64,000 nt of DNA from an uncultured Thermococci archaeon (GCA_964595645.1 CAZQQT010000004.1:1-64000), one strand, 5' to 3'; positions 1 to 64,000 are shown, counted from the first letter of the stretch. The notes: a model not told the origin generated them from the sequence alone. Translations and numbers: made by a program.

Positions 1-1
1 C

Positions 2-1996
2 ATTGATGGTCTGGTACCTCACGGTCCACGCGTAGTTGAAGGCATCCTGCCATGTGAGTTCCTCTCCCCACTCCGGCGACGTGATGTACTCGCTGTTGCT
101 GTACAGCTCCTGGGTAAACTCTTCGTCCTCCGCAATAGCGAGGTAGAGGTAGACCAGTGCCGCAGAGACATCGTCTTTGTACTCAATATACCCGTGTTCC
201 ACGAGATATTTGGATTGTTGGAGAATTGTTTCGATCTCAGCAGGATCGAGATTATTCATATCGACAGCCCCCCACAGCGTCTTTATGTCATTCATCGCCT
301 CGGTGATCGCTGGGCCCGTTTGTTGCGTGAAATTTCCCTCGCGGGTATAGACATCGAAGGTGAAGGATGTCGAGTCAATACGGAGCAATCCCGTGTCTTT
401 GTAGACGGTTTTGAGATCGATAAAATTTTGGAGGATTCGTTTTTCCTTGATCGTTGCTTTATTGTCCAAGACAGCAGTCCGAAGTTCCTCTATCTCGTCA
501 TCAGACAGGCCGTAGTCCTGGAATATCTGTAGTACTTCTTCCGGAAAGCCGTGCTCTATCTCACTGAATGCCTCGTCTATCTCTGTATCGGTGAGGTTCT
601 CGAATGCCTGGATTCCCTCCCGTTGGGAGGCGTCGTGGTAGATCTCGTTCATATAGTGGTGGTTCTGTGCTGAGCTTCTCAGCAGCGCTAGTTTCGTCGT
701 GAAGAGATCGGTGAGCGTGGCGTTCCCGTCGTCCTGAATATAGTACCGATCGATGAGGCTTAGCTCATGATCGATGAGCTGCGACTCTTCCTCAATATTG
801 CACTTCCAGTCATAGGTTCGTTTTTCCAGAGGCCCTACCATAAACGACCCCTCCTCCGGCATGCGTACCGTCTCTTTCCCGTTGTCGAACACAAAGTAGT
901 ACTCGCACGGTTCGTAGGGGAGTGTGAGGCTGTACCACGAGCCGTTCCACTGGTATGGGTCATCATCCATACTTTCAAGGGTATACAGCGTGTCATTGAC
1001 ATAGACCTCCGCGGTGATCGGTGGATCGTTGTTGAGATCGGTGTACTGGATCCGGAACTGCATATCGTTCTCTACGGTAGTGATGGGAAATGAGAGATGT
1101 GCCGGCGTCTCAGGGACGGTGTGGAACAGTTGGAGGTTCCACGAGAAGCTTAACGGCACCGGTGAGACCGCACTCTGTGCGGGGTTCTTAGAGGTGAGGG
1201 TGAGGGTGGTAGCACCATCGATGTATTCCCGTGGTATGGTGACGGTGGCAGTGCCATTCTGGAGATCGGTAGCTGCCTGTTCGTATGAATCCATTAGATC
1301 CGTCGTGTACCGTACCGTTTTCGGGTAGAGGGTTGCTGCTTCCATGTAGTGGACCTTGAAACAAAAATCTTTATCGGGATCAAAATCGGCACTACCTTTG
1401 GAGTAACCTGAGCCATAGCACCATTGGGCTCCACGGAGCTCCAGGATGTACGATCCTTTCAGATCGAGGTGCGGAACATCGAAGGAGATCCACCGTCGTA
1501 CTCCCGTGCCCTCTACGTCTTGGTGGGACTGGCAGAGCACAGTGCCGTCGAGATCTAACAGACGCATACCGACGGACGTTGGAGATTGAATGAGGGGGAC
1601 GGTAATGGAATCTGAGGACTCATCGGTGACACCTTCATTGGGGGCGATATGGATGCATCGTGATGGTTCCGCCGGTACCAGGACGCACACCTCTACCCCA
1701 GTGATCGTGCCATTGCATTCGAAACGCTGCGTATGCGTGCCTTCTTTGTGCCCCTCGATGTTCGTCTGTGCGATGATCCTATCTACGTACCCCTCTGCAG
1801 CCTCTCCTGTCAACTCGAGTACCGCGTACGCTGTATCGGCAGCATCGATGCTGAACGTTTCGGTGCCGGTACACTCTCCGTGGATCTCATGAATATACTC
1901 TTCTGGCCTATCGAATGAGTAGACCGGTATGATGGCGGCTACGAGCAGTATGGTGACAAGCAGTATCGTAAGGTGTATTCTCCCACTCCCCTTCAT
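2..1996 (-). CDS. Large secreted/surface protein, partial (>665 aa, runs off window start)
   Basis: Not in ORF track. Read by hand: ATG at 1996, MKGSGRIHLTILLVTILLVAAIIPVYS signal peptide, stop-free frame down to position 2. Contains QYTDLNNDPPITAEVYVND..YYFVFDNG (YTD-x-xNDxP beta-sandwich module of archaeal extracellular proteins). The + strand ORFs here are its shadows. Confidence 0.85.
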   Translation of the reverse strand, partial: MKGSGRIHLTILLVTILLVAAIIPVYSFDRPEEYIHEIHGECTGTETFSIDAADTAYAVLELTGEAAEGYVDRIIAQTNIEGHKEGTHTQRFECNGTITGVEVCVLVPAEPSRCIHIAPNEGVTDESSDSITVPLIQSPTSVGMRLLDLDGTVLCQSHQDVEGTGVRRWISFDVPHLDLKGSYILELRGAQWCYGSGYSKGSADFDPDKDFCFKVHYMEAATLYPKTVRYTTDLMDSYEQAATDLQNGTATVTIPREYIDGATTLTLTSKNPAQSAVSPVPLSFSWNLQLFHTVPETPAHLSFPITTVENDMQFRIQYTDLNNDPPITAEVYVNDTLYTLESMDDDPYQWNGSWYSLTLPYEPCEYYFVFDNGKETVRMPEEGSFMVGPLEKRTYDWKCNIEEESQLIDHELSLIDRYYIQDDGNATLTDLFTTKLALLRSSAQNHHYMNEIYHDASQREGIQAFENLTDTEIDEAFSEIEHGFPEEVLQIFQDYGLSDDEIEELRTAVLDNKATIKEKRILQNFIDLKTVYKDTGLLRIDSTSFTFDVYTREGNFTQQTGPAITEAMNDIKTLWGAVDMNNLDPAEIETILQQSKYLVEHGYIEYKDDVSAALVYLYLAIAEDEEFTQELYSNSEYITSPEWGEELTWQDAFNYAWTVRYQTIN

Positions 1997-2073
1997 ATTT
2001 ACAACTCCTTAGTTAATAGGGATGTGGGGATTTAAAAAAGTTTCGGTAGCGAGAAATAAAGAACAAAAACTCT

Positions 2074-2089
2074 TATAACCATGGTTATA
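2074..2089. promoter_or_regulatory. Perfect 16-bp palindrome TATAACCATGGTTATA overlapping a TATA-like box in a divergent promoter
   Basis: Self-complementary sequence between the secreted-protein gene and the glycosyltransferase. Confidence 0.4.
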
Positions 2090-2131
2090 GTATGGTCATG
2101 TATACTCATAAAATAAAGGAAGAGTGATGCC

Positions 2132-3187
2132 ATGAAGATCCTAGAAGTCTCAAACTTTTTTTATCCAAAAATCAGTGGATCCTCGCGGTACTGCTACGAG
2201 CTCTCGCGAAGACTCGCGAACAATCACGAAGTTACCGTTCTCACCTCGCAGCATCCCCAAAACCTGCATTCCAGAGAAACGATGGAAGGAATGGATGTAA
2301 TACGAGTAAAATCCTATGGAATGGGGTGGAATATCTCATCGCTCTCCTTTATTATCCCTACGCTGACACAGATGGTAGATGATTACGACATCGTTCATCT
2401 CCACTCCTACCTATTTTTGATCTCAAATCAAACAGGATTCCTGCGGCTTGTGAAAAAGTTCCCGCTTTATCTTCACCTTCACGGGGGTATGGACATCCCC
2501 CCAGTCGGTGGGCTCAAGCCGCTCTTTAAAAAGTATCTGTATGACCCTCTCATCGGCATGTTCATGCTCCGTGTCTCCGATACAATACTCTCCATATCAA
2601 AAAACGATATCAGAGGAATGGAGAATGCATACTGGGTCCCCAATGGTGTGGAACCGGACGATTTTCCGTATCATGAAAAGAATCATGACAAGTTACAGGT
2701 GGGATATATTGGAAGGCTCGAAACATGGAAGGGGGCGAAGAGTCTGCCATACATCGTAAACAACGCGAAAAAAAAAGTAGATGTGGAGTTCCATATCATA
2801 GGAGATGGTCCTCTGCTACCCTACGTAGAGCGAAACTGTGACGCCACCTGTTACGGTCAGATCCCCTTTGTCGATATCCCGGAGATGTTCAAAAAAATAG
2901 ACGTACTGATTCTCCCGTCGCTCATCGAGGGTGTGCCCACAGTGATTCTTGAGGCGTTCTCCTCCGGCTGCCCGGTAGTCGCCCGAAATGTGGGGAGTGT
3001 CTCCGAGTTAGTGTCCGGGAACACAGGATTTTTAGTAGATGCAGACGACGAGTTCGTGGAAAAAGTTATATTTTTCGCTAAAAACAGAGATCGTGTAAAA
3101 AAAATGGGAAAAAAAGGAAGAAAATTGGTGGAAGAGTACTATGCCTGGGACAAAGTCGTGGAACGATTTGAGACCGTTATCTCATAG
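2132..3187 (+). CDS. Glycosyltransferase family 4 (GT-B)
   Basis: N-terminal MKILEVSNFFYP, IVHLH, GRL...KG, EGVPTVILEAFSSGCPVV (ExxxxxxxE) motif. Confidence 0.92.
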   Translation: MKILEVSNFFYPKISGSSRYCYELSRRLANNHEVTVLTSQHPQNLHSRETMEGMDVIRVKSYGMGWNISSLSFIIPTLTQMVDDYDIVHLHSYLFLISNQTGFLRLVKKFPLYLHLHGGMDIPPVGGLKPLFKKYLYDPLIGMFMLRVSDTILSISKNDIRGMENAYWVPNGVEPDDFPYHEKNHDKLQVGYIGRLETWKGAKSLPYIVNNAKKKVDVEFHIIGDGPLLPYVERNCDATCYGQIPFVDIPEMFKKIDVLILPSLIEGVPTVILEAFSSGCPVVARNVGSVSELVSGNTGFLVDADDEFVEKVIFFAKNRDRVKKMGKKGRKLVEEYYAWDKVVERFETVIS

Positions 3188-4084
3188 CTCCTCGATTATT
3201 TTCTCGGCGATGATCTCTCCGTTCTTTCTCTGCGCTTCAACGGTGTTGGCACCCAGATGTTGGGTGAAAACCACGTTCTCCAGTTCTAACAACGGGCTCT
3301 CAAAGGGTGGCTCCTCTTCAAAGACATCGAGACACGCACCGTAGATTTCGTTGTTTTTCAGGGCGTAATAGAGAGCCTCTTCATCGATCACGCCGCCTCG
3401 AGCAGCGTTGACCAGAATTGCGGAATTTTTCATCATTTTCAGCTGTTCTTTGCCGATCATGTGCTTTGTCTGAGGAATGAGTGGCACATGAAGTGTGATC
3501 ACATCGCTCTCTTTGAGGACCTCCTCCAACTCCTTATACGTCACATTGTACTTCTCGGCAAGTTCCTCTCGTTTTATCACGTCGTAGGCGATGCTATCCA
3601 TGTCGAATCCACCGGCAATTTTCGCTACATGGGCCCCAATCCGTCCGTAGCCAATAATTCCCATTGTTTTTCCGAAAAGCTCTATACCCTTTAAATTCTT
3701 CTTTATCCAATTCTTGTTTCTCATTGCAGCATCAGCTGTTGGTACTTTCCTTGCAAGAGCAAGCACAAGTGCAAATACAAGTTCTGCAACAGACTCAGAT
3801 GACGCTGTAGGTGAGTTGACTACCTTCACGTTATGTTCTTTTGCGGCATCGAGATCGATGCTGTCCAGACCAACACCTGCCCGACCGATAACCTTCAAAT
3901 TCTCTCCGGCTTCAATTACTTCCTTTGGTATCTTCGGTTTGCTCCGTACCACAATGGCATCAAAATCTTTTATTTTTTCTATCAGTTCGGATTTATCGAG
4001 ACCGTATGCAACTTCCACATCAAACTTTTCCTTTAATTTTTCTATTCCTTCCTCACTTATTCTCGCAGCCACTAATATCTTCAT
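3182..4084 (-). CDS. serA: D-isomer-specific 2-hydroxyacid dehydrogenase / D-3-phosphoglycerate dehydrogenase (no ACT domain)
   Basis: RAGVGLD, GIIGYGRIG, LVNAARGGVIDE, DVFEEEP, HLGANT. Confidence 0.8.
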   Translation of the reverse strand: MKILVAARISEEGIEKLKEKFDVEVAYGLDKSELIEKIKDFDAIVVRSKPKIPKEVIEAGENLKVIGRAGVGLDSIDLDAAKEHNVKVVNSPTASSESVAELVFALVLALARKVPTADAAMRNKNWIKKNLKGIELFGKTMGIIGYGRIGAHVAKIAGGFDMDSIAYDVIKREELAEKYNVTYKELEEVLKESDVITLHVPLIPQTKHMIGKEQLKMMKNSAILVNAARGGVIDEEALYYALKNNEIYGACLDVFEEEPPFESPLLELENVVFTQHLGANTVEAQRKNGEIIAEKIIEEL

Positions 4085-4093
4085 TTTCTCACC

Positions 4094-4324
4094 TCAAAAA
4101 TAATCCATCTCACTAAATGTGTGATCGCAGAATGCACACTTAAAAGGTGTTCCCTCTTGAGGGTTGTAATAGAATGTCTCCTCACATTCGGGACATGTCA
4201 CCTCAACAGCACCATCTCCACACTCTCCTTTCTCAAAGAATCGTGCTCTGCAGGTTGGACATTTCCGTGGGATCTTTTCGGCGCACACGTGATACCCACA
4301 ACTTTCACATTCGTAGCGCTTCAT
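4094..4324 (-). CDS. Small double zinc-ribbon protein
   Basis: Four CxxC pairs (CESC, CPTC, CPEC, CAFC) in 76 aa; same orientation as neighbours. Confidence 0.75.
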   Translation of the reverse strand: MKRYECESCGYHVCAEKIPRKCPTCRARFFEKGECGDGAVEVTCPECEETFYYNPQEGTPFKCAFCDHTFSEMDYF

Positions 4325-4344
4325 GCTGGTACTATCACATGTAC

Positions 4345-5181
4345 CTATATATTTTTTTGGGTTTTCTCTGAAAACGTCATATCCACCGACGAGGATATCC
4401 TCTTTATCGAGGTTTCCACAGCCTGTTCATTTTCCACGGTGAGCTCGATTGCACTGTGCGGACACACCTCCACACACCGACCGCATCCTCTACACTCCTC
4501 GGAGATTGTTGCTTTCCCATCTTTTATTGTAATGACATTCACGAAACATGCGTCGATACACGCTCCGCATCCCGTACAGTTCTCGGTGACCTCCACAGTC
4601 ACACCAGGCATCTTTGTGACATTTCTCCCGATATGTGGTGAGAGATCGGGCAACATGCGCCAGAGACAGCAGCAGGGACAGCAGTTACAGATGGTGAGCA
4701 GGCTATCCGGTGTGCCCGTCTGAAGCCATACCGCATCGAGCTTGTTTCTGCCAATTAAATGAACTAATCCCGCGTCCCGTGCTCTCTGCACATGCGCCAA
4801 TGCGTCCTCTTTTGTGACAGGACGTCCAAGTTCCGGACTGATCCTTTTCGCAGCTTCTCCAAGGAAAAGACAGCCGAGATCGATTGGATAGTCCTTACAC
4901 TGCATGGTCTCTCTGCAAATGCAGGTATCCATAATCCAGTAGTATGATGCGCGCTCAATGAAGTGTTCTACAACGCGGGAGGGAAGCACCATATCCTCCA
5001 TTTCAATCTCTTTGTTCACACGGATCACGTTATCTTTGGGAAGGTAGATGATATCATCCCCTTCAAAAAGCATTTTATCCACCACGTGTCCTATCACGGG
5101 AAGTGTGGTCATCTTTGCAAGGAAAAATCTGTAGGGAAACAGTTTTTTGTTAATTTTCGTAAGTAGAAGAGAGAGATCCAT
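4345..5181 (-). CDS. 4Fe-4S dicluster (ferredoxin-domain) protein with Cys-rich N-terminal module
   Basis: CICR..C..CLFLG, ICNCCPCCC, CTGCGACIDAC and CRGCGRCVEVCP; start moved to ATG 5181 after GGTGG RBS. Confidence 0.88.
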   Translation of the reverse strand: MDLSLLLTKINKKLFPYRFFLAKMTTLPVIGHVVDKMLFEGDDIIYLPKDNVIRVNKEIEMEDMVLPSRVVEHFIERASYYWIMDTCICRETMQCKDYPIDLGCLFLGEAAKRISPELGRPVTKEDALAHVQRARDAGLVHLIGRNKLDAVWLQTGTPDSLLTICNCCPCCCLWRMLPDLSPHIGRNVTKMPGVTVEVTENCTGCGACIDACFVNVITIKDGKATISEECRGCGRCVEVCPHSAIELTVENEQAVETSIKRISSSVDMTFSEKTQKNI

Positions 5182-5191
5182 GTTACCACCA

Positions 5192-5485
5192 TTATTGTTG
5201 AAGCTCCTGCTCGCATTGTGCGCAGAAATGTGCTTCTTCTTTATTTTCAATTCCACATCGAGGGCAGGTATACTCCTCTTTTTCCTCTGCAAAATCTAAT
5301 AGTAAATTTACCCGCCTTAACAGGATTTTTGCTTCGTCCTTTGTAAGATTCCTCTCTTCAAATGCAGTGAGTATTTCTCTTTTTACTATCTCGCAAAATT
5401 TGAGAAATTTTTTAGTGGAAAACTCGTTCTGTGCATTCTCCACTACATACAATGCTTTGTGTATTTTGACCGTGATGCCACTCAT
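5192..5485 (-). CDS. Hypothetical protein with C-terminal zinc ribbon
   Basis: CPRCG..N....FCAQC motif. Confidence 0.75.
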   Translation of the reverse strand: MSGITVKIHKALYVVENAQNEFSTKKFLKFCEIVKREILTAFEERNLTKDEAKILLRRVNLLLDFAEEKEEYTCPRCGIENKEEAHFCAQCEQELQQ

Positions 5486-5530
5486 TGCACACAGTATGTC
5501 AACATGAATATAAATCCTCTGGAAAGAAAA

Positions 5531-5992
5531 TTACTCGGAAGAAGTGAGACTTTCTTCAACAGCTTCTTTCAGATCCTGGAGCATTTCCCCTCTATATTCT
5601 TTCATTTTTCTTTTAGCGAAAAACAAGCTGAGAAGTTTCCCTATAATACCTCCCAACTTGAGGTTCTCCTCGAGGATCACTCTACATCCTGTTTCTTTCG
5701 GTTCAATACTGTACGTTCGCTCACCGTGCACATTTACTTCGTCTGAGCCCATTGCGTACGTAATTCGTGTATTGTTCATCCATTCTTTGATGGTGAACAT
5801 GTACGTTTTTGTTTTTCCTCGAATCTCCTGTGTAACGGCATACACCGTTCCTACCTTTTCTTCTTTCTCCGTAACTGGTTTATACTCAGTAATTACCTCA
5901 TTCCACACCATGATCTTCTCCGGCTCCGTTATCCAGCTCCATACATATTTTGGTGGTGCATCAATATCAATTGATCTCTTTATATAGGGCAT
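5531..5992 (-). CDS. SRPBCC (polyketide cyclase/START-like) family protein
   Basis: MPYIKRSIDIDAPPKYVW..PE...W and C-terminal LQDLKEAVE; start moved to ATG 5992. Confidence 0.85.
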   Translation of the reverse strand: MPYIKRSIDIDAPPKYVWSWITEPEKIMVWNEVITEYKPVTEKEEKVGTVYAVTQEIRGKTKTYMFTIKEWMNNTRITYAMGSDEVNVHGERTYSIEPKETGCRVILEENLKLGGIIGKLLSLFFAKRKMKEYRGEMLQDLKEAVEESLTSSE

Positions 5993-6109
5993 ATGACTCT
6001 CCTCTCTATCTTTGCCTTCACCTGTGTTAATAAAATTACCCCACCAGATACACCTTCCACCGAGACAATCTTTAAAAATTTGTATACAGATACTCTTCAC
6101 GGTGAGTAC

Positions 6110-7234
6110 ATGAAATTTCATATGCCAACGACGATCGTTTTTCGTTCTGGATCCATTCAAACACTAAAAAAAATCGTGACAAAACAATTGCAGTGCTCAA
6201 ATCCTCTTCTCGTCACCGATAAAGGTATAAAAAAGGTAGGTATTGCTGAAAAGGTCACCTCACAGTTCGAAGAGATACAGATATTCGATGAGGTAGAACA
6301 GAATCCAAAGGCCTCAACGGTAAATGAAGCGGGAGAACTCGCAAGAGAGGGATGTGATCTCGTGATCGGACTGGGTGGAGGCAGTTCGATAGACACTGCT
6401 AAAGCCGCAGCCCTTCTTGCAACGAATACCGGCAGCATAGAAGACTACGAAGGGAAGGAGAAGTACAATGACCCGCCATTACCTGTAATTGCCATTCCCA
6501 CTACATGCGGGACCGGGAGTGAGGTGACATGGGTCTCCGTAGTGACAGATACACAACGACAGTTTAAGATGAGCATTAAGGGGTCAGAGATGTTCCCTGA
6601 AATAGCAGTGGTGGATCCTGATCTCATTGTCTCACTCCCTCAGCCACTTATTGCATCGACTGGAATGGACGCCCTCACGCACGCAATCGAAGCCTACACA
6701 GTAAAACCAAGGACACCGATCACCGATATTTTTGCTCGCAGGGCGGTTCAGCTTATTTCCAATTCTATTGAAGATGCGTACGAGGATATAGAAGGTAAGA
6801 AGAACACCAGAGAATGCATAATGCTGGGAAGCACACTGGCAGGAGTAGCTTTTGGAAACAGCGATGTGGGTGGTGTCCACTGTATCGCAGAGGCGGTAGG
6901 AGGACTTTACGACATTCCTCATGGTGTGGCTAACTCACTTTTTCTCCCCTACGTGATGGAATTTAACCTCCCTGCTGTAGAAAGTCGGTACGCCGAAATC
7001 GCCCGGTTCATGGAGATCGACGAAAATAATGACAAGACTGCAGCGAAAAAACTTATCGCACGAATACACTCCTTATCCAATAAATTGAACATCCCCTCAT
7101 TCAACGATCTCAATATCGAAGAGGATGCCTTTGAAAAAATTGCACAACGGTCTGTAGAGAACAATTCAAACCCGTCTAATCCACGGAAGGCAGATGTTGA
7201 CGACTATATGACGATCCTCAAAAAATGCATTTGA
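6110..7234 (+). CDS. Iron-containing alcohol dehydrogenase
   Basis: GLGGGSSID, PTTCGTGSE, GMDALTHAIE, H...IPHG; start ATG 6110 after GGTGA, TATA TTTAAAAA at 6071. Confidence 0.93.
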   Translation: MKFHMPTTIVFRSGSIQTLKKIVTKQLQCSNPLLVTDKGIKKVGIAEKVTSQFEEIQIFDEVEQNPKASTVNEAGELAREGCDLVIGLGGGSSIDTAKAAALLATNTGSIEDYEGKEKYNDPPLPVIAIPTTCGTGSEVTWVSVVTDTQRQFKMSIKGSEMFPEIAVVDPDLIVSLPQPLIASTGMDALTHAIEAYTVKPRTPITDIFARRAVQLISNSIEDAYEDIEGKKNTRECIMLGSTLAGVAFGNSDVGGVHCIAEAVGGLYDIPHGVANSLFLPYVMEFNLPAVESRYAEIARFMEIDENNDKTAAKKLIARIHSLSNKLNIPSFNDLNIEEDAFEKIAQRSVENNSNPSNPRKADVDDYMTILKKCI

Positions 7235-7257
7235 TGAGAGAAGGTAAATAAATAAAA

Positions 7258-8430
7258 TTAACGGTTCTCCATGTAGCGTTCTAACGCATTCATTGCCTTC
7301 TCTATTGTCTCTATCGGTGGTAAAAAGACAGATCTGAAGTGACTCTTCCCATACACAGGACAGAATCCTGAACCATGGACAAAAAGCACGTGAGCATTAT
7401 TCAGCACGTCGAGCACGAACTGTTTATCGTCTTCCTCTTCCACTTTTGGGAATATGTAGAAGGCGCCGCCCGGTTTCTGCGCTGAAATACCATCGATCTC
7501 ATTCAGCCGTTTGTAAATGTAGTCTCTTCTCTTTCGTAGTCGGGCCACGAGACTGTTGATATGGTCCTGCGGGCCTGTTAACGCCGCAGCAGCCCCCTTC
7601 TGTGTAACCACATTAGCACAGATCCTCACTCGTGCCTGTTTCATATAGGCCTCTTTTATATCCTTGAGTTTTCCATTGTAATCGTTGAATATTGTCCAGC
7701 CCACTCTCCAACCGGGAGAGAGGTAGACCTTTGAGATCCCGTTAAAAATTACCATTGGCACATCATCCATAAAAGAGGGAGAGACATGCGTACCCTCATA
7801 GGTAATTCTATCGTATATTTCATCGGAAATGAGAAGAATGTCATGCTCAGCTGCAAGATCGCCGATTTTCTTGAGCGTTTTTTTGTCGTAGAGTGCACCT
7901 GTAGGGTTGTTCGGATTTATCACTGCTACAGCCTGTGTTTTCTCACTGATTTTCTCTCGCATATCGTCAAGATCGGGTGCCCAGTTTTCCTCCTCTATTG
8001 TTCTGTACGGTACCGGGGTGGCGCCGAAAAACTTCGCCAGTGCGATATACGGTGGATAGGTAGGACCGGGAACAAGAATTTCATCTCCAGGCTCGAGTAA
8101 CGCTCCAAAAAGCATCAGTATGGACTCTGATACACCATTTGTCACGACAATATCGTCGATGGTGATATCGAGATCGTTTTTTTCCTTTTCTCTGGTAACA
8201 ATCGCTTCGCGGAGTTCGGAGAGTCCTTCTGAAGGAGCGTACCCATTGAAAATTCGTGTTTGATCAGTCGCAGCCTTCTTCATGTGCTCGGGAGTATCAA
8301 AATCAAACTTGTTTGGATCGCCAATATTGAGTTTCAGTACATCGATTCCTTGGTTCTCCAGTTTTCTGGCAGGCAAAATCACATCGCGGATCGCATACTC
8401 TATCTCCATCGCCCTCTCTGTAGGTCTCAT
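7258..8430 (-). CDS. PLP-dependent class I/II aminotransferase, alanine aminotransferase (AlaAT) type
   Basis: YAIRDV, LNIGDP, INPNNPTG, SDEIYD, NGISKVYLSPGWRVG. Confidence 0.9.
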   Translation of the reverse strand: MRPTERAMEIEYAIRDVILPARKLENQGIDVLKLNIGDPNKFDFDTPEHMKKAATDQTRIFNGYAPSEGLSELREAIVTREKEKNDLDITIDDIVVTNGVSESILMLFGALLEPGDEILVPGPTYPPYIALAKFFGATPVPYRTIEEENWAPDLDDMREKISEKTQAVAVINPNNPTGALYDKKTLKKIGDLAAEHDILLISDEIYDRITYEGTHVSPSFMDDVPMVIFNGISKVYLSPGWRVGWTIFNDYNGKLKDIKEAYMKQARVRICANVVTQKGAAAALTGPQDHINSLVARLRKRRDYIYKRLNEIDGISAQKPGGAFYIFPKVEEEDDKQFVLDVLNNAHVLFVHGSGFCPVYGKSHFRSVFLPPIETIEKAMNALERYMENR

Positions 8431-8524
8431 AGTGACACCGGTACTCTCTCATCTCACAGCTATTTATAGATTTTTATCTCCTGCAGGGAAGCCTTTTATA
8501 TACCATGGAAGGGGTAAGAAATGT

Positions 8525-8737
8525 ATGTGTCTCTCTGTTCCAGCACGAGTTCTCGAAATTGATGACGATCACGCTGTTGTTGACTACGGCGAGGGTACCA
8601 CTCGAAAGGTGAATATCCGTCTTGTAGAACCGAGTCCGGGAGACTATGTACTTGTCCACGCCGGATTCGTCATTCAGATCATCGACGAGGATGAGGCGAG
8701 GAGTACCCTCGAGCTATTTGACGAGATGGTAGAATGA
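8525..8737 (+). CDS. hypC: Hydrogenase maturation chaperone HypC
   Basis: MCLSVPA N-terminus, GDYVLVHAGF; true start ATG 8525. Confidence 0.95.
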   Translation: MCLSVPARVLEIDDDHAVVDYGEGTTRKVNIRLVEPSPGDYVLVHAGFVIQIIDEDEARSTLELFDEMVE

Positions 8738-8741
8738 TAGC

Positions 8742-9821
8742 ATGTTTCAGTTAGAAGATAAAGATCTGGCACGTAAAATTGTCACCAGTATCAAAAAGAA
8801 GGATGTAGACCTTCGGTTCATGCACGTGTGTGGCACACACCAGGATACACTGGTAAAACATGGACTGGACGCACTGTTTCGAGAGTGCGGTATTGCGATC
8901 CGGCAGGGACCGGGATGTCCCGTGTGTGTGACGACGCCGAAGGAAATCGAGAAAGTGTTGTGTCTCGCCCGGGAAGATGTCATCATTACAAGTTTTGGGG
9001 ATATGCTGAACGTTCCTGGGGAGAAAGAATCCCTCCGTGATCTCGCGGGTGAAGGTCACGATATTCGGACAGTGTACAGCATTGACGATGCGGTAGAAAT
9101 CGCAGAGAACAATCCGAAAAGAGAGGTAGTATTCATGGCCATCGGGTTCGAGACAACATCGCCTACCACCGCTGCTGTGATTGCCCACGATCCTCCCGCA
9201 AACTTCTCGATACTAAGCTGTCATCGGGTAATTCCGCCGGCACTCAAAGCCATCGTCGAGATGGGTGAGATACAGATCGATGGATTTATCGAGCCGGGAC
9301 ATGTCTCCACCATCATCGGGACAACACCGTATGAATTTCTCTCGGAGAACTACCACATGCCACAGGTTGTCGCAGGATTCGAGCCGATAGATCTTTTGAT
9401 GGGTGTGTGGATGCTCGTGCGACAGATAGAACAGGGGAAGGCGAAAGTAGAGAACGAGTACACACGTGTAGTAAAAGAAGAGGGAAATCCAAAAGCGTTA
9501 GCCATCATCAACGATGTGTTTAAAACTGTTGATGGGAAATGGAGAGGTTTCCCAAGCATTTCCAACTCTGTAATGAAACTTAGAAAGGAATACGACGAGT
9601 ACAACGCAGAAAAACGGTTCGAAGATAAACTCCAGAAAATAGAAGAGAAAGAGTTCGTGGAACCTGAAGGCTGCCGGTGCGGCGAGGTGCTCCGTGGCTT
9701 GATCTCATCGCAGGAATGTCCGCTGTTTGGTACAGAGTGTGTGCCGACACGACCCGTGGGTCCATGTATGGTGAGCGTAGAGGGGAGCTGCAATATCGAG
9801 TACCGGTATGGGAAGATGTAG
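8742..9821 (+). CDS. hypD: Hydrogenase maturation protein HypD
   Basis: CGTH, GPGCPVC, GFETT, PGHVS, GPCMVSVEGSC. Confidence 0.97.
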   Translation: MFQLEDKDLARKIVTSIKKKDVDLRFMHVCGTHQDTLVKHGLDALFRECGIAIRQGPGCPVCVTTPKEIEKVLCLAREDVIITSFGDMLNVPGEKESLRDLAGEGHDIRTVYSIDDAVEIAENNPKREVVFMAIGFETTSPTTAAVIAHDPPANFSILSCHRVIPPALKAIVEMGEIQIDGFIEPGHVSTIIGTTPYEFLSENYHMPQVVAGFEPIDLLMGVWMLVRQIEQGKAKVENEYTRVVKEEGNPKALAIINDVFKTVDGKWRGFPSISNSVMKLRKEYDEYNAEKRFEDKLQKIEEKEFVEPEGCRCGEVLRGLISSQECPLFGTECVPTRPVGPCMVSVEGSCNIEYRYGKM

Positions 9822-9878
9822 TCCAACACCGCAGGTACTACGGCATAGGTTTTTCAAGTGCAAAAATGACATGAAATT

Positions 9879-10454
9879 TTAGGTGTTTTCTTCCATATCT
9901 TCTAAAATATCGGTAAGATCGTTTTGCATCTTTTGTAGATCATCTTGTACCCTCATTTTTTTGCATACATCCATCAAATAGGCATGATCGAGAGTTTTCA
10001 GCTGCCTCACATAAATTCCCTCGGCATCGCTGAGATCCTGTTCGCTTCCATAAAGTAGTTTATGAGCGATGGTGTCTTCAGGGGAGGCAACGAACATGGT
10101 TATTCCTTCAAACTCAATTTTTTTCTTATTGTTCATTGTTCTTCTATCACATTCATTGTAAATTCCTTTTATATCTACTCTAAAGAGAGTATTCTTTAAT
10201 TCAGCTGTAAAATGAGACTTTTCCTGGAGCGCCTTTTGTAGATCGCGAGGATCGGCGAAGAATCCCTCAGTCTGTAAAAATTCAGTAAATTCCTCAATTT
10301 TATCTTTATTCAACCGAACAATTATATCCACATCTACAGTGGTTCTGGGATTGCCATATGCAATCACTGCAATACCTCCTACTAACACATAATCAATGCC
10401 CTCCTCATTAAGGTAAGAGCACACAGCCTCAAGGATCTCTTCCATGGTGTGCAT
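9879..10454 (-). CDS. Nucleotidyltransferase (DUF6036/AbiEii-like pol-beta superfamily)
   Basis: YVLVGGIAVIAYGNPRTTVDVDIIV (GG...R.T.D.D), SPEDTIAHKL..GSEQDLSD. Confidence 0.8.
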   Translation of the reverse strand: MHTMEEILEAVCSYLNEEGIDYVLVGGIAVIAYGNPRTTVDVDIIVRLNKDKIEEFTEFLQTEGFFADPRDLQKALQEKSHFTAELKNTLFRVDIKGIYNECDRRTMNNKKKIEFEGITMFVASPEDTIAHKLLYGSEQDLSDAEGIYVRQLKTLDHAYLMDVCKKMRVQDDLQKMQNDLTDILEDMEENT

Positions 10455-10596
10455 GGGTTATTTCCTCCCTAAATTTCACAATAAAATTAATCATGTCAAA
10501 TCCCATAGCCAGTGTTTCTGTCTCACTAAACTTTCTGGCTTTTATAGCTTCTCTAATACGTTCTTTTCTACGGAGAGCATATATAGAATCCTTCAT
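10429..10596 (-). CDS. Small basic protein, probable partner of the downstream nucleotidyltransferase
   Basis: MKDSIYALRRKE start after AGAGGAAG RBS; overlaps start of the NTase gene. Confidence 0.55.
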   Translation of the reverse strand: MKDSIYALRRKERIREAIKARKFSETETLAMGFDMINFIVKFREEITHAHHGRDP

Positions 10597-10815
10597 TTTT
10601 CTTCCTCTGATCGTGTATCTATTAATAACATATACAAACTTTATCTTTTTATACATTACACATTTAAATCTATCCTACAAATATACAATAATTAGAAATT
10701 TTATAAAATACTCTTATTGAATAATTTTTGTTGTATAGTTTTCTAAATTCCTGAAGCATACAATTTATTAAACAGTCGTTCAATTTAAAAAACTATCGTT
10801 CATTTGATTGAACAA

Positions 10816-12990
10816 TTAGTCTTTTAACTTGCTTCCCACGATGACATTCTGCCCAAACGCAATTCCTCCATCACCTGCGGGAACGTGGCTGTGCGTGAAC
10901 AGTTCGTACCCGCTCTCTTTTAATTTCCCATGGACCATTTCAATAATGGGAATGTTGTACGCAACGCCGCCTGCAATACCAACCTTTTTTCCCTCTGCAT
11001 TTTCCATGGCGCTCTCTGTTAACTCACTCATGATAGCGTATACTGTCGAGTACGCAAGATCAGCCTTGTCTTTCTCGGAAAGAGAGGAGCTCACGTACTT
11101 TTCCATCTGATCGAAGATCGGTATCGTCTGAACAACACCACGCTTTCTCTCGGTCTCAAAGGTATGACGGCATGTTCCCTTTTCCAGATACTTTTCCAAC
11201 TTCATCGCCGGCTCTCCGCTGTACGTTTTTTTCGTACAGATACCGAGATAGCAGGAAATCGCGTCTAGTACTCTCCCCAAACTGCTCGTTTTGGGTGAGT
11301 CCTTCATAGCCTTTGAGAGTATCTCTGCTTTTTTTCCCTCAAAGTACTTTTCCTTTCCCAATTGCTTGAAGATGGCGAACACGATTCTTCGGGGATCCTC
11401 TGTCGCCTTGTCTCCGCCAATTAGTGGTATCTGTTCAAGATGTCCTACTCGCTCAAAGTCAGTGAACGTCGCATCGAGAACTTCGCCCCCCCAGATCGTG
11501 TCGTCGCTCCCATAGCCCGCACCGTCAAGCGTGAGCACGACACCCTCGTTCACCTCATGCTCCGCAAGCAGTGAGACGGCATGGGCCCAGTGGTGCTGCA
11601 CTGCTGTGGGCTCTACCTGAAACTCCTCCGAAAACGTACGGGCAACACGTCGCGTGTTGTACATCGGGTGAAGATCCATCCCAATACCGTCCACCTCCTC
11701 TACCCCTCGAAGTGTCATGAGGTGGCGTAACGCATCCTCTAGAAACTCCAGTGTAGGATAGTATCGGGTGTTTCCAATATACTGTGTCGCATAGAGCTCT
11801 CCATCCGTCGCCACAGTGCCGCAGACATTTTCTTCTGCACCCACGCTGAGAACGGTCTTGTCGTGTGGTATGGTAATGGGATCGGGCACGTACCCTCGTG
11901 ATTTTCTGATAAAAAACGTTCGTTCTCCCCAGAGCTTGATGACAGAATCATCGATTCTATTAGGGATTGCTCTATCATGGAGGAGATAGTACTCTGCCTT
12001 CAATGAGAATGCTTCCTCATTCTCGGTGACCATTGGTTCACCAGGTGTATTTGCGGAAGTCATCACCATCGCGTCCTCCTCCATATACGAAAAAAGAAGA
12101 TGGTGGAGTCCAGTGTAGGGGAGGTAAAGACCAATTGTTGGAATTCCAGGAGCAATATTTCTACTTTGTTTCTTGTGCACCAGTACAATGGGTTTTTTAT
12201 TGGAACACAGTAGTTCTCGTTCCTCGTCGGTGATATCCGCATACTTCTCAACCGTGGCAATATCTCTCACCATTACAGCCAGCGGTTTCTGGGGTCTGTT
12301 GTACCACACCCTCAATTTTTCTATCTCGTCGAGGCGACAGCTGAGATGCATGCCCCCCCATGACTTCATTGCAACAATCGCGCCGCTATCAAGATAATTC
12401 GCCGTTTTTTTGATAATATCTCCTGTTATCTCCCGTTTCTCGCTGTTGTACAGTCGGTACGATGGCCCGCATCGGGCACAGGAGATTGTCTGAGCATGGT
12501 ATCGTCTGTCCATGGGATCTGTGTACTCCTCGTTACATTCCTCACAGAGCGGAAACGCACCCATAGCAGTCTTCTCCCTATCATAGGGGAGATCGGTAAT
12601 GAGTGAAAATCGTGCGCCGCATACCGTGCAGTTGGTGAAGGGATAGTGATATCGCCTGTTCTCGGGATCGAAAAGCTCCTCGAAGCACTCATCGCATATT
12701 CCTGTATCCACGGGGATTGGTGATGACCGAGCCCCGGTTTCGCTTTTGATTATTCGAAAGTCATCGAATGTTCTATCATCTTCTTCTATCACAATCTCGG
12801 TAATTTTTGCAGTAGAAGGGAGGTTCCTTTTCAAGTTCTCAATGAACTTTTCAGCATCACGGTTGAGGACAACCTCTACCTCTGAACCTTTGTTCAACAC
12901 GTATCCCGTCAGGCCCATCTTCGTAGCTATCCTGTAAACTGTCGGCCTGAACCCTACTCCCTGAACTATGCCGCGAATAATAACCTTCAT
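10816..12990 (-). CDS. hypF: Carbamoyltransferase HypF
   Basis: GIVQGVGFRP acylphosphatase, two CxxC zinc fingers, DLHP, QHHWAH, DGAGYG, PAGDGGIAFGQ. Confidence 0.97.
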   Translation of the reverse strand: MKVIIRGIVQGVGFRPTVYRIATKMGLTGYVLNKGSEVEVVLNRDAEKFIENLKRNLPSTAKITEIVIEEDDRTFDDFRIIKSETGARSSPIPVDTGICDECFEELFDPENRRYHYPFTNCTVCGARFSLITDLPYDREKTAMGAFPLCEECNEEYTDPMDRRYHAQTISCARCGPSYRLYNSEKREITGDIIKKTANYLDSGAIVAMKSWGGMHLSCRLDEIEKLRVWYNRPQKPLAVMVRDIATVEKYADITDEERELLCSNKKPIVLVHKKQSRNIAPGIPTIGLYLPYTGLHHLLFSYMEEDAMVMTSANTPGEPMVTENEEAFSLKAEYYLLHDRAIPNRIDDSVIKLWGERTFFIRKSRGYVPDPITIPHDKTVLSVGAEENVCGTVATDGELYATQYIGNTRYYPTLEFLEDALRHLMTLRGVEEVDGIGMDLHPMYNTRRVARTFSEEFQVEPTAVQHHWAHAVSLLAEHEVNEGVVLTLDGAGYGSDDTIWGGEVLDATFTDFERVGHLEQIPLIGGDKATEDPRRIVFAIFKQLGKEKYFEGKKAEILSKAMKDSPKTSSLGRVLDAISCYLGICTKKTYSGEPAMKLEKYLEKGTCRHTFETERKRGVVQTIPIFDQMEKYVSSSLSEKDKADLAYSTVYAIMSELTESAMENAEGKKVGIAGGVAYNIPIIEMVHGKLKESGYELFTHSHVPAGDGGIAFGQNVIVGSKLKD

Positions 12991-13382
12991 TATTTAACGA
13001 TCAAGTTATCTGCATACTTATCGTCGCTTGCCAGGAGCCATTCATCGCTCATCTCGATAGCGCTGACCGGACAAACCTCCTCACACTGGGAGCAGAAAGT
13101 ACATCGTGTCAGATAAAACTTTACTTTTTTATCGTCGGGAATGAATTCTATCGCCTGTGATGGACATACTCTCACACAGAGCTGACAGCCGATGCACGTC
13201 TCTCTGTCGTATGCAGGTGCACCTCGAAACTTCGGTGGAAGTTCTATGGGTGGGATCATCTCTACTTTGCCTTCCTCAACGTCTGCCAAAAACCTGATGG
13301 TGGATTTTGGCGCATACTTCGCAGGGAATTTGTTGGTGAAGGGGTGCTTAAACACCTGTTTGAGTACTCGTAAAATCATCAT
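12990..13382 (-). CDS. Group 4 hydrogenase 2[4Fe-4S] subunit (NuoI/MbhN/EchF-like)
   Basis: PFTNKFP, FRG, CIGCQLCVRVCP, CTFCSQCEEVCP. Confidence 0.92.
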   Translation of the reverse strand: MMILRVLKQVFKHPFTNKFPAKYAPKSTIRFLADVEEGKVEMIPPIELPPKFRGAPAYDRETCIGCQLCVRVCPSQAIEFIPDDKKVKFYLTRCTFCSQCEEVCPVSAIEMSDEWLLASDDKYADNLIVK

Positions 13383-14611
13383 CGTGTCAGCCTCCTCGTT
13401 TTTTCAACGCTCAGGCGGTGGAGATCTTCATTATCCAGGACCTCCTTTGTGTTACCTTTTATCACGGTAGCCCTATTCGTACATGACATACAGGGGTCTG
13501 TGGATGCAGCGACAATTGGAATATCGGCAACTTCCTCCCCCATCAACATTGGTATCCATGGCAGTAAGTTGTTGTATGTAGGTGCTCGAACCTTCCATGA
13601 GTACGGCTCTTCGTGCTCTCCATCGAGTTTCACATAATGGATTACCTCTCCTCGTGGGGCTTCTGCCCGTCCAATCGCCCGTCCTTCAGATTTTTTCAGC
13701 CGGGCAAGAAGCTTTGGAATCTTCTCTTCGGCCATAATATCGCCGGATGGCATTCGATCGAGACATTGCTCGATGAGATCAATAGACTGTTTCACCTCAA
13801 GCAGGCGTACGATAATCCTGTCGTAGACATCTCCGTTCACCTCGCCTGTGAGAATATCTGGTGTCATGTAATCAATATCAAGATCACCGTAGGCACAGTA
13901 GGCCTGATCTACTCGTACGTCCTTTTTTACGCCGCTTGCTCTTACAGTGGGGCCCACTGCGCAGAGTTTCAATGCGTCCTCCTTTGTGAGCACGCCACAT
14001 CCTTGGGATCTAAGTTTGATGCTTCTATCCTCTAAAAATGTACTTTTCAAGGTGTCGAAGTTCTCTTTATAGTAATCCAATGCATCGTAAATTTTGGGGA
14101 GATGCTCTTCTGTAACATCTCTTCTCACACCACCAACAGCCATTATAGCTTTTGTGACTCTGTTACCTGTGAGATACTCGATGAGATCCATCACCTTCTC
14201 TCGTACCGCCCAGGTCAGATGAAGTACGGTATCGAACCCGATCTCATGGGCTGCCACACCGGCCCACAGCACGTGAGAGTGTATTCTCTCGAGTTCCGCC
14301 ATGATTACCCTAATATAATCTGCTCTCTCCGGGACCTCAATATCTGCTACATTCTCTATAGCTCGGCAGAACGCCAAGGGGTGACAGATATTACAGATGC
14401 CACAGATTCGTTCTGCCAGAAAGAGTATCTGGACAGGATTTCGCTGTGTACCGATCCACTCAATTGCTCTATGAACTTGCCCTACCTTCAGATCAATATC
14501 GACAATTCTTTCACCATCGGTCTCGAACTCAAAGGCCACTGGTTCCTTGAGAGCCGGATGGATTGGACCAATTGGTAGTGTGTAAGATGTTTTCTCACTC
14601 TTTTGACTCAT
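13379..14611 (-). CDS. Group 4 [NiFe]-hydrogenase large subunit (MbhL/EchE/HycE-like)
   Basis: GPIHPALKEP, L1 ERICGICNICH, EAPRGE, L2 DPCMSCTNR followed by a C-terminal extension. Confidence 0.95.
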   Translation of the reverse strand: MSQKSEKTSYTLPIGPIHPALKEPVAFEFETDGERIVDIDLKVGQVHRAIEWIGTQRNPVQILFLAERICGICNICHPLAFCRAIENVADIEVPERADYIRVIMAELERIHSHVLWAGVAAHEIGFDTVLHLTWAVREKVMDLIEYLTGNRVTKAIMAVGGVRRDVTEEHLPKIYDALDYYKENFDTLKSTFLEDRSIKLRSQGCGVLTKEDALKLCAVGPTVRASGVKKDVRVDQAYCAYGDLDIDYMTPDILTGEVNGDVYDRIIVRLLEVKQSIDLIEQCLDRMPSGDIMAEEKIPKLLARLKKSEGRAIGRAEAPRGEVIHYVKLDGEHEEPYSWKVRAPTYNNLLPWIPMLMGEEVADIPIVAASTDPCMSCTNRATVIKGNTKEVLDNEDLHRLSVEKTRRLTR

Positions 14612-15122
14612 ACATATCCCTCACTAAATTTTGAGGACCTTTTTCGTCCTTTCTCCATGGATAGACATCCTCTGGGAAACTCTCTGGTAAGAAGATCCTT
14701 CTATCATCCGGAATGTTTTTCACTGTGACACCAAGCATCTCCTGGATCTCCCGTTCTGTGATGAGCGCTCCAGGAATAATATCGCAGAGACTCTCTATAG
14801 TAGGATCGGATTTGGGAAGCAACACAGAAAAATTAATCGAGATTTCACTTAGTCGTTCCCCATAGTATACTGAAAGATGGTAATTCAACTCGATATCCTC
14901 GCCTATATCACTTCCTGAGATGATTGAAAAATGTGGGAACTGTATATCGCAAAGATGTTTCACTGCCCCTTTTAAGATATCTCTATCAATGCGCATCCAT
15001 ACATTGAAGAACTCTTTTTTCTCTGTACCGGCTGTTCTTTTGTCAATTTTTGTATCCGTTATCTTATCGCCAAACTCATCCTTGAAGTACTCAACGATCT
15101 CGTCAGGTGTCATTTTTTTCAT
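14595..15122 (-). CDS. Group 4 hydrogenase NuoC/MbhK/EchD-like subunit
   Basis: EREIQEMLGV...PDDRRIFLPE.FP..YPWRKD; ATG 15122 overlaps upstream stop. Confidence 0.9.
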   Translation of the reverse strand: MKKMTPDEIVEYFKDEFGDKITDTKIDKRTAGTEKKEFFNVWMRIDRDILKGAVKHLCDIQFPHFSIISGSDIGEDIELNYHLSVYYGERLSEISINFSVLLPKSDPTIESLCDIIPGALITEREIQEMLGVTVKNIPDDRRIFLPESFPEDVYPWRKDEKGPQNLVRDMYESKE

Positions 15123-15559
15123 TCTTGTCCCTCCTCCATTTTTTCTAGCTTCACCCACGCTTTAACTACACCGTTGATGATCGCTTCAGGCCGTGGTGGA
15201 CATCCGGGTACATACACATCCACAGGAATAATTTCATCCAGTGGCCCTGCAACATTATATGATTCATGGAAGACCCCTCCTGTGTTTCCACAGTTTCCAA
15301 CCATGATTACTGCCTTTGGGTCCGCCATCTGCTCATATACTCGTTTTACCTTGTCCTCCATTTGCTTTATCACCGGCCCTGTGGCCAGCAATACATCTGC
15401 ATGTCGTGGCGTGCCTACGAGCTTTATTCCGAATCTCTCTACGTCATATCGGGGTGTCAGAGCTGCAACTATCTCAATATCACAACCATTGCACGACCCT
15501 GTATTCATATGAAATACCCACAATGACTTTTTAAACGAGTCCAGGCTTCCCAATTTCAT
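15119..15559 (-). CDS. Group 4 hydrogenase small subunit (NuoB/MbhJ/EchC-like)
   Basis: GSCNGCDIE, PRHAD, GNC, VPGCPPRPEAI. Confidence 0.95.
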   Translation of the reverse strand: MKLGSLDSFKKSLWVFHMNTGSCNGCDIEIVAALTPRYDVERFGIKLVGTPRHADVLLATGPVIKQMEDKVKRVYEQMADPKAVIMVGNCGNTGGVFHESYNVAGPLDEIIPVDVYVPGCPPRPEAIINGVVKAWVKLEKMEEGQE

Positions 15560-15622
15560 GTAACTTCCTCGCTGAATTTTTATTTATACTCACACCGAAC
15601 CGGTACCTTAAAAAACTTATGG

Positions 15623-16669
15623 TCAACATATTCGCGGAACAGGATCGCCCACGGGTTTATGCAGTATTCTTTGTCCTCCCACACTCGTTTCCAATACTAC
15701 GCCTTTTAACGATTTCTTTACCTCCCCGATAATAGCCGCGTTTCGGCCAAGAGGATGTTTTCGTATCTCTCCTAGTATTTTTTCCGCTTTTTCTTTTACC
15801 ACACCAAGTACAACTTTTCCCTCATTCCCTATTTCCAGTGGATCGATACCGAGCATGTCACATGCCGATCTCACCCCTTGAGGAACTGGAATCATCTCTT
15901 CTTCTATTAAAATACCGATATCTGATTTTTCACTAAGTTCATTTAACGTGTTGGAAAGTCCTCCTCGAGTGGGATCCTTCGCAGAAACAATACCTCCTAT
16001 GGAGAGAGCATGTTGTATTAAAGCATTAAGTGGTGCAATATCTGATTTTATCTTCGTACCAAATCCGTACCCTTCTCTAAAAGAGAGCAAAGCAACGCCG
16101 TGTTCTCCCATGTTTCCAGAAATAATAATTTTATCACCATTTTCTAGATTCGAATCCAGGAGCCACTTTCTATCAAAGTTTCTGTAGGTTTTGACAACAT
16201 CGTTGTTGTGTTCGAGCTGGGAGCTACTCCTCCCAATGGCGCTGGTATTTACCATGAACTCCTGTATCGCTCCTTTTTCCACTACCTTGGTGTCACCTGT
16301 AACAATTGGGACGTGTGCCTTTTTTGAGTACGTTCCCATGCTTTTTACAATGTCCCTAAGTTTTTTCAGGGAGAATCCTTCCTCAACGATGAATCCAGCA
16401 GAGAGCGCAATGGGATCTGCCCCCATTACCGCAACATCGTTCACGGTCCCTGATACTGCCAATGAACCGATATCGCCGCCAGGGAAGAAGAGGGGATGAA
16501 CGGTGTGCGAATCCGTAGTGAACACGATATCATCGATCACTGCAGAGTCGTCCAATGATGAAAGAGGAACGTCTCCGCCATCGCTGAACTCCTGCAACAT
16601 CGTCTCCTTGATGAGACTGTCCATCTGCTCGCCGCCTGCACCGTGGGATAGTGTAATTCTCTCGTCCAT
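15623..16669 (-). CDS. hypE: Hydrogenase maturation protein HypE
   Basis: LSHGAGG, TTDSH, GTVNDVA, TGDTKVV, DPTRGGL, C-terminal PRIC; start moved to ATG 16669. Confidence 0.96.
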   Translation of the reverse strand: MDERITLSHGAGGEQMDSLIKETMLQEFSDGGDVPLSSLDDSAVIDDIVFTTDSHTVHPLFFPGGDIGSLAVSGTVNDVAVMGADPIALSAGFIVEEGFSLKKLRDIVKSMGTYSKKAHVPIVTGDTKVVEKGAIQEFMVNTSAIGRSSSQLEHNNDVVKTYRNFDRKWLLDSNLENGDKIIISGNMGEHGVALLSFREGYGFGTKIKSDIAPLNALIQHALSIGGIVSAKDPTRGGLSNTLNELSEKSDIGILIEEEMIPVPQGVRSACDMLGIDPLEIGNEGKVVLGVVKEKAEKILGEIRKHPLGRNAAIIGEVKKSLKGVVLETSVGGQRILHKPVGDPVPRIC

Positions 16670-16727
16670 ACTGCCTGTTCGACCTGCGATATATAAACTT
16701 TTATACTGCCTCGTTGTAAGGGAAGTG

Positions 16728-17177
16728 ATGAGAACTGTGGTAATGTGCATTGGAAATAGACAGAAGGGAGACGATGCCGTGGGACCATACATTGCAGATA
16801 CACTTAACGAAGGATCATTGGAAAATTTTCTTGTACTCGACTGCGGCACCGTCCCTGAAAACTTCACGTCGTCAGTTAAAAGATACGCTCCTGACGCAGT
16901 AGTGCTCATCGATGCCACCGATATGACGTTATCTCCAGGAGAAGTACGCGTGATACCAAAGGAGATGATAGGGGGCATGCACATTAGCACACATCATATG
17001 CCGCTCTCCATGCTCATATCCTATCTGGAAACCCACGTGGACACTGTGATGCTCATTGGAATTCAGCCGAAAAAGACAGAGGGAAGCATGAGCGAAGAAG
17101 TGAGAATGAGTGCGGAGTGGTTAGTTGAGATAATAAAGAACGGAAATATCTCAGATTTGAAAGTGTTAGGAAATTGA
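16728..17177 (+). CDS. hycI: Hydrogenase maturation endopeptidase HycI type
   Basis: CIGN..KGDDAVG, CGTVPENF, IDA, STHHMPL, GIQP; start ATG 16728. Confidence 0.9.
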   Translation: MRTVVMCIGNRQKGDDAVGPYIADTLNEGSLENFLVLDCGTVPENFTSSVKRYAPDAVVLIDATDMTLSPGEVRVIPKEMIGGMHISTHHMPLSMLISYLETHVDTVMLIGIQPKKTEGSMSEEVRMSAEWLVEIIKNGNISDLKVLGN

Positions 17178-17178
17178 A

Positions 17179-17208
17179 TTCTAGTTATACATTACATTTT
17201 CGTGGCAT
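17179..17208 (-). pseudogene. Relic N-terminus of a HEPN/DUF86 toxin gene
   Basis: ATG overlapping the end of the MNT gene reads MPRKCNV*LE, resembling DUF86 starts (M.R...YLED); cut off at the hycI 3' end. Confidence 0.4.
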
Positions 17209-17495
17209 ATCTAACGTCCTCCAAAATACGAGATCGTAAATCCGGTTTTATACTCTCAACGATAACGAAATTAATTTCAATTTCGAATAAACGCTCTAAA
17301 AAGAATTTGAGCTCCATATAGTTATCAAATGCTTTTTTTCCTTCCTTGAATACTACAAGAATATCTATATCACTTTTTGCCTTCTGTTCACCCCGTACGT
17401 ATGAACCAAATAACCCTATTCTTTTCACGCCGTATTTTTTCTATTTTCTCTTTATTTTTTTCGATCTTTTCTATTATAGCCTCTGATGTCAGCAT
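17192..17495 (-). pseudogene. Minimal nucleotidyltransferase (MNT antitoxin), frameshifted
   Basis: ATG 17495 MLTSEAIIEKIEKNKEKIEK, one extra base in an A6 run (17435-17440), then YGVKRIGLFGSYVRGEQKAKSDIDILV in another frame. Confidence 0.8.
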
Positions 17496-17591
17496 GGTAT
17501 CATCTTTTTTTCTAAACGTTACTATCACTTAACTGCAACAACTGACACAACATTCGAATAAAAATTTTTACGGAAATAGAACGGAAAAAAC

Positions 17592-18314
17592 CTACGACTT
17601 GAACAAAAACACTGCACTCCCCACATTTTTTTCAATATCAATCGATGGAGAAATATTTTCCTTCAATACAGAAGTGACATCCTCGAATATTCCATTATAT
17701 TTGGAGAAATTGAATCCCCGTAGAAATACAATACTGTGAGAGAACTTCTTTCCCTCGATGAGAATATTTGTGTCAATTTTTGATATTCTCAGATCCGCCT
17801 GTCTGATGAACCGGAGGAGATTTTTGTTGAAGGCGAGGACCTTCACGTTGAACACCATTGAAATCGCAATGATTTTGGAAACAATAATTGCTGCCTTTTG
17901 AGGCAAAAACTCGGAAATCCTATTGAAAAGCGTTCTCCAGACCTGATCATACACATCCAGCTCTTCGTGTTCCTCACCATCCTCCAGTTTTTTGTACCCA
18001 AGTTCTACCTCCTTCTTCAGTGTATACTCGGATACGGTGCGAACCTTCAGATCCAAATCCATAAGCTCTTGGAAAAAGTCTCTAATTTCACTGTCTGTAG
18101 CCACTGGTCCCTTAGACCAGTAGGAAAGTATCCTCACTTCCTCTCCGCTCAACGATTTATCTTCGTAGACCTTCAAAAGGATATCAATCAGCTCTTTGGG
18201 CATAATCACCTCTTCTATGCCTAAATTCATTATTGTCCTTTTTATCGAGCTGTATTTACTCTTTGAAACAAAAGCAGAGGTGTCACAGATAGCGATATCC
18301 GATTCCTGGTCCAT
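17592..18314 (-). CDS. Hypothetical protein, probable degenerate PIN-like fold
   Basis: IAICDTSAF (PIN beta1 DTS), VIMPKEL; later PIN acidic positions not conserved; AGGTGA RBS. Confidence 0.6.
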   Translation of the reverse strand: MDQESDIAICDTSAFVSKSKYSSIKRTIMNLGIEEVIMPKELIDILLKVYEDKSLSGEEVRILSYWSKGPVATDSEIRDFFQELMDLDLKVRTVSEYTLKKEVELGYKKLEDGEEHEELDVYDQVWRTLFNRISEFLPQKAAIIVSKIIAISMVFNVKVLAFNKNLLRFIRQADLRISKIDTNILIEGKKFSHSIVFLRGFNFSKYNGIFEDVTSVLKENISPSIDIEKNVGSAVFLFKS

Positions 18315-18322
18315 TCTTTCAC

Positions 18323-18556
18323 CTATAACTCAATTACAATGGCAGTAGTCGTATCTATTACGCCGTCAATATAGTGTATGTTCTGAATTATTGTCTTCGT
18401 CAGCTCGCCAAGGTCATCAGACTCCACATGAGCAATTACGTCATAGGGGCCTGTGACGGCATCCGCATCTTTTACTGCTTCCATCTCTCTGATCTGTTCC
18501 AGCACTTCTTGTACCTTCCCAATTGCTACCGTTATGAGCACATACGAGTGTACCAT
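18323..18556 (-). CDS. Stand-alone Lrp/AsnC ligand-binding (RAM) domain protein
   Basis: YVLI...G, VTGPYDVIA, I..IDGV..TTT. Confidence 0.9.
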   Translation of the reverse strand: MVHSYVLITVAIGKVQEVLEQIREMEAVKDADAVTGPYDVIAHVESDDLGELTKTIIQNIHYIDGVIDTTTAIVIEL

Positions 18557-18643
18557 TTATTTCACCATACCCTCCTTTCTATAAAACTATTTAAATCTTT
18601 CTCATATGCACCAGGAATGAAGTGCGTGAGAAGGAAGAGAGAA

Positions 18644-19156
18644 TTATGATGAAATAAGATATTCTATGGCTCTTTTTACAATGGCACTTTCCAAATTTCC
18701 TTCATATACACCCCACAGAAAAATACCCACAATAAGTACTACTCCTACAATTTGAATTGTTTTATTCGCGTACTTGTTATCGTATCGAAGCCTTGCCCCT
18801 AGATATGGAAAATGGGCGTGTTTTCTTTGTGAGAAAGGATAGAAAAAAGGAATACCCTCTCTTGTAAGGCTATCGCCAAAAATGTGAGAAAATACAGCTG
18901 CAGCGGCTATTAAGGCCCACAGCAGCTCTCTTTTGAGTATCAGGCCGATGATGAACCCGACCAATACACCGAGTAAGGAATGGGTATACTCACTTCGATG
19001 TCCAATTATCACATCGAAATCCGGTGCGATTGAAAAAAATGCTGTCCACACTAAAAAATCGATGAAGTTTACCTCCGCAGGAATTTTTTTATGCAAAACT
19101 ACGTACGTGACCAGCCCAAAAAGAACACCCAGAGAAATATGCGTCTTCCATTCCAT
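18644..19156 (-). CDS. Membrane-bound metal-dependent hydrolase (YdjM/DUF457 family)
   Basis: TH, PDFD, HR..THSL, SHIFGD.LT..G.P.FYP; hydrophobic helices. Confidence 0.88.
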   Translation of the reverse strand: MEWKTHISLGVLFGLVTYVVLHKKIPAEVNFIDFLVWTAFFSIAPDFDVIIGHRSEYTHSLLGVLVGFIIGLILKRELLWALIAAAAVFSHIFGDSLTREGIPFFYPFSQRKHAHFPYLGARLRYDNKYANKTIQIVGVVLIVGIFLWGVYEGNLESAIVKRAIEYLISS

Positions 19157-19224
19157 ACATAGGTGTGAAATTGAACGGTTTATAAGGGTTTGGGATCGTG
19201 ATCCTGTGCTACATAAATCATAAA

Positions 19225-19334
19225 GTAGGAGTTTGTGATCAGATCGCAGAACGAAAGCTTCTGCGATTTAGATATACCGAAAACTGGATTATGGGACGAA
19301 TGTGAGGGGAATTATGCAACTATACATCTCCTAC
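19225..19334. other. Intergenic nested inverted repeats (candidate structured RNA, terminator or element relic)
   Basis: Hairpin AGATCGCAGAA-CGAAAGC-TTCTGCGATTT (19241-19269) inside outer stem GTAGGAG/CTCCTAC. Confidence 0.35.
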
Positions 19335-19377
19335 CTATAACTTAAAGTACCTTTCTCCGTTCTCAGCACGATCAGTA

Positions 19378-19842
19378 TCAGCCCGTCTCTTCTCTCTTGT
19401 TCTCCGTTTCGTCGCATGTATAACATTTTCCATCATGGACACACAATATGCCCCCACACTCAGGACATGTATACGTTGTTTCCTGTTGTTCAAGAAATGC
19501 ATCAATTCCTCTTCCTTCGATAAATTCGAGATTTTCTACCATAGTCGTGTGATACTTTTCTCTATAACGATTATCGAGTTTTTCAAGGTTCTCACATGGG
19601 AACTCTGCACATTCGAAGCAGTACTCAATCTCCTTATTAGATAATTTTTCGCATTGCTTCTTCAGAAACGCGCATTGTTTATCTCTCGGTCTGCACCCTG
19701 GACAGAGTTTCTTTCTCTTTTTGCCGTTCATTGTATACCCGATATACTCAATACATACTCTACAGTTCATCCCACACGGAGCGATTAACGCTTCTTGCAT
19801 TTTTGTAGTGTTGTTCTTCTCACTACCATGTGGTTTGCTCAT
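19378..19842 (-). CDS. DUF3795-type Cys-rich protein
   Basis: IAPCGMNCRVC, CPGCR, YCFECAEFPC, CPECGG.LCVHDGKCYTC. Confidence 0.85.
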   Translation of the reverse strand: MSKPHGSEKNNTTKMQEALIAPCGMNCRVCIEYIGYTMNGKKRKKLCPGCRPRDKQCAFLKKQCEKLSNKEIEYCFECAEFPCENLEKLDNRYREKYHTTMVENLEFIEGRGIDAFLEQQETTYTCPECGGILCVHDGKCYTCDETENKREETG

Positions 19843-19929
19843 AAGCTCATTTCTAGTACATTCCTATATAATAATCTTTGCCTTTTCTTCTTTCAAAGAG
19901 ATATTCACCAAAATACCTTGGAAAAAAGC

Positions 19930-21435
19930 TTACTCGTTAGTAAAAAATCTGTTCCACTTCCTCCAAGTATGTTCAGCGGGTTTACCTCTGATACCAGCAG
20001 ATTTATCGTGCATGTCCCAGTACATATATCCAAAGGAGAATACTCCAGTGAATATCTGTTCATCATAGATGGCCTGGAAAACGGCTTCATAGGCATCGGC
20101 CTGTTCCTGAAAATCAGTCGGAAACGCTGGATTGTATGGGTACCACTCTGCTACCTCTGATCCCTCGGTGCTCAATTGAAGAGCGCCTGCAGCACCGTCG
20201 TAGGAGGCATATGCGAGTTGCTGGAGAAAAATCGGCTTATTATATCTTTCAGCGATCGGTTGATAGATCTCATCGACGATCTGCTGCGCAGCATCTATCA
20301 TCTCCGAGAGACTTGTCTCCTTCGTTCCTGCCAGCGGCCACCACCACTTATCACCCACCCAATCCATTTGTTTGTGATAATCGTAGGCCTCGTCTGAGTT
20401 GTAGTAATCCGTGGTAATTGTACCAGAATATACCTCACGAATGTGTTCATATGCATTATTGACTAGCTGGTTTACGAGTTTCTTTTGATCTTCTGTCTTG
20501 TCACCCCACCCAAACCACTGCTCAGAGGGGGAGAAAATTTCAATATCATGTTTTTCTGCAAATATTGCTGTCTCTACCATCACAGTTTCCCACTCGTTCG
20601 CTAGCCGACGGTACCACTCATCGGACTGATACTTCGAGAACACTTCCTCAATTTCCATATGTCCCGGATCAGTTTCAACTCCCGCGGAAAGTAAGATCTT
20701 TAAGTCTCTTTTTCTCGCCTCAGAGATGACGTAAGTGAGTTCTTCCTCTGTATACGTGTTGAGGGCATCATGGCTGAATTTCAGTGGATTGCCACCTACA
20801 AAAAACGAAGGAGCATATGTAATACTAACATAGTCAAATCCCTTTTCCTTTATCCGATCAAAAGTTGAAGGCACATGTTCTATGAAAATCTCATCAAAGT
20901 AATCCAACATGCCCATACCAATTACAAATTGTTCTTCTCTCTGTGGTGTCTCGCTGGGGATAAAGGAAGAGAGATCCACTGTTGGCGGCTCTTCAGATAA
21001 CCAACGCCATTTTTCAACTTCATCATGGATATATTGCGATTTTTCAGCGACATCGATAGATCGTCTTGCATCTTTACTGTCTGGAGAAAACTCTTCATCG
21101 ATGGCAAAGCCATAGTTATTACGATTATATTTATACGTCAACTGCTGATTTGGAGACACTGTCACCGTCGTGGTCCAGACGTACTGCGTCTTCCTGTCCA
21201 TTGGCACTCCGCCTCTTGGAGGATGATAATGCCCATCGATATACACATAGATGATATCCTCTTCTGGAGTCCATTTGGGAACGGTGACCACAAATGTTAC
21301 CGCTACATTGCCATCAGCTGTTTTGCACGGTGTTTCAGTCTGTGCCACTGTTTTCTGCGGTGATTCTTCTCCACGATCTGCACAGCCCACAGCTGCCACG
21401 ACGAAAATGATAAGAAGGAGTGTTAATTTTTTCAT
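19930..21435 (-). CDS. Lipoprotein with CBM20-like domain and GH113-like TIM barrel
   Basis: MKKLTLLLIIFVVAAVG-C lipobox; VTFVVTVPKWTP..YKYNR (starch-binding-like); KPIFLQQLAYASYDGA, QEQADAYEAVF, IRGKPAE as in GH113-like barrels. Confidence 0.75.
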   Translation of the reverse strand: MKKLTLLLIIFVVAAVGCADRGEESPQKTVAQTETPCKTADGNVAVTFVVTVPKWTPEEDIIYVYIDGHYHPPRGGVPMDRKTQYVWTTTVTVSPNQQLTYKYNRNNYGFAIDEEFSPDSKDARRSIDVAEKSQYIHDEVEKWRWLSEEPPTVDLSSFIPSETPQREEQFVIGMGMLDYFDEIFIEHVPSTFDRIKEKGFDYVSITYAPSFFVGGNPLKFSHDALNTYTEEELTYVISEARKRDLKILLSAGVETDPGHMEIEEVFSKYQSDEWYRRLANEWETVMVETAIFAEKHDIEIFSPSEQWFGWGDKTEDQKKLVNQLVNNAYEHIREVYSGTITTDYYNSDEAYDYHKQMDWVGDKWWWPLAGTKETSLSEMIDAAQQIVDEIYQPIAERYNKPIFLQQLAYASYDGAAGALQLSTEGSEVAEWYPYNPAFPTDFQEQADAYEAVFQAIYDEQIFTGVFSFGYMYWDMHDKSAGIRGKPAEHTWRKWNRFFTNE

Positions 21436-21536
21436 ATATCTCATGCTCTTGTCTGTAACATTCCTTTATATTTTTTGTTATTATTTATTGAAGAAAGTCA
21501 ATAACCTTTTTTAATCTAAAGCTCAGCACTTGACTA

Positions 21537-22124
21537 ATGAAGATCCCATTCCGTAAGATCCTCTACTCGATACTCCTCATCCTTCTCGTCCTCTACCCCA
21601 ACCTTTACCTTGCAGGAAAACAAGCCGTAAATCAGGTGGAAGGAATGGAGTCTCTCATAGACCCAAGAGACCCGAAAGTTGTAGAGATGGGAGAGTATAT
21701 ACGTACTCACAATCTCAATGCAGAGGAGTACGTATACTCTACCATAGAATGGGCATCAGATTATGACGTGTACTGGAATTTAGAGTATTGGGCATCGCCG
21801 AAAGAAACAATCGAAAAAGAAAAGGGAGACTGCGAAGATAGAGCAATTCTCCTGAAGTCAGTAGAGGAATATCTTCAAATCACCTCAGAAATCGTTGTAC
21901 AAAAAGATCACGTCTATGTGTTAAAAGACAACGTGCCATATGGTGGTGTGTCCAACACTGAATCGTATAGAACGGTAATATGGAACGTGATAAAACGTAT
22001 CCCTTTTATAAGGAAAATAATAATTATTGTCGGTCTTTTCATGATATGGGGTGGATATACACAATTGAAACAAGTTAAAAGGAACTATCTGTCTAAAGAT
22101 ACAGAAACACACAAGACTTTATAA
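21537..22124 (+). CDS. Membrane-anchored transglutaminase-like (cysteine protease fold) protein
   Basis: YWASPKET....GDCEDRAILL, HVY; N- and C-terminal hydrophobic segments. Confidence 0.8.
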   Translation: MKIPFRKILYSILLILLVLYPNLYLAGKQAVNQVEGMESLIDPRDPKVVEMGEYIRTHNLNAEEYVYSTIEWASDYDVYWNLEYWASPKETIEKEKGDCEDRAILLKSVEEYLQITSEIVVQKDHVYVLKDNVPYGGVSNTESYRTVIWNVIKRIPFIRKIIIIVGLFMIWGGYTQLKQVKRNYLSKDTETHKTL

Positions 22125-22146
22125 AACAAAGTAGCATATCTCAGGT

Positions 22147-23781
22147 ATGAAGATTACCATTGCACAGATGAATCCGCTGATCGGTGACATCGAGGGTAAC
22201 ATAACAAAAATGAAGGATGTGGTGAAAAAAAGCAGTGGAGAGTTGATTATTTTTCCGGAACTTTCCTTCATCGGATACCCGCCTCGGGATCTTCTCGAGA
22301 AAAAGAAATTTGTAACTACGGCAATGAAAGGTCTTCAGGATATACTCGAATTTTCAGAAGGTACCCCCGATAGAGGAATTCTGTGCGGGACTGTCCTTCC
22401 CACAGAAAAGAAACATGGTACAGGACTGTATAACTCAGCAGTGCTCGTGCATAATGGCAAGATGTATGGAACACAACATAAATCGCTTCTGCCCACCTAC
22501 GATGTATTCGACGAAGCGCGATACTTCGATCCTGCTTCCCATATCGATCCCGTCCCATTTAACGATGAAACGCTCGGTATCTCTATCTGTGAGGACGCGT
22601 GGAACAATCCAGAACTGTGGTCAGGGAGACGGTACCAAGAAGATCCTATTTCCATACTTGCAGAAAAAGGAACTACGCTTTTCATTACGATCGCAGCCTC
22701 TCCCTTTACTGTAGGAAAAGAAACCACGCGTATGAATCTTATAAGTTCTCATGCGAAAAAATATCACACACCATTTATCTTTGTTAATCAGGTGGGCGGT
22801 AACGACGAGCTTATTTTTGATGGAAGAAGTATGTATGTCGATGAAAATGGTAATCTCATCGAAATTTTCCCTTCATTTGAAGAATTCACCAGAACAATTT
22901 CCCTTTCCAAAAGAATCCCTATCTCTTTTACACCCGAGAAGAAATTACCCTCCGTGTACCATGCCCTGGCACTCGGTGTCCGTGACTACATGAAAAAGTG
23001 TGGATTTAAAAAAGTGGTACTTGGACTCTCCGGTGGTATAGACTCCTCTGTGGCATGTTGTATTGCGGCGGAGGCAGTGGGACATGAAAACGTCCTCGGC
23101 GTGTCCATGCCCTCCCCATACTCCTCAGAGAGCAGTGTGACGGATGCACAGAAACTCGCAGAAAAACTTCACATTGAGTTCACCGTGATTCCGATATCCA
23201 CCATATTTTCGTCCTATCTCGAAACGTTGCGAGAGCAGTTCGAAGGAATGGAAGAGGATGTAACAGAAGAAAATATCCAGGCGCGAATCCGTGGAAACAT
23301 TCTTATGGCGTTGTCCAATAAATTTGGACACCTAGTGCTCTCTTCGGGAAATAAAAGCGAACTCGCAGTAGGATACTGCACGCTCTACGGTGATATGACC
23401 GGAGGACTCGGTGTGCTCTCCGATGTCCCTAAAACAATGGTATACGAGCTCGCTCACTACATAAATAGAAAGGAAGAGATAATTCCACAAAATGTTATTG
23501 AAAAACCCCCGTCGGCAGAGCTCAGACCGGATCAGGTGGACCAGGACACACTGCCACCGTACGAAATTCTCGATAGAATACTACGTCTCTATATCGATGA
23601 AGGCCGTTCCTCAGACGAGATCATCGACAAGGGGATCGATCCTGAGACAGTACAATGGGTACTCAACGCCGTGAAAAAAAATGAGTATAAACGAAAACAA
23701 GCCCCTCCAGGACTGAAAGTAACAACGAAAGCATTCGGTATGGGAAGACGAATGCCTATTGCCGCAAAGTATAAAATGTAA
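22147..23781 (+). CDS. nadE: Glutamine-dependent NAD+ synthetase
   Basis: Nitrilase-like domain (FPEL, K.LLP.YDVFDE, ICEDAW) fused to GLSGGIDS, ENIQARIRG, PPSAEL. Confidence 0.96.
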   Translation: MKITIAQMNPLIGDIEGNITKMKDVVKKSSGELIIFPELSFIGYPPRDLLEKKKFVTTAMKGLQDILEFSEGTPDRGILCGTVLPTEKKHGTGLYNSAVLVHNGKMYGTQHKSLLPTYDVFDEARYFDPASHIDPVPFNDETLGISICEDAWNNPELWSGRRYQEDPISILAEKGTTLFITIAASPFTVGKETTRMNLISSHAKKYHTPFIFVNQVGGNDELIFDGRSMYVDENGNLIEIFPSFEEFTRTISLSKRIPISFTPEKKLPSVYHALALGVRDYMKKCGFKKVVLGLSGGIDSSVACCIAAEAVGHENVLGVSMPSPYSSESSVTDAQKLAEKLHIEFTVIPISTIFSSYLETLREQFEGMEEDVTEENIQARIRGNILMALSNKFGHLVLSSGNKSELAVGYCTLYGDMTGGLGVLSDVPKTMVYELAHYINRKEEIIPQNVIEKPPSAELRPDQVDQDTLPPYEILDRILRLYIDEGRSSDEIIDKGIDPETVQWVLNAVKKNEYKRKQAPPGLKVTTKAFGMGRRMPIAAKYKM

Positions 23782-23804
23782 AAATAAAAAATCGAAAAAT
23801 CTAT

Positions 23805-23888
23805 TTATTTACAGCGTCCTTTCTTTTCTTTCTTCTTTTCTTTCTCTTTCTTCTTTTTTTCCTTCTTTTTCTTACATCCATTTCCCAT
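23805..23888 (-). CDS. 27-aa Lys-rich micro-protein MGNGCKKKKEKKKKEKEKKKEKKGRCK
   Basis: Not in ORF track. GAGGTGA RBS 5 nt before ATG, TTTTAAATA TATA box at about 23930-23922, oligo-T run after the stop. Confidence 0.65.
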   Translation of the reverse strand: MGNGCKKKKEKKKKEKEKKKEKKGRCK

Positions 23889-24037
23889 AGTATTCACCTC
23901 ACACATCATTATGAACATACATATTTAAAAGTTAGGGAAACCTCAACCAAATTCTTGGCTTTTTTATTCCTTGTACGAATAAAATATCCTAAAAACATGG
24001 AAAGTTTTTTATATGCACCAAAAGTTAAGACTCGGTA

Positions 24038-26005
24038 ATGCACGCAAAATACCTCGTCACATCGGCATTACCGTACGTCAACAACGTCCCCCATCTAGGG
24101 AATCTCATCCCCATCCTTTCAGCGGATGTGTTCTCAAAATTCCTCAAAATAAATGGTAAAAAGGCCATCTATATCTGTGCTACAGATGAACACGGCACGA
24201 GAACAGAGATAGAAGCTGAAAAACGAGGTATGGATCCTGACGAGTACTGTAAGATGATGCACAGAAGAATACTGGACATCTTTGAATGGTTAGGTGTGGA
24301 GTTTGATCACTTTGGACGCTCTTCGAGTAAAGAGAACTGTGAGCTTACTCAGCATATATTTCTAAAACTCCATGAAAACGGTTATGTTTTCGAGAAGGAG
24401 ATAGAACAGCTGTACTGCGAAAATTGTGAGAGATTTTTACCTGATACCTATGTTGTGGGGGAGTGTCCCCACTGCGGTAGTCCAAATGCAAGAGGTGATC
24501 AGTGCGATGAATGTACGCAACTCCTCGATCCCACAGAGCTGATAGAACCACAGTGTATCCTCTGTGGATCCACCCCCACTCTAAAAAAGTCAACCCACCT
24601 CTACCTCGATCTTCCACAACTGGAAGGGAAGGTAAAAAAATGGATAGAATCCAAGGAGTGGACGGGTATCACCAAAAATCTTCCGCTTTCATGGATAGAG
24701 AAAGGGTTGGAGCCCCGGTGTATCACACGGGATTTAACATGGGGTGTCCCGGTACCGCTGGAAGAGTACAGAGACAAAGTATTTTACGTGTGGTTCGACG
24801 CACCGATCGAGTATATTGGATCCACTTACGAGTATACAAATGAGTGGAGAGACTGGTGGTTGAATCCGGAAGAGACAAAGCTCTACTGCTTCATGGGGAA
24901 AGACAATATCCCCTTCCACACACTGATCTGGCCCTCTTCTCTGCTGGGAACTGAAGAAAACTGGCTACTCCCCCACAAAATAGGCTCAAATGAGTATCTA
25001 AACTATGAAGGCGGTCAGTTCAGCAAATCACAAGACAAAGGTGTATTTGGCGACGATATCATGGAACTTGACATCTCCCCCGATCTCTGGAGGTTCTATC
25101 TCATGAGCATCAGACCATTCACCAAGGATACAGACTTTGAATGGGAGGGATTCCAGGAACACGTGAACAACAATCTCGTCGGGAACCTCGGGAACTTCCT
25201 ATATAGAAGTCTCTCCTTCACAAAGAAACGTTTTGGTACTATTCCTGAAGTGGAAAGCGACAAAAAGATTATCAACGAAGCGTTTGAGCTTCTGGAAACG
25301 TATAAGGAGGAGTTCTGGAATCTACGATTTAAAGAGGCAGTGAAAATACTCTTAAAAATATCAGATCTTGGAAATCAGTACTTCCAGAATAATGAACCAT
25401 GGAAACTTATAAAGGAAGATAAAGAAGCCTGTAAAAAGGTGTTGCGAACAACAAGCGAGCTTTGTGTACTTCTTGGCGCGGGAATGTATCCTGTGATCAC
25501 AGCATCAGCTCGGAAACTATGGCATCAGCTCGGATTTAAAGAAAAAATAGATAATGAAACTATGGATGATCTCAGCCTTAATATTGGAGGGCAGGATCTT
25601 GGTGAGATATCCACTCTCTTTAAAAAGATAGATGAGAAAAGTTTAACGAAGTATAAAGAAAAGTTTAGAGGTAAGAAAGGTGAGAAAATGATAAGCTTTG
25701 ATGAATTCAAGAAAGTGAACATAAAAGTTGGAGAAGTTACATCCGCAGAGAAGATAGAGGGCTCTGATAAGCTCTTAAAACTGAAGGTGGACATAGGAGA
25801 AGATAGACAACTTGTCGCCGGACTCGCAGATTACTACGCACCGAAAGAACTTATAGGAAAAAAAGTGCTAGTCGTCGCAAACCTAGAGCCTGCGACACTC
25901 TTTGGTGTTGAGTCACAGGGGATGATCCTCGCTGCCGTGGAAGATGACACAGTCTCATTGGCCACAGTAGATAAGGACGTGGCAAACGGTGCACCCATTG
26001 AGTAA
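24038..26005 (+). CDS. metG: Methionyl-tRNA synthetase with C-terminal tRNA-binding OB domain
   Basis: ALPYVN..PHLGN, TDEHG, Zn knuckles, YVWFDA, GKDN, FSKS; C-terminal SDKLLKL..GVESQGMIL. Confidence 0.97.
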   Translation: MHAKYLVTSALPYVNNVPHLGNLIPILSADVFSKFLKINGKKAIYICATDEHGTRTEIEAEKRGMDPDEYCKMMHRRILDIFEWLGVEFDHFGRSSSKENCELTQHIFLKLHENGYVFEKEIEQLYCENCERFLPDTYVVGECPHCGSPNARGDQCDECTQLLDPTELIEPQCILCGSTPTLKKSTHLYLDLPQLEGKVKKWIESKEWTGITKNLPLSWIEKGLEPRCITRDLTWGVPVPLEEYRDKVFYVWFDAPIEYIGSTYEYTNEWRDWWLNPEETKLYCFMGKDNIPFHTLIWPSSLLGTEENWLLPHKIGSNEYLNYEGGQFSKSQDKGVFGDDIMELDISPDLWRFYLMSIRPFTKDTDFEWEGFQEHVNNNLVGNLGNFLYRSLSFTKKRFGTIPEVESDKKIINEAFELLETYKEEFWNLRFKEAVKILLKISDLGNQYFQNNEPWKLIKEDKEACKKVLRTTSELCVLLGAGMYPVITASARKLWHQLGFKEKIDNETMDDLSLNIGGQDLGEISTLFKKIDEKSLTKYKEKFRGKKGEKMISFDEFKKVNIKVGEVTSAEKIEGSDKLLKLKVDIGEDRQLVAGLADYYAPKELIGKKVLVVANLEPATLFGVESQGMILAAVEDDTVSLATVDKDVANGAPIE

Positions 26006-26037
26006 ATCTTTTTATTCTTCTTTTTCAATATGCTAGC

Positions 26038-27243
26038 ATGAATGCATTAGTTCTCGCAGCCGGGTTGGGCACACGGCTACAACCATTGACAACCACACGA
26101 CCGAAACCGTTAATCACGGTGGGTGGAAGAGCAATTATCGAGTATATTATAGATTCTTTGAAAGATTTTGATGAAATAAGCGTTATTGTAGGATATAAAA
26201 AGGAGCAACTAAAGGATTACATCGTACAGTATGTGAATGAAAAAGGATACGACGTGAACACACAATTTATCGTGCAGGAGGAAGTAAACGGCACGGCATC
26301 CGCCATCTCGCTCTCTCCCTACGACGAGTTTCTCTGTGTGAACGGTGATGTCTTTTTTGAAGCTTCGCTCATCCCCCAAGTTCTCGCATATTATAGGCGA
26401 TATAACAAACCTGTAATAAGCGTGAAAGGGGTTGAAAATCCTGAAAAATACGGTGTAGTCCAGAAAAATGGAAATAATTTTGTGAAAATCCATGAGAAAA
26501 AAAAGAATCCTCCATCGCAGCTGGCGAATATCGGTGTCTACTTTCTCACCGCCGAGGTACTGGATGCCATCGATACTGTGGAGAAATCCTCTCGAGGTGA
26601 GTACGAAGTTACCGACGCATTGAATAAGTGTGAGGCCAAAGTACTGGAATACCGCGGATTTTGGAATGATATCGGCTATTTTTGGGATGTACTGAACACA
26701 CACGAGTTTCTCATGGCCCGCACAGAACATAAAATTCTGGGAGAGGTACGAAAGAATGTCACCATCATTCCCCCGGTGTCAATAGACGAAGGCACTGTAA
26801 TAAAGGAAGGAAGCTATATCCAGGGGCCTGTCATAATAGGAAAGAACTGCACCGTTGGGCCGAACTCTTTTATCCGTAAAAATACCGCGGTAGGAGATGG
26901 ATGTCGTATCGGAATGAGCGAGGTAAAAAACTCAATTATTTACAACAACTCAAATGTACCCCACTTCAACTACGTCGGCGACTCGATTATCGATGAAAAC
27001 TGTAACCTCGGTGCTGGCACAATCGTCGCAAATCTTCGGTTCGACGATAAAACCGTTATGATGGAGATAAAAAACAAACGGATAAACTCTAAACGGAGAA
27101 AAATCGGCTGTGTGATGGGCAGCAACACACAAACAGGAATCAACGTGACCATCTACCCCGGGAGAATCATTGGGAACTCCTGCCAGATATATCCCGGCAG
27201 GATCGTGGATAAAAATATCCCGGATAACACAGTTTTTAGGTGA
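26038..27243 (+). CDS. glmU: Bifunctional sugar-1-phosphate nucleotidylyltransferase/acetyltransferase (archaeal GlmU type)
   Basis: LAAGLGTRLQPLT..RPKPL, RGEYEVTDA, hexapeptide repeats, PHFNYVGDS, GAGT..ANLRFD. Confidence 0.88.
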   Translation: MNALVLAAGLGTRLQPLTTTRPKPLITVGGRAIIEYIIDSLKDFDEISVIVGYKKEQLKDYIVQYVNEKGYDVNTQFIVQEEVNGTASAISLSPYDEFLCVNGDVFFEASLIPQVLAYYRRYNKPVISVKGVENPEKYGVVQKNGNNFVKIHEKKKNPPSQLANIGVYFLTAEVLDAIDTVEKSSRGEYEVTDALNKCEAKVLEYRGFWNDIGYFWDVLNTHEFLMARTEHKILGEVRKNVTIIPPVSIDEGTVIKEGSYIQGPVIIGKNCTVGPNSFIRKNTAVGDGCRIGMSEVKNSIIYNNSNVPHFNYVGDSIIDENCNLGAGTIVANLRFDDKTVMMEIKNKRINSKRRKIGCVMGSNTQTGINVTIYPGRIIGNSCQIYPGRIVDKNIPDNTVFR

Positions 27244-27247
27244 TTCA

Positions 27248-28306
27248 ATGAACATACAATCATATCTGAAAACGAAAAAAAAATTGATAGATACTATACT
27301 GGAAACCCATATACCACGGAGATTTAGTAAGAAGGATATGGAAATGCTCCTCGGCGAGGAAAAGTACGCCTTCGATACAGATGCAGCTAACGGTGCCATT
27401 GCAGAGCCCGTCTGGAACTTCCTGGACAGAGGGGGAAAACGGTGGAGACCTGCACTTTTCCTCCTTCTCACCGAAGCATTAGGCGGTAACCCGGAAAAGG
27501 TAAAGGATTTCACCGCGCTGATAGAGTTCGTCCACAACGGAACAATTATTGTCGACGATATTGAGGATGATTCTTCGTTACGGCGGGGAGAAAAATGTCT
27601 TCACCATCTTTACGGAAAGGACATCGCAATCAATCTGGGAAACGCCATCTACTTCATCCCATTGAAGATCATCATGGATGCGGATATCGATATGACGACC
27701 AAAGAGAAAGCCTTTGAGATCTACGCAGAGGAAATGATCAATCTTCACGTCGGCCAAGCCATGGACATTTTTTGGCACAAAGGAGAAAAGACGGATGTGA
27801 CGGAGGATCAATATCTTCAGATGGTGAGTTTCAAGACGGGGACGCTGGCACGATTTGCCGCCCGATTGGCTGCACTTCTGGCCGGCACGGACAAGAAAAC
27901 ACAGAAAACACTGGGGAGAATGGCAGAAACCATCGGTATCGGTTTCCAGATTCAGGACGACATTCTTGATGTAACTTCAGAAGAACGGGAGAAGTTTGGC
28001 AAGGCATTTGGCAATGATATCACGGAGGGGAAACGATCGTTAATGGTTATCCACGTCCTTGAAAACGGCAGCGCGGAGGACAGGGCGCGGCTTCTAGAGA
28101 TTCTCAACGCCCACACCCGTGATAAAGAACGTATCAAAGAAGCCATCGCGATCCTGAAAAAATACGATTCGATAACTTACGCCAAGAAAAAGGCCAGAAA
28201 CATGCTTGAAAACGCGTGGGATGATGCAGAAAAGGTACTGCCAGAGTCCGAGGCGAAAGATACACTGGCGTCCTTTATGGAGTATCTCATCGAACGTGAT
28301 GTATAG
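27248..28306 (+). CDS. Trans-polyprenyl diphosphate synthase (GGPP synthase type)
   Basis: GGKRWRP, DDIEDDS..RRG, GQAMD, KTG, FQIQDDILD, DITEGK; start ATG 27248. Confidence 0.93.
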   Translation: MNIQSYLKTKKKLIDTILETHIPRRFSKKDMEMLLGEEKYAFDTDAANGAIAEPVWNFLDRGGKRWRPALFLLLTEALGGNPEKVKDFTALIEFVHNGTIIVDDIEDDSSLRRGEKCLHHLYGKDIAINLGNAIYFIPLKIIMDADIDMTTKEKAFEIYAEEMINLHVGQAMDIFWHKGEKTDVTEDQYLQMVSFKTGTLARFAARLAALLAGTDKKTQKTLGRMAETIGIGFQIQDDILDVTSEEREKFGKAFGNDITEGKRSLMVIHVLENGSAEDRARLLEILNAHTRDKERIKEAIAILKKYDSITYAKKKARNMLENAWDDAEKVLPESEAKDTLASFMEYLIERDV

Positions 28307-28347
28307 ATAACAAAAACCGTTAAATAGTGTGGAAGGAAAGAAAAAAT

Positions 28348-28814
28348 ATGAATGATCTTACCCGTGTGACCTACTGCAGTCTTTACTGCGATCTCTGCGG
28401 TGAACGAGGGCGCATTCCTCACCGTGCCAAGCCCTGAGAGATGCAATGAGAAAAGAAGGCTATGATCAGTGGGGCAGAGAAATTCCTCATTTTAACGAGT
28501 TCTGGGAGTTCTTGCAGGATCTCTGTGATCCCAAGGAAGCCTGTCCTGGATGCCGACAGGACGGTGGGCCGCCATTTTGTGGGATCAGGAAGTGTGCCAG
28601 GAAAAAAGGAGTTGAGGTATGTGTGTTCTGTAAAGAGTATCCATGCAGTAAAATCCACGAACTCGCAGAAGGATACCCAACACTCATCCCTGATGGGCTC
28701 CGAATGAAGGAAATAGGAATCGATGAATGGATAAGGGAACAGAAAGAATGTGCAGCTACAGGGTTTGTATACGCTGATATTCGGTGCTATCCTTATGAAG
28801 TTCCAGAGGAATGA
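28348..28814 (+). pseudogene. DUF3795-type Cys-rich protein with 1-nt frameshift
   Basis: ATG 28348 MNDLTRVTYCSLYCDLC...RIPHRAK then stop; adding one base near 28430 joins it to ALRDAMRKEG...CPGCR...CGIRKC...CVFCKEYPC. Confidence 0.75.
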
Positions 28815-28821
28815 ATCCACA

Positions 28822-29286
28822 ATGCCAGAAACACACCGTGCACCGTGGGAATGCGTCTACGCTAAAGAGGAAGAGAGTACCTGCAGACCGGGAAGAGAGC
28901 TGCAATCAGATCAGGAATACTTCGAAATTTTGTGTTTGTGCATTTTGCAAGCGGGATTAAATTGGGGTACGGTGAGAAAGAACTGGCCAACGATTAGAGA
29001 AGGATTTTACGGGTTTAGTATTTCCGTCCTTTCCGCGAAACCTGTAGAAACAGTGCTCGATCGTGCTGGGGTCTATAACAATACCCGAAAAGTGAAGGCG
29101 ATTATCGCCAACGCACGAGAATTTGAAGAAATTATAAACAAATATGGAAGTTTTTCTCGGTTTTTGGTGTCTTTAAGAGATTTAAATAAAAGAGAAACAG
29201 TGAAAGAATTCGTCGATAGGTTTGCACACGTGGGAGAGTACACAGCGAAGTACTACCTCCACGCAGTGGGATTCTGGAAAGAGTAA
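28822..29286 (+). CDS. DNA-3-methyladenine glycosylase I (Tag)-like protein
   Basis: DQEYFEILCLCILQAGLNW, N.RKVKAIIANA, YGSF, F.HVG..TA..YL.AVG. Confidence 0.8.
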   Translation: MPETHRAPWECVYAKEEESTCRPGRELQSDQEYFEILCLCILQAGLNWGTVRKNWPTIREGFYGFSISVLSAKPVETVLDRAGVYNNTRKVKAIIANAREFEEIINKYGSFSRFLVSLRDLNKRETVKEFVDRFAHVGEYTAKYYLHAVGFWKE

Positions 29287-29289
29287 CTT

Positions 29290-29386
29290 CAGGATCTTTA
29301 TTTAACATTTCGAATTTTTTCTTTAGATAATCTTTTTTAAATCCTTGTTTCAAATATTTTTCAATCAATTTTTTATCTTCTTCCAT
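29290..29386 (-). pseudogene. Truncated gene at island edge
   Basis: AT-rich MEEDKKLIEKYLKQGFKKDYLKKKFEMLNKDP frame continues into antisense of tag. Confidence 0.4.
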
Positions 29387-29423
29387 TGAATATAAATTAG
29401 TTTTTCTTTAATAAATAAATTAA

Positions 29424-29738
29424 TTATTCTTCTTCAAATGGACCTATCAATTTTGCTAATTCTAAAATATCTGAAAAAAATTCTGTAGTAAAAAATATTT
29501 CAGATATTGATCTAGATAATATCTCATCACCTTTTTCTCCTTTATATTTATATTTGTAAAGATTTCTATAGCCGAAGATTATATTTGGAGGCCCAGTGTC
29601 ATTAATACGGGTTCCTTTATCATATAGAACAATACCGTGATCAAATATTTGATCATTATTTTTTGGTATTTTTATACTTGTAGATTTTCTTGGATTTTGT
29701 GTATTAGTATTATATATATATATCAAGTAATTGTTCAT
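29424..29738 (-). CDS. Probable C-terminal part of the island surface protein
   Basis: Overlaps upstream ORF at the (AT)n tract; same base composition. Confidence 0.55.
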   Translation of the reverse strand: MNNYLIYIYNTNTQNPRKSTSIKIPKNNDQIFDHGIVLYDKGTRINDTGPPNIIFGYRNLYKYKYKGEKGDEILSRSISEIFFTTEFFSDILELAKLIGPFEEE

Positions 29739-31098
29739 AACCTAGTCCATTCAAGCCGAATTTGTCAAAAACTAATCTTAATGCTGCATCGGTAGATGAA
29801 TATTTAACATGTTTTGTTCCAATTGGTTTAACAGAATAATATTTAGTATTCCATGGTATACCTGTTTCCTCATCGATAAATTCTGACCAACACAATGAAA
29901 ATTCTTTACCAATACTATATTTCCAATCACAATCTCTTTTTATATCATTCCACCATCTTCCATAATTACTATAATCATAATCGTTACTCAACCATTTTAC
30001 ATATAGATTTATATCATCTACTTTGAAGAGTTTCTCCTTACCATAATAGAGAAATCCGTTTTCTCCTATCGTAAATTCAGGTAAATGTTCGTCTATTTTT
30101 CCATATAAAAATTTCTCTGGTTCTGTTTTACCATTTTTTGATTTATTTAAAACAACTTCATAAGTATCTAAAAAATTTTCTGCTCCCTTTTCATTTAGTT
30201 GTTTTAATTGTTCTTGTAAAATTGAATATCTAAATGATTTATCAATAATTTTAACTTCATGATTTTCTATAACATCATTTTCTATCATCTTTCTAAAAAA
30301 AGATGTATCAGAAATTTCAGTTAAATATTCTATGCCTGGTTTTCCTTCTTCCTCAACTATATTAAAAAGGTCAGCTATTATATTTGGTGATATATTTTCA
30401 TTAACTAATTCATCAAACGATTTTCCAACATATTTTTCATCATCAGAAATTTTTTCATTATAGTCTAAACCTCTCATATATTCTATTGCTTCTTCTGATA
30501 ACCCATTGTCTTGTCCCCATTCTAATTCCTCATCTACAGGATTTGGGGTTGGTGGTTGTGTTGTAGTTGGAGTGGGAGTAGTTGTTGGTGGTGCTGTATA
30601 TGTTGGTGATTCTGTTGGTTCTTGTGTCTCTGTAGGTTCTGGGGTTTCTGTTGGTTGCCCATTTCCTATACATCCTGAAGCAAAGGAAAATCCTAAAACT
30701 AATGCTGCTGCCACACCAACAGGCTTTTTATATTTCTTAAGAGATTCTCCAAATGATTCCTCAACACCAATTTTATTCCCAGTTGCCACAGCTGCATATT
30801 TTGTTAATTGTTCTGCTTGAGCTCTATAAATTGAAGCATCTATAATAGGATGTGTTTCTGGATGCTCCAATATATCATTATAAGCTTCTTTTGTTGGTCT
30901 AACCTGACCAGAAACATTATATTCTTTATCTAATTCTGGATTATTATTAACAGCTTGTTTAGTAAGTTGTAATAATCTACCAATATCTCTTTCATATTGT
31001 TCTCGAGTTACAGCTATAATATCTTGATTAAAAATGTCTTTTCCATATAAAGATCTTTCTTCTATGTTAAATTCTTGTTTTGGATCCATTTTTATCAC
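29710..31098 (-). CDS. Membrane-anchored protein with P/T-rich linker
   Basis: About 120-aa N-terminal region, KKYKKPVGVAAALVLGFSFASGCIG hydrophobic/lipobox-like segment, PTETPEPTETQEPTESPT...PTP linker. Confidence 0.75.
   Translation of the reverse strand: MIKMDPKQEFNIEERSLYGKDIFNQDIIAVTREQYERDIGRLLQLTKQAVNNNPELDKEYNVSGQVRPTKEAYNDILEHPETHPIIDASIYRAQAEQLTKYAAVATGNKIGVEESFGESLKKYKKPVGVAAALVLGFSFASGCIGNGQPTETPEPTETQEPTESPTYTAPPTTTPTPTTTQPPTPNPVDEELEWGQDNGLSEEAIEYMRGLDYNEKISDDEKYVGKSFDELVNENISPNIIADLFNIVEEEGKPGIEYLTEISDTSFFRKMIENDVIENHEVKIIDKSFRYSILQEQLKQLNEKGAENFLDTYEVVLNKSKNGKTEPEKFLYGKIDEHLPEFTIGENGFLYYGKEKLFKVDDINLYVKWLSNDYDYSNYGRWWNDIKRDCDWKYSIGKEFSLCWSEFIDEETGIPWNTKYYSVKPIGTKHVKYSSTDAALRLVFDKFGLNGLGYEQLLDIYI
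29711..29723. repeat. (TA)6 dinucleotide microsatellite at ORF junction
   Basis: TATATATATATAT read directly. Confidence 0.85.
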
Positions 31099-31166
31099 TT
31101 GACAATAGTGAAAACTAATATTTAAACTTTTATATTAGAAAACCACTTATAGATAATACTAGAATC

Positions 31167-33959
31167 TTATTTCAACACCCGTTCCAGATACTCGCCCGTA
31201 TACGTACCCTCCTCCACGATCTCCTCAGGTGTTCCCGTGGCCACGACGTAGCCACCGTCCTCACCTCCTTCGGGACCGAGATCGATGATATGATCCGCAT
31301 TTTTAATCACCTCGAGGTTGTGCTCTATTACGAGTACGGTATTTCCCTTCTCCACAAGACGGTTAAGCACAGCGAGGAGCTTCTTGACATCGTCGAAATG
31401 AAGCCCGGTCGTCGGCTCGTCGAGAATGTACAGTGTGTCCCCAGTGGATCGTTTGCTTAGTTCCGTAGAGAGCTTTACTCGTTGTGCCTCGCCGCCGGAG
31501 AGTGTGGTGGATCGCTGTCCGAGTTTTATATATCCCATGCCCACATCGTACAGTGTCTGAAGCTTTCGTTTCGCATTGGGAATGTTCTCAAAAAACTCCA
31601 ATGCCTCCTCAACGGTCATATCGAGTACATCGGCGATGTTCTTCCCCTTATATCTTACCTCCAGCGTCTCTTTGTTGTATCGATCGCCGTGGCAAACATC
31701 ACAAGGGACATAGACATCTGGAAGGAAGTGCATCTCGATCTTCGTGACACCATGCCCTCGGCACGCCTCGCACCGTCCGCCCTTCACATTGAAACTGAAC
31801 CGTCCCTTCTCGTATCCTCGGACCTTTGACTCTGGAAGGGAAGCGAATAGTTCACGTATCGGTGTGAAGGCACTGGTATAGGTAGCTGGATTTGACCTGG
31901 GTGTCCTTCCAATAGGTGATTGATCGATAACAACGACCTTATCAATATTCTCGAGCCCTCGGAGCTCTCCATGTTCGCCGGGCCTTTTTGTGGAACTATA
32001 CAACTCCTGAGCAATTGCTCGATAGAGTGTCTCATTCACAAGAGAGGATTTTCCGGAACCGGAAACGCCCGTTACGCATACGAACACACCCAGTGGAATG
32101 TTGACGGTGATATTTTTCAGATTGTTATGTTGTACATCCGTGATAGTCAGAAAGATACTTGAATTCCTCCTTTTTTCCGGTACGGGTATCTCCAGATCCC
32201 CTTTCAGGTACTTGCCGGTGAGAGAATCTTCATTGTGTATAATCTCCTCCAGCGTCCCTTGCGCAACGACCTCTCCTCCATGAGCACCAGCGCCCGGCCC
32301 CATATCAACAATATGATCAGCACTCCGGATCATGTTTTCGTCATGCTCTATCACAATCACCGTGTTGCCGATATCCCGCAGTCGCTTGAGCGTATGAATC
32401 AATCGGGAGTTATCCCGCTGATGCAACCCAATGGTCGGCTCGTCGAGGATGTAAAGGACACCGACAAGCTTCGAACCTATTTGAGTAGCCAGCCGAATCC
32501 GTTCCGCCTCTCCTCCGGAAAGTGTGGCGGACTTCCGTTCGAGAGAGAGATAATCGAGGCCCACAGATATCAAAAATTCTAACCTGTGCCGTATCTCCTT
32601 TAATATCTGTTTTGCAATTACCTTTTCCCTTTCTGTAAGTGTTACCTGCTCAAAAAACTCATATAAATTTTTTATCGGCATTTCGGTTAACTCAATAATA
32701 TTTTTTCCTTTTATAGTAATAGAAAGACTTTCTTTTTTCAGTCGTTTTCCGTGGCAGGAGGGACATGCTCTTTCACGCATGTATTTCCGTATTTTGTTCC
32801 GAATACGCTCCGATGACGTCTCCTTGAACCTTCGCTCAAGATTTGTGATGACCCCTTCAAAGGTCCCTCTATACGTCCACGTAGAGTTCTCTCCATTGAA
32901 GGAGAAATCCATTTCATTCTCAGTACCGTGGAGAAGTTCGTTCACAACTCGTTCGTCCATCTCCTCAATGGGGATGTCTACAGTGTAGCCGTGATTTTTC
33001 ACGACGGTTCTAAGTTTCTTCATGTAGTAACTATCCCTCTTGCTTCCCCACGCATCGATCGCACCTTCTGCAAGGGAGAGTGATCTATCGGGAATAATAA
33101 GATCAGGATCCACCTGGATCTTATATCCAAGTCCATTACATTCCTCACATGCACCAAAGGGTGAGTTAAAGGAGAAACTCCGTGGCTCTATCTCGCCGAA
33201 GCTAATCCCACAGTCAGGACAGGCGAACTCCTCACTGAAAAGATGTTCCTCGTTCTCCGTTGCGATAAGAACGAGTCCTTCTCCCATTTTCAATGCGAGC
33301 TCTACGGCATCGGCTATCCGTGTCTTCTCTACCTCTTTTTCCATAGTGATTCGATCAATTACCACCTCGATGGTGTGCTTCTTGTATTTATCCAACGAGA
33401 TCTCTTCATCGAGACGGCGGAGCGCTCCATCCACTCTCACTCGTGCGAATCCATCTTTCCGCAGTCGCTCAAATTCCTGCTTATACTCTCCCTTTTTTCC
33501 CCGGGCGATGGGTGCAAGGATCGTGGTTCTCCCGCTGAACTCAAGGGCGCTCTCAATGATCTGTTGCGATGTCTGTTGCCGTATTTCCTTCCCGCATTCG
33601 GGACAGTGGGGAATGCCTACCCGTGCAAAAAGAAGTCTGAGATAATCGTATATCTCTGTGACCGTTCCCACGGTAGACCGGGGGTTCTTGGAGATCCCCT
33701 TCTGCTCAATAGAGATAGAGGGTGAGAGTCCCTCGATATATTCAACATCGGGTTTCTCCATCTGCCCTAAAAACTGTCGGGCGTAGGCAGATAACGACTC
33801 AACGTACCGCCGCTGTCCCTCAGCATAGAGGGTGTCAAAGGCTAACGATGATTTCCCTGAACCGGAAACGCCCGTAATCACAGTAAGGGTCTCTCGTGGA
33901 AGTTCGAGATCGATGTTTTTGAGGTTGTGTTCTCGTGCACCTGCAATCTTGATACTCAT
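31167..33959 (-). CDS. uvrA: Excinuclease ABC subunit A
   Basis: Two ABC cassettes ([20 protein letters not shown]), zinc fingers, [11 protein letters not shown]. Confidence 0.98.
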
Positions 33960-34019
33960 CGCTCCTCACTTCCACAATTCTACTTAAAAAGGTATGGAGA
34001 AAATTAAAAAGAAAGAAAT

Positions 34020-34526
34020 TTATAGCAATTTTACGTTTTCAAAGTGGGTAAAATCACAGTGGTGGATAATAATTCCTTCAGGTGTCCTTTTTATAAATTC
34101 TCCCTCCTTCGAATGGCCTGCAATCATGCTCACTACTTCCATAGGAAGATCAAACATCATTGCAAGACCTGCACCGGATACTGGGTGCCGTACGATCTCT
34201 CCTGCGTGGCTCTGTACAATGTTGCTTCCGCGCTTCTCATACTCGAGAAACTTCCCGATATCGTGGAGCAAGGCTCCTGCAGTAAGATAGTCCATGTTGA
34301 TATCGAATCCCCGCTGTTTCAGTACCTTTCCCATGTGGTAGCTGAGCTCGGTCACTGTATTGATATGTTCCACCAGGTTAATCTCTGTATCAACAAGAAG
34401 AGTAAATGGTATTTCGTTGATCTCCTCGTCGCTCCATTCTTTCATGGCGTGGGCCATTACCTTTTCTACCTTTTCTCTTAGATCAGTATCTTCGATTCTC
34501 TCCAAATACGGAAATCTTTCCTTCAT
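34020..34526 (-). CDS. HD-domain (HDIG) metal-dependent phosphohydrolase
   Basis: EH...LLHDIGK...RH..SG...HS....IIHHCD; ATGA overlap with citF. Confidence 0.9.
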   Translation of the reverse strand: MKERFPYLERIEDTDLREKVEKVMAHAMKEWSDEEINEIPFTLLVDTEINLVEHINTVTELSYHMGKVLKQRGFDINMDYLTAGALLHDIGKFLEYEKRGSNIVQSHAGEIVRHPVSGAGLAMMFDLPMEVVSMIAGHSKEGEFIKRTPEGIIIHHCDFTHFENVKLL

Positions 34527-36055
34527 TCTTTCACCTCTCGTACAACGTCGATGACGCTGCCATCTCGGTACTGGATTACGCCGATGATCCTCTCCTTCTT
34601 CTCCGGTTTCTCCGGCTCTCCAGCAATACTGTAGGCTTCCTCCTGGAGGTCCTTGATATCCCTCACGCAGATGCCTGCCTTTTCACACCGTTTTCTGAGA
34701 TCCTTTCTCCGTGGGTTAACAGCCACACCGACATCCGTGACAACGACATCCACCACTTCCCCCGGTGTAGTAACAGTATCAACATCCTTCACAATCACCG
34801 GAATTCGTTTTCGCAGGAGGGGGACGGTGATAATAGTCATCTTTGCCCCGGAAGCCACATCCTGATGTCCACCGATGCCGTGAAGCAGTAGCCCATCCGA
34901 GTGTGTATTCACATTAACGTTAAAATCTGTATCTACCTCTGTAGCACCGAGAAAGGCAGCATCCTCCTGATATACAACACAGCCTCTGCTGTTGTAGTTT
35001 GCGTAGATGTTTGGATCGATAAGGTAGTGGTTAGGGTTCTTTTGCAAGGATTCTATTGCTGCCTGATCAAAACTTTGACCATCGACAATACACTTTATTC
35101 TGTCCTTCTCGAGGATGTCGACAAGGTACTTCGTGGTACCTCCGCAGGCAAAACTCCCCACAATATCTTCTTCCCCCATAGCTTCGCCGAGATACTTTGT
35201 GACCGCCAGCGATACACCGCCAGCTCCAGCTTGGAAGCTGAATCCATTCTTAAAAGACCCTGAAGCCTTTATCACATCTATAACTGTCCGTGCAATCTTC
35301 AGTCGTCGGGGTGAGCGCGTAATCCTCAGTGTCCCGGAAACAATACCACTAGGATCACCGATATTGTCCTCCAAAGCCACATGATCCACGTTTGTCTGTG
35401 ACACTGTCATGGGGAGAGCGGGATAGTCCACGAGGTTATTGGTGACTACAATCACCTTATCTGCATACAATGAGTCCGCGAGCGCATACACCAACGAACC
35501 GCACGGCGTTGGACCGTAGCGGCCGTTGGCATTCCCGTATCTATCTGCAGTGGATGCAACGATAAACGCCACATCAATATGTACCTCACCGGCCTCCACC
35601 GTTCGATATCGGTTTCCATGGGAACGCAGGATCCCAGGATGCGGTAGTATTCCATGAGAAACGGCATATCCTACGGGACCGTTCATGCTCCCCTCAATCC
35701 TGTTCACTACACCATTTTTTATGTGATCGACCACAGGCTCGTGGCAGGGAAATAGCGCAGAGGGGAAAAGACGGAGGTTCTTTATTCCAAAGTCTCTGCA
35801 GATATCTAGTACTCTGTTCACCAATACATCCCCGTTTCTGAATGCATGGTGGAACGAGATGGTCATGCCATCCTTCACATACTTTTTTACTGCCTCTTCA
35901 AGACCTATCAGTTTATCTTCTCCTGGTTTGCTCGTTTTTTTCACACGTCCGTAGTTATTTCCGGTAGGTATATGTTCAAAGGGACCTTTATAGTGCTTTA
36001 CCTTTCCGTATCCTTCAATCTTATCAGGTATATCTCTTCCAACAGCATTTTTCAT
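34523..36055 (-). CDS. citF: Citrate lyase alpha subunit / citrate CoA-transferase
   Basis: KDGMTISFHHAFRNGD, RSHG, GNANG, FQAGAGG, EVDTDFNVNV, GGHQD, TPGE.VD. Confidence 0.93.
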   Translation of the reverse strand: MKNAVGRDIPDKIEGYGKVKHYKGPFEHIPTGNNYGRVKKTSKPGEDKLIGLEEAVKKYVKDGMTISFHHAFRNGDVLVNRVLDICRDFGIKNLRLFPSALFPCHEPVVDHIKNGVVNRIEGSMNGPVGYAVSHGILPHPGILRSHGNRYRTVEAGEVHIDVAFIVASTADRYGNANGRYGPTPCGSLVYALADSLYADKVIVVTNNLVDYPALPMTVSQTNVDHVALEDNIGDPSGIVSGTLRITRSPRRLKIARTVIDVIKASGSFKNGFSFQAGAGGVSLAVTKYLGEAMGEEDIVGSFACGGTTKYLVDILEKDRIKCIVDGQSFDQAAIESLQKNPNHYLIDPNIYANYNSRGCVVYQEDAAFLGATEVDTDFNVNVNTHSDGLLLHGIGGHQDVASGAKMTIITVPLLRKRIPVIVKDVDTVTTPGEVVDVVVTDVGVAVNPRRKDLRKRCEKAGICVRDIKDLQEEAYSIAGEPEKPEKKERIIGVIQYRDGSVIDVVREVKE

Positions 36056-37183
36056 CTATCTCCCCTCGTATAAGTCTATTATTTTTTGGGCTCGTTTCGC
36101 CACAGGAAGATCCACCATTCTTCCATCGACACGGGTCACACCCTCCGATTTTTCAAAGGATTCAACCATTTTTTTTGCTTCGTTATACTCCTCACGAGAC
36201 GGTGTAAACACCTTATGGATAACCAGTGCCTGCCGTGGATGGATAATACCCTTTCCATCGTACCCCATCTCCTTTATCATCTGCGTTTCCTTCTCCAGAC
36301 CTTCTTCATCATTCACATCGGGGAAGACGGTATCCAGTGCGTGGATTCCACATGCCTTCGCCGCATTCAGTATGCGTGATCGCAGGTAGAAAAGAGAGCT
36401 GTCATTCCGCTGACCGCCGACGCCTGCGAGATAGTCCTCTGCTCCAAAGGTAAGTGCAGTCACTCGCTTGTAGGATGCGATCTCAAAAGCGTTCTCCACG
36501 CCTCTCGCACTCTCGATGATGGGAACAATCATCACCTCGTTATCCTTCTCATACTGTGCTTCGTACCGTTCAATGACTTGCACAACAGTCTCTATTTCTT
36601 TCCTCGTGTCTACCTTCGGTAGAAGAATAGTATCCACATTCGTCTTCAAGATCTCTTTAAGGTCTTCTTTCCCGATTGGAAATGGATTAATCCGTACCAT
36701 AATCTCTTGTGAATAATTAAGTGTGTGAAGTGCATTTCTCACAAGTATTCGTGCATCTTGTTTATTATCAGGGCTGACTGAGTCCTCCAGATCAAGAATG
36801 ACACAATCACAATCAAATATCGTTCCGTCAAACAACAGTTTAGGATCGTTTCCGGGAAGATAAAGTCGTGTTCTCCGCAGTGTTGTGTCTTTTTTCTTTC
36901 CTCGATCAGTGACAATATTCTCTATCTCTGCGCCTGCCTTTAGAAGTGCAGACTCTATTCGTGCGGCAATCGTGAAATCATGAGCACTTTTATCGATCAC
37001 AGTGATAGTTCCACGACTCACCCCCAGATCCTCCAGTGTCCTCTCCACAGTACGCCGTATCGCCTTTCCGTAGAGTTTTTCAACCTTGCTGGTTACGGTA
37101 ATGGTCAGTTCCTCAGGCGCAAGATCAACCTCCACCCAACAGTCTGCCTTTCCTTTGGTGCCCGAAACTCCTACGCTGTTCAT
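36056..37183 (-). CDS. citE: Fusion of CitD-like carrier domain and CitE citryl-CoA lyase (beta subunit)
   Basis: N-terminal ~85 aa GT...D..V....S.V..LYG..I...D..A.D..I.AR (CitD pattern); then RRTRLYLPGN, LDLEDSV, VRIN, IIESARG, FGAEDY, GK..IHPRQ. Confidence 0.9.
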   Translation of the reverse strand: MNSVGVSGTKGKADCWVEVDLAPEELTITVTSKVEKLYGKAIRRTVERTLEDLGVSRGTITVIDKSAHDFTIAARIESALLKAGAEIENIVTDRGKKKDTTLRRTRLYLPGNDPKLLFDGTIFDCDCVILDLEDSVSPDNKQDARILVRNALHTLNYSQEIMVRINPFPIGKEDLKEILKTNVDTILLPKVDTRKEIETVVQVIERYEAQYEKDNEVMIVPIIESARGVENAFEIASYKRVTALTFGAEDYLAGVGGQRNDSSLFYLRSRILNAAKACGIHALDTVFPDVNDEEGLEKETQMIKEMGYDGKGIIHPRQALVIHKVFTPSREEYNEAKKMVESFEKSEGVTRVDGRMVDLPVAKRAQKIIDLYEGR

Positions 37184-37319
37184 ATAACCTCCTCAATTTT
37201 CACACGATAGTATAGAATGATCGGTTATAAATAGCTTTTTGTTATGAGATCTTCTGTTTCATCATTCGTCTCAAAAAGAAATATATAGATCAAAACAAAG
37301 AGGGTAGTGGTGAAGGACT

Positions 37320-38108
37320 ATGGAAATAGATCTGGAAGGAAAGCGTGCCTTTGTGACGGCATCCTCGAGGGGTATTGGATTTGGAGTGGCCAAAGTGCTG
37401 GCAAAGAGTGGAGCGAATATTGTATTACTCTCCAGGACTGAAGAGAATCTACAAAGAGCCCAGGAAAAACTGCGTAAACTTACAGGGAAAAAACCACATT
37501 ATATCGTTGCAGATCTGTCGATCCGCGAAGATCTCGAGAGAACGATGAAAGATCTCAATGATGCTGGTACTATAGATATCTTCTTTTTCTCCACGGGCGG
37601 ACCAAAACCAGGCTATTTCGCAGAGATGGAAATGGGTGAGTGGGAACATGCTGTTGATCTCTTACTCTACCCTGCTGTGTATCTCGCAAAGAACCTGCTT
37701 CCCAGCATGAAAAAGAGAAAGTGGGGACGAATCATCTACTCCACCAGTATTGCCATTAAAGAACCGATCCCGAATATCGCATTGAGCAATGTAGTACGAA
37801 TCTCCCTCGCTGGACTGGTTCGAACATTGGCAAAAGAAGTAGGAAAAAAGGGAATTACAGTAAATGGGATCATGCCGGGAATGATCAAGACAAATAGAAT
37901 CATGCAACTGGCCCAAGACACCGCAGAACGGGAGGGAAAAACACAAGAAGAAGTATTAAAAGAGTACGCAGAGCGTAATCCTTCCGGGAAAATTGGAAAA
38001 CCAGAGGATATGGGATATCTTGCCGCTTTCTTGGCAAGTGACCTCGCCGCCCATATCAACGGAGCGATGATACCAGTAGATGGTGGAGAACTGGACTCCG
38101 TCTTTTAA
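37320..38108 (+). CDS. Short-chain dehydrogenase/reductase (atypical FabG-like subgroup)
   Basis: TASSRGIG, TGGP, LSNVVR in place of YxxxK, PG.I.T, G.PED, VDGG. Confidence 0.9.
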   Translation: MEIDLEGKRAFVTASSRGIGFGVAKVLAKSGANIVLLSRTEENLQRAQEKLRKLTGKKPHYIVADLSIREDLERTMKDLNDAGTIDIFFFSTGGPKPGYFAEMEMGEWEHAVDLLLYPAVYLAKNLLPSMKKRKWGRIIYSTSIAIKEPIPNIALSNVVRISLAGLVRTLAKEVGKKGITVNGIMPGMIKTNRIMQLAQDTAEREGKTQEEVLKEYAERNPSGKIGKPEDMGYLAAFLASDLAAHINGAMIPVDGGELDSVF

Positions 38109-38125
38109 TGGTACTGGACAAAAAT

Positions 38126-38743
38126 CTATTGTTTGAGATCTATCTCCCATGTTGCCGTAGACTTATCTCTATATTCATTTACTAATATGAATTTTTTAAA
38201 TAAATATCTGCTCGATTTGAACTCCCAGAGTACTCGTCGCGACTCGTAAGGTGCAAGGACAATAGGAAGTTCCACAGGGGTTTTTTCTACTTTAAGTTGT
38301 GAGTATTCATACCGTACTGCAAACTCTGTGCCTTCTGCATCTATTACTTTTATTTCTATAGGGTTAAAGAGGAGCTCCTCTCTTGAAATATTCTGAAAAT
38401 ACACATCAACCCAGTATCCATCTGTATCTGATTGTAGTATATGGCGTACTACGAAATAGAGTCCTCCCTCTTTCAATACTTCATCTATTTCACCTCGTAT
38501 GGTGATGTGAGTAGGTGTGGGGGGAGAAGTGGTTGTGGAAGGAAGACTAGAAGAAGGTGGTGAAGATGGTGGTGAGGTAGGGCTCGAGGTCGTTGTAGGT
38601 ACAGAGGATGAAGTCGATGGTGTCGTGGTGGCTATCGGTGGAGATGACTGAGGAGGCGTAGCTCTATCCACAAAAATCACATACAGCGAACCGATCACCA
38701 GTATTGTCCCTACCGCAGCAACAGCTAAAATTTTTGGATCCAT
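38126..38743 (-). CDS. Membrane-anchored protein with Ser/Thr/Pro-rich linker and beta-rich domain
   Basis: N-terminal TM helix, TPPQSSPPIATTTPSTSSS linker. Confidence 0.75.
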   Translation of the reverse strand: MDPKILAVAAVGTILVIGSLYVIFVDRATPPQSSPPIATTTPSTSSSVPTTTSSPTSPPSSPPSSSLPSTTTSPPTPTHITIRGEIDEVLKEGGLYFVVRHILQSDTDGYWVDVYFQNISREELLFNPIEIKVIDAEGTEFAVRYEYSQLKVEKTPVELPIVLAPYESRRVLWEFKSSRYLFKKFILVNEYRDKSTATWEIDLKQ

Positions 38744-38747
38744 AACA

Positions 38748-38996
38748 TTACATTTTCTTTTTTATAATTTTTAAGAAGTTCAGCAGTATGAAAAGCCCAA
38801 ACAGGAGGACAGAAATAACAGAATATACTCCCAATCGAAGTACCTCCTCCCAGAACAAATTTAGCAGTATAAGTGCAATTATGAGCACTATAGGTATCCA
38901 GAGCCACTGCGATACCGCGGGTTCTGGCTCAATGGGTTCCATCTCCTCCGGTTTTCTCGGGGGCTTGAACTCCATCTCTTCTATTTCTCTCATCAC
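38748..38996 (-). CDS. Small two-TM membrane protein
   Basis: Two hydrophobic stretches; 4 nt upstream of the next gene. Confidence 0.65.
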   Translation of the reverse strand: MMREIEEMEFKPPRKPEEMEPIEPEPAVSQWLWIPIVLIIALILLNLFWEEVLRLGVYSVISVLLFGLFILLNFLKIIKKKM

Positions 38997-39057
38997 ATAT
39001 CCCTCAGAGCCCTAATATTTAACTTTTTCTATGAAGAAGAAAAAAGAAAGACAAAGG

Positions 39058-40203
39058 TTAATGTTCCCAGAGACCAATATTTCTTAGGAATTCCCTACTG
39101 TACGATCTGTCCATCATCATCCCTTTATGCTGGTACAGCCTCCTCTCCAGATGATCGAGCGTCAGGTAAAAGGCGTCTTGGGGACTCAGTCCGTTATCTC
39201 TAGCCACAAAGACACCACCTTCTGTTCCCAGTCTGATTCTACAGTTGAATACATCCTGCCCCTGAGAAGTCTCCCGTATTTTTTTAAAGTACACGAACAC
39301 ATCCCCACTTTTCAATATCTTCGCATACTTCTGAAGAACTTTTTCGAGGTGTTCGAGCATTTCTTCTCTATCAACAATCTCTTCAAGACCGGAAAAGGTA
39401 ATATAAAATCCTTTTCCTGTTCTAGGGACTGATATCTGCTCTAAAAAGTCTTTACCTGTAACAATTCCTCTAATGTTGTTTTTTTCTGTGATAGTGACAT
39501 ATGTTGATCCTCTAGAAAGCATTTTTTCTATTACTTCTTTAATTTTAGCTCCCGTCTCTATTTTCTCTACTCTAGTGCTCATGAGTTTTCTTGCAGGTAT
39601 ATCAAGACGAGAAAGCTTTTCACCAATGTATGTCCCCTCTTCTATCGAATCCAATGGAGCCACTACTTTTCTCAAGACATCGAACATTCGAATAATACCA
39701 ACAAGATCCTTTTTCTCATCTATCACCGGTAGGTGTGAGATATTGTGTTCATGGAGAATATTAATTATTTTGGCCAAAGGATCTTCTTCATGGACAAGGA
39801 TGAGATCCTGTGTCATTACATCATCGATCTTTTTTTCGCCAAGTTCCTTCTGTATTACCTTTTTCAAGATAGTATCCTGATCGACCACACCGATCATTTT
39901 TCCATTGTCGAAGACAGGGAGATTTTTTATATTGTTTTCTATCATGAGTTTCGAAATTTTCACCAGATTTGTATCGGGAGAAATTTTTGGAACTGAAAAT
40001 AAAAATTTTTTAACCTTTGTTTTTGGTTCTATTCTCGATCGTATTACCTTTCTATCAAGAAGGACACCTTTAAACTCTTTACCTTTGAAAACATAGAGTA
40101 CATTTCTATTCTTAAACTTTCGAATTACATCCTTGATAGGTGCACTATAATTAATCGTTTCGAAATCATTCGATACTATCTCTTTAGCTTGTATATTTTC
40201 CAT
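39058..40203 (-). CDS. Tandem CBS-domain protein with C-terminal HPF/RaiA-like domain (candidate ribosome hibernation factor)
   Basis: Four CBS repeats (LPVFDNGKMIGVV, LPVIDEKKDLVGII) then FNCRIRL....FVA..G....AF...LD.LERRL. Confidence 0.78.
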   Translation of the reverse strand: MENIQAKEIVSNDFETINYSAPIKDVIRKFKNRNVLYVFKGKEFKGVLLDRKVIRSRIEPKTKVKKFLFSVPKISPDTNLVKISKLMIENNIKNLPVFDNGKMIGVVDQDTILKKVIQKELGEKKIDDVMTQDLILVHEEDPLAKIINILHEHNISHLPVIDEKKDLVGIIRMFDVLRKVVAPLDSIEEGTYIGEKLSRLDIPARKLMSTRVEKIETGAKIKEVIEKMLSRGSTYVTITEKNNIRGIVTGKDFLEQISVPRTGKGFYITFSGLEEIVDREEMLEHLEKVLQKYAKILKSGDVFVYFKKIRETSQGQDVFNCRIRLGTEGGVFVARDNGLSPQDAFYLTLDHLERRLYQHKGMMMDRSYSREFLRNIGLWEH

Positions 40204-40246
40204 TTTTCCACCTCAAAAAAGAAAAGAAAGGAAAAAAGAGGAATTT

Positions 40247-40702
40247 TCATTCAATTTCGATTTTCTTTTTGGTGGAGATATCCTCAGGCCTTTTTGGCAT
40301 TGTTATCTCCAAGACACCATTGTTATACTTTGCTTTTATCTTGTCCTCTTCCACCTCTACAGGGAGAGGTATCGTTCTGTAATACCCTGCATAGCCTCTC
40401 TCCTGGTAGAAGTATCCTTCCTTTTCTTCTGTTTTTACTTTTCTTTTTGAAGCTTTTATAGTTAATGTGTTGTCTCCAAGATCTACATCAATATTCTCCT
40501 TGTCAACACCCGGAAGCTCGACCTGTACCAGGAGTTCATTGCCTTTATCTATGACATCAAGTGGTGGTTCTCTGTAGTTCGCCGGCCTTATTTCTCTTCC
40601 ACCCTCCTCTCTACCAGAAGTGAGAGGGGGTCTGGAGTAGAAATCACTGAACATCCGATCCATTTCCCTTTGCATTCTCCGTATTTCGTCAAATATATCC
40701 AT
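40247..40702 (-). CDS. Small heat shock protein Hsp20
   Basis: ELPGVDKENI, ER.Y....R.I.LP, AKYNNGVLEI..PK, IEIE tail. Confidence 0.95.
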   Translation of the reverse strand: MDIFDEIRRMQREMDRMFSDFYSRPPLTSGREEGGREIRPANYREPPLDVIDKGNELLVQVELPGVDKENIDVDLGDNTLTIKASKRKVKTEEKEGYFYQERGYAGYYRTIPLPVEVEEDKIKAKYNNGVLEITMPKRPEDISTKKKIEIE

Positions 40703-40856
40703 AGTTAGATCACCTCTTTTAACTTTTTTAATACCTTATTGTGATCCATCATTTAAAAATCTTTTGGTGCAGTATGTTATGGATATAACTAAATCTTACT
40801 ATCATTGATTAAAAGGTTTACCGAAAACTTTTTAAAGGCGGTCCTCACACTACTAC

Positions 40857-41282
40857 GTGAGAACTATGCCGAGGTTCAAAATCGTAATCAAGGATGAGGA
40901 ACTTCCCTTCGAAAGAGATGTGGATAAGTACATAAAATTCCTGTGCAAAGTGTTGGGACTGACCACGGGAAGAGATACGCAGGAGACCTCGTGTAAGGTT
41001 CTTAAGAAGATAATTGTGTATTCCAGTAACAAAGGTGTGACCTGCACAAAGGAAATCTGTGAAGACATAGGTATGAGCAGAGGTGCGGTGGTCAATCAGA
41101 TAAACAAGATGATTAAAGCTGGAATACTTAGAAAAGAAGGAAATTATTACGTTTTGAGAAGGAAAAATTTGCTCAGAACGATTTTAGAAATACGAAGAGA
41201 CACGTTACGTATGTTTGAAAGAATAGAAGAAATAGCTAAAGAATTAGATGAAGAAATGGGATTACCCAAAGAAAAGAGGTGA
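40857..41282 (+). CDS. Winged-helix transcriptional regulator
   Basis: TKEICEDIGMSRGAVVNQINKMIKAGIL HTH; coupled to cdc48; start may be ATG 40867. Confidence 0.8.
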   Translation: MRTMPRFKIVIKDEELPFERDVDKYIKFLCKVLGLTTGRDTQETSCKVLKKIIVYSSNKGVTCTKEICEDIGMSRGAVVNQINKMIKAGILRKEGNYYVLRRKNLLRTILEIRRDTLRMFERIEEIAKELDEEMGLPKEKR

Positions 41283-43435
41283 ATATTATGAAAGTAAAAG
41301 TTAAAGATGCACGTAAATCAGATTACGGTAGAGGAATAGTACGTCTCAGTCATCAAATATTTAATGAACTCGAACTGAGTTCCGGAGATGCCGTCCTGAT
41401 CGAAGGAAAAAAGAAAGCAGTAGGACTCGCCTGGAGATCGGACGAAGAAAAAGGAACGATACGAATGGACGGTGTACTACGACATAATGCCGGTGTAAGT
41501 ATAGATGACACGGTAGACATCAACAAAGTAGATTGTAAATCTGCAAAGGAAATAAAACTTGCTCCAACTCAGCAGATACGGTTTGACCAGGGATTTGTCA
41601 CGTACGTTCACAATAAGATCCTGAACAGACCCTTTGTCAGCGGAAATGTTGTTGTGATAGAGATCATGGGGAATGCGCTTCCACTCACCATCACAAACGT
41701 GAAACCAAAAGGTGTTGTGAGAGTTGTTACCGACACGAAGATTACGATCTCGGAAAAACCGCAACCCGTGAGTGAAGGATATACTGCCGTGAGTTACGAA
41801 GATATCGGCGGACTGGAAGAAGAGATAGAGCGGGTAAGAGAGATAGTCGAGGTGCCCATGAACCACCCTGAGGTATTCAAGAAACTGGGAATTACGCCTC
41901 CAAAGGGAGTACTGCTCCATGGACCGCCGGGTACAGGAAAGACGCTTCTGGCAAAGGCGGTGGCAAATGAGACAGACTCTCACTTTTTGGTGATCAATGG
42001 TCCCGAACTCATGTCAAAGTTTTATGGACAGAGCGAAGAGAATTTGAGAAATGTTTTTAAAGAAGCGAAGGAAAATGCGCCAAGCATTATCTTTATCGAT
42101 GAAATAGACAGCCTTGCTCCCAAACGTGGAGAAGTCACAGGAGATGTAGAAAAGCGAATCGTCTCACAGCTTCTCACGATAATGGATGGATTGGATCCGC
42201 GGGGTGACATCGTTGTTATCGCAGCAACTAATAGACCTGAAGATGTGGACGAGGCTCTGCGTAGACCCGGGAGATTTGATAGAGAAATAGAAATCAATAT
42301 GCCCACTAAAAATGGAAGGAAGGAGATTCTCCAGATCCACACCAGAAGCATGCCGTTGCAAGAGGTAGATCTCGATCACTACGCAGATATTACCCACGGC
42401 TACTCTGGAGCGGATATTGCCTCTCTATGTAGGGAAGCGGGAATGAATGCGTTACGACGGATCGTTCCTGATCTGAAAAAGAGTGACGAAGTTCTCTCCA
42501 AAGAGATTATAGAAAACCTCAATGTCACAGATGAAGACTTCTACAATGCGTACAAACGAGTGGAACCTTCCACCATGAGAGAAGCACTTATAGAGGTTCC
42601 GAAGATAGAATGGAAAGATATCGGCGGACTAGATGAAGTAGAAGAAGAACTCAAGGAAATGGTTGAGTGGCCGCTGCTCTATCCTCATCTCTTCGAAGAG
42701 GGGGGAATAGAAACACCGAGGGGTATTCTACTCTATGGACCACCTGGTACGGGAAAAACACTCTTGGCCAAAGCCGTGGCAAATGAAAGTAACGCAAACT
42801 TTATCTCTGTTAAGGGACCAGAACTTCTCTCAAAATGGGTCGGTGAAAGCGAAAAAGGTATCCGAAAGGTATTTTCCCGTGCACGTCAGGCGGCTCCCAC
42901 CGTTATCTTCTTTGATGAGATAGATAGCCTTGCTGGGATACGTGGTTCGGATAACTCTCAGGTCACGGAACGGGTCGTCGCACAGCTGCTCTCAGAGCTG
43001 GACGGCATCGCCCCACTTAAAGATGTTGTAGTAATTGCAGCAACGAACAGACCGGATCTTGTGGATAAAGCACTCCTTCGACCGGGAAGACTTGAAAAAA
43101 TGATCTTCACCCCGATGCCAAACAAGGAAGCTCGGAAAGAGATCTTTAACGTGCACACAAAGAAAATGAATTTAGCAGAGAGTATTGAGTTGGATGCACT
43201 GGCAGACCGTACCCACGGCTACTCTGGTGCAGACATCGCTGCAGTCTGCAGAGAAGCAGGAATGAATGCGGTGAGAAAGGCTGTGAATGAAGGTGGAAAG
43301 AAAATGAAAAAGATTACTATGGAAGACTTCGACGCAGCACTGAAAAAAATAGAACCTTCTGTAGACAAAGAACAGATGGAACAGTTGCAGAAAATGAAAA
43401 AGAGAAACCCCAAATACAGCAATGTCTACCGATAA
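41279..43435 (+). CDS. cdc48: CDC48/VCP family AAA ATPase
   Basis: N-domain plus two AAA cassettes [16 protein letters not shown]. Confidence 0.97.
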
Positions 43436-43466
43436 CTCATTCCTCTTTTTTCTTTTGTTATTATCG

Positions 43467-44633
43467 CTATTCTCCGTAATCTTTTTTGAACGGCGAAATC
43501 TCCCTGAGGTTTCCAACGACCTCTGGAAGCACTTCGAGCAGATAATCAACATCCTCCTCCGTGTTGTCCTTCCCCAACGTGAGTCGCAAGGACCCGTGGG
43601 CTTCCTCCGGTTTTAATCCAATAGCGAGGAGTACGTGACTTGGTTTCAGTGACTTTGATGAACACGCAGATCCAGTGGATGTCTCAATCCCTTTTGAGTC
43701 CAGTGAGAGTACTAACGACTCTCCTTCAATGAATTTGAAACTAAAGTTGGCGTTTATCGGCAGTCTTTTTGTTGGATGACCATTGAGATACGTGTTATCA
43801 ATTTCTAACACATTTTTGATTATTTTATCGCGCATTTTCTCTATCCGCGGTATTACATCCGGTCGTTCTTCTTCACCTAGCCTCATAGCTTCTCCAAACC
43901 CGACAATGCCGGCGATATTTTCCGTGCCAGAACGCAGCCCTCGCTCATGTCCTCCTCCATGAAGCAGTGGGTCAATTGTAATTCCTTTCCTCGCGAAAAG
44001 ACATCCTACTCCCTTGGGCCCGTAGAGTTTGTGAGAAGAGACGGTGAGCATATCCACACCCATTTCATCTACATCTATCGGGAGTTTCGTGACGCTCTGT
44101 ACCGCATCCGTATGGAGGTACGCGTTGGAATCTCTCACGATTTCACCTATTTTTTTCATGTCTTGGAGGGTACCGATCTCGTTGTTTGCGTGCATGATGG
44201 AGACGAGAATTGTCTCCTCTCTTAGCGAAGACTCGAGATCACCGTGATCGATCAATCCGTTCTCATCCACGTTCAGATATGTGACTTCAAATCCCCGTTT
44301 TTCGAGCCATTTGCACGCATTCAAAATACAGTCATGCTCGATTTTCGTGGTAACGATATGTGTCCCTTCTTCTTTTCTGGCAAAGGCAGTACCTTTTATC
44401 GCAGTATTGTTGGATTCCGTACCTCCTGAGGTAAAATATATCTCCGAGGGCTTTGCATGAATCACCTTGGCAACCTTCTCCCTCGCATCTTCCATCGCCC
44501 TTTGAGCATTCTGACCGAGGGTGTGGAGAGAGGATGCATTCCCGTACTTCTCGCTGAAATACGGCTTCATTACATCCATAACACGGTCGTCCACAGGGGT
44601 GGTTGCAGAATGATCCATATAGATTCTTTTCAT
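43467..44633 (-). CDS. iscS: Cysteine desulfurase IscS/NifS
   Basis: DHSATTP, SSHKLYGPKG, RSGTEN, GSACSS, SLRLTLG. Confidence 0.95.
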   Translation of the reverse strand: MKRIYMDHSATTPVDDRVMDVMKPYFSEKYGNASSLHTLGQNAQRAMEDAREKVAKVIHAKPSEIYFTSGGTESNNTAIKGTAFARKEEGTHIVTTKIEHDCILNACKWLEKRGFEVTYLNVDENGLIDHGDLESSLREETILVSIMHANNEIGTLQDMKKIGEIVRDSNAYLHTDAVQSVTKLPIDVDEMGVDMLTVSSHKLYGPKGVGCLFARKGITIDPLLHGGGHERGLRSGTENIAGIVGFGEAMRLGEEERPDVIPRIEKMRDKIIKNVLEIDNTYLNGHPTKRLPINANFSFKFIEGESLVLSLDSKGIETSTGSACSSKSLKPSHVLLAIGLKPEEAHGSLRLTLGKDNTEEDVDYLLEVLPEVVGNLREISPFKKDYGE

Positions 44634-45001
44634 TCTTTCACCCCGTTTCTATAGTTGTTAATAGCATTTTTTAATCCGTCTGCAGCAAGGTTTGAACAGT
44701 GCATTTTTATAGGGGGCAGTCCTTCAAGTGCATCCGCCACATCATCTTTTGTGATTTTTTCTGCTTCTTCAAGTGTTTTCCCCTTTGCAAGTTCTGTGAT
44801 CATAGAGGAGGTAGCAATTGCCGCCGCACACCCCATGGTTTCCCAGCCTATGTCCTGAATTCGGTTATCCTTCACCTTGATATAGATGTGCATTACATCG
44901 CCGCAGACAGGGTTCCCTACCTTGCCCACTGCATCATGCTCCTCGAGTTTTCCTTTATTCCTCGGATTTTGAAAATGATCAATCACCTTCTGAGAGTACA
45001 T
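44630..45001 (-). CDS. iscU: Fe-S cluster scaffold IscU/NifU
   Basis: MYSQKVIDHFQNPRN, GNPVCGD, GCAAAIA, LPPIKMHCS; start ATG 45001. Confidence 0.95.
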   Translation of the reverse strand: MYSQKVIDHFQNPRNKGKLEEHDAVGKVGNPVCGDVMHIYIKVKDNRIQDIGWETMGCAAAIATSSMITELAKGKTLEEAEKITKDDVADALEGLPPIKMHCSNLAADGLKNAINNYRNGVKE

Positions 45002-45073
45002 GGAAGATATAACGCTGTTATAGTTTAAAAAGGTTTGGATAACATTTTTCAAGGGGGAGGGAAAGGGGAGAGT

Positions 45074-45460
45074 ATGAACATAGTCATTATTCTTGGAAGT
45101 GAAAGCGATATGCCGGTGGCCAAAAAGGTTACCAAGGTGTTGAATGAACATGGGGTACCGTACGATTTAGAAGTAGCCTCTGCGCATCGAGAACCAGAGA
45201 AAGTACGCGAACTCGCAACAAAAAATTGCAAGGTATTTATCTGTATTGCCGGCCTTTCGGCTGCCCTGCCTGGTGTTGTAGCATCACACACGAACAAACC
45301 GGTGATAGGCGTTCCTGTCTCCGCCAAACTTGGAGGGATTGACGCGTTACTCTCCATCGTCCAGATGCCCAAGGGAGTACCTGTAGCATGTGTGGGGATA
45401 GATAATGGGCAGAATGCTGCTCATCTCGCCATGCGGATCCTCAACGTGGGCTCAGAGTGA
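45074..45460 (+). CDS. purE: N5-CAIR mutase / AIR carboxylase PurE
   Basis: [31 protein letters not shown]; start ATG 45074. Confidence 0.93.
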
Positions 45461-46045
45461 GGAGTAATAGTAGTTGATTGCCTCATTGATATCTTCTCTA
45501 TTAATCTCCGGGAAGTACTTATCTATAAAATACTCTTCGGTAAACTCATCTGTGGTTGATGATGATTTTTTTCCTATCTCTATCAGTAGATCAACCTTTT
45601 TACTTTTCCACTTCTCAAAATTCTCCATTTTCCTTTTTTGAGAGTTATATCCTATAAAAATGTACAGAATTTTTTTATTAAAATCCTTCGTGGCTTCCTG
45701 GAGTTCATTCATTGCTCTGATGTAATACTTTGGAAGTTTGGAAAAATTCCCGACAAAATGTACCCCGATCTCTCCCTTCATTATTGTATCATCTGAAAGA
45801 AGATTTTTGTAGGTAGTAGATTCCACCTCAAAGATGGGAATGAGCTCCTCTTCCTCTCTCGTGGTGATGGCTTCATAGGATAGACCATAAAAGGTAAAAT
45901 TCTCTATTTCATGGTCCTGGAATACCCATGTGATGAGATCTAAAAACTTCCCTGAAGAAAAATCGTAGGCGTCCATCAGAGAAAGTTTATGTTTCTCGGC
46001 ATACTTCCTTATACCATGAGGAACAAGTACCATATGATGGAGCAT
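45452..46045 (-). CDS. cis-prenyltransferase (UPP synthase) fold protein with degenerate active site
   Basis: [13 protein letters not shown] (cf. H...DGNRR), TFYGLS, VHFVG, IGY, VDLLI, YF....FPE. Confidence 0.7.
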
Positions 46046-46109
46046 GCACGTAACGTTACTCTCCTGAGTTATAAACCTTTTCTTTTATGGCCATAAAATA
46101 GGTGGTGCA

Positions 46110-46601
46110 TTATCGAATGGAAACAACGTGGTGGCGTTTAATCAAATGTTCTATTTCTTCGAGGACTTTTTGGAAATTTTTTATCTCTTGTTCGGCAAAA
46201 TTAAATTCTAATTGAATTATATCCTCATTATGGTCCATTATATTGTTAAATGTCGTTTCCATGCTCTCTATGGAAAGTAAATTTTTACAAAAGTCCTTAG
46301 CCCCATACACTGAGATTTTATACTCCATAGCCAAAAGATCATCGATAAACCCTTTCGAGAGGGACTCTTTCTGTACACCGAGAACGAGATAGAAGGTAGT
46401 GAGATCATGTCCTACCTCTCCGAGTCCCTTCACGAAAAAGGTGGGTATTGGATAGTCCTGCTTTTCCCATTCGTTATCTATCCTGATATAATTTCCAAAA
46501 CTGCATTGTATATCTGTTGTTTCAAATGGAAGGTCCTTTCTTACATGTCTCATCATATTCCACACGTTGTTCATCCACGTGTGAAGTTTCTTTTCCATCA
46601 T
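46110..46601 (-). CDS. DUF3201-like hypothetical protein
   Basis: FGNYIRIDNEW...YPIP.F, EVG, YGAKDF pattern as recalled for Thermococcales/Thermotogales DUF3201. Confidence 0.6.
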   Translation of the reverse strand: MMEKKLHTWMNNVWNMMRHVRKDLPFETTDIQCSFGNYIRIDNEWEKQDYPIPTFFVKGLGEVGHDLTTFYLVLGVQKESLSKGFIDDLLAMEYKISVYGAKDFCKNLLSIESMETTFNNIMDHNEDIIQLEFNFAEQEIKNFQKVLEEIEHLIKRHHVVSIR

Positions 46602-46723
46602 ACTAAAGAATTTCGTTGTATCTATTTAAGATTTTGTTCTGCGGGTATGAAACTCCAAAGGGGAGTTCGTGATGGCGGTGACAATGAATAAAAATTTAAA
46701 GCATCATCTCTAGTGTAGTATAT

Positions 46724-49348
46724 ATGGATACGAAAGAGCTCAAGGAACTATTCAGAAAAAAAGCATCCGATAATTACGAAGATTTTTTTGCTGTGAACAC
46801 TCTGGGAGCCCATGGATTCCAGCGAAGTAGATGCAAGAAATGTGGTAAGTATTTCTGGAGTACAACAAAAAAGGAAACCTGTGGAGACCCATCCTGTCAG
46901 GAAAGATACAGCTTTATAGGAGAAGAACCGTATGTAGAACTCTCCTATATCGGGGTGTGGAAAGAGTTTTCTGCACTTTTTGAAACACGAGGATATAGCA
47001 CAATCCCGCGGTATCCCGTAGTTGCACGATGGAGAGATGATGTAGACTTTGTCAACGCCTCCATTTACGATTTTCAGCCACATGTGGTCTCCGGGGAGGT
47101 GGATCCACCAGCAAATCCACTGGTAGTACCACAATTTTCGCTCCGATTTAATGATATCGATAATGTTGGGATCACGGGATCGCACTACACGGGTTTTGTG
47201 ATGATTGGTCAGCACGCCTTTGAACCTCCGGAACGGTACGATCAGGAAAAATACTTTGAAGATATTTACATATGGCTTACAGAAAGTCTGAAAATTCCAA
47301 AAGAAGAGCTCTCCTTCCATGAAGATGGGTGGGCAGGAGGAGGTAACGGAGGATGCTGCATGGAGTTCTTCTCCAAAGGGCTTGAGCTCGGAAACCAGGT
47401 ATATATGATGTACGATGTAACACCATCCGGATTTACACCGTTGGACACTAAGGTGCTGGATATGGGTGCAGGACAGGAACGGTTCGCATGGTACTGTAAT
47501 CCCGCACATACCTCGTACGAAGCGGTCTTTCCCACGGTGTGCGAGTACCTTTACACGCGAACGGGCCATACGCCCAGTGAAAAGGTGCTGCAGTTTTTGC
47601 CGTACTCGGGTCTCCTCAATCTCGACGAGGTTGATAACATTGAGAAGGTATGGGAAAAGATAAGTGAAAAGATAGATATCCCTCCCAAAGAACTCAAAGA
47701 TATTATTCTCCCGTTGTCACAGATATATAGCCTTGCTGATCACGCACGGACACTCTTATTTGCGTTATCTGATGGTGCTCTCCCCTCTAACGTCGGAGGA
47801 GGATACAATCTACGCGTCATCTACCGAAGAATGGCAGATTTTATTGAGAAAAATGGGTGGGATCTAGAGGTTCCAAAACTCATCGAAACGCATGCAACAT
47901 TCCTAAGAGATGAGTTCCCTACACTCACGGAAAATCTGAATGATGTCATGGAAATACTGAAGGTAGAAGATGAGAAATATAGAAGAATGAAAAAGAAATC
48001 AGGAAAAATTATCGGTAATTTACTTAAAAATAAAGAGAGTATAAGCTCCGAAAAGCTCTTAGAGCTCTATGACTCCCATGGGATCTCGCCAGACATGTTG
48101 AAGGAAAGTGGGCTCGATATCACGATTCCCTCAAATTTTTATGCTAAAATCGCCTCACGACATGAAAAGAAAGGAGAAAAAGAAGAAAAGAAAAAAGAGG
48201 AAGAAAAACTTTCATATTCTCCCACAGAGCTTCTTTTTTATAAAGACTGGAAAATGAAAGAGTTTGAAGCCACCGTGATAGGCATTGAAGATGATTGGAT
48301 CGTTCTCGACAGAACATGTTTCTACCCGGAAGCAGGAGGCCAGATATACGACATCGGGACAATCGATGGAACGACGGTGCATGAAGTAAAAAAAGTGGGA
48401 GGTGTAGTACTGCATCACGTAACGGGAGATTTTGAGAAGGGACAGAAGATCACAGGAAAGATCAACTGGGAGCGACGGTTAACACTGACCAGACACCACA
48501 CCGCTGCCCACATCATCAATGGAGCTGCCCGGAGAATCCTTGGGAATCACATCTGGCAGGCAGGTGCCAAGAAAACGGTGGAAAAAGCAAGACTGGATAT
48601 CACCCACTACGAAGGACTGGACAGAAATACACTCAACGAGATAGAAAAATATGCCAATGAAATTGTGTTAGAAGGAAGAACAGTAGAAAAATCGGTGATG
48701 AAACGGGACGAAGCCGAGAAAAAGTACGGATTTAGACTGTATCAAGGGGGAGCTGTGCCCGGAAAGGAACTGCGGATCGTGAATATAGAGGATTTCGATG
48801 TAGAAGCCTGTGGTGGAACTCACTGTGACTCAACAAGTGAAGTGGGGTTTATCAAGATACTAAGATCTGAAAAAATCCAGGACGATGTAGTCCGGTTGGA
48901 GTTTGCCGCGGGACTCAAAGCACTGGATTACGTGCAGAAAAACGAACAGATGCTGGAGGATGTGGGAACAATCTTCAGAGTACCAAGAAAAAATGTTGCG
49001 AAGACAGCAAAACGGTTCTTCAAGGAATGGAAGGAACGAGGAAAGGAGATAGATCGATTAAAGGAAGAGATATCAAAACTAAAAATGGCACAGCTTAAAG
49101 AGGAATTTGTAGAGAAAAATGGGCTCCGATTCTTGGAAAAAGAGATAGAGGGAGGACCAAAGGTACTACGAGAGACCGCCACCGCTCTTGCAGAAGAAGA
49201 CACCGTGATCGTGCTCACAAACGGTAGAAATCTTGTATGTATGTGTGGTGACAACGCAATAAAAAGGGGATATAGTGCAAATGAATATATACAGAACTTT
49301 GGAAAGGGAGGGGGGAACAAACATATGGCCCAAGGAGTGAAAGAATGA
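46724..49348 (+). CDS. alaS: Alanyl-tRNA synthetase (archaeal type)
   Basis: RYPVVARWR, ASIYDFQP, WAGGGNGG, GLELGN, DH.R, HHTAAH, CGGTH editing site, GGG...AQG. Confidence 0.97.
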   Translation: MDTKELKELFRKKASDNYEDFFAVNTLGAHGFQRSRCKKCGKYFWSTTKKETCGDPSCQERYSFIGEEPYVELSYIGVWKEFSALFETRGYSTIPRYPVVARWRDDVDFVNASIYDFQPHVVSGEVDPPANPLVVPQFSLRFNDIDNVGITGSHYTGFVMIGQHAFEPPERYDQEKYFEDIYIWLTESLKIPKEELSFHEDGWAGGGNGGCCMEFFSKGLELGNQVYMMYDVTPSGFTPLDTKVLDMGAGQERFAWYCNPAHTSYEAVFPTVCEYLYTRTGHTPSEKVLQFLPYSGLLNLDEVDNIEKVWEKISEKIDIPPKELKDIILPLSQIYSLADHARTLLFALSDGALPSNVGGGYNLRVIYRRMADFIEKNGWDLEVPKLIETHATFLRDEFPTLTENLNDVMEILKVEDEKYRRMKKKSGKIIGNLLKNKESISSEKLLELYDSHGISPDMLKESGLDITIPSNFYAKIASRHEKKGEKEEKKKEEEKLSYSPTELLFYKDWKMKEFEATVIGIEDDWIVLDRTCFYPEAGGQIYDIGTIDGTTVHEVKKVGGVVLHHVTGDFEKGQKITGKINWERRLTLTRHHTAAHIINGAARRILGNHIWQAGAKKTVEKARLDITHYEGLDRNTLNEIEKYANEIVLEGRTVEKSVMKRDEAEKKYGFRLYQGGAVPGKELRIVNIEDFDVEACGGTHCDSTSEVGFIKILRSEKIQDDVVRLEFAAGLKALDYVQKNEQMLEDVGTIFRVPRKNVAKTAKRFFKEWKERGKEIDRLKEEISKLKMAQLKEEFVEKNGLRFLEKEIEGGPKVLRETATALAEEDTVIVLTNGRNLVCMCGDNAIKRGYSANEYIQNFGKGGGNKHMAQGVKE

Positions 49349-50016
49349 AGAATGGCATTGACTATTTTGTCGCCCTGTTGCTCATTCTCTGTCTCGTAGC
49401 CTTCATCTACCCCTATTTCTCGCAACATAGGTTTGAAGAAGATATCTTCACAGACACGAAAACAGCCATAGAGAGAATCAAAGAAATAGAGAAAGAAGGG
49501 CATTTCTATATCCTCACTATCGAAGGATGGTGGAACTCCGATAATGCAAAGTTTGAAGAAGAAGTGTTCCTTATCGATCATACTGAGACAGCTATCACAG
49601 CAATACGAAAGAACAGGCGAATCGTGACCGTTGGTGATATCCACAATCTCAAAACAAATATTCGAAGCTCCCATATTGAGATAGAAAAAAAGAATGAGAA
49701 AGTATATACCTTTGAAATCGATGTGAACACTGATTTTGAGGGGTTGGGAAAGAAAACAGCTAAACATCCTATCGAACATGTGATACATACGGCGATCTCG
49801 GGAACACTCCATCTAAAAGAGTTGAGTGAACTATCCGCAGTAGAAGAGAGAAAACTAAATCACGAGTTACGACAGGAGTTCTTCTACTGTAAAAAAATAG
49901 AGTTGCGCGGAAAGAACCTCCATGTAGAATTTCTCAGCACAAAGTACCTTGATGAGTTAGAAAAAATCTACAATGGAGATGTAGAGGGAGAGATCATAGT
50001 ATACGTGAGGTATTAA
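49345..50016 (+). CDS. Hypothetical protein with N-terminal membrane anchor
   Basis: ATGA overlap with alaS; N-terminal TM helix. Confidence 0.7.
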   Translation: MKNGIDYFVALLLILCLVAFIYPYFSQHRFEEDIFTDTKTAIERIKEIEKEGHFYILTIEGWWNSDNAKFEEEVFLIDHTETAITAIRKNRRIVTVGDIHNLKTNIRSSHIEIEKKNEKVYTFEIDVNTDFEGLGKKTAKHPIEHVIHTAISGTLHLKELSELSAVEERKLNHELRQEFFYCKKIELRGKNLHVEFLSTKYLDELEKIYNGDVEGEIIVYVRY

Positions 50017-51101
50017 GCCTTCATCACTTTTATCGAGCCCATGTCAGTCTCTGCCCTCACTTTTGCTTCATGAGGCGCGTTTTCATTGAGAATTATTCTC
50101 TTATATTTGCCTGCTGATTCTACTGTTCCACCGATACACCTCACTCTGCCCATATCTGTTCTCGCCTCAATTACAGCCTTTGTATCCTCAGGTACTTTTA
50201 TTTTAATGGATCCCATCTCAGTTGAGATAGTAGATTCTCCCGGTGACACGGTGGTCACGATACTCCCATGCTCTGTTTTCAGCTCCTGCACATCTGTAGT
50301 ACAGTCGGATACAATCCGTCCGTTCTCAGCCTGCGCACTGAGCGTCTGTACACTCACACCCGCGAGAATTACAGAGCCGTTTTCCGTCACTAGATTGATC
50401 ATCTCTCCGCGGAGATCTCTCAGCTCTATCCTTCCATTCTCTGTTCTTCCTTCAGTACTGTTAAAATTGAGTTTCTCCATGAGGATTTTCCCGTTTTCCG
50501 TCACTAGATTGATTGTTTCACCCTGTAACTCGGAAATATCTATCGCGCCATTCTCGCTTTCTGCGCGAACACGATATCTTTTTTCTGGTAATGTCGCAAC
50601 GATATCAACTGTATCCGTTGCGTGGATAGTTACCCTACTGGGTTCTTGCTTAACAGTGAGATCAATTTCCTTAAACGCTTCTTCGGCATCCTCCCTATTT
50701 CTTGCCCTTACTCTTTTTCTCAGGAGTATGGTGTACTCATCTGTCTCCGATTTTTTTATCTCTATCCTCCCATTCTCAACACGAAAATCTATACTGACCT
50801 TCTCAGAGTCAAATTTTCCTTTTATTATCTCTTCTTTTGCAAATTCGTTGCCCACATACCCTTTTTTTCCTTTAAAAGATGTCTGAAAAGCCTTTTTTAG
50901 ACTTCGCTCTACCTTTTCTCTGATCACATCCCCCAGATCCTCAAAGTCGTAGTACTCGTCCACTTCCTCCAGTTCCTTTTCGTATTTGGCTTTCAGTGCA
51001 TTATACGTCTCATCACTTATCTCATTATTCTTGTGGAGTTGCTCTAAATCTCCAAGAAGGTTAGTGAGAATGTCACTTCTTATTTTATCCTTTTCTCTCA
51101 T
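50013..51101 (-). CDS. DUF4097/adhesin-like beta-repeat protein with N-terminal SHOCT-like helical motif
   Basis: Repeated TENG.I / T.MG.I units; N-terminal LEQLHKNNEISDETYNALKAKY; no signal peptide. Confidence 0.8.
   Translation of the reverse strand: MREKDKIRSDILTNLLGDLEQLHKNNEISDETYNALKAKYEKELEEVDEYYDFEDLGDVIREKVERSLKKAFQTSFKGKKGYVGNEFAKEEIIKGKFDSEKVSIDFRVENGRIEIKKSETDEYTILLRKRVRARNREDAEEAFKEIDLTVKQEPSRVTIHATDTVDIVATLPEKRYRVRAESENGAIDISELQGETINLVTENGKILMEKLNFNSTEGRTENGRIELRDLRGEMINLVTENGSVILAGVSVQTLSAQAENGRIVSDCTTDVQELKTEHGSIVTTVSPGESTISTEMGSIKIKVPEDTKAVIEARTDMGRVRCIGGTVESAGKYKRIILNENAPHEAKVRAETDMGSIKVMKA
50377..50513. repeat. 23-bp exact direct repeat inside the DUF4097 gene
   Basis: CCGTTTTCCGTCACTAGATTGAT at 50377 and 50491 (114-nt offset, encodes INLVTENG). 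Confidence 0.8.
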
Positions 51102-51190
51102 TTTTATCACTTAGAAATATATAAAATATTCCATTTATAAGCTTTTTTGCGCAAATAAGCGTGTTATTTATCTAATTTTTTAAAATTTTC

Positions 51191-51208
51191 TCGGTTTCGC
51201 GAAACCGA
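51191..51208. promoter_or_regulatory. Perfect 18-bp palindrome TCGGTTTCGCGAAACCGA, candidate operator
   Basis: Lies between the divergent DUF4097 and ArsR-type regulator genes. Confidence 0.55.
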
Positions 51209-51256
51209 TAATCTAACGGGCAAAAGAGTTATATATCGGTAGGTCATATCAACGGC

Positions 51257-51727
51257 ATGCGGGGCATCATGCAGGCACTTGCTAATGATTATCGAATACA
51301 GATAATGGAGCTTCTCCTTCAGGATGAAATGAACCCGAAGGAACTTGAAAAAGAGCTCGATATTACACGTGGTGGATTGGAACGGCATCTCTCAACACTT
51401 TTGGATTCTGAACTGATAAAGAAACGAAGTGTAGTAAAAAAAGGGAGAGTGAGGGTATACTTCTGTCTTGATGAAGCTTCTCGATCATTTTTTGAGAAAT
51501 TAAAAGAAGAAATATCCACGTTTAAACTGCAAAAATCTAAAGATATAGAAGAAAAATTGAAACTGCTCTCCATAGAATTTGAAAACATCAAAGAAGCACT
51601 TGAAGAAATAGAAAAATCATATGAAAATGAAAAACTTGATGAAAATGAGTATCTCGAACTGAAAAGAGAGTATGTGTCGAAAATGGTAAGAATAGAGCGG
51701 GAAATAGCACTTCTTCTCGAAGTGTAA
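51257..51727 (+). CDS. ArsR-type wHTH regulator with C-terminal SHOCT-like helical motif
   Basis: ALAN..R..I..LL....EL...L.I....L..HL..L; C-terminal EKSYENEKLDENEYLELKREY. Confidence 0.82.
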   Translation: MRGIMQALANDYRIQIMELLLQDEMNPKELEKELDITRGGLERHLSTLLDSELIKKRSVVKKGRVRVYFCLDEASRSFFEKLKEEISTFKLQKSKDIEEKLKLLSIEFENIKEALEEIEKSYENEKLDENEYLELKREYVSKMVRIEREIALLLEV

Positions 51728-51781
51728 ATGGAACATAAGCTTTTTAAATGAACGTACAACATCTAATAAAGGTGAAGATCT

Positions 51782-52294
51782 ATGGCAGTACTACGACCTG
51801 GAAAAATCGACAGAAAGGTAGATAATCCAAATTATACACGGAAGGAGTACATCGGTGCACTCCCCTCCATAAAAATAGCTCATTTTGATACAGGTAATAA
51901 GAATGCATCTTTCACTCATGAAGTATCGTTGAAAATGAAAAATGACATCCAGATACGACACAATGCCCTTGAAGCTGCTCGTGTGGCAGCTAATGGCTAT
52001 ATGGAGAAAAAAACAGGAACACAATATCATCTGAAGGTACGAGTATACCCATTCCAAGTTCTCAGGAGAAATCCCATGGCTACTGGTCATAAGGCAGATC
52101 GATATGGGAATGGAATGAGGCTCTCATTTGGGAGGGCCATCAGCAGAGCCGCCCGAGTAAACAAGGGGCAGAAAGTCATTACCATCTACGTCGATGAAGA
52201 AAACATTCCCATGGCCAAAGAAGCGCTTCGACGTGCTTCCATGAAACTTCCTCTGGGAACATCAACAATAGTGGAAGAAGCTGAATCAGCGTAA
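51782..52294 (+). CDS. rpl10e: 50S ribosomal protein uL16 (L10e)
   Basis: YTRKEYI, QIRHNALEAAR, YPFQVLR.N, ADR...GMRLSFG, EALRRA..KLP. Confidence 0.96.
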   Translation: MAVLRPGKIDRKVDNPNYTRKEYIGALPSIKIAHFDTGNKNASFTHEVSLKMKNDIQIRHNALEAARVAANGYMEKKTGTQYHLKVRVYPFQVLRRNPMATGHKADRYGNGMRLSFGRAISRAARVNKGQKVITIYVDEENIPMAKEALRRASMKLPLGTSTIVEEAESA

Positions 52295-53410
52295 CTACTC
52301 CAGTTCTTTTATTTTCTCTTTGAATAATTCTGTAGCTGCTCCAGTCGTCTCTCTATCCCTTCCTGCAACGATAACTACATCTTTTTCTGAAAACACATTT
52401 TCCAGATACTCGTACTTTCCCGTTGTCACAAACCAGTTTACCTGTGAGTCTCCCTTCAGTACAACTTCTTCTGTCACGTTATTTGCCACCTTCTTTTCTC
52501 CGGTAGACTGTAACACCATTCCCGGTCCACCCACAAGGATCAGGTTATAATTGTCCTTCATCTCTCGAGTAAGCTCTGTGTCTCGAACAAGCATCGTGTA
52601 CGGATCCACTCCCACAGGGATTTTCTCCCGCTCTATTTGACTTAATCTATATGCAAGACCACACAGCACTTCATACTTCAGTTCTGTTTCGTCCACCCAC
52701 TCGGTGGTGAGGTTGAGCTGCCACTTGTACGCTCCATCCCCTATATCGAATATAGGGGTTGTTAACTGATTTGTCGAGCCCAATGTCTTCTCCTTTCGAT
52801 ACAGCTTAATTTCATCAGGGTATACCTTGAGATACCACTCTGTATTGTACCAGAAGGGAGTTTCTGTTGACGAGACGAACTGTCCATTTTCATAAACTAA
52901 TTTATCTTCCTGTATGGACTCAATCGTGTACATTTTCCCGAGGAACTGGATTGTATCTCCTGCTTCTATATTTGTCACGGCATATTCCAAATAGAGGAGC
53001 TTCTTATTCGGCAGATCTACCTTAAATCGTATCTCTCCGTGAGGCTTGGTTTCATCATATGCTTCGTTTGTGTGGATCTCTCTTGGTTTCCCACCATACC
53101 AGAGGGTCTGATACTCCCTCGGTGTAAGAACTATCTCCGTCATATTTGGTGCAGTGCCCTGAGAACGTGGAGGCCAAAAATACTGAGGTTTTTCAGATAT
53201 GATGACACACATCTTGTTAGCCACGTACTGGGCAATCTCCAGCGCGTTCTCGTAATCCTCCTCGGCTGCGTACTGTCCGTAGACTATTTTTACGCGCGGC
53301 TGTCCATTTTCAGAGTTGGCAAAAAAATCTCGAGAAAGGGTAGACTGACCACCGATCAACGGAAGTACGAACAATGCCACTATAATCGTGCAGAGTAATC
53401 TTTTCAGCAT
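52295..53410 (-). CDS. S-layer-like secreted protein (Methanococci/Thermococci-type N/C modules)
   Basis: Signal peptide, P.VKIVYG..AA.ED, NLILVGGP...AN, VIVAGRDRETT. Confidence 0.75.
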   Translation of the reverse strand: MLKRLLCTIIVALFVLPLIGGQSTLSRDFFANSENGQPRVKIVYGQYAAEEDYENALEIAQYVANKMCVIISEKPQYFWPPRSQGTAPNMTEIVLTPREYQTLWYGGKPREIHTNEAYDETKPHGEIRFKVDLPNKKLLYLEYAVTNIEAGDTIQFLGKMYTIESIQEDKLVYENGQFVSSTETPFWYNTEWYLKVYPDEIKLYRKEKTLGSTNQLTTPIFDIGDGAYKWQLNLTTEWVDETELKYEVLCGLAYRLSQIEREKIPVGVDPYTMLVRDTELTREMKDNYNLILVGGPGMVLQSTGEKKVANNVTEEVVLKGDSQVNWFVTTGKYEYLENVFSEKDVVIVAGRDRETTGAATELFKEKIKELE

Positions 53411-53565
53411 AGTTGTTCTATGTAAGGTAGATATTATAAATGTTACTGTGGAAAAAGAATATTCTTCCGGTCTTGCGTGAAAAAGAAGAAACTCGCTGAC
53501 AAACGCAGGTACTTGATTTCAGGTAACGTAGAAAACTCTTTAAATATCGAAGATCTAATGCATAC

Positions 53566-54696
53566 ATGTACCGGTTCGGATTGCTCATCAACCCTATCGC
53601 AGGTATGGGGGGAAAAGTAGGACTCAAGGGGACGGATGGTGTGCTGGAAGAAGCTATCAAACGGAGAGCCTCCCCTATCGCTGAAAAAAGAGCCTTAAAA
53701 GCTCTAAAAAAAATAAAAAAAACAATGAAGAACTACAATCAGGAATTTCCGGTGAAATGGTTCACAGCTTCAGGCAGTATGGGGGAGAATGTGTTGAAGG
53801 AGCAAAAAATCCCGTGCGAAGTCGTGTACCATTGCAGGGAAGAGACAACTGCCGGGGACACGCGGAAGGCCTGTGCGGAATTTCTCACACATGAGGTCGA
53901 TCTCATCATTTTCTGTGGGGGAGATGGTACAGCCAGAGATGTCTACACCGTGGTGGAAGATAAACTCCCCATTCTCGGGATACCGTCAGGTGTTAAAATG
54001 CACTCCGGTGTTTTCTGTGTAAATCCGGAAGCTGCGTCCGACGTGCTCTTTTCATTCCTTAACGGAACAGTCGATGTCTGTGAGGCAGAGATAATGGATC
54101 TCGATGAAAAAAAGTACCGGAAAGGAGAGTGGTCGATCAGACTTCACGGCGTGGCGAAAACGCTCTGTGAGGCCAACTACATACAGAGTGCCAAGGCAAT
54201 GATTCGCGGTCCGTCTGAAGAGGAGGTAAAGGAAGAGATCGCCGAACATATAAAGGAAGATATAGAAAGGGGGACACTCTATATCCTCGGACCGGGAGGC
54301 ACACTCAGTACCATTGGAAAAGCACTTGAGATCGACAAGACGCTTCTGGGTATTGACGCAGTACTCAACGGCGATCTCGTCGGAAAGGATCTCAACGAGC
54401 AGGAACTACTCTCGCTTCTCTCAGAGTACAATGACGTCAAACTTATCGTGAGTCCCATCGGCGCCCAAGGGTTCGTGCTTGGGCGAGGAAATCTTCAGTT
54501 AAGTCCGAAAGTCATACAGAAAATAGGAATAGAAAACATTATTATTGTCGCCACACCTTCCAAACTCCGTACTATATCGAGATTACGTGTTGATACCGGT
54601 GATTCAGCTCTAGATAAAGAATTCGCAGAGAAAAAGTATCTCCACGTCCTCATTGGATACCACACCACAGCGTTAAGGAAGATAGCCGTACCTTAA
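53566..54696 (+). CDS. ATP-NAD kinase family protein
   Basis: NPIAGMGG..GLKGTDG, GGDGTARD, GVKMHSG, QGFVLGRGN, VDTGD. Confidence 0.88.
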   Translation: MYRFGLLINPIAGMGGKVGLKGTDGVLEEAIKRRASPIAEKRALKALKKIKKTMKNYNQEFPVKWFTASGSMGENVLKEQKIPCEVVYHCREETTAGDTRKACAEFLTHEVDLIIFCGGDGTARDVYTVVEDKLPILGIPSGVKMHSGVFCVNPEAASDVLFSFLNGTVDVCEAEIMDLDEKKYRKGEWSIRLHGVAKTLCEANYIQSAKAMIRGPSEEEVKEEIAEHIKEDIERGTLYILGPGGTLSTIGKALEIDKTLLGIDAVLNGDLVGKDLNEQELLSLLSEYNDVKLIVSPIGAQGFVLGRGNLQLSPKVIQKIGIENIIIVATPSKLRTISRLRVDTGDSALDKEFAEKKYLHVLIGYHTTALRKIAVP

Positions 54697-54747
54697 CATT
54701 TAAGTAATCACAGTTCTTTAATATAGATGGAAGATAGCGGTGGTTAG

Positions 54748-55929
54748 ATGAAAGAAAAAACAGAATTTCTAAAAAGAGAGTACGAAAAAATGAAAGAACG
54801 AGGAGAAACGTGGACAATACGGAGTCTCAGTGGGCCATCAAAGCCTCACGTAACCGTAGAAGGAAAAGAATGTATAATGGTAGCCTCAAATAACTATCTA
54901 AACTTAGCAAATGATCCGCGACTTAAGGAAGCCGCGATACAAGCTGTAGAGAAGTATGGTGCAGGTGCAGGATCCGACTGGTCCATTGCCGGAACCATGG
55001 GTGTCCATGAAGAACTCAACGAAAAAATCGCTGAGTTCAAAAGAACGGAGGCAGGTATCACTTATCAAACAGGGTTTGCGGTAAACTCTGGATTGATACC
55101 ACAACTTGCTGGAAAAGGAGACTTGCTCATCTCCGATGAGCTCAACCACGGAAGTATTATCGACGGCGTGCGGCTTACAAAGGCTGACAGGGCAATATAC
55201 GCTCATTCGGACATGGGGGAATTAGAAGCCGTACTCAAAGACGCGGAGAAAAAGGACTATCGAAGGACAATTATTCTCACAGATGGTGTCTTTTCCATGG
55301 ACGGTGATATCGCGAAGATGGATGAGATCCAGAAACTGGCAGATGAGTACGGTGCCATGACCTACGTAGATGATGCCCATGGTGAAGGTGTCCTGGGAGA
55401 CGGCCACGGGATTGCTACGGAGTTCGGTATCGAAGACAAGATAGACTTCCAGATGGGCACATTCTCCAAAGCATTTGGGGGATTCGGTGGAATGCTCGCC
55501 GGAAGTGAAGCTCTTATCAAGTACGCCTACAATACCTCACGAACCTGGCTCCTGAGTGCTGCGTTCCCACCACATGTCGCGGCTGCAAACCTCAAGGCGC
55601 TGGAGATTGTAGAAGAAGAACCTAAAAGGGTGAAGAAACTCTGGGAAAACACCAAATACTTCAAAAAAGAAATAGAAAGCCTTGGATTCGACACTGGATA
55701 CAGCGAAACCCCCATTATTCCTGCTATGGTAGGGGAGAGTAAGAAGGCGCAGAAACTGGCAGACAAACTCTATGAAGAGGACATCTTCTGCCTCGCGATC
55801 GTGTTCCCTATGGTTGCCAGAGGAATGGCAAGGATCCGCAACCAGATGAATGCTGGCATGACAAAAGAGGACCTTGACAAGGTGTTACGGGCTTACGAGA
55901 AGTGTGGAAAAGAATTAGATATTATTTAA
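54748..55929 (+). CDS. kbl: 2-amino-3-ketobutyrate CoA ligase / BioF-Kbl family PLP acyltransferase
   Basis: SNNYLNLA, SDELNH.SIIDG, DGVFSMDGD, DDAHG, GTFSKA, ARIR. Confidence 0.82.
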   Translation: MKEKTEFLKREYEKMKERGETWTIRSLSGPSKPHVTVEGKECIMVASNNYLNLANDPRLKEAAIQAVEKYGAGAGSDWSIAGTMGVHEELNEKIAEFKRTEAGITYQTGFAVNSGLIPQLAGKGDLLISDELNHGSIIDGVRLTKADRAIYAHSDMGELEAVLKDAEKKDYRRTIILTDGVFSMDGDIAKMDEIQKLADEYGAMTYVDDAHGEGVLGDGHGIATEFGIEDKIDFQMGTFSKAFGGFGGMLAGSEALIKYAYNTSRTWLLSAAFPPHVAAANLKALEIVEEEPKRVKKLWENTKYFKKEIESLGFDTGYSETPIIPAMVGESKKAQKLADKLYEEDIFCLAIVFPMVARGMARIRNQMNAGMTKEDLDKVLRAYEKCGKELDII

Positions 55930-55965
55930 TTTTTTCTCTATTTTTATTGATGCGGAGCAAAAGAA

Positions 55966-56598
55966 ATGAAATCGACATACCTGCGTACCCTCATAGAGGT
56001 TGCGAAAAGAGAAGGAGAGACTGTGACGAGTGTGGAACTCGGCAAGATCCTTCAGGTTTCCCAACAGACCGCCTCTCGGAGAATACAAAAACTCGAAGAA
56101 AAGGGACTGATCGAGAAAGATGGAAAAACAACCACAGTAAATGATGCAGGGAAAAAAGTCCTTAGAAAGGTCTATCAGGATCTCGATACAATCTTCAGGG
56201 AGCAGGAAGTAGTGTATGGGAAGCTCTTCTCCGGTCTTGGAGAAGGAAAGTACTACATCGCAAAACATGGGTACCGTGCACAGATTGTGAAAAAACTTGG
56301 ATTCTCCCCGTATCCTGGAACATTAAATCTTCATTTACGTCCCGAGGAGAACAGCAAGCTGGAGGAAATACTCGCAGATAAGGAGTATATTCTTCTTGAG
56401 GGCTTCAGAGACGAGAATAGATCATTTGGGGATGTGAAGGCCTATCACGTGCTTGTGGACGATAAAATAAAGGGTGCGCTTCTCAAGCCTTTTAGGACGC
56501 ATCACATGCCCAATGTGGTGGAGATCATCTCGGAGGAGTTTCTCAGGAAGAAGTTAAATATCAACGATGGGAGTATCGTACGGTTTTCTGTGCTCTAA
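55966..56598 (+). CDS. ribK: HTH-fused CTP-dependent riboflavin kinase (RbkR type)
   Basis: SQQTASR HTH; SGLGEGKYY, PYPGTLN, R.FG, P.RTH, EIIS..LR..L. Confidence 0.92.
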   Translation: MKSTYLRTLIEVAKREGETVTSVELGKILQVSQQTASRRIQKLEEKGLIEKDGKTTTVNDAGKKVLRKVYQDLDTIFREQEVVYGKLFSGLGEGKYYIAKHGYRAQIVKKLGFSPYPGTLNLHLRPEENSKLEEILADKEYILLEGFRDENRSFGDVKAYHVLVDDKIKGALLKPFRTHHMPNVVEIISEEFLRKKLNINDGSIVRFSVL

Positions 56599-56686
56599 AA
56601 CTTTTAACTTTCATGTGAATAACGTGATTCACAAATATATTGTAGTTAAAAAACATTTAAAAGATTTTCTGTGTATATAACATATA

Positions 56687-57055
56687 ATGAGGATTCTTAT
56701 CGTCGACGATGAGATGGAAGTCCTCACACTCTTTAAAGATGTGCTGGAGAGTGCGGGACACACCGTTGAGATCGCCATTGATGGAGAAAAAGGAATAAAA
56801 AAGTTTAAAAACGGACATGAATTCGATCTCGTGATCATGGATTATAGAATGCATGGTGAGGACGGGGTGGAGGTATCAAAGAAACTATGGAAAATCGATG
56901 AGAACGCGAGGATCCTCTTCGTCAGTGCCGATCCAACGATCCAAGAAGAAACGCTGGAAATGGGAGTAGTGGGCTTCCTCCTCAAACCCTTCGATGTCGA
57001 GGAATTGGTGGAAACAGTAAGAGAACTGTCGCCGGAAGCAACTGTATCTCGGTGA
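56687..57055 (+). CDS. Stand-alone response regulator receiver
   Basis: ILIVDDE, DLVIMD, SA, KPF. Confidence 0.92.
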   Translation: MRILIVDDEMEVLTLFKDVLESAGHTVEIAIDGEKGIKKFKNGHEFDLVIMDYRMHGEDGVEVSKKLWKIDENARILFVSADPTIQEETLEMGVVGFLLKPFDVEELVETVRELSPEATVSR

Positions 57056-57252
57056 AAAAGAGTTGCTGTGATAAAACTTTAAACGCTTGGACATGTACAT
57101 ATAAAATATATTGGAAAACCCTCTTTTTCATTTTAAATGCTTTACGTCGTTGCATATCTCTATCTACCGTTATTCAGTTTTTCCGTGGACAACACAAAAA
57201 ACTATAAAAAGATCATTCAGAAAAAGGATATATACTCATCGGGGTCCTCAAA

Positions 57253-57696
57253 ATGGAGAAAAACAACAAAGAAAAGATCAGAGAGGATTTTGAGTTCATA
57301 AAGGATGACGTAGAAGCTGTTCTCTTGTTCGGTTCTATCGTCAAAGGAGAAAGTCACAATGCCTCAGATATAGATGTGTGTCTTGTGAATCCCAAAAACA
57401 AAAATGTCCTCATAAAAGTCTTTGAGAGACATGGGGGTAAATACGATGTGAAGATATTTGAGGATCTACCCCTGTACATCCAAATAGAGATAATTAAAAA
57501 TCATGAGGTGCTTATTGGAGATGACGTAGAACTTTCGTATTACTTTTACAAAACAAGGAAAATATGGAAGGATATGGAAAAAAGAATCAGGAAAAATCAG
57601 TTTGACAATGCGAAGGAAATGGTACAGACACGAAAGAGGTGGCTGAATGAGAAAGCAACGACGGCTCGGAAGAAGACGTTTGAAGAGAATAAATGA
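57253..57696 (+). CDS. Minimal nucleotidyltransferase (MNT antitoxin type)
   Basis: LLFGSIVKGE....SDIDVC, YDVKIFEDLPLYIQ. Confidence 0.88.
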   Translation: MEKNNKEKIREDFEFIKDDVEAVLLFGSIVKGESHNASDIDVCLVNPKNKNVLIKVFERHGGKYDVKIFEDLPLYIQIEIIKNHEVLIGDDVELSYYFYKTRKIWKDMEKRIRKNQFDNAKEMVQTRKRWLNEKATTARKKTFEENK

Positions 57697-57730
57697 ACTG
57701 CTGAAATTTGCTGTAAAAATAGTGGAATAA
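57647..57730 (+). pseudogene. Probable internally deleted HEPN/DUF86 toxin gene
   Basis: ATG overlapping the MNT end gives MRKQR...LKRINELLKFAVKIVE, resembling the first and last residues of Thermococcales-type DUF86 proteins with the core missing. Confidence 0.45.
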
Positions 57731-57753
57731 AAAAAGAAAAAAAGGAAGGTATT

Positions 57754-58173
57754 CTATTCTAACTTGAATACAATGGGCGTACCTGAATCTTTGTGGACAA
57801 GTTTTACCTTGTCACCAGCAGAGCAGCCAGAGAAATCAAATGTCATCACGTCACCAGCTTCATAAGTGCCAGAAGTGCCATTTAAATCTGCATTGGGAAT
57901 TAATTGGTCGTTTTTATAAAGATCAAAAACATCGCTAAAGGTATTGTCAGTCGCCGTAATATCCTCCCCCATATTTCGTATATTCACGCCATCAGTATCC
58001 GCACTTCTCGTCTCAACTAAGAACTGGTAGTCACCTGCCTTCGATTCCACTTGTGTTTCTTCCGACACGTAGCCGGACGCCCATACGTATACTACCAAAC
58101 TTATCGCCACTGCGACCACGATCATTAGTACAACCGCGATCACGGGGCTGACTCCTTTTTTGTCCTTCAACAT
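57754..58173 (-). CDS. Archaeal type IV pilin (class III signal peptide, DUF1628 type)
   Basis: MLKDKKG/VSPVIAVVLMIVVAVAISLVVYVW; NIRNMG; AGGTGA RBS. Confidence 0.92.
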   Translation of the reverse strand: MLKDKKGVSPVIAVVLMIVVAVAISLVVYVWASGYVSEETQVESKAGDYQFLVETRSADTDGVNIRNMGEDITATDNTFSDVFDLYKNDQLIPNADLNGTSGTYEAGDVMTFDFSGCSAGDKVKLVHKDSGTPIVFKLE

Positions 58174-58204
58174 TTTTGTCACCTAGTATTATTGTATATC
58201 AACA

Positions 58205-58363
58205 CTATTTATATTGTTCCTTCTCCCTTTTAAGTTTTTCTATGATCGCTTGATGTACAAAGTCGCTCTTCGTCTTGTATAATCCCTTCTCCACCTTCTC
58301 TTCAATCTCCTTCACGAGCTGAGGAGCAACAGTGGTGCCGATCGTCTTATTTTTCCTAGCCAT
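58205..58363 (-). CDS. Ribbon-helix-helix (CopG/CdrS-like) protein, 52 aa
   Basis: Not in ORF track. MARKNKTIGTTVAPQLVKEIEEKVEKGLYKTKSDFVHQAIIEKLKREKEQYK; upstream BRE/TATA GAAAGTTTATAAA. Confidence 0.85.
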   Translation of the reverse strand: MARKNKTIGTTVAPQLVKEIEEKVEKGLYKTKSDFVHQAIIEKLKREKEQYK

Positions 58364-58476
58364 TAATATCCCTCTATATACACATCATTTACTGCTACTT
58401 CTAGCTTATATGTTTATAAAACTTTCTATAACATAGATTTTGAGTATAAAACTATTGCAAACTCTCTAGTTAATAA

Positions 58477-59349
58477 TTAAAAAAGGTAGAAAAAGAGCTG
58501 AAAGAGCAAATCGCCATAAAAATAGGCTATGATGAATCCAAGTGTGATCGGTATCAGAAAGGGGAGACCCGGGGTAACCCATATTCTCGTTGTGTACGGC
58601 GAGATCTTTTTCTTGTACTCCTCCACATCGTACTCGATTACCCCCAGAGAAGACACAAGCTGTAGTCTTCCGTCCTCGTGCACCACTAGCGGGAACTTTT
58701 TGTCATCGAGATCCTCGAGATCGATTGGGTAGCCGATGAAGTACGTGCGCAGCTTAGCGAGCCGCTGTCCCTCGATATGCTCAAATCTGTTCCTCTTAAG
58801 AAGGTTGTACGCACACACTACCAAGGGGAGGAATACAACGAGAATAAGGCTATTGTTAAATACGGAGATAGAAAAAATTGGCAATGAGTGTTTCGTGCGA
58901 AAAAAGAGAGAAGATATCGCCACCAGTGCCTTCGCATCGCCACCACCCATCATCCCAAAAAACGCGATGAAGTACACGAAACAGAAGGTCACACTCATAT
59001 GCTGGAATATCACGTTGAAAGGATTGGGTGCGTAGTAAAACATGACAATGGATAGGCCCAAAAATCCCACAATATACGGTGTATCTTCAACATTTTCTCG
59101 GAAATCGTCCCGATCGAGCAGAAGTATTGCCCCATACACGAGAAAGAATAGACCGAGAACCTTGAGTACAGTGATGTTCCTTGCGATGGGATCATGGGTC
59201 ACACCATGAAAATACTCATATAAGCCAAAAATAAGTCCTGCAGCTATCATTATACCCCACACCCAGTCCTCGACCTCTCGTTTCTTTATATCCTCGATAC
59301 AGCTATAAAGCAGTAGGATGACTGCAGGAATTACCTTGATCATGGACAA
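58477..59349 (-). CDS. Prepilin/prearchaellin peptidase (A24, FlaK/PibD type)
   Basis: DIKKREV, GGGDAKAL, WVTPGLPFLIPI...GD; multiple TM helices. Confidence 0.92.
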   Translation of the reverse strand: MSMIKVIPAVILLLYSCIEDIKKREVEDWVWGIMIAAGLIFGLYEYFHGVTHDPIARNITVLKVLGLFFLVYGAILLLDRDDFRENVEDTPYIVGFLGLSIVMFYYAPNPFNVIFQHMSVTFCFVYFIAFFGMMGGGDAKALVAISSLFFRTKHSLPIFSISVFNNSLILVVFLPLVVCAYNLLKRNRFEHIEGQRLAKLRTYFIGYPIDLEDLDDKKFPLVVHEDGRLQLVSSLGVIEYDVEEYKKKISPYTTRIWVTPGLPFLIPITLGFIIAYFYGDLLFQLFFYLF

Positions 59350-59379
59350 AATAGATGGGGGAAGTATAAAAATCTGTTG

Positions 59380-60666
59380 TTAGATATGGAGATACTTCTC
59401 ACGTTCCCAGTTCGTCACGTGGAGTCTATACTCATCCCACTCCTTCCGTTTTGCCCGCATAAACGAGTCGTACGCCTTGAACAATGCGTCTTCCACAACA
59501 GGATCCAATTCAAGTTCTTTCAACGAATCCTTTAGTGTGGAAGGGAGGAGCTCTATTCCTCTCTCCTCGATTTCATCGATATCCAGATTGTACAGGTTGT
59601 AGTTCACAGGAGACGGAGGCTGGAGATCGTTGGTGATACCGTCGAGACCTGCTCTGAGCAGGACGGAAAACGTGAGGTAGGGGTTACACGAGGCATCGGG
59701 TACTCGAAACTCCACTCGCTTCTGGTTAGATTTAGGAATTCGTATCAAGGAGGACCTGTTCCCTCTTCCCCACGAAATGTACGCAGGTGCTTCGTACCCC
59801 GGAATCAGTCGTTTATACGAGTTCACAGTAGGATTTGACACAGCACAGATCGCCTTGGCATGTTTCAGTATTCCAGCAATGAATGATAGGGCTGTAGAAG
59901 AAAGACCGAACTCATGATCCCCTTCAAACAAGTTATTCTCATCTGCGGAAAGGTTTAAGTGTGTGTGCATTCCATTCCCGTAGTCATCCTGAAAGGGTTT
60001 CGGCATGAAGGTCGCGGTGAGCTCGTTGAGACTTGCCACTATCCTCACGATGATCTTCGACGTGACTACGGCATCCGCCGTTCGCAGCGCATCAGAAAAT
60101 TTGAAATCAATTTCATGCTGTCCGTTGCCCACCTCATGGTGAGAGGCTTCGTACTCGATGCCAGAATCCATCATGAGCAACGCCGAGCTTTTTCTGATGT
60201 CATGGGCAAGATCCACCGGTGCAAAGTCAAAGTAGCCCCCATCATCGTGCTGTTTCATACCATCAGTGAGGAGGAAGAACTCCAGCTCCGTGCCCACATT
60301 GAATACGGTCTCTTCCCCAAGAGCCTCCTTCATCTCTCTAATATTTTTCTTTAAGATATACCGAGGATCTCCTTCAAACGGTGTATCATCCATATAGACA
60401 TCGCAGATGAACCGTCCTTCTTTTCTCCCGTTGAAATCGAATACTGAAAAAGTGGCGGGATCGGGACGAAGACTCATGTCACTTTCGCTGATCCTCGAAA
60501 ATCCCTCAATGGACGATCCATCAAATCCGATGCCCTCATCCACAGCAATCTCTAGATTTGTAGAGGGTATAGCCATGCTTTTGACCACGCCGTTAACATC
60601 GACAAACTGCAGTCTCAAAAAATTGATCTCTTCGCTTTCAAGTGTTTCACGTATTTGTTCAATCAT
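59380..60666 (-). CDS. glnA: Glutamine synthetase type I
   Basis: FDGSSIEGF, ELEFF, HHEV...QHEI, ATFMPKP, G.GMH, NSYKRL.PGYEAP, NRS..IR, EFR.PD; ATG 60666 after AGGTGA. Confidence 0.96.
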   Translation of the reverse strand: MIEQIRETLESEEINFLRLQFVDVNGVVKSMAIPSTNLEIAVDEGIGFDGSSIEGFSRISESDMSLRPDPATFSVFDFNGRKEGRFICDVYMDDTPFEGDPRYILKKNIREMKEALGEETVFNVGTELEFFLLTDGMKQHDDGGYFDFAPVDLAHDIRKSSALLMMDSGIEYEASHHEVGNGQHEIDFKFSDALRTADAVVTSKIIVRIVASLNELTATFMPKPFQDDYGNGMHTHLNLSADENNLFEGDHEFGLSSTALSFIAGILKHAKAICAVSNPTVNSYKRLIPGYEAPAYISWGRGNRSSLIRIPKSNQKRVEFRVPDASCNPYLTFSVLLRAGLDGITNDLQPPSPVNYNLYNLDIDEIEERGIELLPSTLKDSLKELELDPVVEDALFKAYDSFMRAKRKEWDEYRLHVTNWEREKYLHI

Positions 60667-60844
60667 TCTCTCACCTTGCATACATACATATTAAAAAATA
60701 ACAAAAGACTATATTTTTGTTTAGTTTAAAAAGTTTTCTATGCACGAATGATCCAATAATATCTTTAAAATGAGATCTTTCTTTTTTTCAGAACGATAAC
60801 TTTTAAATACGGTTTACCATTAACATATAGATAGGTGATAAAAT

Positions 60845-61003
60845 ATGCCAAGAAATGTTACGTTAGCTACTATCGTCCCACCAAAAATATTGGAAATGAT
60901 CGAGGAACTTGCTGTCCAAGGAAAGTACCGATCGAAATCAGATTTCGTGTATCAAGCAGTAATCGCCAAACTAGTAGAGGAAGGAAAAATAGAACGGGGA
61001 TAA
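60845..61003 (+). CDS. Ribbon-helix-helix (CopG/CdrS-like) protein, 52 aa, paralog of 58205-58363
   Basis: Not in ORF track. MPRNVTLATIVPPKILEMIEELAVQGKYRSKSDFVYQAVIAKLVEEGKIERG; AGGTGA RBS and TTTTAAATA box. Confidence 0.85.
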   Translation: MPRNVTLATIVPPKILEMIEELAVQGKYRSKSDFVYQAVIAKLVEEGKIERG

Positions 61004-61025
61004 GACGAAGAGCAAACTTTTCGTC
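61004..61025. terminator. Hairpin between convergent RHH and gyrB genes
   Basis: GACGAAGAG-CAAA-CTTTTCGTC, 9-bp stem with one G-U pair. Confidence 0.45.
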
Positions 61026-61027
61026 CT

Positions 61028-63648
<2,621 letters not shown>

Positions 63649-63669
63649 GAAAGTATTAAGAACAGAAAT

Positions 63670-63999
63670 TTAAAAAGTTAATCGTTCAACTACTCTCTTC
63701 AGATGTCCAGCCCCTACAACCGCAACAATTCGAGATTCTTCTATTTCCTCTATTTTTTTTGCCATGATCCTGTTCCTTTCTGTAATGAGCGCATGATAAA
63801 GATGTGGAGCGATCTTGTGGAACTCTTTAGAGAGATACTCGATGTTTTCTTCGGTCAGATCAAACTGTATCTCCTCTTCTTGAAAAGGAGAAAGAAAAAA
63901 AGACTTTAAAAGATTAAATTTCTCTTTGAGCGGTATTTTCGTCATTTTTTCTATTGTAATCTCTGCATCTCTATCGATAAGATACAGATTGGCACCGAT
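63670..63999 (-). CDS. TraB/PrgY family protein, partial (5' end outside window)
   Basis: Frame open to window end: LIDRDAEIT, LITERNRIMA, VAVVGAGH. Confidence 0.85.
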   Translation of the reverse strand: MGANLYLIDRDAEITIEKMTKIPLKEKFNLLKSFFLSPFQEEEIQFDLTEENIEYLSKEFHKIAPHLYHALITERNRIMAKKIEEIEESRIVAVVGAGHLKRVVERLTF

Positions 64000-64000
64000 G

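Follow-up and report, generated by a model that had tools for sequence, protein, structure and literature searches.

A citrate-lyase-like operon with a serine-less carrier domain and a translationally coupled HD protein in an uncultured Thermococci archaeon

In its textbook form, ATP-independent citrate lyase requires a unique, covalently bound cofactor together with three dedicated helper enzymes. In the classical citrate (pro-3S)-lyase (EC 4.1.3.6), CitDEF is accompanied by CitC, CitX and CitG, as in the citCDEFXG cluster of E. coli and in Klebsiella and Enterococcus, and the isolated alpha and beta subunits of citrate lyase are reported to accept acetyl-CoA and citryl-CoA. The MdcA-MdcC holoenzyme of malonate decarboxylase has been solved, and in it a beta-hairpin loop, tipped by the attachment serine, points into the transferase (PMC5534430). 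In Ignavibacterium album, CitF and a CitE-CitD fusion (IALB_1146/1147) were annotated as an ATP-independent citrate lyase and put forward as the step closing an unconventional reverse TCA cycle, and that report makes no mention of a missing serine, missing citC, citG or citX, or an HD partner (PMC3362086). Our literature searches returned nothing on a CitD lacking the serine, on CitF partnered with the citryl-CoA lyase Ccl, or on HD proteins within citrate-cleavage clusters.

The window, as the whole 64,000-nucleotide stretch of DNA analysed here is termed, carries on its minus strand a three-gene unit at positions 34020-37183 encoding a fused CitD-CitE protein, CitF and an HD protein of the HDIG type. 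The citDE gene (36056-37183, 375 amino acids) abuts citF (34523-36055, 510 amino acids, alpha subunit, TIGR01584), and the HD gene (34020-34526, 168 amino acids, PF01966 and TIGR00277) starts on the citF stop codon within a 4-nt ATGA overlap. The coordinates, overlap and family matches bear out the operon with abutting or overlapping ends that the first-pass annotation had described. Within the fusion, a carrier (CitD-like) domain (residues 1-82, 36938-37183), delimited by PF06857, alignment and model, is followed by a flexible linker without secondary structure (residues 83-104, 36872-36937), over which pLDDT dips to 73-86, and by a CitE-type HpcH_HpaI lyase domain (residues 105-375 plus the stop codon, 36056-36871). 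A ribosome-binding site, GAGGAGG (37188-37194), lies 4 nt ahead of the citDE ATG, and a TATA-like element, TATTTATAA (37225-37233), a putative archaeal promoter about 46 nt 5' of the citDE start, sits in a 136-bp divergent intergenic region with an SDR gene on its other side. Past the HD stop codon, and before uvrA, lies a T-rich tract (33999-34019), probably an archaeal terminator. Given these elements at either end, citDE, citF and the HD gene look from sequence like a single transcription unit, separate from uvrA. The full operon was matched only in microbial-mat metagenomes, which may be the source of this DNA, and in no RNA data set.

The carrier domain was matched by PF06857 (ACP/CitD) over residues 6-82 of the fusion at 62.8 bits (cut-off 25.1). 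In a MAFFT L-INS-i alignment to five canonical CitD sequences (from E. coli, Enterococcus, Melissococcus, Gluconobacter and a Klebsiella plasmid), the attachment region was ungapped, canonical AGTLES[GS]D corresponding to SGTKGKAD. The attachment serine of this motif is absent from the window carrier in that alignment: Lys12 (codon 37148-37150) takes the position of Ser14 in E. coli CitD, as had been read from the sequence at first pass, and Ala13 that of Gly/Ser15. No other serine takes the site, Ser7 aligning with the Ala of the canonical AG motif. The model places the region in a hairpin (beta1 4-7, loop 8-13, beta2 14-20; pLDDT 85-95), and searching PDB sequences with this domain yielded chance matches only.

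Several modifications of the carrier were considered and set aside. Phosphopantetheine on Ser7 was discarded as the genome encodes no ACPS-type phosphopantetheinyl transferase and the residue, kept within an SG motif in the eight closest archaeal homologues, is conserved neither in sister-clade Bipolaricaulota carriers nor in a second CitD of the genome. Lipoylation or biotinylation of Lys12 was considered since ligases of the BPL/LplA family modify lysines in other proteins; the two such genes of this genome are unlinked to the operon, and the family was present in all 14 control genomes. Cys15 was set aside as an acyl-carrying thiol since canonical CitD has a buried V/I in its column and the other carriers lacking the serine have L/I/V there.

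The genome is 99.96% complete, and neither its operon nor the remainder encodes CitG, CitX or CitC (PF01874, PF03802 and PF08218, models that matched the control genomes), so that the absence initially seen in the operon extends genome-wide; a citrate-synthase-family gene (PF00285) was likewise absent. A second citD, for which the first-pass annotation had left room, was located in an aconitase-citD-citE-citF-IDH operon, in which the flanking genes are a true aconitase (NF005558, 939 bits, cut-off 612) and a member of the IDH family. Its 96-amino-acid product also has Lys at the attachment column, contains neither Ser nor Cys at all, and retrieved itself alone in a homologue search. The two CitDEF-like sets have diverged as paralogues (identity 45% for CitE and 49% for CitF), and are the sole recognisable citrate-forming or citrate-cleaving enzymes of this archaeon.

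The loss of the serine is shared widely. Among 146 non-canonical carrier domains, the Ser14 column was occupied by Arg in 111, by Lys in 23 (134/146 basic) and by Ser in four, with the tetrads RSDC, KSDC, KGDC and KADC recurring at the site, the last being that of the window. In RSDC, the commonest subtype, the Ser directly after the basic residue is nearly invariant, whilst all four Ser rows are Synergistota CitD proteins (AGTLESMDC). The single Ser-type Synergistota genome tested encodes both CitG (4e-65) and CitX (5e-35), and neither was detected in four R/K-type genomes tested, from four phyla. A Bacteroidota-level phylum sample of 251 genomes contained 20 with the full-length fusion, none of which had CitG (0/20) or CitX above the family cut-off (0/20), and in the window's class the CitG family was found in 54 of 61 genomes yet in none of the six genomes of the window's family, all of which have CitF; as these counts are drawn from related genomes, they represent non-independent events. 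Thermoplasmata dispense with the carrier altogether in HD-CitF-Ccl operons having no CitD or CitE within 10 kb, the Ccl matching citryl-CoA lyase (NF004866, 286 bits, cut-off 245) and the CitF matching TIGR01584 (512.8 bits, cut-off 501.45). The earlier suggestion that serine-less fusions might lack the loaders and co-occur with the HD family was borne out for CitG and CitX in these genomes; the HD family also occurs beside Ser-type CitD. The locus, named at first pass as the window's best candidate for an undescribed system, is no rarity of the window, being one member of a very large family with a second copy in the same genome.

HpcH_HpaI matched residues 104-316 of the fusion (E 1.6e-54), and the best match of the lyase domain was TIGR01588 (citE) at 253 bits, under the equivalog cut-off of 443. 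This fits the domain better than the acyl-CoA lyase equivalog models NF038242 (RipC_Ccl, 171 bits, cut-off 375) and NF041626 (70.7 bits, cut-off 500), both below cut-off, and 29 homologues all keep E133, D134, E249 and D250; the domain is a probable citryl-CoA lyase. The 510-amino-acid protein is CitF (TIGR01584, 606.8 bits, cut-off 501.45; PF04223, E 8e-164), probably a citrate:acetyl-CoA CoA-transferase, and groups in the CitF tree with Bipolaricaulota and Thermotogota proteins, away from E. coli CitF. A predicted complex of CitF and CitDE, modelled with CoA, scored 0.82 (the CoA ligand lying outside the score) relative to 0.01 for the best of three controls, passing a mark reached by 58/80 solved complexes and 2/110 mismatched pairs, with 100% contact agreement between runs and partner pLDDT of at least 90. 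The pass may mirror likeness to MdcA-MdcC, since that homologous complex has been solved (PMC5534430). The predicted CitF interface takes in carrier residues 12-13, 34, 36-41 and 65-69, with residues 12-13 meeting CitF 416, which adjoins the invariant R415.

On balance, we consider that the locus probably encodes a citrate lyase variant without the covalent phosphoribosyl-dephospho-CoA arm, operating on free CoA thioesters with the carrier as a docking module. The use of free thioesters, suggested at first pass, is the reading best supported by the co-variation of the serine with CitG and CitX and by the natural pairing of CitF with citryl-CoA lyase in operons. CitF would move CoA from free acetyl-CoA onto citrate, yielding free (3S)-citryl-CoA and acetate, and the CitE domain would split citryl-CoA into oxaloacetate and acetyl-CoA, the latter returning to the CitF step. 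Were flux to run in this direction, citrate would be converted to acetate and oxaloacetate with acetyl-CoA acting catalytically and no ATP consumed. The former carrier would be a folded module docking the lyase onto CitF, and its hairpin loop with Lys12 would face CitF and may touch the nucleotide end of the bound CoA. Such a scaffold role, likewise suggested earlier, fits the confident fold and the predicted docking; counting against it, neither the conservation of the carrier domain nor the Lys/Arg at the old site is obviously needed by a purely structural part.

Because the carrier and this basic residue are so strongly conserved, a different covalent modification is possible, in which the domain would be a true acyl carrier bearing another group at Lys12, the neighbouring conserved Cys15 or the RSDC serine, installed by unrecognised enzymes; the RSDC serine, for instance, might serve as a displaced attachment site for other enzymes to load. 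The prevalence of basic residues in the old Ser column and the recurring tetrads are compatible with such a carrier, as are the predicted orientation of the loop towards CitF, the two BPL/LplA-family genes and a single GNAT-HD fusion among the HD family representatives. We nevertheless regard it as unlikely, in that no candidate loading gene was linked to the operon at approximately 90 loci examined, the ubiquity of BPL/LplA in the control genomes means that its presence here says nothing, the carrier does not have a biotinyl/lipoyl domain fold, Cys15 is not general amongst these carriers, and Ser and Cys are both missing from the second CitD.

The substrate had been given as citrate, citramalate or another hydroxy acid. 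Citrate is now the likelier, since aconitase and IDH-family genes occur in the orthologous operons and CitF scores above its equivalog cut-off; citramalate is a less probable alternative. The same direction is indicated by the sister-clade Bipolaricaulota operons of the form CitDE-CitF-HD-LeuC/D(-IDH), by the absence of a citrate-synthase-family gene from the genome and by the aconitase and IDH-family genes flanking its second set. Because the fused set is not adjacent to aconitase or IDH in the window genome, it may act on a related hydroxy acid (citramalate, homocitrate or methylcitrate) and leave the unfused set beside aconitase and IDH as the real citrate enzyme. The divergence of the two sets and the score of the CitE domain under the citE cut-off would agree with this, as would the many HD-linked operons that use LeuC/LeuD-type hydratases and PrpD, not classical aconitase. 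This too seems improbable when set against the CitF match, the fused sets that share an operon with aconitase- and IDH-family genes in Calditrichota, Fidelibacterota, Chloroflexota, Ignavibacteriota and Bipolaricaulota, and the accompaniment of the citrate-specific ATP-citrate lyase and citryl-CoA synthetase/lyase by the same HD family.

The HD protein matched TIGR00277 (42.4 bits, cut-off 27.6) and PF01966 (38.2 bits, cut-off 22), and has the ligands H54, H88-D89, H114, H138 and D158, of which all but H88 are kept throughout 31 homologues. Its all-helical model (pLDDT 95.6) resembles HD structures. Foldseek retrieved generic HD hydrolases only (best the YhaM HD domain, TMq 0.67, E 2e-4), a PDB profile search gave no characterised close relative (best match E 9e-4), and a protein-atlas look-up returned only clusters named 'HD domain-containing protein'. 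Around the HD genes of the family, an aconitase, IDH or citrate-cleaving gene lay within 7.5 kb at 70/80 loci, and at 35/38 of those with at least 5 kb on both sides. A Calditrichota homologue (41% identity, E 2e-41), for example, sits in an IDH-HD-aconitase-CitDE-CitF operon. In the window's class, strong HD matches occurred only in genomes with CitF or in one incomplete genome of a CitF-holding genus, and in the phylum sample all 18 HD-positive genomes were among the 20 fusion carriers, with none in the 231 others. The family also accompanies genes for ATP-citrate lyase, citryl-CoA synthetase/lyase, aconitase and IDH, and is found beside the canonical Ser-type CitD of the Synergistota genome that has CitG and CitX. 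A search for Rosetta-stone fusions proved too thin to use, the representatives being HD only apart from the one GNAT-HD.

The HD protein is a real partner of citrate-cleaving modules and is not carrier-specific. A carrier-specific accessory was rejected on the neighbourhood data, and the suggested CoA-nucleotide phosphohydrolase serving the carrier is not supported, as the same family stands beside carrier-less systems and beside Ser-type CitD. It would instead be a metal-dependent enzyme of citrate-cleavage, aconitase and IDH modules generally, and would neither build nor service a prosthetic group. That it is unrelated to the lyase, a conserved neighbour such as a nucleotide or RNA hydrolase carried along by uvrA synteny, would be in keeping with the order citDE-citF-HD-uvrA kept whole in the closest archaeal relatives and with best matches to HD hydrolases of a generic kind, for example the domain from the exoribonuclease YhaM; it is very unlikely given linkage across more than 15 phyla of both domains in varied gene orders, the nesting of HD presence within lyase presence in two independent taxon samples, and the overlap of the HD start with the citF stop. 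Least credible of all is retention of the classical 2'-(5''-phosphoribosyl)-3'-dephospho-CoA, attached to Ser7 or elsewhere by loaders that have diverged beyond detection. The conservation of Ser7 in the closest archaeal homologues could be cited for it, but the models that missed CitG, CitX and CitC match control genomes and find CitG and CitX in the one Ser-type genome tested, Ser7 corresponds to an Ala and is not conserved in the sister-clade Bipolaricaulota carriers or in the second CitD, and the second CitD is serine-free.

If the prosthetic-group-free reading is true, a natural and widespread cofactor-free citrate lyase would change the annotation of citrate cleavage: many anaerobes and uncultured lineages in which the reductive TCA cycle or citrate/glutamate fermentation is labelled 'incomplete' may have a working citrate-cleaving step, and metabolic engineering would gain a simpler two-gene citrate lyase. 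The HD family is nested tightly in citrate-cleaving modules of three unrelated enzyme types, which points to an unrecognised step or control point at the citrate/oxaloacetate node that is directly testable in cultured carriers. A fuller version appears doubtful to us, namely a widespread lyase without prosthetic group in which the Lys/Arg on the vestigial loop of the carrier would bind acetyl- or citryl-CoA in free form, without a covalent bond (e.g. by the 3'-phosphate), and pass it between CitF and CitE, with a dedicated HD metalloenzyme as a required component common to CitEF-type, ATP-citrate-lyase and citryl-CoA-synthetase/lyase systems.

Compared with classical CitDEF, the window set has homologous gamma (CitD), beta (CitE) and alpha (CitF) subunits in the order D-E-F, a CitF above the equivalog cut-off, the metal-binding acidic residues of CitE, and the carrier fold with a hairpin loop that, here by prediction, faces the transferase. 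It differs in the fusion of carrier to CitE, the replacement of Ser14 by Lys, the absence from the genome of triphosphoribosyl-dephospho-CoA synthase, holo-ACP synthase and acetate:SH-citrate-lyase ligase, the translational coupling of an HD gene to citF, and a CitF in a clade apart from that of E. coli. In malonate decarboxylase, MdcA and MdcC are homologues of CitF and CitD, and the predicted CitF-carrier interface uses the two helices of the carrier as in MdcC; MdcC, however, is loaded on Ser25 and needs MdcB and MdcG, whereas the window carrier has Lys and no loader is present.

The CcsAB plus Ccl and ATP-citrate lyase systems of the reductive TCA cycle share with the proposed route a passage through free or enzyme-bound citryl-CoA to acetyl-CoA and oxaloacetate, and their operons hold the same HD family with aconitase- and IDH-family genes, Thermoplasmata even joining CitF directly to Ccl. 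The window citryl-CoA, in contrast, would arise by CoA transfer from acetyl-CoA and not from ATP, its lyase has the HpcH/HpaI TIM-barrel fold of CitE and not the citrate-synthase fold, and its genome lacks any gene of the citrate-synthase family. The HD protein shares with known HD hydrolases (YhaM HD domain 9h3f, HD-GYP Bd1817, YqeK and PgpH) the all-helical fold, the H...HD...H...H...D ligands and the HDxGK motif, but is distant from them (best TM 0.67, PDB profile E 9e-4), and its family has invariant motifs of its own (IPFTLL, RHP and HSxEG) and a subgroup with Ile or Ala in place of the HD-motif His. Finally, the Ignavibacterium album pair IALB_1146/1147 shares the two-gene architecture of the window set and is a member of its large family, the bacterial proteins being of the RSDC subtype where the window has KADC.

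The three-gene unit on the minus strand of the window (34020-37183) comprises a CitD-CitE fusion (citDE; 375 aa, 36056-37183), a directly abutting citF (510 aa, 34523-36055; TIGR01584, 606.8 bits against a cut-off of 501.45) and a gene for an HDIG-type HD protein (168 aa, 34020-34526), the start of which overlaps the citF stop by 4 nt; the fusion and the HD protein were assigned with both Pfam and NCBIfam models. The fusion joins a CitD/MdcC-type carrier domain (PF06857 at residues 6-82, 62.8 bits) to a CitE-type lyase domain (HpcH_HpaI at residues 104-316), and among NCBIfam models citE matches it best, with 253 bits, under the equivalog cut-off of 443. As citDE is preceded by a strong ribosome-binding site and a TATA-like element, and the HD gene is followed by a T-rich tract, the three genes appear to form a separate transcription unit, whilst the same tract and the separate ribosome-binding site of uvrA (31167-33959, minus strand, directly downstream) suggest that the latter is transcribed separately. 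The gene order citDE-citF-HD-uvrA is conserved in the closest archaeal relatives (loci L002 and L005). Neighbouring genes, one of them for a CDC48-type ATPase, identify the organism as an archaeon, as do the relatives described below. The window also holds a 381-aa protein with three CBS-domain matches and a C-terminal ribosome-hibernation (S30AE) domain (39058-40203, minus strand), adjoined by an Hsp20 gene (40247-40702), and two minus-strand reading frames without a Pfam match (29710-31098, 462 aa; 38126-38743, 205 aa).

The first-pass annotation had claimed that the carrier domain lacks the prosthetic-group serine, with Lys12 in its place, and this was borne out when the window carrier and its relatives were aligned with five canonical CitD proteins, one from E. 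coli K-12 and the others from plasmid-borne cit operons of Enterococcus, Melissococcus, Gluconobacter and Klebsiella. The window sequence SGTKGKAD pairs without gaps with the canonical AGTLES[GS]D, and therefore Lys12 occupies the position of the E. coli attachment serine, Ser14, and Ala13 that of the following Gly/Ser. In an AlphaFold model (mean pLDDT 92.6), strands 4-7 and 14-20 of the carrier flank a loop of residues 8-13 that contains Lys12; the carrier is a well-folded alpha/beta domain, connected to the lyase domain by a 22-residue linker of lower confidence. In the solved structure of the malonate decarboxylase carrier MdcC, the attachment serine forms the tip of a comparable hairpin loop (PMC5534430), whereas the window carrier has Lys12 in the corresponding loop.

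The genes for loading a prosthetic group were also said to be missing from the operon, and a Pfam model search extended this to the whole genome: no match to CitG, CitX or the CitC ligase was found in the 1.97 Mb assembly (99.96% complete), whilst the same models matched control genomes. Neither an ACPS-type phosphopantetheinyl transferase nor a citrate-synthase-family gene was found in this genome, the latter meaning that citrate synthase, ATP-citrate lyase (ACL) and citryl-CoA lyase (Ccl) are all absent. The genome does hold a second citD, in an operon on another contig (C7, L022:8094-13976) that encodes, with overlapping gene ends, an aconitase (aconitate hydratase NF005558, 939 bits, cut-off 612), unfused CitD and CitE, a CitF (612 bits, NCBIfam) and a dehydrogenase of the isocitrate dehydrogenase (IDH) family. 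This free-standing CitD reads AGTDNKMD at the site, again with Lys at the Ser14 position, and is devoid of serine. Given the absence of the citrate-synthase family, the two CitDEF-like sets are the sole recognisable citrate-forming or citrate-cleaving enzymes in the genome.

Homologues of the fusion number in the thousands, the closest being archaeal (66-71% identity) and the remainder, at approximately 45% identity, originating from Bacteroidota, Ignavibacteria, Calditrichota, Cloacimonadota, Planctomycetota and other lineages. Across 146 non-canonical carrier domains, the Ser14 column was occupied by Arg in 111, Lys in 23, Ser in four and other residues in eight, and the commonest tetrads starting at this column were RSDC (106), KSDC (8), KGDC (6) and KADC (3), the last being the window type. 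All four serines belonged to free-standing Synergistota CitD proteins with the canonical AGTLES motif, which permitted a direct test of whether the serine co-varies with CitG and CitX. Both were present in the one Synergistota genome tested (E-values of 4e-65 and 5e-35, respectively), and both were absent from all four Arg/Lys-type fusion genomes searched (a complete Fidelibacterota chromosome, and Ignavibacteriaceae, Chloroflexota and Bipolaricaulota genomes). CitX was not found in five further genomes, and CitG was not found in two. An even sample of 251 genomes from the phylum of the Ignavibacteriaceae genome yielded 20 with a full-length fusion, none with CitG and none with CitX above cut-off. 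There were no exceptions to the pattern among the genomes tested, the counts being from related genomes and not independent events.

Genes of the CitG family (triphosphoribosyl-dephospho-CoA synthase) occurred in 54 of the 61 genomes of the class to which the window belongs, among them every Thermococcales-like genome, a group lacking both CitD and CitF. All six genomes of the window's family, by contrast, encode CitF and have no CitG-family gene. The archaeal CitG homologues thus serve another purpose than citrate lyase, and the citrate lyase of this family does without them. Some related loci had features of their own. Theionarchaea-like carriers (L116 and L027) read AGT[ND]DDSD, with a Ser one column past the canonical site, and in these loci a conserved 187-aa reading frame without a Pfam match (L116:493-1056) separates citF from the HD gene, with PrpD coming next. 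In a Bacteroidota locus without an HD gene (L008:3619-7987), four consecutive ADP-ribosylglycohydrolase-family genes immediately precede citDE-citF.

When isolated, the citrate lyase alpha subunit reportedly moves CoA between acetyl-CoA and citrate, and the beta subunit on its own is likewise reported to cleave citryl-CoA. Four Thermoplasmata loci (L036, L046, L056 and L065) carry HD-CitF-Ccl(-aconitase) operons that have neither CitD nor CitE within 10 kb, and in which the 259-aa Ccl is a citryl-CoA lyase (NF004866, 286 bits, cut-off 245) and the CitF exceeds the equivalog cut-off (512.8 against 501.45 bits). As its partner is a lyase for free citryl-CoA and no carrier gene is nearby, this lone CitF, judged from its gene context, can hardly do anything else than make free citryl-CoA. 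The CitF-Ccl pair amounts to a hybrid, apparently ATP-independent means of citrate cleavage that we have not seen described. The window CitF falls in the same large non-canonical clade of the CitF tree, as sister to Bipolaricaulota and Thermotogota proteins (support 98/97) and apart from E. coli CitF. The proposal that the window enzyme is a prosthetic-group-independent lyase acting on free CoA thioesters is therefore probably right on the comparative evidence, the Thermoplasmata pair included. Four other Thermoplasmata loci (L025, L026, L031 and L033) have an HD gene with a CitD-CitE fusion directly after it, with tetrads ARDC, ERDC and KRDC, and no CitF within the locus.

A complex of CitF and CitDE predicted with CoA scored 0.82 (best of three controls, 0.01), a mark that 58 of 80 solved complexes and two of 110 mismatched pairs attained; the runs agreed on 100% of contacts, with a partner pLDDT of at least 90. 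The predicted interface involves carrier residues 12-13, 34, 36-41 and 65-69 with some CitE residues, and CitF residues 386-387, 416-418, 441-442 and 477-484, carrier residue 13 contacting CitF residue 416, which adjoins the family-invariant Arg415. The prediction supports binding, as a likeness and not as proof, since the homologous MdcA-MdcC complex has been solved and may have shaped the score. The carrier domain is conserved and its fold is predicted with confidence, and we infer that it has been retained as a docking module that keeps the lyase on the transferase. More speculatively, a Lys or Arg at the serine position could reach the 3'-phosphate of free CoA, as approximately 10 Å separate the MdcC serine from the ribose 2'-OH of the cofactor bound in the MdcA model (PMC5534430).

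The HD protein had been proposed as an accessory coupled to the lyase and servicing its carrier. The coupling proved real, and stronger than expected. Searches at E <= 1e-30 retrieved 243 representatives of the family, and a scan in which each species was represented by one genome gave 80 loci, spread over more than 15 archaeal and bacterial phyla. When the neighbours of these loci were clustered, they included aconitase/LeuC-family proteins (44 loci), IDH-family proteins (37), CitDE/CitE (26), CitF (20), LeuD (18), ATP-grasp subunits of ACL or citryl-CoA synthetase (11), PrpD (10), Ccl (9) and ACL alpha (6). At least one of these families lay within 7.5 kb in 70 of the 80 loci, and where at least 5 kb was available on both sides (38 loci), 35 had a listed family and 28 a citrate-cleaving enzyme; the commonest immediate neighbour was an aconitase-family gene. 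A Calditrichota homologue (41% identity), for instance, resides in a TrmB-IDH-HD-aconitase-CitDE-CitF cluster. Amongst the 61 class relatives, strong matches were confined to CitF-holding genomes and one incomplete genome (G016) of the CitF-holding genus, whilst in the 251-genome sample the family occurred in 18 of the 20 fusion carriers (all but G176 and G228) and in none of the 231 others.

The carrier-servicing role did not stand, because the family also accompanies the carrier-free ACL and citryl-CoA synthetase (CcsAB)/Ccl modules and a classical Ser-type carrier in Synergistota, and thus belongs to citrate-cleavage modules of any lyase type. The family is a distinct one, with H54, D89, G91, K92, E95, R113, H114, H138, E141, G142, E150 and D158 invariant and an IPFTLL motif; one subgroup carries Ile or Ala in place of the HD-motif His, and similarity to solved HD proteins is only remote. 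One fusion to a GNAT acetyltransferase (P0313) was seen among the best 150 representatives. Our best guess, with low confidence for any specific substrate, is a di-metal hydrolase whose substrate would be a by-product or regulator at the citrate/oxaloacetate node.

As homologous operons combine ACL or Ccs/Ccl with aconitase and IDH, this architecture suggests a reductive branch in which 2-oxoglutarate would be converted via isocitrate to citrate, and thence to oxaloacetate and acetate. The reverse direction, in which acetate and oxaloacetate would yield citrate, is thermodynamically unfavourable at physiological concentrations but conceivable where acetate is abundant. A comparable reductive role has been proposed for the fusion of Ignavibacterium album, with no mention of the serine, the missing helpers or an HD gene (PMC3362086). 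The serine-less CitDEF set is a variant, found undescribed in the literature searched, of the known citrate lyase system.
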